Shown here piece after piece: positions 1-64,000 of a DNA stretch of 64,000 nucleotides (positions within the stretch are counted from its first letter, which is position 1; every line of letters begins with the position of its first letter). The DNA comes from Eledone cirrhosa (Eukaryota): assembly GCA_964016885.1 (NCBI GenBank), contig OZ024740.1, positions 65,038,001 through 65,102,000 of the forward strand. Reading direction: 5' to 3'. Below the pieces are notes generated by a model that saw only the letters and a program-made list of their open reading frames with translations, did not search any database and was not told the origin of the DNA. The position numbers and the translations under genes were made by a program.

Positions 1-83
1 TTATTCCACATAGGAGTGACGGAGTAAATATCGAATAAGGAAAAGCGAAGTAGGTTCAGATGTTCAAGTCCTTTAATAATAAT

Positions 84-265
84 TGTTTCTACTTTAGGCA
101 CAAGGCCAGCAATTACCCAGTGCATTACTGGTACTTTATTTTATCGACCCCGTAAGGATGAAAGCAAAGTCAACCTCGGCGGGATTTGAACTCAGATCGT
201 AAAGGGACGTAACTATGCTGGAAGGCATGGCGTCCGACCCTCTACTGATACTGCCAATCCACCGC
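84..265 (-). mobile_element. tRNA-derived SINE, family 1, full length, with 14-bp TSD (cctttaataataat at 70-83 and 266-279)
   Basis: Minus strand reads ggcggtggattggcag...ctgagttcaaatcccgcc (B-box-like)...cggggtcgataaaataaagtacc...cctaaagtagaaacaatt. The same sequence recurs at 10817, 59085, 61098 and 63703. Confidence 0.9.
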
Positions 266-1619
266 CCTTTAATAATAATGCTGTGATATATATTTCAATG
301 GCAACAGTGATCACACTGTTCCGTGCGTCAGTGTCGCGACATCGTCAGACAGCTTGTTACATAATAAGGTTATGTTTCCGAGGCAATCCAAATTGAATCG
401 ACATGGGAATGGACGAAGTGTGTGCTCTTGGGTTCTTCGTCCATTCCCTTGTGAGTACCAATTCACCCCCACCGGTCTGCGCAGGCGCAGGTCCGTAGGA
501 AGTTGACCATTAGCTACTGCAGATTTCAACGAAATTCGCTTAGTCAGTTCCCCCTCTCAGCCAAACAATGACCCATTCAAGGCCTGTAATATAGCTTACT
601 GCTACCCATCCCGTCAGTGGCTGTCAGTCGAAAGCCAGTGGGGATGGGAGAGTGTGAGTATCCACGGGTCTGAATACTACCTCTCATTAAGGCATGGAGA
701 GTATAATTGACCATCAACCTCTAAGAGAAAATATACTTAATTCTATGTATCATGGTTTCACGGTGGTAGTTATGAATGAGAGTTGGGAATTAAAATTTAA
801 AATCCGAAATCAGAAATCAAATATTAAATATCAAAAATTAGAAATTAAAAATTAACAATTAAAAATTAATACTTTTTCAAGTGGGAATCTGGATTGAGGC
901 GAGTAAAAAAATATAGATCGAAGTGAGTAAATAATATGCAGAGAGATGTTTAAGTAAGAAGTTTTGAAATGGGTATTAATGTTACGGTTATATTATCTAT
1001 ATACTGAACGATAGTACCGTACAATAGAACGGAGGGTAAATTACGGTATGAAAGGTAGTATTTAGTCGGGTACATAGTTAAAATTTCCATCACATGGAAC
1101 AGAACCCCCCAAAAAACGATATAACGTACACAGAAGAAAAAAGAAAATTAATGAATAAATGCAAAAACACATAGAGTACATATATGCAAAATGAGATAGA
1201 TGATCAATATGATTGTCAATTTGTCAATGTATAGATTGAATTGAGGGGGCTTCTGTTCAAATGCGATTTGGTGCATGAAAATAGGGGTTTATCTTTGTTT
1301 TTGTTTCCGCGTATTTATCCTGCCGAAAGGTATTATTATGTCCGTCCAGTATCAGGGGTTTCTATCCCCATTATATATATGTATACATAAAATATATGAA
1401 GGACACTCACGTCGTATATCGACGTATGAATGTTTAACAGTTTTCTCTTTTCCTTTTTTATGGTTATGAATGCATGCCACATTAATGTTGCTGTCATTTA
1501 AAGCGGTTGACAGGGTTTTAAATGAGGCAGCATGTAATATTTAATCGGAGTTTTTGCTGTTTGATCTTAGATCACGAAGGTTGAGGTAATGTTTCAAATT
1601 TCTTTACACCTTCGTGGCA

Positions 1620-2700
1620 GACAGGTCTGTTCCACGGTCAGATGTGAGAGGTATGTGCACAGATTTAAGATTTACTTCAGTTTGTCTTTATTACTGAATA
1701 ATTGTTTTCTTACATTACGTGCACCACATTAAATAAAGGGGTTCATATATTTCAGATCCTAGTCATCCACAGTAATGAGAAATCAGTTGTCCTTACTCAA
1801 CATCTTCTATTTGTTTGGAGGTGCTTGGTCTTGGTTGATGTAACACCTCAGACATCTTAATACTGATTGTTAAACCAGCTTCTTTACAGGCAATCGAGAA
1901 GCGATCAATCAATCGGTATACCTCCTCGAAGAATGTTGCAAAAAGTGCAGAATCATCACCAAACAATAAAATACGTATAACACATGTTCTTGTATATGTA
2001 TTAGCTTTAAAGCGCGGATGGTCGAATGAGCCACACGATGTAAGGAATTCAAATCTGAATCCAGCGTCTAATTCGTCAAATGCGTACTGGAGCATTACTG
2101 ATAAGAACAAAGCAAAGAGCACAGGGGTGATACACAAGCTTGCTTCGTACCGTTTGTCACACCAAAAGATCCAGAACATTCACCATTTGACATAATTGAT
2201 GCTTCCATTCATTCAGCAAATTGTAATGAATGTCAAGCTTTTTGAGGATTTTCAAGAGAACTGCGCGTTACAGTGTCAAATTCTTTGTTCAAACAGAAAA
2301 AAGCCATAATAAGTTCCAGGTTTTTTTCACGAACTTCCACCTCAACTTGGTGATGGAAAAATAATGCAAATATTACTCTGAAATGTGCGAAAATCACATT
2401 AATTTACAAGGTAGATATCATCGACAAGTCAGGATGTAATCCTTTTGAGCAATACGGTAAAGGAAAATGCAGGAAAAGTTGTCACAGGTAGATTTTTTAC
2501 ATTTGTTCTTGAGGAGATGGATTATATTTCTATCTCAGAAGTGTTGAGGGACATATTTGCCTTTTAAGATTTTCAGAAATAGCCGAAGAATCATACAAAC
2601 AAGTTTTAACCAAAAATAGCATTAAATTTTAGGTGGCATGCCATCTTTACCAGCAAATTTATTGTACAATAGTTGCTTAATAGCGACTTGTATATCAATC
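1620..2700 (-). pseudogene. Degenerate RTE-clade (BovB-like) LINE reverse transcriptase fragment
   Basis: ORF 1793-2179 contains IRILLFGDDSAL and RFSIACKEAGLTISIKMSEVLHQP, matching RTE RT motifs LLFADDCAL and GLTISxKKTEVMHQP. Boundaries are approximate. Confidence 0.75.
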
Positions 2701-2732
2701 AAGCTCGGGTTGAATGCTAATCCAAGTATCTT

Positions 2733-2876
2733 AGGCCTATGTGGGATAGATGTTATCACATAGTCATTGTTGTTTGACACTGTATTCAGGACTGTGCTTG
2801 CTGCTTATAGTCTTTATAGGCGTTCTTTTAAGTTGTTCAGGTTTTATCTCCACACACTCACACACACACATACATA

Positions 2877-2914
<38 letters not shown>

Positions 2915-3608
2915 TATTGAAGTTTGCTTGAAGCATTGTGGAATAATAAGGTAAATTTCTTTAATTCGTCTTTGGAAGCCTCGACAATGCAAATGGGTAA
3001 ATCTCCGGGTAACAAGATCCGGTGGTGGAGAGAGAGATGTAAGTGGGTGTACGTTGAGATGCGTGGCGTGTATAAGACGTGTAGAGGAATGAAGGAAAGA
3101 GCATAAAAGATAAAATAAAAATAACAACACGAGAGAGAGTTACCTTGGGAGAGATTTAATTGTCCATATATATTTCGGATTCACATCCATCAACTGGGGT
3201 TTTTTCCGGGGTGGGGGAAAGGTTGTCTGTCGGAAAGGTGCGAATCGCGTCCTCCGTTGTTCGTTGTTTTGAATATTTTGAATATCATATTCAAAACAAC
3301 GAACAGCGGAGGACGCATTTCGCACCTTTCCGACAGACAACCTTTCCCCCACCCCGGAAAAAACCCCAGTTGATGGATGTGAATCCGAAATATATAGGGA
3401 CGATTAAATCTCTCCCAAGGTAACTCTATCTCGTGTTGTTATTTTAATTTTATCCTTTATGCTCTTTTCTTCATTCCTCTACACGTCTTATACACACCAC
3501 GCATCTCAACATACACCCACTTACATCTCTCTCTCCCCACCGGATCTTGTTACCCGGAGATTTACCCATTTGCATTGTCGAGACTTCCAAACGACTTAAA
3601 GAAATTTA

Positions 3609-3659
<51 letters not shown>

Positions 3660-3800
3660 TATGTCTGTGTGTGTGAGTGTGTGGAGATAAAACGTGAACA
3701 ACTTAAAAAACGCCTATAAAGACAGTAAGCAGCAAGCACAGTCCTGAATACTGAGTCAAACAACAATGAATATGTGATAACATCTATCCCACATAGGCCT
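2733..3800. repeat. About 1.07-kb imperfect palindrome: PLE-end fold-back (about 2910-3611) inside (TA)n, plus inverted duplication of flank (2733-2880 / 3656-3800)
   Basis: Arms are reverse complements (aggcctatgtgggatag... versus ...ctatcccacataggcct), centre near 3285. Degenerate HHR-like motif ccc CAGTTGA t ggat-gtga-atcc GAAA tata ta ggg at 3364-3399, mirrored at about 3163-3200. Confidence 0.9.
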
Positions 3801-4100
3801 GTATATATATAAATAATGATAATAATCATAATAATAATAATAATAATAATGCTTTCTTTATTAACCACAAGGGTTTACATAAAGTAGACATTAAGGACAG
3901 TACGGGACAATACAGGGCGGTACAAATGGGCATTTCTGCGTGTAAAAAAACAAGAAACAGAGGATGTAATAATATAACAATGAAAAAATTCCCCAATAGG
4001 GGGAGACTTCCGAGGCACATTGGTGGAGAAAGCCCATTAAAAAGCCACAGCGACCCTGACCACCAGGGCAAGTACCCTCTCCCAGTTTTCCACCTTTAAT

Positions 4101-7100
4101 TTACAGACACATACTCAGAGTAGGCCCATTCACTCGGGCCATTCCTGCCTCTCTCACCCATCTTTCAACAAAATGCTGGGAAGAGAGCACTTCCCTTTCT
4201 ACCCCGATTTTCCTTTTCAAATGAAATTTGAAAAAGTTAATCAGGGCATCATCGAAGAGGTAAGTGCTCGTCTGCAGCCCTTTCAAACGTGTCCACCATA
4301 ATATCTCTTTCGCCATGGCCACCAGACAGATAAAAACTGCCTGCCCTTCCCGGCTAAACGAAGAGGACGGGGCAATCCTCACGATGGACTCAGCTGATAG
4401 CTGGATCCGTCCCACCGCGACATCAGGTGTTCGACATAAACCCACAAGACAGCGATGCTCGGACACAGGACGAGTGCGGGCAGGACGGTTTCGTCGCCCT
4501 GCGCGCATCTCGGACATGCCCGCTGACAGCACCTCCATGCCTGTAGAGTTTATCCCGAACTGGCAAAGCTCCTCGGTAGCACTGCCAGGCCAGGGATTTC
4601 TGGAAGTTGTCCATAGGCCCCGGCCCGAAAGTTCTTGCGAAGAGGTTGGCTAGTTGATTTTCGTCGACGCCTAGAGTTTCCCCAAGTACGTCGTCGCTCT
4701 TCGCCTCCACTAATCCTCTATAGAACGCCAAGGTGGAGTTTCCACCGATCACATTGCTCAATTGGTCGAGGGTTGTGAGCGCCTGAAGACATTCCAGTTT
4801 CCAAGCGCTCCCTCTCGGTCTTCGCTTGACCCAGGACTGCAGCTCCGTCAAGAAGACGAGCTGGGAAAAGACGTGTCTAGCAAACGGAGACCACACCTGA
4901 TCACCGTCGAGGAAGAGGTGGAGATGTCGTAGCCTGAGCGTGTGTCTGCGTATCATCAGCCACGGCATTCCCAGCCCTCCACGTAGCGGGTTTTGACAGC
5001 AGATGGAACGTCTGACCATCGGAGGGCGTCTCTTCCACAAAAAGCGAAAGAGCAAACGCTCCAGCGCAGTCAGGCGGGGCTTAGGACAAGGTACGACGGT
5101 CAGGTGGTAGGAGATGACGGACGCGATATACGCGTTAGCCACCTCCGCTCGACCTTTCAGGGATAGGTTCCTCTCGGCCGATTTCTAGGTGAGAGAAGCC
5201 ACCCTGCTTGTCACCTCGTCTCAGTTTTTGTCCGTCTGGAGATCCGGACCGAACCAGACCCCGAGCAATTTAACTGGTCCGTCCGTTCAGCGCCCGGCGA
5301 CGTTGTTGGACGGCATGGACCTGTCTCTCTAGGTGCCGAGCTGCAGGCCCACTGACTTTTCCTGGTTGATCATTGCTCCTGTCACCGCTTCGTATTCTCT
5401 TAGTGTAGTGCCGATCGCCTCGATGTGTTTGGCGTTCGAGACCACTACGGCGACATCGTCCGCATATACTGACACAGATCTTCCGCATCCTAGTTCGCGC
5501 TGACCCCCCTCAACGTCTCCAGTTTGTGCAGTAAAGGCTCGAGAGTTAATACGTACAAGAGGGACGAAAGGGGACATCCTTGGCGGACCGAGCGCATGAT
5601 GTTGAACGGTTCCGAAAGGTGACCGTTCACTCTCACCACAGAGCAGATGTCGCTGTGCATGGCAGCGATCCAGCCTCTGAAGACGGGCCCAAAGCCAGCC
5701 GCCCTCAGGACTGCCGCTAGGTAACGATGGTCGACTCTATCGAAAGCTTTCGACTGATCTAAATTTATCAAGGACCCACCCGTGCCAGGTTCCCTAGCTA
5801 CCCTCTCTACGATGAATCGCATGATGTGGAGGTTGTCATAGATGGATCTGTCGGGAATGGCGCATGTCTGCGCCTCTTCCACCAGACCACCAACGACAAG
5901 CGCCAACCTCTTTGGTAGCACCTTGGCCAAAATCTTGAACTCTGTGTTTAGTATAGTTATGGGCCTAAAATTATCTATGTTATCCCCCTTGTTCGGATCC
6001 TTTCTCAGCAGCGCCACAGCTCCTGGGCTCACAGAGCTGGGAATTCTCCCGTTCTGTTGCCAGTTGCAGTAGACGTCCGCCAAGAGGCCTCCGAACAAGT
6101 CTGGCATCTGTATGTAAAGTTCATAGGGCAGACCATCCAAACCAGGCGATTTACCCCTTTTGCAGCTTGTCATTGCCTCCCGTACTTCAGCGGCTGTTAT
6201 CGGCTTTTCGCAACAGTCCGCCTCAGTGGCCGAGAATCGCGGCAGTCCGTCGAGGTAGACACTAAAATCCATCCCTCTATCCGGCCCGCCGCTGCCCCCG
6301 AACAACTGAGCGAAGTGTTGCTGAAAGGCTTCACACATTTGCCCGGGATCGAGTAGCAAGCGCCCGTCGTGGTCCACCAAAGACCGGATCGTGGCTTTGT
6401 TGCCACGACGCGCCTCCGCCACTCGGGCCCATTGAACGGCTTTCGTCCCCTCGTGTCTCAGAGCACGCACCATAGCTCAGACAACGCAGCCTTCGTGCTT
6501 TGCATTGAAGAATTGGTCAAGGGCCAATTTCGCCGCAAGTACGTCGGTCGCGATGCCTTTGCTAAGCGCCTCGTCTAATTTTCTAACTAATTCTCCCTCT
6601 GCTCTATTTTTCTCTATTGCTAAAGCCTTACTAAACCTAATGGACACTATTCTAATTGCTCTTTTCAGAGCAACCACCACTTGTTGTTGAGGATGGCTCC
6701 TGTCAACGCCCGCTTAACTAGTTCGCTAATCCGGTCTCTGTAGGCCTTGCCGCTGGTATGGACGCGTTTAGCTTCCAGTAGCCGGGCCCTCATCTATGAA
6801 GCCAATCTAAGTCAAGCGCACAGATCACGAATTTGTGGTCCGTGTAGCTGACTATAGTGAATTGTGGACAGCCTATGCTAGACCTATCTATTTCTCTACA
6901 AAATACTCTATCTAGATATGATCGGGATGACCCTATGCGATTTGTCCAAGTCCACATTGGCACATTCGGGAAATTCAATCGGTACCTGTCAGACAGTTCA
7001 AAACGCCTGAGCAGGTTGGTGAGGCTCTTGCACCCCCCTCCCCTATCCGCTAATCCCACACAGTCCCAGCGTGTATCTAGGATCCCGTTCCAGTCGCCCA

Positions 7101-7523
7101 CTAACACTAAAGAGCGGGACGTTCCAAGAAAGGTCTCCAGACGCCGGAAGAAATCAGGCCGACCTGCTCCTGTCTGGGCATAGACGGCCACTAGCCTGAA
7201 AGCTTTCCCGTCTCCGCTGGTCATGTCTAGCACCACCAACTTACCCTCTGGATCCAGGAAGATGGCCCGTATGGCGAGATCCAAACCTCTCCGATCCAGG
7301 ACGGCTGGGAGATGCGTACACATCGTAGCCGCCGAAGATCGGTGCGAAGGTCCGTGCTTCGGAGATTCTGGTCTCGCTGATGGCCACTACATCTATGTTT
7401 AGTGACCTGAGGTCGTTGAGCAGGAGGCCCTGCTTCCATAACGACCCCAAGCCACGCGCATTTATGCTGCCTATTCAGAGTGAGGTCATGTTGAAATGGA
7501 GTGGAAAATATGGGAAAGACCAC
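4101..7523 (-). pseudogene. LINE ORF2 (APE endonuclease + RT + C-terminal region), frameshifted with stops
   Basis: EN motifs DVVAISETR, LVGDWN, SYLDRVF, TDHK. RT motifs KSPGLDGLPYE, NFRPITILNTEFKILAK, LDQSKAFDRVDH, VRQGCPLS, YADD. Also GGLGMP. Confidence 0.92.
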
Positions 7524-9203
7524 TTACCTTACTTCTCTTAGAGGAAGGATGGTTTGTCCATCCTTTTCACTGCTTGTGGCCTCTTCCGGAAGGATGTCCT
7601 TATAAATCCTCCTGGAGAGTGTTTGTCGGAAATCTCCGATGTCTTTGCGGAATTTTTGTTTTAGTGTCGTGTACGTTTTCTGGGTGAACCGAGTGATTTG
7701 TATGCGTGGAGGTGGTGTGAACTTTTGGGTTGTTGTGTAGTCTTTTTCTGTGATGCTGGTGTTGTGTTGCATGTATTGTAATAATTGGTTGTTGTTCAAA
7801 TTTAATGCTGTGTAGTGTGTATCGTTTTGGTTGTTTTGTTTTGTTTGCTTTTGTTGTGGGTTTGTTTCTGTTACGCTTTTTGGTGACTTTTGTGGTGTTG
7901 GTGATGGTGGTGTTGGGGTTAATGATGGTGATGGTGTTGGTGTTTGTGGTGATGGGGTTGGTGATGCTGGTGTGGATGGTTGCATATCTGTCCTAACTTT
8001 TTTGTTTGATAATTTATTTGTTTCCCTCTGTATTTTGTTTTTGGAGGGGGAAGGAAGATAATTTTTTCTTTTTTTGTTTCTTTTTTTTTCTTTTATCCTG
8101 ATACCGTTTCCCACTCCTCGTCGTCACAATCTGTCTCCAGTTGCGATAAGCCGGGGAGTAGAAAATCCCCCACAGGCATTGGTTTTGGTTGTGGCGTGGT
8201 GGATGGTGTAGGCGCTGGTGCTAGTTCTGGCGCGTTGGGTGGTGGTGGTGTTGGTTTTGCTACTGTTGCTGGGGTTGTTGCTGCTATAGTTGCTTCTGTT
8301 GTTGCTGCTACAGTTGTTGCTGCCATTTCTGCTGCTAGTGGTGTTGATGGTTGAGTCACTGGGTGGGTAGGAGAGGTGGCCTCAACCTTTTAGCCTGAGG
8401 GTAGAAAGCCCTTAGGTGGATTCCTTCACCACAAACGACACACCTAGGTCTTCTGCCCTCGAAGATTACGGTGAGGTGGCTGCCGTCAGTGAGGTATATT
8501 ACCTCTGGGATCTCCTCACTGCCTTTATGGTCCGCTTGGATCAGGAGCTCCATCCCAGATCCGGACCAGTTCTCTCGCTATTTCAATTATCTTGGTGTTG
8601 GCCTCAATGCCGGCGAGGACGGCAGCCATTAGCCAGGGAATTTCGATGACCGGTGGAAAGTGGGTCACCCTGATCTTCACAAGTCTCTGGCCACAATAGC
8701 TTGGGATGAGTGTGAAGTCGTCACTTCTTAATGGGGCCATGGAGTGTTTTCTGGCCTCCTGTGGTGTTTGAAAGAACACGTCCACGGTTCCATACTTCTG
8801 CCCACGTCTGATGTGGGTTTATTTTTCCCACACATGTCCCAAAGCTTTTGGGATTTGGGACTCGGATGCCCGTTCCACTCGGCGCGATTTTATGTTGATT
8901 GTCCGATAAGACACGGTGCATAGGCGACGTTGCTCCATTTTATTAGGTGGGAGGGGTGGGGGGAAGGCTGACCCTGTACCCATCTTTCTTTACCATTCCT
9001 TTGGCTTCTTCTAATTCCTCCTGAGTTACCTGGATCGCTTCGCACGTTTTTGCTACTCTGGCAAAACTCAGGGTAGTTTTCTTAATTTCATTGTTGCTGT
9101 TGTTGTTATCGTTATTTTTGCTATTGTTAATTTTAGTTTCAGTTGTGGTGGTGGTGGCGTCAGTGGTGTTCGGTGTGGAAGAGTTCATTTTGGTTGAATT
9201 CAT
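7524..9203 (-). pseudogene. LINE ORF1 (gag-like), fragmented
   Basis: ORF pieces with SFARVAK, a degenerate CCHC knuckle (GRRPRCVVCGEGIHLRAFYP), P/T-rich linkers and EWETV..KKR; directly upstream of ORF2. Confidence 0.75.
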
Positions 9204-9668
9204 TTCGATATCACGAGTTCATTTTTTTTTCTTTTGTTTCTGTTGTCGCTGTGGTGTTGGTGGTCGTGGTGGTGGTGGCGGCTTTAACGCTTGCAGTCGT
9301 TGGTAATAGCGGGAAATGAACGTCTGCCTGAGACAAATTTAAAATATTGCTACTGCTTACATTTCCAGTGTTGGCAAACGTAGCAATATTTACAATAGTG
9401 GTGTCGGTGTGAGGTGTTAGATTGTGAGGAAGGAGTTACTCTGAGTAAGCTATGATTTTTCAAAGAAAAATTTTTGTTTGATAATTATAAAAAGTTTACA
9501 TTTTGGACTCAAGGCCCCGATATTTTTGAGTGTCCTTTTCAGAAATCAATGTATATGCACTTATATACAGTTAACAATAAAAATATTCCATAAATGGCAA
9601 TTTTAAACAACTGAAAATAACAAACCTTTGCGGAGCTCACGATGATACGATTTACTACGTAGGTCGTC

Positions 9669-9711
<43 letters not shown>

Positions 9712-9767
9712 TATATATAATTCAGAATAATAATAAATGAAGACATTCACATAATCAAAATATATAT

Positions 9768-9830
9768 GTTTTTATATATATTTCGAAGGTACTGTGCTGT
9801 TTTTTCAGTACGTCCTCGTCAGATAAAATA
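9768..9830 (-). ncRNA. Type I hammerhead ribozyme motif (PLE 3' end)
   Basis: Minus strand: ttttat CTGACGA ggac gtactg...cagtac cttc GAAA tata ta taaaa. Core intact; stem I register slightly off. Confidence 0.65.
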
Positions 9831-10816
9831 CATGAATTGATGTATGTCATACCTCAACGGTCTTGAAAGTTCAATTCCAGTATTGGCAATGATTTATTAC
9901 AACAAATCTCAACATTTATATACCACAAATAATAACATGATAAACTTAAATTTAAAGAAGAAGAGGATGTGGAGCGAGATATGGGTATATAGTGGGGGGG
10001 AATATGATGAAATGCAAGAAGAAAATAAATAAATACATACATAAATATTTAAATGAGTAAATAGAAGTATTAGGGTAGAAATATATAAAAGGCAAAAGAA
10101 GAGATAGAGAAGACAGAAGAAGAAAGAAGAAACAACGACAAAAAAGAAATAAAGAAATGAGGTGGGCATGTATAAAGACCATTGTTTTCAAATATTAAGT
10201 CAAATTGAGGCAACCAATTAAATAACATGTATTCGGTTATATTTAAGCTAATTATACTTATATAGTATATCAAAATTAAACAATATAAAAATATTTTCTA
10301 TAGCCATCAGATATATAGTTTAATTAAGTAATATATTCATTAAATATTTTGTTACAATATTTAAAAACATTTTTATCTTTAAAGCTTATTTAAATAATTA
10401 TTAAATATTTATAAGGATATTTATTAAACATATGCATATATCACCATCAGTATATATATTTTATATTATATTAGATCATTTATTATCTGAATTATTCTAT
10501 TTTCTTTATTAAATCATTTCAATTCATTGATTGTCATTTCATTACAGGATTAATTGTAGTTATATTTACTCTCTTAAGTTTTATTATTTCGCATTTACTT
10601 CCGTAATTACTTATTATTATATATAGTTTCTCTTTAAGGATATTCATATATTATTTCAACATGTTTGATTATTTATACATAAACATACTTGATAGTATTT
10701 TAGAGCGTATCATATGCTGTATTATACTAAGTGCAATTTACCAAACCGTACTTACTATATTGTGTTGGTTATGTTGTATATTATCGCATTACTGTATTTC
10801 ATTATCTTATTATAAT

Positions 10817-10913
10817 CTGAGTTCAAATCCCGCCGAGGTTGACTCTGCCTTTCATCCTTACGGGGTCGATAAAATAAAGTACCAGTAATGGCCTTGTGCC
10901 TAAAGTAGAAATA
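10817..10913 (+). mobile_element. 5'-truncated SINE family 1 with 16-bp TSD (attatcttattataat at 10801-10816 and 10914-10929)
   Basis: ctgagttcaaatcccgccgaggttgact...cctaaagtagaaat between exact direct repeats. Confidence 0.9.
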
Positions 10914-11271
10914 ATTATCTTATTATAATTTTCATCTTTTAATATACTATCTTTCCTAGCCATAACCTTAATTTATATTCACCTAAAAACTCAATACAAC
11001 ACTAATCACAATTTATTTTGACATTCTTTTTAAATTCACTATACCAGATACATTCAACTATCAGTTTGACAATCCCTTTCCTCCTAATAGATTTTTATGC
11101 CAGATCTACTAACACCCTTCAACCATTCCTTTCAAAGGGTCATGACCTCAACTAAAGTATATTACTTTTCATCTGAACACCATATGAATAAAACAATTTG
11201 ATTGATTAGTTCTTCAACTACCTCCAAATAAAAGCATGATACTAACATACGACTAATTCTGAATAAAATAA

Positions 11272-11415
11272 TTATTGCTTTTGAAAACAGCTGGTGATAT
11301 GCATGTAAGTAAATATTCTCTTCATCAGATATTTTGTAACTAACCTTACATAGATCAACAACGGTGTAGAGCTACAATGTATTTTCATCACCTAGAAACG
11401 ATCGGAAAGCAGTGA
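11272..11415 (+). ncRNA. Degenerate type I hammerhead (cleavage triplet mutated to GGA)
   Basis: ttattgctt TTGAAAA ...ggtgat...atcacc ta GAAA cgatcg ga aagcagtga. Same architecture and downstream tail (tacatYgagttcttcat) as the HHR at 22500. Confidence 0.6.
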
Positions 11416-11593
11416 AGTATATCTCTAATGACTTGATTTTTTATTTCATTGTTTTAACTTATATCATGACTCTGTTTTCCTGTTAATGTTTTATTGTTTT
11501 CCGGGATTTATTTTAACCTACAGCATTTTCAACATATGGATTACATCGAGTTCTTCATGCAGAATAGACCCAACAATTTACTGTGGCTAACTC

Positions 11594-11667
<74 letters not shown>

Positions 11668-12032
11668 AAAGAATAGAGGTGTAACACACGATTTATGATA
11701 TATTGGTAAAAGGAAAAGAAAATGCTGACAAATTGTTCCCAGTGAAAAATAGTTTAATTAGGAATAAGTAAAAATTAGTAATAGTATTGGTTAGTATTCA
11801 GTTTTGGTTTTAAGTTTTACCGGATACGCATTTCTAATGCTTTTCAAAAATAATTTTGAGATAGAGCGCCCGTGATGTTTGCTCTAATCTGATTGGTTTT
11901 GGAAATTCTACCTGTTTTATGTAAAACAAAGTGGCTCCAGATGTATGAAAAAAATTCTTGTGGTCAAAACAATTTTGATTGGTCGGTAGAGGTCATGTGA
12001 ATGATGATACAAATGTGAAAGATGATACAAAA

Positions 12033-13005
12033 TCACAACAAAGCGGAGATATATGAAAAATGGCTTAACTCAACCCCTCTAACTCTCCCCGTAAAATACA
12101 AATAAAGTCCATTCCAAATGAACCCGAACCTCAAAGACCAATTAGGGAAAGAATGGCATTGGAAAAAATGAAGACAGAAATTGATCTTCTTAAATTGAGG
12201 GCCCAGACACATGGGGAAAAAATCAAAACCTTCGATGAAGAGATCCTCCTGGAAATCAACAATAAAACTGAAGGCCCCAAGGTAGAGAAGATCTCTAAAT
12301 TATGGAAAGGGGACTGCAACAGAGAAGAACTGAAATCCTTTCAACTCTGGGAAAAAAGTACCGCTTGTATCCTACACTATGAATCGACATTTCAAACGGA
12401 TTACAGCTCCAATAACCCGTTCATAAAAATAGGAAAACCCATAACCGAACCGCACAACAACTTCGCAAACACCCCACCCACTAACAAAAGAAGAAGGAAG
12501 CACCACACCGAAGATGAACTTCCCAACCATAAGAAGGAACAAAAACCCTAAAAATCATCTCCCCCAGAATGACATTTACAACTTTCCCCCTTCAAGGAGA
12601 CACCATACCAAATCACTCAACTACTACGCGGATGCCTCATCGTCAAACATAGGGAAAAGATACCACCACCATGATAGATGTAACAACTTCCCCGCTTCAA
12701 GGGGACGGCAAGGTAATTTCCATTTTCTCAACTCTCGCTTCCACAATACACAACAAACCCACACCACACGATACAACCAACAACGCAGGCCACCTATAAC
12801 ACCACAATCCAACATGGCACATAGAAACACACACCCATACTCGCAATACAGGAACGCCCCATTCAATCTACAACCACGAACCCGAACCACGTTTTACAAC
12901 AACAAGGAATATAACAAACACAGGAGACCACTTAACATCAGCAGACAACCCCTCTACCCCAACCATTTTTTAGACACAGCACACAGATACAGGCAAACAA
13001 AATAA
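12033..13005 (+). pseudogene. PLE upstream ORF1 (helical/coiled-coil-like N-part, basic N/R/Q-rich C-part), one frameshift
   Basis: KAEIYEKWL..TP..RERMALEKMKTEIDLLKLRA...NNPFIK...NHFLD; clearly homologous to 38488-39349. Confidence 0.75.
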
Positions 13006-15262
13006 CACAAGACAAGGAGGAGAAACCGAGAGTAATAAAAATTATCAATCTAACTAGTGCAGAACCAACACCCAATCTTATCAACTTACTCTCCAAAGGT
13101 CTTAAATTCAAACCGACCCCACGACGTCCTAACTACTATGAAATGAAGGAAGACATCAGAGACTTCTGTAGAAAGTTACGACTCAGTGAAGAACTATTCG
13201 ACCAGTACAATGAGGATGAATCATTAGCCAGAAATAGAAGCAATTACACTCCATCAGAAGGTAGAAATAAAATCCTGGACGAATTCTGTGAACACATCAC
13301 AAACTTCCATTACCAACACTTGCGCATACAAAAACACAAGCGAAACCTCAACAAGAAAGAACGGGAAGAATTAAATAGATTAAAAACCGACAGAACCATT
13401 ACAATTAAAGAGGCTGATAAAGGGAGTACAGTAGTCCTAATGGAGACAGAATTCTATATCAACATAGCGCTCTCCACTTTGGAAAACGAAACATACTACG
13501 AAAAGGCTGAACACTAAAATCAACAGAAAATTATGAGAAACCTAAAACCTCTGATCAACCAATACAAAGAAGGACTCACTAACAAGGAATTCAGCTTCAT
13601 CACAGACTTCACAAGTAAATACAGCCTTTTCTACGGTATCCCTAAAGTACATAAAAGCGAATTAATAAGTAAGGCATGCAAGGAAGCCAAAGACATAGTC
13701 ATCAATGTCCCGTCACCCAATGATCTCAAATTAAGACCTATAATAGCAGGCCCCGCTTGCGAAACCCACCGCCTTAGCAACTTCATTGATACCCTTCTCA
13801 AGCTTTTCTCAAACACATCAAAAGCTGTATAAGGGACGACCTAGATATGCTCAATCACCTCCCTAATATGCCCATTTCTGAACAAACCCTACTAGTGACG
13901 TTCGATGTAGTCAACCTATACTCCAACATCAACCCACAACCTAGGAATAGAAGCTATCCAATTCTGGCTGGATAATTACCACAATGAACTCCCACAACGC
14001 ATCAAAAAGAATTCGTGATAGAGGGACTCAAATTTATCTTGGAGAACAATTACTTCGTTTTCAATAAGAAACCCTAAAGCAGAAATCTGGGACTGCTATG
14101 GGAACGAAAACAGCCCCCACTTATGCCAACCAAGTCATGGGATACCTGGAAATCACCCTCTACACTAAAGTACTAAACACATTTGGAAACACTCTCCACT
14201 TACACATAGAAAGGAACTGGAAGCGATATCTAGATGACTGACTCATCCTTTGGCACGAAAACATCGAGAAACTTAAAGAATTTCACACCCTTATAAATGG
14301 GCTCAACACGAATATTAACTTCACGATGGAATACAGCCATCAACAACTCCCCTTCCTCGACATCCTCATTAAGATCCATAACAAAAAAATAGAAACAGAC
14401 ATATACTACAAGCCCACAGACTCCAAGCAATATCTTCCTTTCAACTCTTGCCACCCTAGACACGTTAAAATTAATATTCCCTACAACTTAGCCAAGAGAA
14501 TCTGTATAATAGTCTCCAATGAAAACACCTTCTACTTACGGCTACAAGAACTAAAGGACACACTCATAGGCAGTGTCTACCCTGCATCACTAATTGACAA
14601 CGGAATCCAACGTGCCCTAAAACTCAGTACCCAGGACCTTAGACACCCTACAGTAAATCAACCGAAACTAAAAGCTCTTCCATACATCTCCACACACAAC
14701 CCCTCAACAATGAGCCCTTTGACACCATCCTCCAGAACATCCCTATGTTGAAAAAGAACCATAGAATGAACCAAATCCTACGTACACACTATATCATAAA
14801 GAGCAAAAGACAATCTAAGTCAATGAAAAACATCCTAACATGCCAAAGTACTGCCAACCACAACAACCAAACCCACAGTAAAAAAATGCGATAGACCCAA
14901 CTGTGGCATATGGATCAACCTAATAGAGGGTTCGGAATTCTATTTCAAAGAAGGACAACGTTTTATAGTAAAACTCAATTTCGCATGCGCATCAGAAAAT
15001 CTAATATATGTATTAACTTGGTAAGGTTGTCGAGACCAAAAACAGCCTCCGCCAACGCATGACTGTCCATAGATCCCAAATTAAAATACGGGAATACAGG
15101 AAAATACCACTGAGTGAACACATTGATACCTGTGCCGCCTAAAATCACCCCAACTTCAGAATCTTTCCCCTCTACAAATTTAAATATAATGCCACCCACA
15201 CCCAGCGCATCAGCAATGAATCTCACTTTATTAACAAATACGGACCCGTCTAAACAATTCCC
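12972..15262 (+). pseudogene. PLE ORF2: RT + CxxxxCxxC finger + GIY-YIG endonuclease, multiple stops and frameshifts
   Basis: LLSKGLKF.PTP, IKEADKG, FYGIPKVHK, LRPIIAG, FDVVNLY, GTAMGT..APTYAN, RYLDD, LPFLD, YKPTD, KKCDRPNCG, NLIY..T. Confidence 0.9.
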
Positions 15263-16248
15263 CCTAAGACGAACCCACAACATACACACGTCAACATACA
15301 TACCTACATCAGCATACATCTCTATCCACATATAAACACAATGACATACGTAAACACACATGTACTATGGTGCAACATAAATATACACAAATTTGCATAT
15401 CTTTTGATGTCTATAGATATAAACGTGTCGACACACACACATACATATACGCACACATGCATTGCACACTGATGGGCACATAGATATTTGTACACAAGTA
15501 TTCCAATACTGCAAGGCCTAATGGATTCCCCTTGCAGTACGTACAATCTGGACACTCACACACCTTGGTATTATGCCAATACTATTTATCATTTAACACC
15601 TTTTATTATTAATGTTTTTGATGTTCTATTGAGGGAATCGTTTTTACTGAAAATATCGAATAATGTACACCATTTTTACCAGTATCACAAAAATACTGGT
15701 CCACCCACACACACACACACATTCTCACACACACACTTGTCTTAATAGGCATTTGAACTGTCAACAGGCTGCGGTTCGCACACACATCCCTGCTGACCAT
15801 TATAACAACAACGAACCTCTTTACTACTACTACACACACACACACACACACATACACGCACACACACACATATTTGTCTTGAAAGTCTTAATTTTCAGTG
15901 ACTTCTCAATCAGCCGAGACAGACCTATTTTTGGCGCAAAATCAATTTTTAACATTCACATGACCTCTACCGACCAATCAAAATTGTTTTGACCACAAAC
16001 ATGTTTTCATACATCTGGAGCCACTTTTTTTTTACATAAAACAGGTAGAATTTCCAAAACTAATCAGATTAGAGCAAACATCACGGGCGCTCTATCAAAA
16101 ATTATTTTTGAAAAGCATTAGAAATACGCAACCGGTAAAACTTAAAACCAAAACTGAATACTAACCAATACTATTACTAATTTTTACTTGATCCTAAATA
16201 AACTATTTTTCACTGGGAACAATTTGTCAGCATTTTCTTTTCCTTTTA

Positions 16249-16299
<51 letters not shown>

Positions 16300-16310
16300 A
16301 TATATATATA

Positions 16311-16738
16311 CAATGATATTAAATAAATGGAAACTATATTTATAAAACCAAATTTATTCAATTATATATATTTCAAGAGAGAGTACCAACACTTTGGTAC
16401 GCTCACATCAGATAAAATACAAAGTTTGTTACATAAATATTGACATATCCAGGAAGATAATCTTAACGGTTCAAGTTTTTCCTGACCCGTTAAGATCTTC
16501 TTCCTGGATATGTCAATATTTATTAAAAAAACTTTGTATTTTATCTGATCAGAACGTACCAAAGTGTTGGTACACTTGAAATATATATAATTGAATAAAT
16601 ATGGTTTTATAAATATAGTTTCTATTTATTTAATATCATTGAATATTATATTCCAGAAAATATGTCGAGTGCTTCGAATCAGTTATAAACGTATATAGTT
16701 GTTGAATTACCAACAAATTAAATATCCCTTTTGCTTAC
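16311..16738. repeat. 330-bp fold-back PLE-end palindrome (16311-16641) with right-side tail and degenerate HHRs
   Basis: caatgatattaaataa... versus ...tttaatatcattg. Plus-strand motif ttttat CTGATCA gaac gtaccaa-agtg-ttggtac actt GAAA tatata at 16545-16587. Confidence 0.85.
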
Positions 16739-16750
16739 ACACACACACAC

Positions 16751-16799
<49 letters not shown>

Positions 16800-16814
16800 C
16801 ATATATATATATAT

Positions 16815-19013
16815 AAACACCTCAAATTTAAAAAGTATAAATCCGTCTTCCAAAAGGACCTTGATTCTACCCTATTGGACCTAAAAAAGTCTAAAAAAAT
16901 CCATGTCCACTCGGACAAAACTGGTAACTTGTAACACATGGATATTGAACATTATAATGAGTTCATATATAAAGAACTCAGGAAAAATTATAAAAAATCT
17001 AATAATGCGTCACTCACCAACATCAACAACAAAACACACAACATAGTAAAAAAACTAAACATTGAAGATAGAACTGAACCTTTGGCATTGAAAAGACCAC
17101 ACTTCAACCTGAAGGATCATAAATCAAACTTTAACTCAAATCCTTCTATAAGACTTATATGTCCCTCCAAATCAGATATTGGAATAATTAGCCAAAAAAT
17201 TTTGGATAAAGTCATCCCACAAATAAGAAAACACGTTATTTTACCACTCTGGGAAAACACCTCCCAGGTAATTAACTGGTTTAAAAATATTAGATGTAAA
17301 TCTTCTGCTTCATTTCTACAATTTGATATAGATAATTACTATTCTTCTATATCACCTATACTCCTGAACAAAGCATTGATATTTGCTAAAAATAGATCTA
17401 ACTTAACTTTGGATGACATTAATATTATTACACATGCTAGACTAACACTTATTGAATTTCAGAATGAATACTGGACCAGAAACACATATAGTAATCTATT
17501 TGATATTACTATGGGTTCAAGCGATTCCGCCCAAATTACTGATCTTGTGGGCCTCTTTCTCCTTTTCAACATAAATGCCTCCTTTCCCCACCTTAAAGGT
17601 GGTTTATATCGTGATGACTGTCTTCTTCTTTCTAACAACCTTAGCCTTTCAGAAATAGAAAAAAACAAAAAACATATTAGAACTTTCCTTAAAGACTATT
17701 ATAATCTTCATATTACTTTTGAAAAAACAAGTAAAGTAGTAAATTTCCTAGATATAACTTTAGATTTAGCTACGGGTATCTACCAACCTTACCATAAACC
17801 AAACCAAAACTTACATTACATACACTCACAATCTAATCACCCTAAATCTATCCTTAAAAACCTTGCATATAATATATCACTTAGAATTTCTAACCTTTCT
17901 TCTAACCAAGATGTATTTGATAAAAATGCGTCCTTCTATAACGAAGCTCTAGATAGAAGTGGCCACAAAAATAGATTAGAATATATACCTTCTACTAAAA
18001 ATACTAAAAACATACAACCTAATATTACAAACAAACACCAAATGAAAAGTACACACCTAAATGCCACCCACACTATACCCCAAAATACCAAATCTTCTAA
18101 TATAAAATATAGTAACTCTCAAAAAACTACTCATCATACAACTCTAATAAATATTAATAATAAAACTCCTAATAAAAAAGATAAAACACCTAAATCTACA
18201 AATATAACTAAAAATGGTTGTGGTGAGATCATTAACATTAATCCTCCTAGTAAACATCACGATACAACCTATAAAAATAATAAAAATAATAAACAACATA
18301 GAAACCGTAATAGACGGGTTACTTGGTATAATGCTCCATTTAATTTACAAATTAAGGATAATATTGCTAAAAAATTCTTTTATATCCTAGAGAAAAACTT
18401 CCCGCCAAACCACAAATACCATCAAATCTTAAATAGGTCTACAGTTAAATTCTCATACTCAACAACAAATAACATAAAACAAAATATAAGTGCCTATAAT
18501 GCATATAAATGTAAGAAAACCATAAGTATACCACCAATACATCAAACTAACCATAATATCTCCTCAAATACAGAATTAACGAAAGGTTGTAACTGTAGAA
18601 ACAAAGCAAACTGCCCATTAAAAGGGAATTGTCTTGTTAACAACATAGTCTATAAATGTAATGTTAAAACTAAAGATTCTATTTGCTCATATATAGGAGC
18701 TACTTCTAACAGTTTTAAGACAAGGTTTAATACCCACAAGCATAGTTTTAAAAATGCCGCACTGGCTAATACAACATCTCTAGCAGAAAAAATCAATAGT
18801 TATAAAAATAAGAATATAGAATATGATTTGACCTGGAGTGTGCTCAAAAGAGCCACCCCTTATCAAAATAATAGAAATGAATGTAGATTATGTTCCCAAG
18901 AACTATTTGAAATAATGAAATCTAAGGATATCCTATTAAATAAACGACAGGAATTAATTATATCGTGTAATCATAAACTAAAAAAAACATTTAAATATTA
19001 TAAACCTAATTAA
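16815..19013 (+). CDS. Near-intact PLE RT + GIY-YIG protein (YRDD type); 691-aa ORF at 16938-19013 extends upstream in frame past one TAA (16932-16934)
   Basis: DKTGNL*, LKDHK, RLICPSKSDIG, FDIDNYYSSI, MGSSDSAQITDLVG, LYRDD, VNFLD, SNHP, CNCR..CPL.G.CL, NIVYKC, YIGAT..FKTRFNTH, CRLC..E. Confidence 0.92.
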
Positions 19014-19930
19014 TAACATTATTTTAGAAATTAATATATATAATTTAATTTAAATGTTAGTTAACCTATAAATTTAATTTAATTAAAATTCTACTACAGA
19101 TGAGAATATAAAATATTGTGTAATCATAAATTGTGAAAAACCTTTAAATATTACTAATATATACTTAGTAATTTAATTTATAGATTAATTTTAATTTATT
19201 TAACCCTTTATTAAAATTCCTTTACAGATAAAATATAACAAAATATCGTGTATTCAATGACAGAGAAATAATTTTTTAGTATTATAGACCTAATTAATAT
19301 ACATTTTAGAAATATATTTATAATTTGGTTTTAAATTTAGTCAACCTAAAAATTTAATTTAATTGGCTTAAAATTAGTATCCTAATACAGACGGATTGCA
19401 GAGTGTCATGTAATCATAGAATGGGATGTGTTTTGGATGTATACCTAGTTAATATATTCTTTGCAATTTTTGAAAAAATATGTATATGTATGTATGTATA
19501 TGTATGTGTATGTATGTATATATATATGTGTATATATATATATGTGTATGTATATGTATATGTATATGTATTAATTTTGATTTCTATTTGCATATAATTA
19601 TATTCTGCTATTGATAAAATACAATATCTGTTTTATTTATTATATACCTAATTAACATATACTATAGAAATTAATATATAATTTTTAATTTAGTTAACCT
19701 ATAATTTATATTCTACTACCGATGTAATACTTTAGTTGTTTTTTCCCTATTACTAAATTCATTTCCTAATATTGATACCATAACGTTAATAATTTTAATT
19801 CAGTTATACTATAATTAATACTCTACTACTATTTAACTTCAAAATTCTGCTTCAAATATTATAAACCTAACTAATTTACACCTTAGAAATCAATATATTA
19901 ACTATCTTTAGTTTAGTTAACCTATAATTA
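18960..19930 (+). repeat. Diverged AT-rich tandem repeats derived from the last codons of the PLE ORF
   Basis: Variants of tcgtgtaatcataaa...aaatattataaacctaattaa...ttagaaat...tagttaacctataa recur near 18962, 19115, 19245, 19405, 19630 and 19855. Confidence 0.65.
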
Positions 19931-20109
19931 ATGGTATACTTATTTTGAAATGCATAATTTTGCCTTATTTCTTGCATTTCCTAACACTGAAACTATGTAA
20001 AAACATATATTGAGATCCAAATACAGATTAATATTCTATGTTTCTTGAAACATATATTTACTATAATCCACTTCTCCACCCCCCCTTTCCCCCATACTAT
20101 TATCATCTG

Positions 20110-20231
20110 TATTTATAAGCGTGTATGTATGAATATATATGTAGGTAGGTGTATATATGTTTGGGTGTTTATATCTGAGTATAAAAATACATATATGCGC
20201 ATGCAAATAAAAATGTATGATTGTGTGTATA

Positions 20232-20262
<31 letters not shown>

Positions 20263-21127
20263 GCATGTATATATATATGTATATATATATATATATATAT
20301 GTATATGTGTATGTGTGTGTGGGCGTGTATGTGTGTGTATATATATATATGTGTGTATGTATGTGTGTGTATATATGTGTATGTATATGTAAGTCTCTCT
20401 ATATATATGTGTATCTTCGTATCTATGTGGGTATATGTGTGTATGTACATGTATGCACATGTATATGTTTATGTGTATATGTGTGTATGTGTATATATGT
20501 ACGTGTGCGCACATATATATGTGAGTGTGTGTGTGTGTGTGTATATATATATATGTATGTCTATGTATATATATATTTGTATGTGTATATATATATATAT
20601 TATTTATTATTATAATATAACTTATGTGTATATATATATATGTGAATGTGTGTATATGTATATATATATATATATATGTAAATATATATGTGTATGTGTG
20701 TTTTTGTGTGTGTGTATATATATGTGTATATATGTGTGTATGTATGTGTTTGTATGTGTGTTTATGGTTGTATGTGTGTGTGGGTATATATATATATGTA
20801 TGTATATATATATATATGTGTATATGTATCTCTATTTATGTGTGTATATATGTATATGTATATACCTTTTTCTTTGTATGTCTGAGTTGTGTGAGAGTGT
20901 AGTGGTGTTTGTATGTATATACGCATATATGGATGCGTATGTATTTGTATATATGCGTATATGTAAGTGCGTATGTGTGTGTGAATATATATCTATGTCT
21001 ATGTATGAGTATGTATATGTGTGTATGTATGTGTGTGTGTATGTATGTATGTGTGTATGTGTGTATATATATATGTGTGTATATGTATGTATGTATGTGT
21101 ATGTATGTATATGTGTATGTATATGTG

Positions 21128-21177
<50 letters not shown>

Positions 21178-21358
21178 TATTATATATGTGTGTGTGTGTA
21201 TGTGTGTGTATATATATCTTTATATATGTGTATGTGTATGTATGTGTAGGTGTGTGTGTGTGTGACTATATATGTATGGGTGTATGTGTGTATGTATGTA
21301 TGTGTATGTGTGTGTACATGTATGTATGTGTATGTATGTGTATATGTATATATATGTG

Positions 21359-21394
<36 letters not shown>

Positions 21395-21850
21395 TGTATA
21401 TGTATCTCTATTTGTATGTGTATATGTGTATATGTATATACCTTTTTCTTTGTATGTCTGAGTTGTGTGAGAGTGTAGTGGTGTTTGTATGTATATACGG
21501 ATATATGGATGCGTAAGTATTTGTATATATGCGTATATGTAAGTGCGTATGTGTGTGAGAATATATATCTATGTCTATGTATGAGTATGTATGTGTGTGT
21601 ATGTATGTGTGTATGTGTGTATGTATGTATGTATGTCTGTATGTATATGTGTGTATATATATGTATGTATGTGTATGTCTGTATGTATATAAGTATGTAT
21701 GTGTATGTATATGTGCGTGTATGTGTATATATGTGTGTGTGTATATATGTGTATATATGTGTGTATATATATATATATGTATGTGTGTATATGTGTGTAT
21801 GTATATATGTATATGTTTATATATGTGTGTGTGTGTGTGTTGTATGTGTA

Positions 21851-21888
<38 letters not shown>

Positions 21889-21890
21889 CT
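20110..21890. repeat. Compound (TA)/(TG)/(TATG) microsatellite with an internal duplicated block (about 20820-21015 / 21397-21592)
   Basis: Low-complexity tract; the unique block cctttttctttgtatgtctgagttgtgtgagagtgtagtgg occurs twice. Confidence 0.9.
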
Positions 21891-22499
21891 TGATATATTT
21901 CTTTTTTCTTTTTTTCTTTTTCTTTTCTTTTCTTTTTATTTCTAAGTCTATAGATACATCTATAAATAAGCAGTCTGCCGAAACCGTTGAATACTGACCT
22001 CTCCCCCCCTCCCACCTAATTTCTGTATCTTGATCTAAATGTGTGTGGCAGTGTTTTATGTGAGTGCATTAATATCCATGTGCTTATGATAATACTATAT
22101 CCACATATATATGTGTGTGGGGGTGTGTGTGTGTATGTATGTTCGTAATTATGTGTATGTTTATGCATATACGCGCGTGTGTGTGTGAGTGTACGGATAT
22201 GTGTGAGTATGTGAATATGTGTATACACTTATTTCATATTTACGTGTCTATACGCATTTTCACTGTGGATTATAAACTTACAGAGACATTAGCCTTGAAT
22301 TTTTGTATTTGCATACATCTTTTTGGCATGCGTATGCATGTTGAGCATATATCTTTGTATAAATATGTGTACGAAGTTAATTACATGTATATACACACAC
22401 CAAACTGCATAAAATTTTTTGTATTTTCATTGGTCAATTTGAACTCCGTTCCCAAACGGACCTGAAATTTTGAATTGTTGTTATTATCAATAAATATAT

Positions 22500-22654
22500 T
22501 TCATTATTTCTGAAGACGGCATATATGTGTGTTTGGTATGTATATTTAATCTTGATAGTTTGTATAATTTTGTATAATTTTGTACATAGATCTGTTGAAT
22601 ATGCATGCCAATTCTAACACATATATATCCTAGAAACGATCGTTAAATAATGAA
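22500..22654 (+). ncRNA. Type I hammerhead ribozyme, probable pLTR of the 16815 PLE
   Basis: 10-bp stem I ttcattattt/aaataatgaa, CTGAAGA (22510-22516), long stem II ggcatatatgtgt...acacatatatatcc, GAAA (22633), palindromic cgatcg, GUU triplet. Confidence 0.8.
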
Positions 22655-22848
22655 CTTTTTTTGTTTAATATAAGGAACTGTTTCATTGTTTTATTCATTA
22701 TTTGTTTAATATTTTATCTTGACTCTGTATTCCGTTTATCTTTCACCGAAAGTGATTTTTCATTGCATCTCTTCTTTCCATGATATCCGGAATACATTGA
22801 GTTCTTCATACGGATTGGACACTACCGTAAACTCTTGGTAGATTTATC

Positions 22849-22914
<66 letters not shown>

Positions 22915-22921
<7 letters not shown>

Positions 22922-23254
22922 GTGAGGTTATTTTTTTTTTACAAAATGAAAAATAACCGAGGTGTCCTACACGAGTGGAAGTATAAAGAAAAAGGGATGA
23001 AATCGAAAATGCAACTGAAGTCTTATTTTTTAAAAATATATATATATTTATTTGGTTCCTTTACCGGTTTCGCAGTTCTTCTGCTTTTCAAAAGGTGAGT
23101 TGAGATGGAGGGTCTGGCGTTTTTCTCACATCAGATGTGAGAAAAACCACAGACCCTCCATCTCAACTCACCTTTTAAATAAATATATAAATATATATAT
23201 TTAAAAAAAAAATAAGACTTCAGTTGCATTTTCGATTTCATCCCTTTTTCTTTA
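22915..23254. repeat. Mini fold-back palindrome of PLE family A 3' end; HHR at 23058-23095 (minus) is absent from the right arm
   Basis: Matches the ends of element 37159-42751; centre cacatc-a-gatgtg near 23133. Confidence 0.9.
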
Positions 23255-23275
23255 TATATATATATATATATACAT

Positions 23276-23347
<72 letters not shown>

Positions 23348-23350
<3 letters not shown>

Positions 23351-23487
23351 GGAACGAGTAGGACCCCGACGGCTGAGCTCAGCCGTCGGGGTCTTACTCG
23401 CTCCTATTACCCACTCTACTACCCTAAGTATTGAGTACTTTGGTGCGTTATGGTCCATCTGGTTCCATACCACATTTCCTTCGTTAT
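23348..23487. repeat. Micro fold-back of PLE family B end: 60-bp hairpin centred on HHR stem III, plus 80-bp tail
   Basis: ataggaacgagtaggaccccgacggctgagctcagccgtcggggtcttactcgctcctat, followed by a tail matching the reverse complement of 42886-42966. Confidence 0.9.
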
Positions 23488-24016
23488 ATTTATATATATA
23501 TATAGTTAATATAGAAAGGCTTCTACAGGACTAGAACTGTTTCATTCGGGAGAAATCATAATTATACATATGTGTGAGTATACAGTCGGGGAGTTCAACA
23601 TAGTGAAGTGCTAAAAAATAGAAGTTAATTGAAATATATATCTTTGTTGGAAAAGAAAAATCCGGAGTTAATTGGTAACGAAATTGAAACGAAAATAAAA
23701 AAAATGAGAATTAAAAATAATAAAAATAACTATACTTTACGTAATTAATTGACATTGTTCTCCAAATTTAAAATCTTTTGTTCGTAAAAGAATTCTGATG
23801 CTTCATAAATACGAATAATTATCCAGTATATAATATAGTGTGCACAGGTAGTTAACTCAAGTGAACCTTCAACGTGAATTTAGTCAGTTGTTCTTATAGA
23901 GACGGTAAAAAACAAAGGCGACCAAAAGATATTGATACATTCATTCTTATAGACATGCGTTACATCATACTTGCACACGCAAGAAATCTTTATATCTCTC
24001 TATCTATGTGAGTATG

Positions 24017-24150
<134 letters not shown>

Positions 24151-24871
24151 ACGTTGATATTATCAGAGTATAACTACAGTGGTAAACTGAATGGTAAATG
24201 AAAGAATTGTTACGTACAGTAATAGAAATACATAATACGTAAATACTTATGTGTTTGCCAATCACCACACATTTTCCATTACATTTCCATTAATTCCATG
24301 AATGAATGCCTTCAGGTTTGCATAGATTAAATGGTGTTATATATATAGCTTGATAAATTTGATGGGATTCGGCCAGTATTGGCCCAAGCGATATCTACCG
24401 TAAAATCATGTTTTGAACACCTTGAGCCACTCAAGTGGAGAGTTATTGTTTTCAGAGATATATCCTGGTGTAGGAGATTAATCAGAAATTTCTTGGAGGA
24501 ATTTTTCTAAATACATATTGAATTTTATGGGGTTTGTTTCTGTTTTTATGTGTTTTCGTGTAGTGTTAAAGAGAGCGCGACAAGTTGAGGAGTGATAATT
24601 GTGCCGTAATATTGTTATGGGATGCGAGTTTGACTTTTGTTCATAGCGGATAGCACGGGTCTCAGCCTTAAATGTATTTTAAAGATGATGCTAATATCAT
24701 TCGTGCAACACTGATGGATTCCACGTCATGCACATAATGTAGCACTGACAGTGGCGTTGGAGACAGTAAGGTTAGAGATTTTGTAATCCATTCCAATGGT
24801 CAAGGCCTGTCACGCAGTCTATCTTTTTGTGATTGACCTTTGAGCTTCTTCGACTTTCATCTCTCTCTCCT

Positions 24872-24978
<107 letters not shown>

Positions 24979-25413
24979 GTAAAATGACAGGAGGCCGGAC
25001 AACGGAAGTTTCTTCTATATAATAAAGAAATAATGGTAAACACATTCCAAGAGGCTAGAAGGAGAAAAAACAGACAAAAAAGGGTTTTGACTCGAAGGGG
25101 AAAATGCGGGCTAGTTGTTGACATCTAGGCTGACCGGCCTCAATCTCCTTATTACCTATTGGAATATGTTTACCATCATTCCTTTATTATATAACTATTA
25201 TGCAATATACACCTGATGATGTCACCAGGATCCTACGTAACGTTCCCACTGAAATGTATATAGTGTTTTCAGAAATAAAAAAAATTGAATAAATTTCATC
25301 TGTCCGGCCTCCTGTCTTTTTACTCAATAAGAATTAAATCCGTTCCTGCAACACAGGCAGGATTCAATATCAAATATGGATGCGTGCGTAACGTTGAAGG
25401 CTTTTCCTACTAT
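24979..25413. repeat. Imperfect fold-back PLE end; HHR motif only in the right arm (25209-25266, plus)
   Basis: gacaggaggccggaca / tgtccggcctcctgtc arms; acac CTGATGA...GAAA tgtata ta gtgt with a weak stem II. Confidence 0.7.
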
Positions 25414-25944
25414 AACATCATGGTTAATTATGCGGAATGACCAGTTCTATCCAGTGGTGAACCATCGAAGTTAAATGTATATATATATATATAAAGAAAA
25501 AGAGATGAAATCGAAAATGCAACTGGAGTCTTATTTAAAAAAAAAATATATATATATTTATTTGGTTCCTTTACCGGTTTCGCAGTTCTTCTGCTTTTCA
25601 AAGGTGAGTTGAGATGGAGGGTCTGTGGTTTTTCTCAGAGGGTCTGTGGTTTTTCTGAGAAAAACCACAGACCCTCACAACTCACCTTTTGAAAAGCAGA
25701 AGAACTGCGAAACCGGTAAAGGAACCAAATAAATATATATATTTAAAAAAAAAATAAGACTCCAGTTGCATTTTCGATTTCATCTCTTTTTCTTTATACT
25801 TTCACTCGTGTAAGACACCTCGGTTATTTTTCATTTTGTGAAAAAAACCTCACTTTCTAATATATATATATATATATATACAGTTAACTTCGATGGTTCA
25901 CCACTGGATACAACTAGTCATTCCGCATAATTAACCATGATGTT
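25414..25944. repeat. Family A mini palindrome (25490-25860) with HHRs at 25568-25604 (minus) and 25685-25722 (plus), nested in inverted flank duplication 25414-25477 / 25881-25944
   Basis: Reverse-complement arms read directly; cctt TTGAAAA gcag-aagaa-ctgc GAAA ccgg ta aagg. Confidence 0.9.
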
Positions 25945-27050
25945 GAGAACTCTAATTCGATATGTGATATTTTGTATTTTTACAAATATATACACTACTG
26001 AATTCATTCGCCTAATATAGGGGTTCCCTCCTTTGCTAGACCCAACGTGGATTTAGTAACGGGTGCCTTTGTATTTTTGAACGAAATGCCTGTTGAGAAA
26101 GTGGTTCCCTCGTTCTTCTTTTTACCAGAAGTAAGATATTTTTTATGTAGGCTGACGGTAACTGATTTAGGAACCGCAGAAACCAAAAAGCTAGAATTTA
26201 ACATCCTTCTAGCGGGTCCGGGTAAGATTTTTCATTCATTTAATTTATTATTTGTATGACCCGAATTTTCCTGGTCGTTTTTTCGGCTGTGCGAATGATT
26301 TTAAGCATTGTCTCTATGTGTTGGTATTTAAACGATAGTAATAGCTCTGGTTTATCCAAACTATTGAGCCCTTTGCTACGCATTTCGAAGATTGTGTTTC
26401 GTTATTTCGTGGGCCGATATTCCGATTCTCGATAATTTATTTGTATTTATCTCCAGTCTGTAGCTATTGACCAGTTAATTTTATTGATTTTTTAGTTGAT
26501 CTTATTGACTGATGAATAGTTCATGTTAATTTTAACCCGTCTGTTGAGAACTCTAATTCGATATCTGATATTTTGTATTTTTACAAATATTTACACTACT
26601 GAATTCATTCGCCTAATATAGGGGTTCCCTCCTTTGCTAGACCCAACGTGGATTTAGTAACGGGTGCCTTTGCATTTTTGAACGAAATGCCTGTTGAGAA
26701 AGTGGTTCCCTCGTTCATCTTTTTACCAGAAGTAAGATATTTTTTATGTAGGCTGACGGTAACTGATTTAGGAACCGCAGAAATCAAAAAGCTAGAATTT
26801 AACATCCTTCTAGCGGGCCGGGTAAGATTTTTCATTCATTTAATTTATTATTTGTATGACCCGAATTTTCCTGGTCGTCTTTTCGGCTGTGCGAATGATT
26901 TTAAGCATTGTCTCTATGTGTTGGTATTTAAACGCTAGTTATAGCTCTGGTTTATCCAAACTATTGAGCCCTTTGCCACGCATTTCAAAGATTGTGTTTC
27001 GTTATTTCGTGGGCCGAGATTCCGATTCTTGATAATTTATTTGTATTTAT
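25941..27050 (+). mobile_element. 601-bp tandem unit (about 1.85 copies), each with a hammerhead; retrozyme-like
   Basis: Units start tgttgagaac at 25941 and 26542; the second unit ends at (TA)n. HHRs at 26087-26224 and 26688-26824. Confidence 0.8.
26087..26224 (+). ncRNA. Type I hammerhead, U3-A8 core, GUC triplet
   Basis: tgcctg TTGAGAA a gtggttcc...ggaaccgc a GAAA cc aaaaa gctagaa...ttctagc ggg TC cgggta. The second copy has lost the U of GUC. Confidence 0.75.
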
Positions 27051-27065
27051 ATATATATATATATA

Positions 27066-28317
<1,252 letters not shown>

Positions 28318-28783
28318 TAGGCATTGAATTATAATATGGACATTTCAGACCATTGTAGAGGCTGCTATTTCTTTCTTGTGAATAGAGATAAAAAAAATGA
28401 AATCCGAGAAAATACTGACAAATATATCGGAAGATTCATTGTTAAATACAATTAACCGTTTTATTTCATTTGTTGGAACATATATTGCCAAATTTGAAGT
28501 TACAACTTTTGGAAATTGAATCACGATAATTTAGTTATACCGCCTTGTGTGTAGGTAAGGGTGTTGTCGCACACCGTGTACGCATATACACCCACGTAAC
28601 AAACAGACATACGCACATGTATATATATATATTTACACACACACACCCTTATATATATAAATATATATATATATATATGTGTGTGTGTATATATATATAT
28701 ATAAATACATATATATACGTGTGAGTGTATAGATATAGATATATATATCTCTCTATATATATATAAACACACATACATAAACA

Positions 28784-28849
<66 letters not shown>

Positions 28850-29199
28850 TGTATACATGTTTGTATGTGTATGTGTATATATACATATATATGAAATTTT
28901 TCAAATAGGATATTGAATCCAAGTTTTCAAAATAATTGAATCTACAAGATTTGCTTGTAAATATTCACGCATACACCCCAACACACATATACGCGTGCAC
29001 ACCATTATATTCTTTCTTTTGTCTCCTAACTTATGATGGAGTCGTTAGGACGGCATATTGACATACGGCGTTTCCTGGGTATTTTAATGATGGTGGAGCC
29101 CATCGATCTCCAGGCCTGGGTACAGCAGCTTTCTTCCAGAGAAAAATGGAATGTAAGAGAGAAAGGAGGTGAGAAAGAGATATAGAGGAAGAATCGACG

Positions 29200-29330
29200 T
29201 CAGTACTAGAATTGTACTTTTTTATCGATCTCAAACGGATGAAAGCCGAAGTTTACCTCAGCTGTATTTGAAATCAGAATAACATAAAGCATTCTACCCG
29301 ACTGTCTAACGACTCCGTCAATACGCCACC
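29200..29330 (-). mobile_element. Old, degenerate SINE family 1 copy
   Basis: gtactttttttatcgatctcaaacggatgaaagccgaagtttacctcagctgtatttgaa resembles the family core. Confidence 0.6.
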
Positions 29331-29531
29331 ATGATACATCACTATATGTATATATACAAATATACACAAACACACACACGCACACACACGCACACACCCA
29401 CGCATACCCACACCCACACACCCACAAACACACACACACGCAAACACTCACACCCAGTGGTCAATAACGCACCAGAGTAATCGAAATTTAGGTCAGTTGA
29501 GTGGGTAATATGAAAATAGTCAGTTTTGATC

Positions 29532-29625
29532 TAGCTGTCGAAACGGACGGAGCTCAGCCGTCGGGGTCCTGAGTCTTTTCCTATATATATATATATATAT
29601 AGGAAAAGACTCAGGACCCCGACGG

Positions 29626-29627
<2 letters not shown>
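29532..29627. repeat. Tail-to-tail pair of family B-related PLE ends across a short (TA)n; 3' half of an HHR
   Basis: gtc GAAA cgg..gagctc agccg tc ggggtcctgagtcttttcc(ta)n ggaaaagactcaggaccccgacggct. Confidence 0.75.
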
Positions 29628-29677
<50 letters not shown>

Positions 29678-29959
29678 CCATATATGTCTGTATGTATTAT
29701 GTAGTTTTATAAGCTTTTGTCTCTAAGTAGTTTCGAGTCGATTTCCCGACAATCCTGTCTGACTAGGAAACAGCATTCGATTTCATCAGTAATTTCACGG
29801 GTTAATGGTGTATTGTGAAGGTTGCGATATGCAATATAAGTTAGATATATATTTTAAAATGAAATACGGTTATGCCATATATATATATGTGTGTGCGTGT
29901 GTGTGTCTGTGTGCGCTGACGTTTGGATGCATGCGGGTGTGTGCATGTGTTTGTGTACA

Positions 29960-30016
<57 letters not shown>

Positions 30017-31001
30017 ATTTATATTGTTCATGCTGCTTGAAAAAAATTACTATTACTATGTTTTTAAGTAATCGTTGAAAAAAAAATGGATTATGTTTAA
30101 TCGAATCTACTTGGTCTTGTTTCATAGATATTTATGTCTATTTTGTTTACTTTTGATTTATATTCTATGTTTGTCATTACATTTCTTCTTCTTTTTCTTC
30201 TTTTTTCTTTCTTCTTTTTTCTCTTTCTTCTTTTTCTTCTTCTTCTTCTTCTTCTTCTTCTTCTTCTTCTTCTGCTGCTGCTCCTCGTCCTTCTTCTTCG
30301 TCTTCTCCCCCCACCCTGCTGTTACTGTTGTTGTTGATGTTGTTGTTGTTATTATTATTATTAATATTATCGGGATGGGGGATGATCGTAATAGTATGAA
30401 TGTCGTATTGTTTTTATTGGTATTCTTATCTAAGTTCGCCTTTGTTACTCTTTCAGTCATTATTGATTGACTTTTATTAAATTATGTAGAATTTAATAAA
30501 GTTTCCTTTCAACCGTAACGCAAACCTCGCACGAAATACAAACAATTATTCATCCGCAATCACAATAATTAACACACCCATACTCTAGATTTGCAAACAA
30601 ATTATCCCTATGCACATATATACGCACTGAAATACATATAACAATACACGTAGATACATGTATGTGTAAAAACTACATCTTAAATATTGACAAACAGAAA
30701 GCCGTTTAATAAAGTTTTGCACATGCCTGAACATATACATTTATCAAATACTGAGTAGGTGTGTTTTTCAGTAATATTAGTATGGCAACCCAGCGGTATA
30801 TATTGGATAATTTTGAGATTATATACTTGCATGGTTGGCTATGTCCTGAAGCAATTTCATATATATCACGATTCATAATATTGTAAATATAGATCCGTGT
30901 AACATTCATCAGAAACTCATATAGAACACTCACATAGATATACATAGACATACATAGACATACACGCACTCACGTGCACACAATCACTGACACCCCCCCC
31001 C

Positions 31002-31041
<40 letters not shown>

Positions 31042-33804
31042 GTTTATATATGTCTGTATGTAGTTGACCGCTGAGAGAAAAGAGTACTCAATGTATATTC
31101 CTTTTATTAATATTAATAAAATGAATACTTATATATATATATATATATATACATAAATGTATGTATGTATACAGAGTGAGAGAGAGAGAGAGAGCGAGAG
31201 GGAGAGGGAGGCGTGTATGTGTCTTCGTGTTTACAATTCCACTGAAGAATTCCTTGGTCGTTAATCGGCTTGGCGTCGACGGAACGAATAACCATGGATA
31301 TAAATTATATGTTTACTAAATATGTAATTACATGCATTTGAAAATATTTTCTAAGCACAACGTTCATTAAAGATTTAGCTAAAGTTTAAACAAGCCTGTT
31401 CATTTTTCTAAGCACAGTAGATGAAACCTGTGGTGAGAACACACCCATACACACACACAGCCACAGACACACAAACACATACATACTGACACACATACTA
31501 CACACCAATTCATCATCATACACATTGTACATTTTCCCAAACCAAAATAATTTGTAAATTACTAAGAAGAGCAAACATTAACAAACTGTACGATAACTCA
31601 TACGGTTTATGTGCTTTTCCCGGCGCATTTTCTTCAATATAAGTTGTTTTAACCACTGACTTCGAAGTGTATATGACAAATTTAAACGAGGTATTTCAAT
31701 CTGTGGAGATAACATATATAAATGCATTAAGAGTTTGTGCATTTTAACCCAAAATATACCTGGAAAAAAACCTATGTAAAGGCTAAAAATATATAGTTGA
31801 ATATCATTTCATATCAATCGCTTTCTAATGTTGTATACTTCATTCAATTATATTATCAAATAATATAAAATATAGATTAGTATATTTGAATATTGTAATA
31901 TGGTGTTCAATGTCAGAAACAATTTGTGTGTAACTCATTTAAACTGTTTATATATGAATTTTACTTTTTCCACATGTATTTAGATTTAATCCCATTCTCA
32001 GAATGCACATATTAAATGTACTTGCAAAGCTTTTATAATAATCAATATATTTTATTATACATTTGGCAATGTTTTGTTGGATGACATTTTAGCGTTACGA
32101 AACAATTGTTTTTTGTGGAAATTACCATGAAATCTTTTTTGTTCATTGAGTTCACAAAATGCTTATGTTTGCATTACACTAATATAAACGTCATCTTGCT
32201 GCTTTTATATGTATTCCATGCTGTTATCTCTGTTCGATGCTAATATACTTATATTGAAATTAATCATATATGTGACACTGTTTATATCGCTCTTTTTGTT
32301 CACAGGGTTTATATTCGGAACAGAGTTTTACACATAACATTATAGATTTCTTAATTTGCTTCATATCATGACTGATGCATGATATTATTCGTTACAAGTG
32401 TTCACCATGCAGAATCACACACGTGAGAAACTCTCAATGATAACGGATTGTTTCTGTATTATGACTTAAAATGAGTATTCAAAAATCAAATTTAACATAT
32501 TCGTTCTTGCTGTTTACATCCCTTCACATTATGCAAAAATAACAGATGCATAGGCAGCGATTTCAAAAGAAATTCCTCTGGGAATCTTTTAAGGCTCATT
32601 GCGATCTGTTCAAATTCTCCATCTCACTAGCGGGAGATTGAACACAATTACTACGTAGCGGTTCTTGCACGTGACTGCTAGACCCGGATGAAACGAAGAC
32701 GAAGCATTTCCTTGCGTACCGTTTTGTACGACAGATGCGATCTCACTCTGCCTCGTTAATGTTCAATCAACACCAAAGTTATACGTTCTGAGCAATAGTT
32801 GGATGACCGATAATCACACCAAACCGGAGTACTGTTATCCTTGTGATTTCGAGATATACAACCACTGATACTGTTATGAAGACCAGAAAACCATACTCCA
32901 TAATATTGAACCAAGTGATTGATTTGTGCGACCAAAATAACACCACACACATATTGAACTAGGAATATTGGATCCTCCGTCAATGTCTGGGTGAGCAAAA
33001 ATAGATTTCTATCTGCATTCGAATTTACGAACTTGTGAATCTGCTGTGGTGTCAAAAACAAACGCACATGGCCGCACAGATGAACAATGGACTATGCCAC
33101 GTGGGTTGAACCTGCAAGTGAATTGAAGGATGTGTAACTCTGATATACAGATTATTTATTATTAAGATGTATAAACTTGACATAACTATTATCATCTTAT
33201 ATTCTCTCAACTAATCACATTTGATTATATTTCTCTATCCCGTTTTCTCCCCCCATATTTATAATATTTTTATTTGAAAAAATCGGTTTTTTTACATTGT
33301 GTTTTTCCCTTTCTAATACTTGCTTATATTTCTTTATATATTCTCTATATATTTCTTTATATATATTTTTTTAATCTTTATTCTTATTTTAACTTTTATC
33401 CTCCTTTATATTTTACCTTATTCTTACTTTTATACCTTATTATAGTGTAATCTTCCCCATGCCTTATTATACATTATTAATTATAGATTATTATTATTAC
33501 TCTTTTTCCATTTCTAATTAGGTCATGTACTTTCTCCTTCGTTATATATATATTGTATGCCCTTTGCGTGTGTGTAGCCTCTGCACACCCTCTGCACCCT
33601 ACTATCGACGCCACACCATCTATGGCTCAACTAACGACTCGACTCCCGGGAATGAATATGACCACAGCTAGTAAACAAGGATCCACACCCCACCCTCTCG
33701 CACCAAAATTAGACTTATCGGCCCCTGCTTTTGCTCTTTACCCTCTTTACTCTTTGTTCTTGAATGTTTGGTTGGTAGAGTCCATAACACCAATCAAACC
33801 CCTT

Positions 33805-33859
33805 TTATAGCTCTGACGAATCCTACGGTTAAGTAAGGAAGAAACATTGTAAGCCAATA
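33805..33859 (+). ncRNA. Type I hammerhead motif at a PLE 3' end terminating at (TA)n near 33998
   Basis: tatagct CTGACGA a tcct ac...gta agga a GAAA c att g ta agccaata. Confidence 0.7.
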
Positions 33860-34001
33860 CAAATCTTTTGATGTTGTAGACGCTCTTGTGTTCTTTATCA
33901 TATATACGGCTCTGCTGCAAAGCATAGAGCTAATTATTATGCTGCCAATATCTTAATGGGACACGGGTATACAATACCTAACTCCTATTAACCTAAGTAT
34001 A

Positions 34002-34042
<41 letters not shown>

Positions 34043-34046
<4 letters not shown>

Positions 34047-35245
34047 GGTTTTTGTAACATGTACTAAAGGTTGATGTTAGCAATGCTTTTTTCTCCGTTT
34101 TGATCTTCAAAACATCTCTTGTTAGGTTAAATTGTAAATTGAGTTTTCCTTAAAACTCCTACATGCTGATTTTCGATTACATGGTTTCGGTCGCTTCTGT
34201 CCTTGCTAAAATAAGGGATATAATTGATTTTTTGTCGTCGTCTGTGTCTTAAAAACAGTAGATGATGTATCTGTGGAAAGAAGAGGAGTTGTTATTGAGG
34301 TGCTTATTAATTCAGAGATGTAAATGTCGAATAGTGCTGCCAAGGTAGAATTGGCTACAGTTGTCACATTCCAGCCTATACACCACGTACCGACGCATGC
34401 AATAATCAATGTTGTAGAAACGCAATTGTCTAATATGCATCTGTAATCTTCGCTGTTGGGTTGCCTTGTGGATAGGCATCTCCATAGGGGAAGGTCCTGA
34501 GTGAGCCAGTCTGGTAATGTGACCCTCTTTCCTGATGACTCTGGCTTTGATAGTCTGTTCACTGATGTGTGGGTTCTTGAGGAAGCAACTATTATCTGTG
34601 TTGGTCCGGTCTCTTCTTCTGGGGTTTTGCCATGGAGAAGGAAGCTGGAAAGCTAATGGTCTCTAACACCTTGTAGAACCATCTGATATGGGTGGCTCTC
34701 TTCGTAGCTTTGCTGCATCTGTTGTGTATGCGAGCAATTTCATTAGAAATATTATTAGAAATACATTAGAAATTAGAGATGGTGTAGAGTGCAAATTTGT
34801 AGGGGACGAAGTTTCCTTTCTGGTCGTTTTGTGATAGATATCGGTGTGGATCTACTCGCTTTCGATGATGTTCAGTCTGAAATCGAGTAGTGTGAGGGAC
34901 CCGGATTCAGAGGGAACCTGATGTTTCTGTCAACGTTGTTGGAAGACTCCAATATACTGTTGGCCTTCTCATTGGAGGAAGTGAGTATGAGTATATCATC
35001 CACATATCTAGCGAAGAATGCGCAATTGTCGCAGGAGGTGAGTACTCGGTGTTCGAGTCTGTTCACGTAAGAGATGGCCAGTAAACCCAACATAGTGGAT
35101 CACACAGGTAGTCAAGAAGTTTGGTGGTACGTTTAGCCCGGGAAATTGAAAAAAGTGTTGTTGACCACATTGGATAGAAGCTGGTGGATGTCGGTTTTGG
35201 TGAGACCGAAACAGTTTGCGTCTGTATTTCATATTCCACAACGCT
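34043..35245 (-). pseudogene. Degenerate PLE (YVDD type, Penelope/Poseidon-like) RT + GIY-YIG fragment with degenerate HHR at 34073-34116
   Basis: FARYVDDILIL..NNVDRNIRF; minus-frame VVYRLECDNCSQFYLGSTIRHLH near 34320-34390. Confidence 0.75.
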
Positions 35246-37094
35246 TCAAGAAAACTAGAAAACTATATCTTATAGTTTTGTTTATACCATGAATAAATTT
35301 TATTCGAGGATACAATCGACTATGTGAACCCAATTTTGTGACAGAACCGCAGTATGCGAATCCTGATCGAATTTGAAAGCACTACGTGGAAAGGCATAAT
35401 TAAATAAACTAATGCAGCTCAATTTTCTATCATTTCTGCCACTTCATCGCTTCAATAGAAACGTAGTTGAGAACGGGCAACACTTAAAATGCATTCTCTG
35501 GGGGAGTCAATATCAGATTGTCTTATTTCATAAAGAAGAAAACATTAAAATCACTAATAAAACAATTAGTAACGATTCAGTAATTTTGATTTTCTTTAGG
35601 TGTCTACACACTTCAATGATTGCAATTCAATGAAGATTTGATTTGTTCGAACGAAGAGATGCTGAATCTATAACTATAGAAGTTGATATTATATTGTAAT
35701 AATGGAATTTTGAGACAAGATTTTGTGTTGAAATTTCCCATCTGAATAAATATGGTCCATTTAACTCATAATTCTCGTTTACAGTAATTTTATTGCGATT
35801 CAAAATAGAAGAATATCATGTATCAACACTTCAACGTGGACAGGATTTCATTTTAATGAATTATTTTTCGTTGCTGAATGGTGTGTACTGTGATTTCAGT
35901 AACGTCCGACGAAGCGAGGGTGTGCAAGTAAAACATGGTTTGAAAATATTTGTTTTGTTTCATTTTCCCTTCGTCGCTAATCATTTTAAGAAAAGATATG
36001 GTTGTCACATCAACCAATTTTCCGTAATCTGTTGAATATTGAATGTTCCATTAATCATATAAATCCCTCGAGTAGTTGATGACACCGAATATCGATAGCT
36101 GTAATATGATGGTTTGTCCTTAGCGTCTCAAAGAAACCATGATGCTCGCAATTTAGAAATGTATACCAAATATCTTTGACAGTGATGCTACAGATTGTAG
36201 TGGTTCACAGCAACCTGAGTATTTCGTTAGGTATACAGGTTTCCCCCGGTGTTCGCCGGAGTTATGTTCCTAGAGCATCTGCGAAGAGTGAAAAGCCGTA
36301 AATATTGGACATGATCCATAAACATGTATATTAACGTCAAAATATAATAAATAAAAAGCGGGAGCGTCTTATGCGAAGGGCAAATATGGTATATTTTTAT
36401 TAATAATTTAATAATATATAACAATATACCAAATATGGTATATTGTTATTAATAATTTACTATGTTTCATAGGAATATACCGAGTATCTACAAATGAAAT
36501 GATGTTATTGAAATTCTACGGCTCTAGAAACATTATGTACTGTCCGTTATTGTGACTATGGTGTTTATTTAGAAATTCACCGTGACTGTATAGATGTGGG
36601 ATCAAAGACAATAAATTCATGACTAACCCGCACTGTTTCAGAAGATATCATGGTTTGATATATCGAATGGCTCATATCCTTTTTCTTATATACCTGAGAC
36701 ACGGTAGCATCCAAGATACTTTGAAACTTTCACCTACTATGTAAACTGTTTGGTCGAAAGTGCAGTATGTTTGAGGTTGTTGCATATGACAGCCATATAT
36801 TTGAGTTGCTGGAAAATATTGTTTATAGATCTACATTATGCAGTGCATCACTCCCCTACATTTAGCACATCTGAATAGAACACAGAGAAAATTAAGATCA
36901 CAAGGCACAGTATAGGTGGGTATCATATCGTCATTAATTTATTAACCGATACCAAAGATACAATGTCTCAATAGTATATTTTTGACGCAACACGGCTAAT
37001 GATAAGTATATGTGTATACATGCATGTGTTTTTATATATATATACACACATGTATATCTCTCTCTCTATATATATATATACACACACACATATG

Positions 37095-37165
<71 letters not shown>

Positions 37166-37263
37166 GTGAGGTTTTTTTTTACAAAATGAAAAATAACCGA
37201 GGTGTCCTACACGAGTGGAAGTATAAAGAAAAAGGGATGAAATCGAAAATGCAACTGAAGTCT

Positions 37264-37302
<39 letters not shown>

Positions 37303-37315
37303 TATTTATTTGGTT

Positions 37316-37353
37316 CCTTTACCGGTTTCGCAGTTCTTCTGCTTTTCAAAAGG
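37316..37353 (-). ncRNA. Minimal type I hammerhead, U3-A8 core
   Basis: Reverse complement of cctt TTGAAAA gcag aagaa ctgc GAAA ccgg ta aagg. Confidence 0.8.
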
Positions 37354-37868
37354 TGAGTTGAGATGGAGGGTCTGTGGTTTTTCTCACATCTGGTTGGTCT
37401 CTAAATGTTACTTGATTTATATGGAAAAACTGGCTCGAAAACCAGGTTTTTCGAGAAGTAATTTGATTGGTTTGTCAATAATTATAATAAATTTCGCGCC
37501 AGTTCGCGTTACAATAGTTCTTCAAATAAGAGAGGGGGGGGGGGGTTGTCACAGGTTGTTTTTTCATATATGAGTGTTTGAATTTCTTTTTACTTGAAAA
37601 AATGAGGCTCACGAAGGCTTTTTTTTGGTTGGTTATAAATGAAATTTGGCTGTCACGTGAACAAGTTTTCATTACATTTTTGCGCCCTTATTTGGAAAAC
37701 TATTCTGTAGTCTTTATAGTGAATGTTATGACAATGGAGAGATAGTGGTCAAGGGAAAAGGGATTAGGAGAAATGTTCTGGTTCAGTGAATATGGCCAGC
37801 TGTCAGAGTTCAGGTGTCAGAGTTCAGATTTTCTATTGAGACTGAAGATATGTGTTTATTTGTGTGCT

Positions 37869-37901
<33 letters not shown>

Positions 37902-38157
37902 ATGTGTGTATTGGAAGATGATTCTATTAGTAGAGATGGGGGAGGGAGTTGTGTGTGTGTGTATATGGGTGTTATGTGTGTGTGTGCGAGTATGTTAGAT
38001 AGAGAGAATATATATTTTTTGTGTGTGTGTATATATATGTGTGTAGGAAAGTGGTTCTATTAGTAGAAATGGGGAGGGTGTTGTAGGTGTGGGGGTTTTT
38101 ATGTGTGTGTGTGGGTGTTATGTGTGTGGGAGTATGGTTAGCATGTTAAGATGAAGA

Positions 38158-38195
<38 letters not shown>

Positions 38196-38357
38196 TGTGT
38201 GTGTATGTGTGTGTGTAGGAAAATGATTCCTTTAGTAGGAATATTTTTGAATGAACATATTTTCCTGACTTTTTCGTGTTTGCTGTTGTATTGCCAGTGC
38301 AAACGTATGTTTAAGGTTTATTTAGTTCGGGTTTTTATTTTCTAAAGTAGGTGTTAT

Positions 38358-38490
38358 GATACAATGTCTCAATAGTATATTTTTGACGCAACACGGCTAA
38401 TGATAAGTATATGTGTATACATGCATGTGTTTTTATATATATATACACACATGTATATCTCTCTCTCTATATATATATATACACACACAT
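38358..38490 (+). repeat. Direct copy of upstream flank 36957-37091 captured inside the PLE
   Basis: gatacaatgtctcaatagtatatttttgacgcaacacggctaatgataag...cacacat occurs at both sites. Confidence 0.92.
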
Positions 38491-39349
38491 GGCAAGGCAG
38501 ACATATATGAAAAGTGGCTAACCTCTACACCAATCATCCTCCCAAAAAAACTCCAAATAAAACCCATCCCGAATGAACCAGAAAACCAACAAAGACTTAG
38601 GGAAAAGATGGCATTGGAAAAATTTAAAACAGAAATAGAACTGTTGCGATTAAGAGCCAACTCCAACGAAGAAAAATTCAAGTCACTCGACCAACAGATG
38701 GACACAGAAATCTCAAAGCACTCTGAAGGCCTACTCTACAAAAAAACCCCTAAAACTTTGGAAAGAAAACTGTGAGGATGAAGAACTCACATCCCTCCAG
38801 CGATGGGAAAAAAACGCCACCTGGTTCAACAACTACGAAATGGACTTCAAAAATGAACAACATACAGGTAACCCATTTTTAAAACAAACTAAAACTCACA
38901 CACCACATGCACAACAAATAACAAAAAAAGTAACAAAACGTCCAACATACCCCCAGCAAAACTATAACGATAATCCCAGAAACCATAGACAAAACTATAA
39001 CTCTACTAACAAAAACCAAAGATCCCCGAACACAAGGCAGGACCTGATCCGCAGATCACAACCCACACAAAACCTATTCCAAAACCGTAGACCCCTGCCC
39101 ACACAGAGCCTGTTCCAAAACCATAGATCCCAACCCACACAAAGGAACCAAATCTACAACCCGGACTATCAACAAACCGAACCTCAATACGTCCGAAACT
39201 TCTATACAAGACCACACAACAACAGGGGAAATACCATTAGATATAATAATACCAATGAAAAAACATTCCAGAAAAATCATTTTTTAGACCAAGGCTACAG
39301 GACTGACGACACCCGGTGGCACAAACCGATTTTGAAAAACCGAAAATAA
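38488..39349 (+). pseudogene. PLE upstream ORF1, 5'-truncated, one indel near 38745
   Basis: GKADIYEKWLTSTP...RLREKMALEKFKTEIELLRLRA...GNPFLK...NHFLD. Confidence 0.8.
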
Positions 39350-41586
39350 TTAACATTTCAAATACAAACCTCTCAGCCCAACAAGTAAAAATTCTCTCCA
39401 AAGGTCTGAAATTCACACCAACACCACAATATCCTAACGCCAACGAGATAAATCACGATATCTCACACTTCTGTAGAAAATTACGTGTCACAGAGGAATT
39501 CTTTGACAAGGAGAATAACGACGAATCAATTGTACGGAATAAAAGCAGCTACAACCCAACAAAAGGTAGAAACAGAGTTCTGGACAAATTTTGTGACCAC
39601 ATAGCTACCTTCCCATACCATGAACTACCGCAACCTAAACCCAAACCCAACACAAGTCGAAGGGAATGGGAGATTATCCATGAACTAAAAAACAATCCGG
39701 ACATTGTAATTAAGGAAGCGGACAAGGGAAGTACTGTTGTCATTATGGAGGCTGAAAAATATAAAAATTCTATGTTCTCTCTCTTACAAAATACTAATTA
39801 CTATGAAAGAGTAAAAAACTACCAGCAATCAAAAATAATGACCAAATTAAACACACTGATTTATCGATACCAGGAAGACCTAACTAAAAAGGAACGCGAT
39901 TATTTAACAAATTTTGAATACAAAACCAGCAACCTTTACGGACTTCCGAAGATTCACAAATGTAAAATAATCAACGATGCCTGTAAACAATCCACCTCAG
40001 CCTGCGTGAACACACAATACCCCACAGACCTTAAATTAAGACCAATTGTAGCGGGCCCACAATGTGAAACACACAGATTGAGCAACTTTATAGACATACT
40101 ACTGAAACCAATACTGAAACACATACCAAGCCTTGTAAGAGACGATCTGGACCTCTTAAACCACCTCCCCAAACATGTCAACAACGACACTATTATTGTG
40201 TCTTTCGATGTAGTGAATCTCTACACAACGATCCCACACCAATACGGACTGGAAGCAATAGGATTCTGGCTAGAGAAATATCCCAATGAGATACCTGACA
40301 GAATAGAAAAAAGCTTCATCACCGAGGGATTAAAATTCATCCTACAGAACAACTTTTTTGATTTCGATGGCAATACTTACAAGCAAATATCGGGGACTGC
40401 GATGGGCCACAAAAGCCGCTCCAACTTATGCCAACTTAGTCATGGCATACTTAGAAGTCCAGATATATGAACAGTCCAAATCAAAATACGGATTGAACTT
40501 CCACAAATATTTATCAGAGAATTGGAAACGCTACTTGGATGATTGCCTCATTCTTTGGTCCCACACACTCGACCAACTGAAGGATTTCAAAAACTTAATA
40601 AACGGCATCAATAACCACATCCAATTCACAATGGAATACAGCCAAGATCAACTCCCATTTCTGGACATCTTAATCACAAAAAAAGACACAAATATCGAAA
40701 CTGACATACACTACAAACCAACAGATTCCAAACAATATCTGCTATTCACTCCAACCATCCAAAGCACACGAAGACGAACATTCCTTTTAACCTAGCAAGA
40801 AGAATTTGCACAATTGTCTCCAATTATGAAACGCGAAATAAAAGACTTCAAGAATTAAAGGAAATTCTACTTGAGAGAGAGTACCCACTATTACTAATAA
40901 ATAATGGAATAGAAAGGGCTAAAGCAATAGGCATTGATGAATTACGGAAACAGAAACAAATTCAAGGTACGTCCAATATTCTATCATATATCTCAACACA
41001 CAACCCAAGAAATGCGGAAGCTTACAACACTATTCACAATAACATCCCACTACTAAAACAAAACCCAAGAATGAAAAAAGCCCTTGAAACACACAAAATA
41101 ATCAAAAGCAAAAGACAACCAAAATCACTGAAAACATTACTCACCAATGCCAAATTACCTACCACAAACCCACAACCAAGTATCAAAAAATGTGGTCGCT
41201 CTAATTGTGGAACCTGCACTCACCTCATTGAAGGCAACACGTATACATTTAAATCAGGACAAAATTTTACTGTAAAAAATCACTTCACTTGCTCATCAAA
41301 AAAACTACTTTATGCCATTAAATGTAAAGGATGCAATGAAGATTATATAGGACAAAATAAACTCACACTCAGAAACAGAATGACAGTTCATCGCCAACAA
41401 TTACGAGATCCAACCACGAGACAAATACCACTAAGTGCACATCTAGGCATTTGCGCAAGTAATAAGACACCCACATTCCAAGTCTTCCCATTTTAACTTT
41501 GCGCTAACAATACAACAGGACAAATGCGAATAAATAAGGAAAATATGTTTATTCAAAAATATAGACCAACATTAAATAAGGTTTAA
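39286..41586 (+). pseudogene. PLE ORF2: RT + Cys finger + GIY-YIG, few lesions
   Basis: LSKGLKFTPTP, IKEADKG, LYGLPKIHK, LRPIVAG, FDVVNLYTTIP, GTAMG, APTYAN, RYLDD, LPFLD, KCGRSNCGTC, LLYAIKCKGC..YIGQ..LRNRM..HR, FIQKYRPTLN. Confidence 0.93.
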
Positions 41587-42624
41587 TATACATTATGTCA
41601 ACACCACAATATGACATACACACACACACATAACACCTACTTTAGAAAATAAAAACCCGAACTAAATAAACCTTAAACATACGTTTGCACTGGCAATACA
41701 ACAGCAAACACGAAAAAGTCAGGAAAATATGTTCATTCAAAAATATTCCTACTAAAGGAATCATTTTCCTACACACACACATACACACACACAAAATATA
41801 TATATATATTCTCTTCATCTTAACATGCTAACCATACTCCCACACACATAACACCCACACACACACATAAAAACCCCCACACCTACAACACCCTCCCCAT
41901 TTCTACTAATAGAACCACTTTCCTACACACATATATATATACACACACACAAAAAATATATATTCTCTCTATCTAACATACTCGCACACACACACATAAC
42001 ACCCATATACACACACACACAACTCCCTCCCCCATCTCTACTAATAGAATCATCTTCCAATACACACATACACACACGCACACACACACACACATATACA
42101 CACACACAAGCACACAAATAAACACATATCTTCAGTCTCAATAGAAAATCTGAACTCTGACACCTGAACTCTGACAGCTGACCATATTCACTGAACCAGA
42201 ACATTTCTCCTAATCCCTTTTCCCTTGACCACTATCTCTCCATTGTCATAACATTCACTATAAAGACTACAGAATAGTTTTCCAAATAAGGGCGCAAAAA
42301 TGTAATGAAAACTTGTTCACGTGACAGCCAAATTTCATTTATAACCAACCAAAAAAAAGCCTTCGTGAGCCTCATTTTTTCAAGTAAAAAGAAATTCAAA
42401 CACTCATATATGAAAAAACAACCTGTGACAACCCCCCCCCCCCCTCTCTTATTTGAAGAACTATTGTAACGCGAACTGGCGCGAAATTTATTATAATTAT
42501 TGACAAACCAATCAAATTACTTCTCGAAAAACCTGGTTTTCGAGCCAGTTTTTCCATATAAAACAAGTAACATTTAGAGACCAACCAGATGTGAGAAAAA
42601 CCACAGACCCTCCATCTCAACTCA

Positions 42625-42662
42625 CCTTTTGAAAAGCAGAAGAACTGCGAAACCGGTAAAGG
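42625..42662 (+). ncRNA. Minimal type I hammerhead, U3-A8 core, palindromic stem III (ACCGGU)
   Basis: cctt TTGAAAA gcag aagaa ctgc GAAA ccgg TA aagg. Confidence 0.8.
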
Positions 42663-42675
42663 AACCAAATAAATA

Positions 42676-42710
<35 letters not shown>

Positions 42711-42747
42711 TAAGACTTCAGTTGCATTTTCGATTTCATCCCTTTTT

Positions 42748-42788
<41 letters not shown>

Positions 42789-42828
42789 ATATAGAAAGTC
42801 TTCTACTCGCGATTGAAGCCGGGATAAA

Positions 42829-42889
<61 letters not shown>

Positions 42890-42980
42890 CGAAGGAAATG
42901 TGGTAAGGAACCAGGTGGATCATAACGCACCAAAGTACTCAATACTTAGGGTAGTAGAGTGGGTAATAGGAACCAGTAAG

Positions 42981-43074
42981 ACCCCGACGGCTGAGCTCAA
43001 GCCGTTTCGACGGCTAATTCTGGACTAAATGTAAATTTATCCTGGTATTTAAATAGCCGAGCTTCTCAAGGGGT
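42981..43074 (-). ncRNA. Type I hammerhead, U3-A8 core, extended stem III
   Basis: Mirror of 47310-47403; loop III contains palindromic gagctc. Confidence 0.85.
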
Positions 43075-44199
43075 AATTCCATATATGGTCAAAGTGATTG
43101 TCAAAAGTTAGTAGTAATTCTGTGATTGCAAATTAGTAGGGGAGATGGTGGCTAAACCTGCCATTAGGAGAAAAAGAGGAGGGGGTGTAGTAGACACAAT
43201 CATGCGTTGGTAGTGCCGGCTACAGCTGGGCATGAGGTCAAAGAAGATACTGGGGAGGGGAGGGGGAGGAAGTCGAAACGGTAGGGAGAACAATGAGGGG
43301 TAAAAATATATATATGAAAGAAAAAATACTGAGAGTGATGAAAAGCGAATAAGTGTAAAGAAAAAAGAATATATAAGCAAGTTCTACGACCTAAGTCTCT
43401 AGCTATTGTTAGGCTAGATAAATAAATAAATAAAGAAAGAAAGAAATAAAGAAAGAAATAAAGAAATAACGAAATAAGTAAATAAACTAGGTGGGACGGA
43501 ATAGGAAAGGACCCTTTTAAGAGGTATAAGTACGTAAATCATACGGTGACGGGTCAACAATGGGGCCAAAATACTAAAGAAACTACCACGAAATAAATAA
43601 TAATAAAGGTTTCTACACCGGGCACAAGGCCAGCAACCACCCACTGCAGACAAGTAAACTAGTACGAGATAATAATTCTGAGTCCCGAAAAAAAAAATAC
43701 TAATGCTAACTCTAAAGGTACCGCCACGCTACAAAAGTTCTTATACAAGATACATGAAAGTTCGTACGAAGTAAAGGTAGAATACGGAAAAATAAATTCA
43801 GAATCCACCCTGCCCAAAAGAAAGGAGAATAAAGAAATACTTAAACGAGAAATTAAGGCATAAGTGCCACTAAGAAATATAGAAGGCACGGAAAAAAGGG
43901 GGAGCGGTCGGAAAAGGGGGCAAGTATCCGAGGTCTAACACAACTGCTATAAAAAGCGGAGTCCGCCAAATCTATCATAGACTAGGGGAGGGGTGGGGGT
44001 ACTGAGGCTACAAGGGGCCAAAGGGCAGCCTCGGGTGGGCGAGAAAAAGACGCCGACAAAGAAGAAGAACTGGGGTAGAAGGACTAAGGAGGGATGGGGG
44101 AGAAGGAAATAAAGGAAGCGATAAAAGAATAAAAAGATCTTACGTCACCCTTGGCAAGCAGGGGTTACCCATTGCAAAATCGGCAAGTGGGGTGTTATA

Positions 44200-45640
44200 G
44201 CCCTAGTGTACCCCCCCTCCCCGGGTCATTATGGGGTTTGAGGGCGAGGTAAGTCCTACGCAATCTATGTTTACATGCAGTAACCAGTTCATCTTTCTTG
44301 TTTAGGAGTTGGTCCGTCGAAAACAGCATTTGTAAAGTTTCCTCCGAGCATAAATTGCACGGACGGCGTCCTCCCGTGTAAGAGTTGGCTCTGGACAGTA
44401 ATCTCCAAGTGAGATCATAGGTGATTTTGTTGTCCTTGAGGTCTCATATGTGGCCCGAATGTGTAGTGGCGTGACACCGGGCCGGGTTTCGGAAGGTATG
44501 TCTATGTTGGTATAGCCGGGTCTTGAAGTCACATGTGGTTAGTCCTATATAAGCTTTGTTGGAGGTGTCCGTCCTCACGTTGCACTGGTAGATCACGTTA
44601 CGGTGTCTGCATCTATTGTCGAGTGGGCAAATGGATCTATCCGGACAGTTGCACCTCCTGGTCGGCTCTCCACTGCTATTTTGGTTATTTCTTCCATCGG
44701 GGTTGAGTTTTTTGTTGCTAGAAGAGACGATGTTTTGTGCGAAGTTTGGTGTAGTGCTGTAAGAGAGTTTGATGGTATTTTTGTTAATTATGATGTGGTA
44801 GCGGTGTTGTAGTGGGAAGTGTTTTTCAATGAGCCTAAAGAATATTTTCTCGATGGGAGTTGTCACCTCTGCGTTGTGGGGAGGATTGAACCATGTTACA
44901 TTGCGTGAGCGGCGGTGTCTCCTGCTGGTTCCGCTAATGGGACCTGGACAGTAGGATATTTCCTCCCGGAAACCACTCCGCTTGAGGGCCTGGTTGTAAT
45001 AAGGCGCATGTTCATCGAATATCCGCTCATTAGCTGACAAACGGGATATGCGGAGGGAGATGTTTTTGACCAGGTTGTTGGTGATGTTCATAGGATGGTT
45101 TGATCGGCGGTGGATGTAGTGCAGGTTGTCATTAGGTTTCCTGTATGGGTAGTACAGGTCGTTTTCGAGGTCGAGGGTCACGTCCAGGAAGTTTACTCGG
45201 GTCAGGGACGTTTGTAGGGTTATTTTAAATCCCCAGTTGCGGAAGAAGCTGATTAATTGTTTCCGGACCCGATCTGTACTACTGGGGTTGTACCCTTTAA
45301 GGGTAAGGAGCCCATCATCACGGTACAATCCACCACCAAATGCAGGAAACATATCGGTGAGTTTGGCTATTAGGAATAATCCTATAAGATCTGTGACCTC
45401 TGCCGAATCCGTGGCGCCCATGCTGACGTCGAATGGTGAGTCGGGAGCTCTTTTTATCCATTTAGAGTTGTCAAAGAGTAAGACTGTCTTCCTGGCGTGG
45501 AGGATGATTTTTCTTTCCTGGTCGGTGATGGGCACAAGTGTTTCGGCGAAGTCCAAGGCAGCAGTAAGTAGCGGTAAGGTGATTGAAGCATAGTAGCTTT
45601 CTAGGTCGAACTGTATGAATTTAGTGTCTCGTTTATCCTC
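44200..45640 (-). pseudogene. 5'-truncated PLE RT + GIY-YIG (YRDD type), frameshift in the endonuclease
   Basis: FDLESYYASI, MGATDSAEVTDLIG, LYRDD, VNFLD, SNHP, WFNPP, CNC...CPL..RC, NVIYQC, YIGLT..FKTR; homologous to 16938-19013. Confidence 0.92.
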
Positions 45641-47309
45641 CAAACTTCGCACAAAACATCGTCTCCTCTAACAACAAAAAACTCAACCACGATGGAAGAA
45701 ATAACCTGAATAGCAGTGGAGAGCCGACCAGGAGGTGCAACTGTCCGGATAGACCTATTTGCCCACTCGACAATAGATGCAGAGACCGTAATGTGATCTA
45801 CCACTGCAACGTGAAGACAGAAAAGCTTATATAGGACTAACCGCATGTGACTTCAAGACCCGGCTATACCAACATAGACATACCTTCCGAAACCCGGCCC
45901 GGCGTCACGCCACTACACTTTCGGGACACATATGGGACCTCAAGGACAACAACATCACCTATTATCTCACTTGGAGATTACTGTCCAGAGCCAACTCTTA
46001 CACGGGAGGACGCCGTCCGTGCAATTTATGCTCGGAGGAAACTTTACAAATGCTGTTTTCGACGGACCAACTCCTAAACAAGAAAGATGAACTGGTTACT
46101 GCATGTAAACATAGATTGCGTAGGACTTATCTCGCCCTCAAACCCCATAATGACCCGGGGGGGGGGGTAGACTAGGGCTATAACACCCCACTTGCCGATT
46201 TTGCAATGGGTAACCCCTGCTTACCAAGGGAGACGTAAGATCTTCTTTTTATTCTTTTATCGCTTCCTTTATTTCCTTGTTCCCCCATCCCTCCTTAGTC
46301 CTTCTACCCCAGTTCTTCTTCTTTGTCGGCGTCTTTTTCTCGCCCACCCGATGCTGCCCTTTGGCCCCTTGTAGCCTCAGTACCCCCACCCCCTCCCCTA
46401 GTCTATGATAGATTTGGCGGTCTCCGCTTTTTATAGCAGTTGTGTTAGACCTCGGATACTTGCCCCCTTTTCCGACCGCTCCACCTTTTTTTCGTGCCTT
46501 CTATATTTCTTAATGGCACTTATGCCTTAATTTCTCGTTTTAGTATTTCTTTCATCTCCTTTCTTTTGGGCGGGGTGGATTCTGAATTTATTTTTCCGTA
46601 TTCTACCTTTACTTCGTACGAACTTTCATGTAGCTTGTATAAGAACTTTTGTAGCGTGGCGGTACCTTTAGAGTTAGCATTAGTATATTTTTTTCGGGAC
46701 TCAGAATTATTATCTCGTACTAGTTTACTTTTCTGCACTAGGCGGTTGCTGGCCTTGCGCACGGGGTAGAAACCTTTATTATTATTTATTTCGTGGTAGT
46801 TTCTTTAGTATTTTGGCCCCATTTGTTGACCCGTCACCGTATGATTTACGTACTTATACCTCTTAAAAGTGTCCTTTCCTATTCCGTCCCACCTAGTTTA
46901 TTTACTTATTTCGTTATTTCTTTATTTCTTTCTTTATTTCTTTATTTCTTTCTTTATTTATTTATCTAGCCTAACAATAGCTAGAGACTTAGGTCGTAGA
47001 ACTTGCTTATATATTCTTTTTTCTTTACACTTATTCGCTTTTCATCACTCTCAGTATTTTTTCTTTCATATATATTTTTTTACCCCTCATTGTTCTACCT
47101 ACCGTTTCGAATTCCTCCCCCTCCCCCTCCCCAGTATCTTCTTTGACCTCATGCCCAGCTGTAGCCAGCACTACCAACGCATGATTGTGTCTACTCCACC
47201 CTCTCCCCTTTTTCTCCTAATGGCAGGTTTAGCCACCATCTCCCCTACTAATTTGCCATCACAGAATTACTACTAACTTTTGACAATCACTTTGACCATA
47301 TGTGGAATT

Positions 47310-47403
47310 ACCCCTTGAGAAGCTCGGCTATTTAAATACCAGGATAAATTTTCATTTAGTCCAGAATTAGCCGTCGAAACGGCTTCATCTCAGCCGTCGG
47401 GGT
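47310..47403 (+). ncRNA. Type I hammerhead, U3-A8 core, GUC triplet
   Basis: acccc TTGAGAA gct cggcta...tagccg tc GAAA cggct-tcatctc-agccg TC ggggt. Confidence 0.85.
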
Positions 47404-47451
47404 CTTACTGGTTCCTATATATATATATATGTATATATAAAAAGAGTCTAA

Positions 47452-47690
47452 AGTCTGTCTTAAGCCAGAAGGCTCATTTGGCTGGTGCTTATCTCGGTTT
47501 CATGGCGTGAAGCGACCGAGAGTACAAGACTCCCCCTGGACAGGACGCCAGCCCATCGCAGGGTTAAACCTCCAGCTATTGTTTGTACTCTTATTCAGCT
47601 TAGTAAACTGGAGCAACGTGAAATGAAGTGTTTTGCTCAAGAACACAACACGCAACTCAGGGATCGAGCACACGACATTATGATCGTGCC
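47452..47690 (-). mobile_element. tRNA-derived SINE family 2
   Basis: Central gttgtgttcttgagcaaaacacttcatttca is shared with 49680-49810. Confidence 0.75.
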
Positions 47691-47950
47691 TCCACTTATG
47701 TGTATATATATATATATATATATTCTTTTTATTAAGGCTAACTAGTAAGTCGTGTTACTCTCGCGGTTTGCCTGTTAATGACGTTATAAATAAAAAAGGT
47801 CTAAAGATAGCGGAGGGTGTTTATTTTTGTGTGTCTATATAAATATCTTTAAAATCTTTTTATAACTTTCATATCTTGACTTTTAAAATATTGCTTATAT
47901 ATATCCTTGTCTGTCTTTATAGTTGTGTTTGTATATAAATGTATATAAAT

Positions 47951-47997
<47 letters not shown>

Positions 47998-47999
<2 letters not shown>

Positions 48000-49650
48000 A
48001 TGTAAAATTGAACAGGGACAGAACAGAGAGGCATTACAATAAATGTTTATTAAATTCACGCTCAGGAGAGTGGGGGGTAGGTGGGGGACGACGTTTCGGG
48101 CAAAAGCCCTTCTTCAGGTGAGAAGTGTGTGGGAACAGAGTTCAAAAGGTGTGTAGGGGAGTGGTGGAGAGACATATAGCGAAAGGAAACGGTGCGAATG
48201 AAAAATTAACAAATAAAGACAAAAAATATAATAAATAAAAATAAAGCATGATCAAAATACAAGGAATGAGAAAATTTAAAAATAAAGGCATGATCAAAAT
48301 AAACTGAAATTAAAAGGGGGGTAAACAGGTGGTGGCGGGTGGAGTGGGGAGAGGGAGACGGGGTGTCCGAGCGGGGAGGGCTGAATGTGGTGTGTGTGGT
48401 TAGGTGTGTGTGTGTGTGTGTGTGTGTATGTGAAAGTGAGGGTTTGGGGAAGAACGGGGTTGCATGTTCAGGAAGGTGTGTGTGGGGGGTGTTTTTGTGG
48501 GTCGGAGTGTCTGTGCGTGTGTGGATAGGGGGGTGGGGGAGAGAGGAATCAGGAGGCTGAGGGTGTAAATATGTGGTGGGAAGCACGTGTGTGTGTGGTT
48601 TAAGCGTGTTGTGGGTGTGGATGGCGTGTGGATAAAAAAAAATTTTGGGGGTGTGTGTGGGTGAGTTATATAGGTGATGGTGTAAGAGGATGGTTGAAAA
48701 GTTGGTAAGTTCACGGATGTTTGGAGATTTGGTTAGAAGTCAATTTCGCGTGTGGGTAATCCAAGAAGTGGTGGTCGGAAGAGGAGAGATGTGGGGTGCG
48801 CGCGCAACAGGAAGTGGTCAGCAGTGGGAGTGCTGTGGTCAGTTGGTGCTGAGAGGTGGTGGGAAGGGCATAGCAGCAGTCGGGAGGCGAGGATGGGTAG
48901 GTGTGAGAGTTGGAGTGAGGAGGGTGTGTGTGTGTGTGTGTGTGTATTAGTAGGGGTGTTAGTGGGATGAGTGAGTGTGGAGCGGGGAGAGAAGGGTGTG
49001 TGTCGTTCTATGGAGGGAGTGTGGTGTACTGGTGTGTGTGTAGTTTGGTGAAGAGGTGTTAGTGGGTGTTAGTATACGGGAGGTGGGGAGGGGTGGAATG
49101 CAGGTGTGAGTGGGGGTTAGTGGTGGTAGGGTGTGTAGAGTTGGTGGTGTACGAGGGTGTGTGGGTACGTGTGCGTGGGGTTGGGGGGTGTTAGTGATGT
49201 TAGTTGCGTGTGGGGTGGGTGGTGTAAGTGGGTGCGTGTGTGCGTGTGATAAGGAGGGGGGAGGAGGAGAAGAGGGGAGGGAAGGGAGTTAGTATGTTAG
49301 TTGGGGAAGGGTGGTCAGATGAGGGGTGGAGTAGAGGTGTTAGTATTGTTAGTGTGGGGTGGGCGGTGAAAAGGAGGGGTGTGTTAGTGGGGGATAAGTG
49401 TGGGGGAGGGGGGCGGTCGAACGCTAAAGGAATAAGGGTGGGGAGTTCAGGCCGGGGGAGTGTGGGTCTGTAAGATGAAGATAGTGCGTTGTTCGACCGT
49501 AAGGCGATGGGCGGGTGTTCCGTGGCACTGGAGTAGGCCACAGACTGTGAGATGGCGTGCGGAGTGTCCAGGACTACCAAAGTGGCGGGCGATGGGGGAA
49601 CTGCCCCCGAGACGAATATCCCGGAGGTGCTCCGTGACTCGGTCCGCCAG
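47998..49650 (-). mobile_element. 5'-truncated Neptune-type PLE: GIY-YIG C-terminus (about 49440-49650), C/A-rich 3' UTR, HHR core at 48087-48122
   Basis: LADRVTEHLRDIR..SPIARHF..PGH...EQRTIFILQT..P(GLN). Minus strand CTGAAGA a gggc-tttt-gccc GAAA cgtcg tc; 3' strand of stem I not evident. Confidence 0.8.
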
Positions 49651-49679
49651 ATATATATATATATATATGTCTGAAGTCT

Positions 49680-49810
49680 GTCTAATTTTCAGCCGAGTAT
49701 AATGGAGCAACCTGAAATGAAGTGTTTTGCTCAAGAACACAACACGCAATCCTGGAATCGAACTCACGACATTATGATCGTAAGCCCAACACCCTTTCCA
49801 CTTGGCCATA
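49680..49810 (-). mobile_element. SINE family 2 tRNA head and core
   Basis: Minus strand: tggccaagtgg (A box) ...gagttcgattcc (B box) ...gtgttcttgagcaaaacac. Confidence 0.8.
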
Positions 49811-50079
49811 TATATATATATACACATACACACACACACACATATATATATATATATTTATATGTATAGATATGTAAGAGCTGCATATGTGGATTTAGAT
49901 ATATGTATGTGTAGATATGTGCGTCTGTGTATGTATATTTATGTAAATTTGTAATTGTATAATATCTGTATATGTAGATTACATCCACCACTTTATCCTG
50001 AAAATTCGAACAACCTTTTCACTAACTCCCTATATCGCCACCTTCACATTCCTTGCCTGCATCCCACTGACCAGTTAAA

Positions 50080-50290
50080 ATGCGTATCTCGGAGATCTAA
50101 GAATCACTCGAGGTAGCGCCGCTACTTCTCCGAACTGAGAGACGACAGCTCCAATAGTATGGGCAAGCGGTTAGAATGTCTCAGCAAAGATTCGCTGGAG
50201 ATGTGGGCAAGACCAAACGACCGGAGACCCAAGCAAGATCGTAGGATAAAATCTATGAGGCGGATTCATCTGACAGGAATCGCTAGAAGG
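50080..50290 (+). pseudogene. Degenerate RTE LINE 3' fragment
   Basis: Aligns by eye with the reverse complement of 59500-59720 (ccgctacttctccgaa, tatgggca, atgtctcag). Confidence 0.65.
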
Positions 50291-50352
50291 AGTGTTTAAG
50301 GATTCTGTCTGCACCACCCTCTCAGGAATAAGAAGGCGAAGAACGCGAAACG

Positions 50353-50410
<58 letters not shown>

Positions 50411-50505
50411 GTAGAACACCGGAAGGTAATATCCGTAGTGGTAGAGCACTCAGTCCATGGGACGAGTTAGGTAGAAGTGGTTACACAACAGTTAGTTCAC
50501 CATAC

Positions 50506-50543
50506 CGAGAACAATTGTTTCACCTTAGCGGATCTTCAGCTCA
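50506..50543 (-). ncRNA. Minimal type I hammerhead at a PLE end whose tail abuts (TA)n near 50407
   Basis: Minus strand: tgag CTGAAGA t cc-gctaa-gg t GAAA c aatt g TT ctcg. Confidence 0.7.
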
Positions 50544-50839
50544 TAATGGACATGGTTATACGGAAGAGGAAGGACAACCGTACGAATGCGCATGCGTTCT
50601 AAAATTAAATTTATGGTGTCGACTATTACATGATTAACACTATTTAAGTTCCTATGCATTAAAACACGCGTCCTATAAATATTTACACTCGCTCTGACAC
50701 TCATATCAATCAAACTAAACAGAACCTGGATTTCTTCGTCTTTCGTTTGTATCTTTATTTTAAAAAATAATTCTTCAAGTATTTTTTTTTCATTTTGCCT
50801 TGTTTCCGTTTGTTGGCATGTAATTCTCTTTGTTAATTT

Positions 50840-51629
50840 AAATGTTTCTTCTCTCTTCATAATGTAATTTTAACTCTGATACTGGTTCAGTCTAGTTCAA
50901 CTGAATTGGTCTGTCCCAGTCATTCATTGAGCAACATCGGTGAAGTTGGCACCCTTAACTCACAGTTGGGTGCGGATGCATTCATGTATATATGTGTGTG
51001 TCCGCATGTATCTGTGTGTTTCTAAATATATTGTTAATAACTCCCTCTGGTCGAGCAATCTTTGAAGTGTGGGGACAGCTGGAAAGCTTCCATTACTCAT
51101 ACTTCTCGCCTTCTTCACCACCTCTTCTACGGCCTCGATATAAATACCCCCTCCGCCTCCGTGGTATTTTCTTCGGGGTTATAAGGGGCTTAGCTCTGTT
51201 TCTCGACCGTTATATCGCGTGACTATCTCCCCCTCCGCCTTTTGGGATTCTTTCTCACGTCGTGTAGACGCGTTCTTGAGACTAGTAAAATGAGGTATCC
51301 TCTTGATAAGTCGGCAGACCTCGCAAGGACTCTATATCTTTATGATATATTGTTTTTGTTTATGCCACGAAACTACGTAGTCGAGGAATTTAGGAGCAGT
51401 TTAGGTATGATACATTTTATTACTAATTATATCCAAATGTTTCTTCTCTCTTCATAATGTATTTTTAACTCTGATACTGGTTCAGTCTAGTTCAACTGAA
51501 TTGGTCTGTCCCAGTCATTCATTGAGCAACATCGGTGAAGTTGGCACCCTTAACTCACAGTTGGGTGCGGATGCATTCATGTATATATGTGTGTGTCCGC
51601 ATGTATCTGTGTGTTTCTAAATATATTGT

Positions 51630-51631
<2 letters not shown>
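50840..51631 (+). mobile_element. 595-bp non-coding unit with ~197-bp terminal direct repeats (50840-51036 / 51435-51631) and an HHR; retrozyme-like
   Basis: Near-exact direct repeats, the second ending at (TA)n. Confidence 0.75.
51298..51387 (+). ncRNA. Type I hammerhead, U3-A8 core, GUC triplet, palindromic stem III
   Basis: tcctc TTGATAA gtcggca...tgccac GAAA cta-cg-tag TC gagga. Confidence 0.85.
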
Positions 51632-51693
<62 letters not shown>

Positions 51694-51742
51694 TATATAT
51701 ATACACACACATATATATATATACACACACACACCTAAATAT

Positions 51743-51811
<69 letters not shown>

Positions 51812-52198
51812 ACATTTAGTACAACATAATCGAAGCTCTGGTTGCAGCCAAGCTAACGAATGCAGTCGGGGTGTGCAGCTAAGCACTCAATAAGGTATAT
51901 TACCTTAGAGTTAAACATTACCTTTAGACAGCTTTGCAAATTGAAGACAGCGACCGATAGACGAGCCGTAGTGACCAAAGCGACGAAAAAAACTGAACTC
52001 AGGATAAAATATTACAAACCTGGACCATCGCGTCGATACCATACACAACACCTAATCTATACTATATAATATATATCATATATAATATATAATATCTCCG
52101 CTAGGTTTCTGTAAATCCGGAATCGATAAATCCACTTACAGGGGTCTACAAGTTAATGGTTTTTGGAAGATAGAACAGAGGAATTTACTTCGTCAAGA

Positions 52199-52262
<64 letters not shown>

Positions 52263-53124
52263 TACATAAGGTGCAATCATGACTCGATTGATATCTCGCT
52301 ACCGAGCAATTACACACAATAAGATAATATTGCAATATTATGAGAGCAAGCGCAGCAGGTGAGAGAATCACAAGAAAATGTTCGGGTGACTTTCAACATA
52401 AGCGGATGTATATTATAACTAAAAATAAATAGTTATCAGAAGTAGCATGTAAAACATGCAAATTATGAACACTGAAAGAAAGGAAAACGATTAGACTATA
52501 TTTAACGTGGGTGGCAGAACTCTCTCTCTCATTTTCCCTATCTCTCTCTCTCATTATATATATATATATATGAAAACATTTCCTGAACACAGAAACGGAA
52601 ACCACTTGGTGTCGCGGTCGGGTTCACTACGGATATCTATCTATCTATATATCTATCTATATATATTTTTTCAGAACAAATTTAGCGTTATGTTCAGTTT
52701 ATTCCCCAGATTAAGTAAAAAACAGAAAATCAAATCAGGTTACTATTCATCACAACTTAACTATGCACCTCGGCGATAAATACCACAGTCGAATTGAATA
52801 TATATCAAGTAAACAGTCGAAATTATTAGTTTATAAATATAATATATATTACACAGACATTGTTCACAGAAATAAAACCAATGTAGTCAAAATTGCCTTC
52901 AGAGAAATAATGAATATAAACTACGGTGAAATAATACATCATATCTTGGGAGAATAAAAAAATTCACCTACGTATGTGTGTAGTTATATACTTAAATCGT
53001 ACGTACGTATCTATGCATATATGTTGTATATATGTGGCTATATATATACATATAGTCACCCACACAGGTGCACGAATACAAAAATCACCCCCCACACACA
53101 GAGAAACACACATATATATATATA

Positions 53125-54640
<1,516 letters not shown>

Positions 54641-54654
54641 TAATATTATAATAA

Positions 54655-54818
54655 ATTTGAAGATTCAAATCCAAAGAGGGCTCGATAAGGATAAATATAT
54701 ATCAAATATATAAGAACCGTAGTGCAAATATTTATTAAAATAACATATTAAAGTTTAAGCAATCCCGTTAAGGGTGAAAGCAGCGATTCTTTGCTTAAAC
54801 TTTAATCTGTTATGTTAG

Positions 54819-54824
<6 letters not shown>
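54655..54824. repeat. Micro fold-back insertion in (TA)n with left-side tail
   Basis: ataacatattaaagtttaagcaa / ttgcttaaactttaatctgttat arms. Confidence 0.6.
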
Positions 54825-54872
<48 letters not shown>

Positions 54873-54914
54873 CTATATATATATATATTACTATATATAT
54901 ATATATATAAATTT

Positions 54915-54966
<52 letters not shown>

Positions 54967-57900
54967 GGACAAATATGAATCAAATAGTTGCCGCTACGTA
55001 AACTGATGATTTAATTAACTACGTATCCGTAGATTGTAATTGTGATAAATTATTAAAGTTTCTGAAAGTGCTATTACCACTATAAAATTTTATCAGAGAT
55101 GTAATGCTGTAAGATCAAAAGTTTCTGAAACACCGACACTAATATATCAAACTACACTCACACACAAACCAGCGTATACAAAGATACATCGAAATTCCGT
55201 GTATATTATTTAGAACAACAATAGATATTAAAGTTATATTTAAGTAAAGCCAATTCCATATATCCTACATGTATACACACAAACAGGACTATACTATATC
55301 CGTCTTGGGGAAGTATATCTTCTCATTGACTGGAGCTGTGTTGGTTTTGTTCAATGAATGGGATCCTCTGTTTGTAAAATTAATATAAATGAGACTGAAC
55401 ATTCTACTCACACGTGTAGCCTGAACATAATTCTTAGGCACATTTAGCGTGTCAAAGGGACTCGGCTGGACCTTTGAATTACAATTACACTATCATTCGG
55501 GCTTTCAAACAGCTTACATACACAATTTCATTCATAAGCTTTGGGTCAACTCCTGGTTTTAGTAAATAACACTGGTCCAAGATGCTACTCATGAGGATCA
55601 AATGCAGTATAGTATGCTAGTGAAGGGCCTGATTCATAATTTGTTCGTGATGTGTGACCATGTATACCTATTCAAATGCGTATATATATGTATACTACTT
55701 TTCTTGTCCCTTAAAATCTGTTGACGACGTACAGTATCTAAGATTTTTGTGGTGTGGACAGACCTATCCTCTCCTCAAAATCTGTGTTACTTGTGCACCA
55801 TGTATACATGATGTTGATGAGCATATTAATGTTTGCAAATATGGTTTCATCCCAACTGGCACTCTTCAGGTTACCTTCTTTGTTTACATTTTCCAGCATA
55901 AAATCCCATCCTCACAGAGCCACTGCTTTGGCAACTTTCAAATCAATGTGAAAACAGTAAAGTTGGTTTTGGAGGCACATATTCAGTAGTAACAGATATT
56001 TAAATACTTTGCAGGTTTAGAGCTATATAACCAAATGTTTAGAAAATAAGAATCCCTAGAAGATGACGTTAAGGAGATACAGATACGATAAAGACAATAT
56101 TTCAAGTATTGACGTAAAGAAAACTATCTTAATAGGCAAGTAAAACATATATTTTTAAAACCTTATCAAATCAATGATGATGAAAATGATGTCGGTGAGG
56201 TAAGTGGCGGTGATGTTGATGACTACGAAAAATACGAGGAAATGAAGGATAATGATCACAAAGATATGGTGAAAGTGGTGATTATATGTATTAGGATAAT
56301 ATATTGATAATGAGAACGATGGAAAATATGAAGGACATTATGATGACAACTATGATGATGATGACGAGAACGCTCACTAATCTAAGATGGCAATCGATGA
56401 TGAAAACCACCATGACGATGATGTTCATGATGTTAATGTCAGGGAATTTGAGGATGATGATGGTGATGGTCACTGAACTGATCGCTAAGATAATGATGTT
56501 AATAATGATTGTGATAAACACATACACACACTTTTTCAAAAAGATATATATCTACCAGACACACACACACACACTCTTACAAAAAGACATATCTACCAGA
56601 CACACATATACACTCACTCTTACACTTATATAGATTTAATGCGGTATTTTGTTAAAAAAAAAAGAATAATAATGATTTAAATCAAGGCAATTGTGTAGAA
56701 TATAATCGACATACCAAATGATTTTACCGGAATGGCAAAGATAGCAGACCGACCAGACTGTTGAATTGAAAACGATTGGCAATAGGGTAATATAACAACC
56801 ATCTCATTGTTCACAAATCCGGAATAATAAGCAAACATTTCTAGAAAAAATATTATTGACAATTTATCTAGAAATACCTTCGTTCAATGAAACGAGAACA
56901 CACAGAAGGAGTTAAGTTCGAATCTGTTTATCAATCTGTACCTAATGCTCTTTCTATGGAAGAAGAACAACGATTAATGCATTACACATACCAGGAATAA
57001 TAAAGATGATAGACATAATGAAAATTAAGTACTGGGTAACAGAAGAATCGCAGTGGAAGATAGAATAACAACCATACCTAATTCACCCCACCGAAAAATA
57101 TCCATTAAAATCGCTGCAAGGAAGAAAGTCTAAAACAAATTACGAAAAATATTAAAGTATTCTTGTTTAAGCAATGCATTAAACATATTATTGTAGTGTT
57201 ATTACTTTTGCTTGAGTTACGTCTATCCACTTATGCAATATGTAAACAGAATAAAACTGATTAACTCAACACAAGTAATAAATAAATAAGTAGATAAATA
57301 AATAACATTTTTAAATTTAATGTATAGCAAAAACTATTGAATATGGAGACAGGTCTATTCAACAGAAGGATAAAATTGTAGTGAATAGGCAGATCCATTA
57401 GGAGATCGGATAAAATACGTTGTGGTATTCGTTTCAGATCTTTGTGTTCTGGGTTCATTACTAGCTTGTTCTTTCCTTTGTACCTACTTCTCACTTTGTG
57501 TCTCTCACTCTTTCTGGCTCTTTTGCCGGAATCGGTTATATTCAGCCCTGGGTAAGTATTTGCTCAGTGAGTTTAAAATATCTCCTTTGGAGTCCATTTG
57601 TTTGGACCGTTGGATGAAATGTAAACAAATGAAGAAAACGAGAATGCGTACTTGTAATTTACATTATAAAAGTTACAAGATATATTGTACTCATATTTTC
57701 CTACACACAGATTAAAATAACCTGTTGCCCCATTAAAAAGTTGAAATCTAAATAAAGAAAAGGACATTAATGCGCAAGTGGAAAAGTAAATGTATAAATA
57801 GATATAAGTGAAAAGCGATTATATATTACAGGTATATTTAACAGCTACATATCTCCACAAAATTCATGACTACTTCAACTCAGACCTAACATATATGAAA

Positions 57901-59084
57901 GATGAATGGCCCTGATATACATGAGTCACATTGCTTGATAACACATTATTTAATTTAAAATGATACACTTTCAAGACTATGTGAGAAATAAAAATATACT
58001 ATTTAATTGAAAGAATAAAACATTTTAACATTCTTTTCAATTCTTAGAAAATGTAGAAATCTCAAAGTCGATTACTTTAAATAATAGCTTAGAAAATCGG
58101 GTAAAATATCCTCTATAGACTGGTAATAAATAGTCATCAGTCGCTACGAGGAATCGATTTTTGTACCATTCAAATTCCGGCTAAGTGATCTGTACATTTA
58201 AACTAAACAACCCATGACAAAATCTCCGTCTAAACAAAACGCTAAACGAACAGTTTGAATGAATACATTTCGAAAATAATCTATCAGTGTGTTGTTTTGT
58301 ATATTTCGGAAATGTTTACATTTAAACTGTTGGCTTAGCTTTTCGTTTAGCTTTCAATCTAAACAGACAGTATGGAGTGCTCAGCCAGATGCCAATTTCG
58401 ATTCTTCCCCGCATCTGCTGGCCAATTTTCACATCTGTAGGGGTATTTTATCCAATTTTCTAAGCTAATATCTATAGCATTCGACAGAGGTTACAACTAT
58501 TTTATGCGTTTGAGAGTTCTACTTTTATAAGAGCTGCAAACTATTCAATACTTCGATAGATTGTTTTCGAAATATTGTTTCGGGTACATAGCAAATAGGA
58601 TTATTCTAATTAATGCTATTACATTTACAATTAACTTTAAATGTTGATAGATGTGGAGAGTCACCAAATAAGACCAAAACAGTTTAATTAACCAATTTAT
58701 TAACATAACCTGAATTATTTGGGAGCTTATATTTTGCCAAACTCAGATGTGTACACCATTATATAAATTAAATGGGGTAGTTTCGAAAGTATTTCTACAA
58801 GGCAATATCGTAAATTAACATTTTTACAGAGAATGAGCAGTATAATCCATTCTCTGCTTTAACATTTATGAACATTTATATAAATTGGCTGAGGTATTAG
58901 AATTGGTTCTAGTGCGCTGAGATCAAAATCTACCGCATGCATATAATTTGCCTTTTATCCTTGAAATATCGATAAATATTGTACTAGTTGATGACTGGGA
59001 TAAATTCCAGCTCTATATCTCTTTCTCACTTCTCTCTAGAAGAAATCGGCTGGGCTCAGACTTGGAGTGGACCCGCTTGGTGTT

Positions 59085-59204
59085 TAAATAATTGTTTTAC
59101 TTTAGGCACGAGGCCAGCAATTATCTAGTACATTACTGGTACTTTATTTTATCGACCCCGTAAAGATGAAAGGCAAAGTTAACCTCAGCGGGATTTGAAC
59201 TCAA
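59085..59204 (-). mobile_element. 5'-truncated SINE family 1
   Basis: tttaggcacgaggccagcaatt...atcgaccccgtaaagatgaaaggcaaagttaacctcagcgggatttgaactca. Confidence 0.85.
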
Positions 59205-59370
59205 AAATAATCAATGCTGTCATGCATGTATCGCATTGAAACGTTTATAACATTATCGATAAATATTGTTAAATTTAGGTAATAATCTCTTCTATTGTCA
59301 CATCATTTTTTCTAAAGATATTAGTCCTGGCAATCTAAGAGTAGGTACTATCATTCCTCAATAAATATAT

Positions 59371-60130
59371 TCTTCTTCTTCTTCTTCTTCTTCTTCTTCT
59401 TCTTCTTCTTCTTCTTCTTCTTCTTCTTCTTCTTCTTCTTCTTCTTCGTCGTCCACTTATTTCTGAGACGATCGTCTGGAACGAGTCATCAAGAACTCTT
59501 TACAGCGGAACCTGTCCGGCTGGATCTCCAAGTGAGACCAAGCAAGCTCATGGATGTTATCCAACCATCTTGCTCTGGGTCTTCCCCTGGGTCTCCTGCC
59601 GGTCGGTTTTCTTCGTAAAATCTGTCCGGCGTCTCTTTTCTGAGACATCTAACCACATGCCCATAGTGATCTCTTAATTCGGAGAAGTAGCGGCTCTACC
59701 TTGAGTGACTCTCTGATCTCCGAGCATCACTTTATCGAGTAATGTTACTCCAACGACCCTTCGGGGGAACCCAATTTCAGTCGCCTGTATCCGCACTCGT
59801 AATTTTTGGGTCATTAACTAAGATTCATGAAGTTAGCCAGTTCGGCTTTTACTCCTACCTCCCTTCCTCTGATTATTGAATGCTCAAGCTGGCGCATTAC
59901 TGCACTAGCTTCTGCAATTCATGCACTTAATTAAGTCCCCTGCATTCCATCACTCGTGATCATGGCCCCAAGACACTTCCACTTCTCTACCTGCTTCAAT
60001 GGAACTCCATTTACATGTAAAGTGCACTCACTATGAGTGGATGAAAGTCCCAGTTTTCCCAGCACTGATTTCCATTTCAGCCATGCAGCACTCGGCATAA
60101 AACTTATCGAGTGCAAGATCATCTTCTCAC
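59371..60130 (-). pseudogene. 5'-truncated RTE-clade LINE with (GAA)n 3' tail
   Basis: CTLHVNGVPLKQVEKWKCLG (FKYLG-like) and MSQKR..GRRPRGRPRARWLDNI; (ttc)n at 59371-59446. Confidence 0.8.
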
Positions 60131-60873
60131 GAGTTAAGTAGCACAATGTCGTCTGCGGCCTCCGACTCCCACATTGAATAGTACCAATTTCGCACCATTT
60201 ATCCGAACAGAAATACTTGGGCATTCGTATAGAGACAAATATAAAATTTAAGAATAAATTGGCATTATGTTTATACAGATTAGGCATTTACTGACCATCA
60301 GCTATATTTTGCTTTTATCAGTTGCTTCCACAATTAATCCAAATATTTTTAGCTGTCTGATAAACATTCGTCACCTGTCAATTAAAGGCAAAATTGTTAG
60401 ATACTAAAACAATACTTTGTTTCTCGATTAGAGAATGTTATGACATTCCACTTTATTTCGAAGACAACACTTATCTTTTCTAAAGAAGAATCTTGTTTGT
60501 CTCCTCAGAAATAGAGTACCCTTCAATGAAGCTTCTGATATATATTTAGAATTGCAAGGTCCTTTTCGTTTTTAGTCGGTGATGAATGTACTACAACGTC
60601 AAAGCAGCATTCCCACCAAATGAAAATGTTTATTTCTAATGGTGACGTGTGTGGATATCTTGTCAAGTTAAATTAAACTTTAAAAAGAAGGAAAACATAA
60701 CCGGAAACATTAATGAAGAAACATGAATAAAATTGAAAGAATCCACTTTCGAAATATTTCATTACCAAAATAATTATATCGTAAGAAGATACGTCGTTCT
60801 TTTGTAAGAATTTAAGTCAATACATATATTTTGCAAATACTCTTAAATTTTACAATTCTCTACTCAAGGATTT

Positions 60874-60936
<63 letters not shown>

Positions 60937-61097
60937 CTCTTCCAGCATCCGCCTTCTCTCTCATACACATCCATGTGTCGTCAGAGTGCTGTTGAACGAT
61001 GGTGGTAAAATGTAACCCAGTATAATAAAATACCTTAAAGGTAACTTGAAGCCAATGATTCACAAAGGTATTGTATATTGAGAATGAGAGTAGATAT

Positions 61098-61285
61098 CAA
61101 TTGGCAGTATCGGTAGAGGGTCGGACGCCATGCTTTGACGCACAGAGTTACGGTCCTTGCCATTCTGAGTTCAAATCCCGCCGAGGTTTACTTTGCCTTT
61201 CATCCTTACGGGGTCGATAAAATAAAGTACCAGTAATTTACTGGGTAATTGCTGGCCTTGTGCCAAACGTAGAAACAAATATATT
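61098..61285 (+). mobile_element. SINE family 1
   Basis: attggcagtatcggtagagggtcggacg...ctgagttcaaatcccgcc...gtagaaacaaat. Confidence 0.88.
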
Positions 61286-62430
61286 ATTTTACTCTCATTC
61301 AGATCATACATCTATATTCCGTACAAGCAAGAAAACTACGGGAAATATAAAAACAGAATACTTCACGCCTTCCTAAAACGTTTACACATTTTGAACTCAT
61401 TTCTCACATGTTAACATAGATTTGAGTGCATATATTCTCCTATTTTGCCATTACATATGAACATCAATGTTACATTTAAATCTCAACATATAGTCTCTAA
61501 GTATTTTCTGATATAAAGCTATTCAGACGGTCACTCATTGATAGTATGGCCTTTTGCCCTCCCCTCGGTCCAGCTTCACTGGGAAAGGAAAACTGCGCCG
61601 TCCAGTCCATGCTTTATGATCTTGATAATAGGATAGTCCGTTGAGCCAAGTTCTACTCTGGGGTTCAGAGGCCGAGCGAAAATATACCAGACAAAATCTG
61701 ATACTTCCTAAATCCAATGAAGCCCACAAAACTGTCTACATGATAGAGTTGGAAAGGTTGGTGGATAAGGGTGTCAGGATCAGATATGCGGATACTATTT
61801 AAAGGTAAGCTAAAGAAACTTAGTATTAGTCGAGGATTTGGAAGACGAAGCAGTGATTATATCTGGTTGAAGAAGTCTGGTTTATGATGGTTGTAATCAC
61901 ATTGAGGTCAAAATAATTGGGTATGCAGTGTTTAAAACCACCCAGGAAATGTAATGTAGACTCAGTCTCGGATGATATCCGATTGGAGCATATCTGTAAC
62001 ATCTACAGAATGGATTCTCTTTCTTGAGCTGGGCTTGTTACTCATTTAAGAGCTCACAAGAATCAGAACTCTGGGCCCGATTATGCTTATGTCTTCCTTG
62101 ATAGGCCTGCTGGGTATTCTCGTTAGTTTTGCGACAAAGCTGCTGGTGTCAAGTGGCATATGGGAGTGAATAAAGAGCAAAGTACATCCAAGACGACAAT
62201 CCTAGGGCTTTATGTCTGTCATATGTGTAAAAGAGTATTCGGGAGAGAAGCAGGTTTTCAGGGTTATTCGCGGACCCATGGCTGTTCAGCAAAACGTCGG
62301 TGAAATTACCCTCTTCTATAAAGAAGCGGCAATTATCATATATATAGATATATATACAGGGTGTTCCCCAAAAATCTGTACATACATTAAAAAGAATGCT
62401 GTTGAAGTGTGTATATATTTTTGGGACACC

Positions 62431-62471
<41 letters not shown>

Positions 62472-62473
<2 letters not shown>

Positions 62474-62913
62474 GGATAACAAGGTATCGTTTAAGGTAAT
62501 CCAATTAGATGTTGTGAGTACTCTATACCGTGGATAGTTTTAACTTACGGCGTTGTTTGACTCAACAAGAAATTTCCTTAGTTAGGTGGCGAGTTTAAGA
62601 GAATTCCCATGCAGGTCGTTCTAGGTGTAATAATAGTGAAAGAGTGAATAATAACATGCTCGGCTGTACAAAAAGGCTTTATTTACAGTATTAACAATTG
62701 TTTCATTGATCAGGTGAGTATAAAGGCCGCTGATCGCTAGAAATTGGGTCTCTCGAGCTTAATTACAGTGTTTCTCTGATCAACTCATCGGTATTCCGAT
62801 GATTTGTTCAGAGACACACACAGCGGCTTTTAGACTCACCTGATTAATGAAACGATTGTTAATACTGTAAATAAACACATTTTGTACCGCCGACCACGTT
62901 GTTCTTCACTTTT

Positions 62914-62920
<7 letters not shown>
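62472..62920. repeat. Fold-back PLE end (arms about 62632-62732 / 62821-62920) with left-side tail; 3' half of an HHR
   Basis: atagtgaaa...tttacagtattaacaattgtttcattgatcaggtgagt versus actcacctgattaat GAAA cgattg tt aatactgtaaa...ttcactat. Confidence 0.75.
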
Positions 62921-62995
<75 letters not shown>

Positions 62996-63004
<9 letters not shown>

Positions 63005-63149
63005 GAGTTTTTTTTTACAAAATGAGAAAATAACCGAGGTGTCCTACACGAGTTAAAGTATAAAGAAAAAAAGATGAAATCGAAAATGCAACTGGAGTCT
63101 TATTAAAAAAAATATATATATATTTATTTGGTTCCTTTACCGGTTTCGC
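62996..63149 (-). mobile_element. Inverted family A PLE 3' end with tail, truncated inside the HHR
   Basis: Matches 37159-37331; stops at ...accggtttcgc. Confidence 0.88.
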
Positions 63150-64000
63150 TCCGCCAAAAGGAAGAAATATCTATCTCGACCAATACATTGACATCCTGTC
63201 TAAATTTCCTCTTAGACGTAATACTAATGTTAGGCCAAACATTAACAAATCAGAAATGTCTGCACTTAAACGTATACAAAATGATAAAACAATAATAATT
63301 AAACAAGCAGATAAAGGGGGTGCAGTTGTTATAATGGATGATGAATACTACAAGGATTTGGTTGAGGAACAACTGAAAGACACAACAGTCTATCATGAAA
63401 TACCGTCAAATATATACCACAACATCATGAAGAAGATCAACAACCTGGCTTCAAAATACCACAACTCACTTACTAATAAGGAAAGAGACTACATCACCAA
63501 TTTTGAGCCAAAACCCAGCAACCTGTATGGCCTACCGAAAGTTCATAAGTCAAAAGAAATACAACTGGCAGTAAGAGAACAAAACAGTGAGTACATTAAA
63601 TTACTACACCCAAAAGCCTTAAAAATTAGACCTATTATAGCTGGTCCAACATGCCCCACTCACCGTCTAAGCAATTTTGTTGACACTATTTTGAAACCAT
63701 TAGGGCAGTAGATTGGCAGTATCGGTGGAGGGTCGGACGGCATGCTTTGCAGCATAGTTACGTCCCTTTACGATCAGAGTTCAAATCCCGCCGAGGTTGA
63801 CTTTGCCTTTCATCCTTACGGGGTCGATAAAATAAAGTACCAGTAATGCACTGGGTATTTGCTGGCCTTGTGCCTAAAGTAGAAACAATTATTTTGAAAC
63901 CATTATGTATTCACATACCCAGTTTCATCCGGGATGATATCGACTTCTTGTCCCATCTTGCCAAAACCACGGAAACGAATTCACTTCTACTTAGTTTCGA
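63150..64000 (+). pseudogene. 5'-truncated Neptune-type PLE RT, interrupted by a SINE, running off the window
   Basis: IKQADKGG, LYGLPKVHK, IRPIIAG, THRLSNF..ILKPL; after the SINE the frame resumes CIHIPSFIRDDIDFL...LLSF. Confidence 0.9.
63703..63889 (+). mobile_element. Full-length SINE family 1 with 16-bp TSD (tattttgaaaccatta at 63687-63702 and 63890-63905)
   Basis: Exact direct repeats; removing the SINE and one repeat restores the PLE reading frame. Confidence 0.95.

Follow-up and report, generated by a model that had tools for sequence, protein, structure and literature searches.

A probable programmed -1 ribosomal frameshift between ORF1 and the RT frame in a Neptune-type PLE family of Eledone cirrhosa

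Results

The PLE copy at 38489-42754 and its family

The window analysed here is a stretch of 64,000 nucleotides of the Eledone cirrhosa genome (contig OZ024740.1, positions 65,038,001 to 65,102,000 of the forward strand). Positions are counted from its first letter and features lie on the plus strand unless stated otherwise. Papers are given by their PMC numbers. The PLE copy at 38489-42754 shares 98.3% identity with intact sister copies, and its damage consists of a 5' truncation, three single-base indels and two stops. What remains of ORF1 (38489..39349) encodes a helical domain and then a low-complexity tail, with one frameshift near 38750, and ends in a TAA at 39347-39349, which is codon 23 counted from the slip site discussed below. 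ORF2 follows in the -1 frame (39280..41587) and is broken by frameshifts near 40407 and 40749 and by a stop near 41496. It carries the motifs GLKF (39403), DKG (39721) and RT YLDD (40532), a CX4CxxC linker (41191) and GIY-YIG (about 41311-41350), and is followed by the 3' UTR or pseudo-LTR (41588..42754). An inverted copy of the 3' end lies upstream on the minus strand (37222..38358) and is 97.3% identical to 41629-42754, which is a shape typical of PLE insertions. A 132-nt stretch is duplicated identically at 36957-37088 and 38358-38489, of which the second separates the inverted 3' end from the truncated ORF1, and this may perhaps be flank captured via a template switch. Elsewhere in the window are a palindromic repeat of 1.1 kb and two blocks of higher GC content with ORFs on the minus strand (2733-3800, 4101-8123 and 44444-49857).

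The intact form of the family was taken from sister copies. A search with a 341-nt query gave 1,365 candidates, of which 40 were scored. Six intact copies, which were picked for looking open, have a 400-aa ORF1 (a 409-codon frame) and, in the -1 frame, an ORF2 of 771-775 codons encoding the RT, the CX4CxxC linker and GIY-YIG. The -1 frame is open to the end of the locus in 16 of 29 sister loci, and by a count made by eye about 37 of 150 protein matches fall within a 775-codon frame. The first Met of ORF2 comes only at codon 163, past both GLKF (codon 49) and DKG (codon 155), so that ordinary scanning could not start the RT.

By its layout and motifs, the copy is a decayed member of a young Neptune-type EN+ PLE family. 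The RT matches PF00078 with an E-value of 1.3e-6 and 28.7 bits, slightly below the cut-off of 29.6, and has the motifs GLKF, DKG and YLDD. The endonuclease exceeds the cut-off for PF01541 (27.9 bits) and has the CCHH arrangement, with CxxC between both GIY-YIG motifs and two His later. The CX4CxxC linker between RT and EN is found in this family and in family E3. Neptune EN+ PLEs have the same order of RT, CX2-5CxxC linker and GIY-YIG with CCHH, as well as pseudo-LTRs, tandem and inverted insertions and (TA)n flanks (PMC8557442). The present family has the pseudo-LTRs and both kinds of insertion, and loose TA-repeat ends at its 3' end point to (TA)n targets. Its long post-linker spacer, judged by eye, resembles the Neptune rows in Fig. 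S2 of the same paper, unlike that of Nematis. The named relatives of the RT include proteins of Octopus bimaculoides (64%) and of bivalves. There was no hammerhead among 91 Rfam matches (E up to 1) to three sister loci. The family departs from the canonical EN+ PLEs of PMC8557442, which have a single ORF, in having a separate ORF1 of about 400 aa that overlaps an AUG-less RT frame in -1; two ORFs are found in the six intact copies and in relatives.

For ORF1, the only Pfam match was a sub-threshold one to K-box, and a profile search against the PDB gave nothing with an E-value below 0.25. The predicted structure is all-helical and confident (pLDDT 90.6), and a fold search with this model gave zero matches at E-values up to 0.001. 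A search for longer relatives gave no ORF1-RT fusion protein among the 13 matches listed, which is a weak negative.

A second, related element in the window

The window holds a further element, E1 (12039-16310), which is more decayed and has its inverted 3' end at 11618-12003. Its heptamer (12966..12972) is identical to that of the copy at 38489-42754 and is unbroken in 28 of the best 30 loci, and its ORF1 stop, a TAA at 13003..13005, is exactly codon 13 from its slip site. The earlier note on this DNA held that the motif is identical in both elements, and indeed CATTTTTTAGAC occurs on the plus strand of the window twice, at 12964 and 39278, once per element. It also held that the ORF1 sequence around the motif does not align with the other element, at 12.9 kb. 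This stands for the low-complexity tail and fails for the upstream part, where 12039-12357 and 38493-38813 are 67.7% identical over 325 nt. Since upstream ORF1 aligns, the two families are homologous; their RT regions share 65% identity over 1,956 nt. The 3' ends of both families also share a block of 73% identity (11816-11937 and 42542-42660).

The slippery heptamer and its register

The heptamer T_TTT_TTA at 39280..39286 supplies codons 1-2 (Phe-Leu) of the overlap. The sequence aat caT TTT TTA gac is there as had been described, in X_XXY_YYZ register to the ORF1 frame 38654-39349 and within the overlap, open in the sisters, and the ORF1 stop ending at 39349 and the placing of the RT in the -1 frame also proved correct. 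The chance that a T-ending codon, TTT and TTA or TTG would follow each other, estimated from each family's own codon usage, is 0.031 for this family and 0.027 for E1. Over 17 families it ranges from 0.014 to 0.25, although the families are related and four of them offer fewer than 75 codons.

The register was compared across those 17 families, a set which includes E5 (absent from the folding set) and leaves out L184 as a near-copy of L182. Five of the further families came from pattern searches of the genome, one of which demanded an AG while another did not. All 17 representatives have precisely six T followed by A or G, in register, and the last base is G in three of them. The codon before the run of six T is CAT, TAT, GAT, AAT, CCT or CGT and thus stands for six amino acids. 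The -1 frame has a stop within ten codons upstream of the heptamer in 12 of the 17, while in codons 3-12 past the heptamer a stop is found in a single family, represented by a decayed copy, and the other 16 are open. This closure upstream and opening downstream of the -1 frame, at a fixed register, is what a -1 frameshift would be expected to show (PMC7618472).

Scans of metagenome and MAG contigs extended the comparison to 97 foreign loci, 30 of which contain the RT start plus 250 nt upstream. An in-register T_TTT_TT(A/G) inside an open -1 frame was found in all eight loci with a match to the ORF1 profile versus 3 of the 22 others, and two of these three lie on short contigs and have ORF1 tails matching or similar to those of the profile matches. 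The ORF1 profile matches 1,101 protein clusters at 50% identity. Among 161 proteins related to ORF1, 113 have a tail at least 70 residues long, and in 81 of these 113 a Phe-Leu lies 8-40 residues before the C-terminus (shuffles: mean 3.9, maximum 13; upstream control: 2 of 99). Six of 31 relatives lacking this dipeptide have DF, NF, SF, YF or FF at the same distance (p 0.002), which would correspond to alternative heptamers as read from protein only. The suggestion that the motif is selected is borne out by the same heptamer and register across 17 families, and on these sequence comparisons we regard the heptamer as real and selected.

The TGA and the sequence after the heptamer

One in-frame stop, the TGA at 39304..39306, interrupts the -1 frame soon after the heptamer. 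It had been taken as decay, and it is private to this copy. Genome-wide, the 295 copies that match at this codon comprise 293 with Y-H-A, one with CGA and one, the present copy, with TGA; the Y-H-A copies have TCA or CCA in nearly all cases among the matches listed, as do the sisters. The TGA is therefore not fixed in young copies, and the -1 frame is open in sisters. The proposed route from CGA to TGA does not hold: CGA was found in one copy against 293 with Y-H-A, so the TGA did not arise by CpG decay, and in all 29 best sisters the difference lies at 39305, where they have C, and not at 39304. The accg/cggt stem that a restored C would have completed falls with it, as it needs a C at 39304, which is not the state of the family. 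A role of the TGA as a selenocysteine or readthrough codon was rejected, as it occurs in a single copy.

Folding of the region after the heptamer gave a weak predicted hairpin at 39294..39320, 7 nt past the heptamer, with a stability no better than that of shuffles (z of -0.23 and -0.31 with either codon). A stimulatory RNA structure 5-9 nt downstream was not found in this family, where z is about -0.3. Across families no conserved hairpin or pseudoknot was found in the folding of 17, with pseudoknots judged by eye; z falls below -2 against shuffles in two of the 17, and one of these two structures begins 2 nt past the heptamer. Between families, the junctions cannot be aligned. Frameshifting above 1% almost always requires a stimulator, and eukaryotes avoid G at the last heptamer position (PMC7618472). 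The near-constant need for a stimulator together with the lack of a conserved structure counts against a canonical signal. In E3 (L127, L130-L134) a poly-C run of very variable length lies about 35 nt past the heptamer, inside the overlap.

Spacing of the ORF1 stop

The distance from the slip site to the end of ORF1 shows a further regularity. In 82 ORF1 relatives Phe-Leu lies within the final 45 residues. The stop is at codon 13 in 31 of these, with exactly ten codons between it and the slippery pair, and it comes earlier in one and later in 50. At the linker stop rate of 23 per 257 codons, about 50 of the 82 would be expected to stop earlier and 9% at codon 13. Even at a rate of 0.03 and with only 30 independent lineages, the dearth of early stops has a p of about 0.001. 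The ten residues between Phe-Leu and the codon-13 stop are unconserved (10% pairwise identity). At the DNA level the stop is at codon 13 in seven of 17 families, and all three stop codons are used. On a quick tree of ORF1 this state is found in scattered places and needs 16 changes, six of them forced by strong branches, though it is clustered, with fewer changes than in all 500 shuffles.

E1 thus has its stop one ribosome length from the slip site, as have the 31 relatives, in contrast to the family of 38489-42754. There codon 13 of the 0 frame is TGG (39317..39319), the Trp of DTRW, which overlaps a GTG in the -1 frame, and the stop is at codon 23. The family belongs to a branch (support 94/95, read with P0002 left out) with Trp at codon 13, inside which E1 and E4 have a stop there. 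Pro or Gly stands at codon 13 in 15 of 44 longer tails against a background of 18% (p 0.01), a post hoc observation on which we do not rely. A reading of the stops at codons 22-23 as the place of a second ribosome was dropped, as these stops follow from the codons of 'KII' in the RT.

Discussion

Programmed frameshifting and its alternatives

Our reading is that the RT of the 38489-42754 family is expressed by a programmed -1 ribosomal frameshift at U_UUU_UUA, to which we give a probability of roughly 85%. It draws on the two-ORF layout, the -1 overlap, the missing AUG, and a heptamer and register kept across distant families. Active members would then make the RT-endonuclease as a predicted ORF1 fusion of about 1,146 aa through the -1 slip. 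Most ribosomes would presumably end at the ORF1 stop, and the ORF1 protein would exceed the RT.

The same region could be read as a splice junction, with TTTTTTAG as a 3' splice site and the RT made from spliced RNA. It would make a good acceptor, an AG comes right after the T run in 12 of 17 families, conserved introns occur in PLEs (PMC8557442), and a donor-like CAG/GTAAC is present within ORF1 of two families. However, the AG is missing in the other five families, in 25 of 81 proteins the residue after Phe-Leu has a codon that cannot begin with G, and the donor is absent from E1 and in the wrong phase, where it would rejoin ORF1. Splicing also requires neither the codon register nor the exact run length. 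Genomic copies with non-T bases joined to the exon start numbered zero, which is a weak argument as PLEs keep introns, and no GT-AG joint at the site was among the 15 joints listed for four contig sets compared with an intact copy, which is silent on expression. We consider splicing improbable. Under termination and reinitiation, ribosomes would finish ORF1 at its stop and start again at an overlapping NTG or ATA, -1 codon 13. An ATG at this codon in E3, E3b, E4, E5 and E6, in E4 as an ATGA stop-start overlap, fits this, as do the many gene-called relatives that start 22-34 residues ahead of GLKF. The codon is GTG in the 38489-42754 family, though, and ATA in E1 and GTA or CTA in others; an NTG or ATG there follows from the Trp or stop codon of ORF1, and in L178, L179, L182-L186, L188 and L257 no ATG precedes the RT motif. 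Reinitiation also has no need of a -1 frame that is open between the heptamer and codon 13, as it is in 16 of 17 families, and we give this reading a slim chance.

Transcriptional slippage, in which the RNA polymerase adds a seventh U and so fuses the frames, would account for ten genomic copies with seven T, and for the Mytilus gene model P0104, which reads straight through ERF-FRTR. Yet among the first 100 of 308 copies 91 have six T, five are longer by one, three shorter by one and one is substituted; copies with seven T are about as rare as those with five, which makes them ordinary indel noise. As the 17 families never exceed six T and are always in ribosomal register, the chance we allow slippage is very slim. 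P0104, from Mytilus coruscus, runs from the ORF1 tail through FF-R to the RT much like the predicted fusion, and is likely an indel copy. It could also be that Phe-Leu serves the ORF1 tail as a protein motif, with the heptamer and the 12-residue length as mere by-products. Phe-Leu is the commonest dipeptide in ORF1 tails, and a peptide function or exit-tunnel geometry could fix the tail length. This does not explain why the synonymous choices are fixed as well (TTT, TTA or TTG, and a T-ending prior codon across six amino acids) and it leaves the RT with no start, so the chance of it appears negligible.

A possible role of the ORF1 stop

The stimulus of such a slip is less certain than the slip itself. 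Reporters engineered in E. coli show that a ribosome stalled at a UGA raises the -1 slips of the ribosome behind it with no RNA structure involved, best with 8-10 codons between heptad and stop and with a peak at 9 (PMC6815119). In the wider clade, a ribosome held at the ORF1 stop is to us the likeliest slip stimulus, a view suggested by the spacing which we hold with somewhat less than even confidence. A terminating ribosome would act as a roadblock, and a colliding follower would slip -1 on the heptamer. With the leader on a stop at codon 13, a follower whose A site holds UUA would trail by 11 codons, and by 10 after one further step. These two distances would approximate the two states of mouse disomes, one codon apart at 59-60 and 62-63 nt (PMC7397865), and translocation is the step thought to slip (PMC7618472). 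For the whole group, we tentatively propose that a clade of two-ORF EN+ PLEs uses an ORF1 stop ten codons past U_UUU_UUA as its stimulator, and that the 38489-42754 family may have replaced this stop with a slow Trp codon in the same position. Having no codon-13 stop, that family would rely on the bare heptamer, the weak hairpin or the slow Trp codon. The collision model explains the peak at codon 13 and does not explain the near-absence of earlier stops, and the later stops of 50 of the 82 relatives count against it.

Relation to known systems

Comparison with described systems can help to see which parts of this reading have precedents. HIV-1 gag-pol uses the identical heptamer, U_UUU_UUA, with a structural gene placed over an enzyme gene, and differs from the present family in its conserved stem-loop 5-9 nt downstream (PMC7618472). 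The E. coli collision reporters share a heptad one ribosome length before a stop and the lack of an RNA structure, but they are bacterial and artificial and peak at 9 spacer codons, whereas the PLEs are natural and eukaryotic with 10, a value that comes from conservation only, and the arrangement is absent in the 38489-42754 family (PMC6815119). For SARS-CoV-2 a nearby stop was proposed to let the pseudoknot refold (PMC8168617), a role that differs from the one considered here in that no pseudoknot was found in these PLEs. The cases cited in the available text of PMC8310308 are a herpes mutant and the E. coli reporters, and no others. A partial literature survey found no natural stop-collision signal and nothing on a frameshift in EN+ PLEs, and prior mention of either is possible.

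Among PLEs, those marked by a frameshift and a pseudoknot are, we assume, the EN-deficient Athena/Terminon elements. The Fig. 1 legend of PMC8557442 and its preprint set PLE ORF1 apart by these two features. Such elements resemble the present family in having a helical ORF1 joined to a PLE RT via a frameshift, while the latter has a C-terminal endonuclease, genome-wide spread and no pseudoknot. The frameshift mark in that paper may apply to Neptune too. In the available text, PMC6431247 sets single-ORF EN+ elements against two-ORF EN- elements, and PMC3846280 mentions frameshifts as decay only.

If our reading is true, EN+ PLEs would no longer be pictured as single-ORF elements but as carriers of a gag/pol-like gene pair in which ribosomes control how much enzyme is made, and an ORF1 family that lacks a match in Pfam or the PDB is thereby named. 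The fixed stop spacing offers a direct test of whether colliding ribosomes naturally stimulate -1 frameshifting in eukaryotes, and dozens of junctions found in nature, some having the stop at codon 13 and some not, could be used as reporter inserts. A true collision mechanism would be a natural, structure-free and traffic-sensitive recoding signal in animals. As part of this stop-stimulator proposal, which we still doubt somewhat more than we believe, the two-ORF EN+ PLE clade appears large and undescribed.

Other PLEs

Several other PLEs came up in the searches. Esterases have been described in Neptune-like elements (PMC5408684), and the distant PLE at L198:1-975 has an unrelated ORF1 in which motifs like those of SGNH/GDSL esterases were seen by eye, with no Pfam match. 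It has the same heptamer and register, with its stop at codon 14. In another distant PLE (L247:1079-2970) an upstream frame of 630 codons overlaps the RT in -1 at the slippery-type G_GAT_TTT. Animal PLE genes were also found under bacterial MAG or symbiont names (L257, P0036, P0055, P0076, P0112, P0129 and P0130), and these are likely host contamination. Finally, the genome has another abundant PLE family (L100-L102 and L104), whose RT motif, judged by eye, is like that of the Hydra rows in Fig. S1 of PMC8557442.
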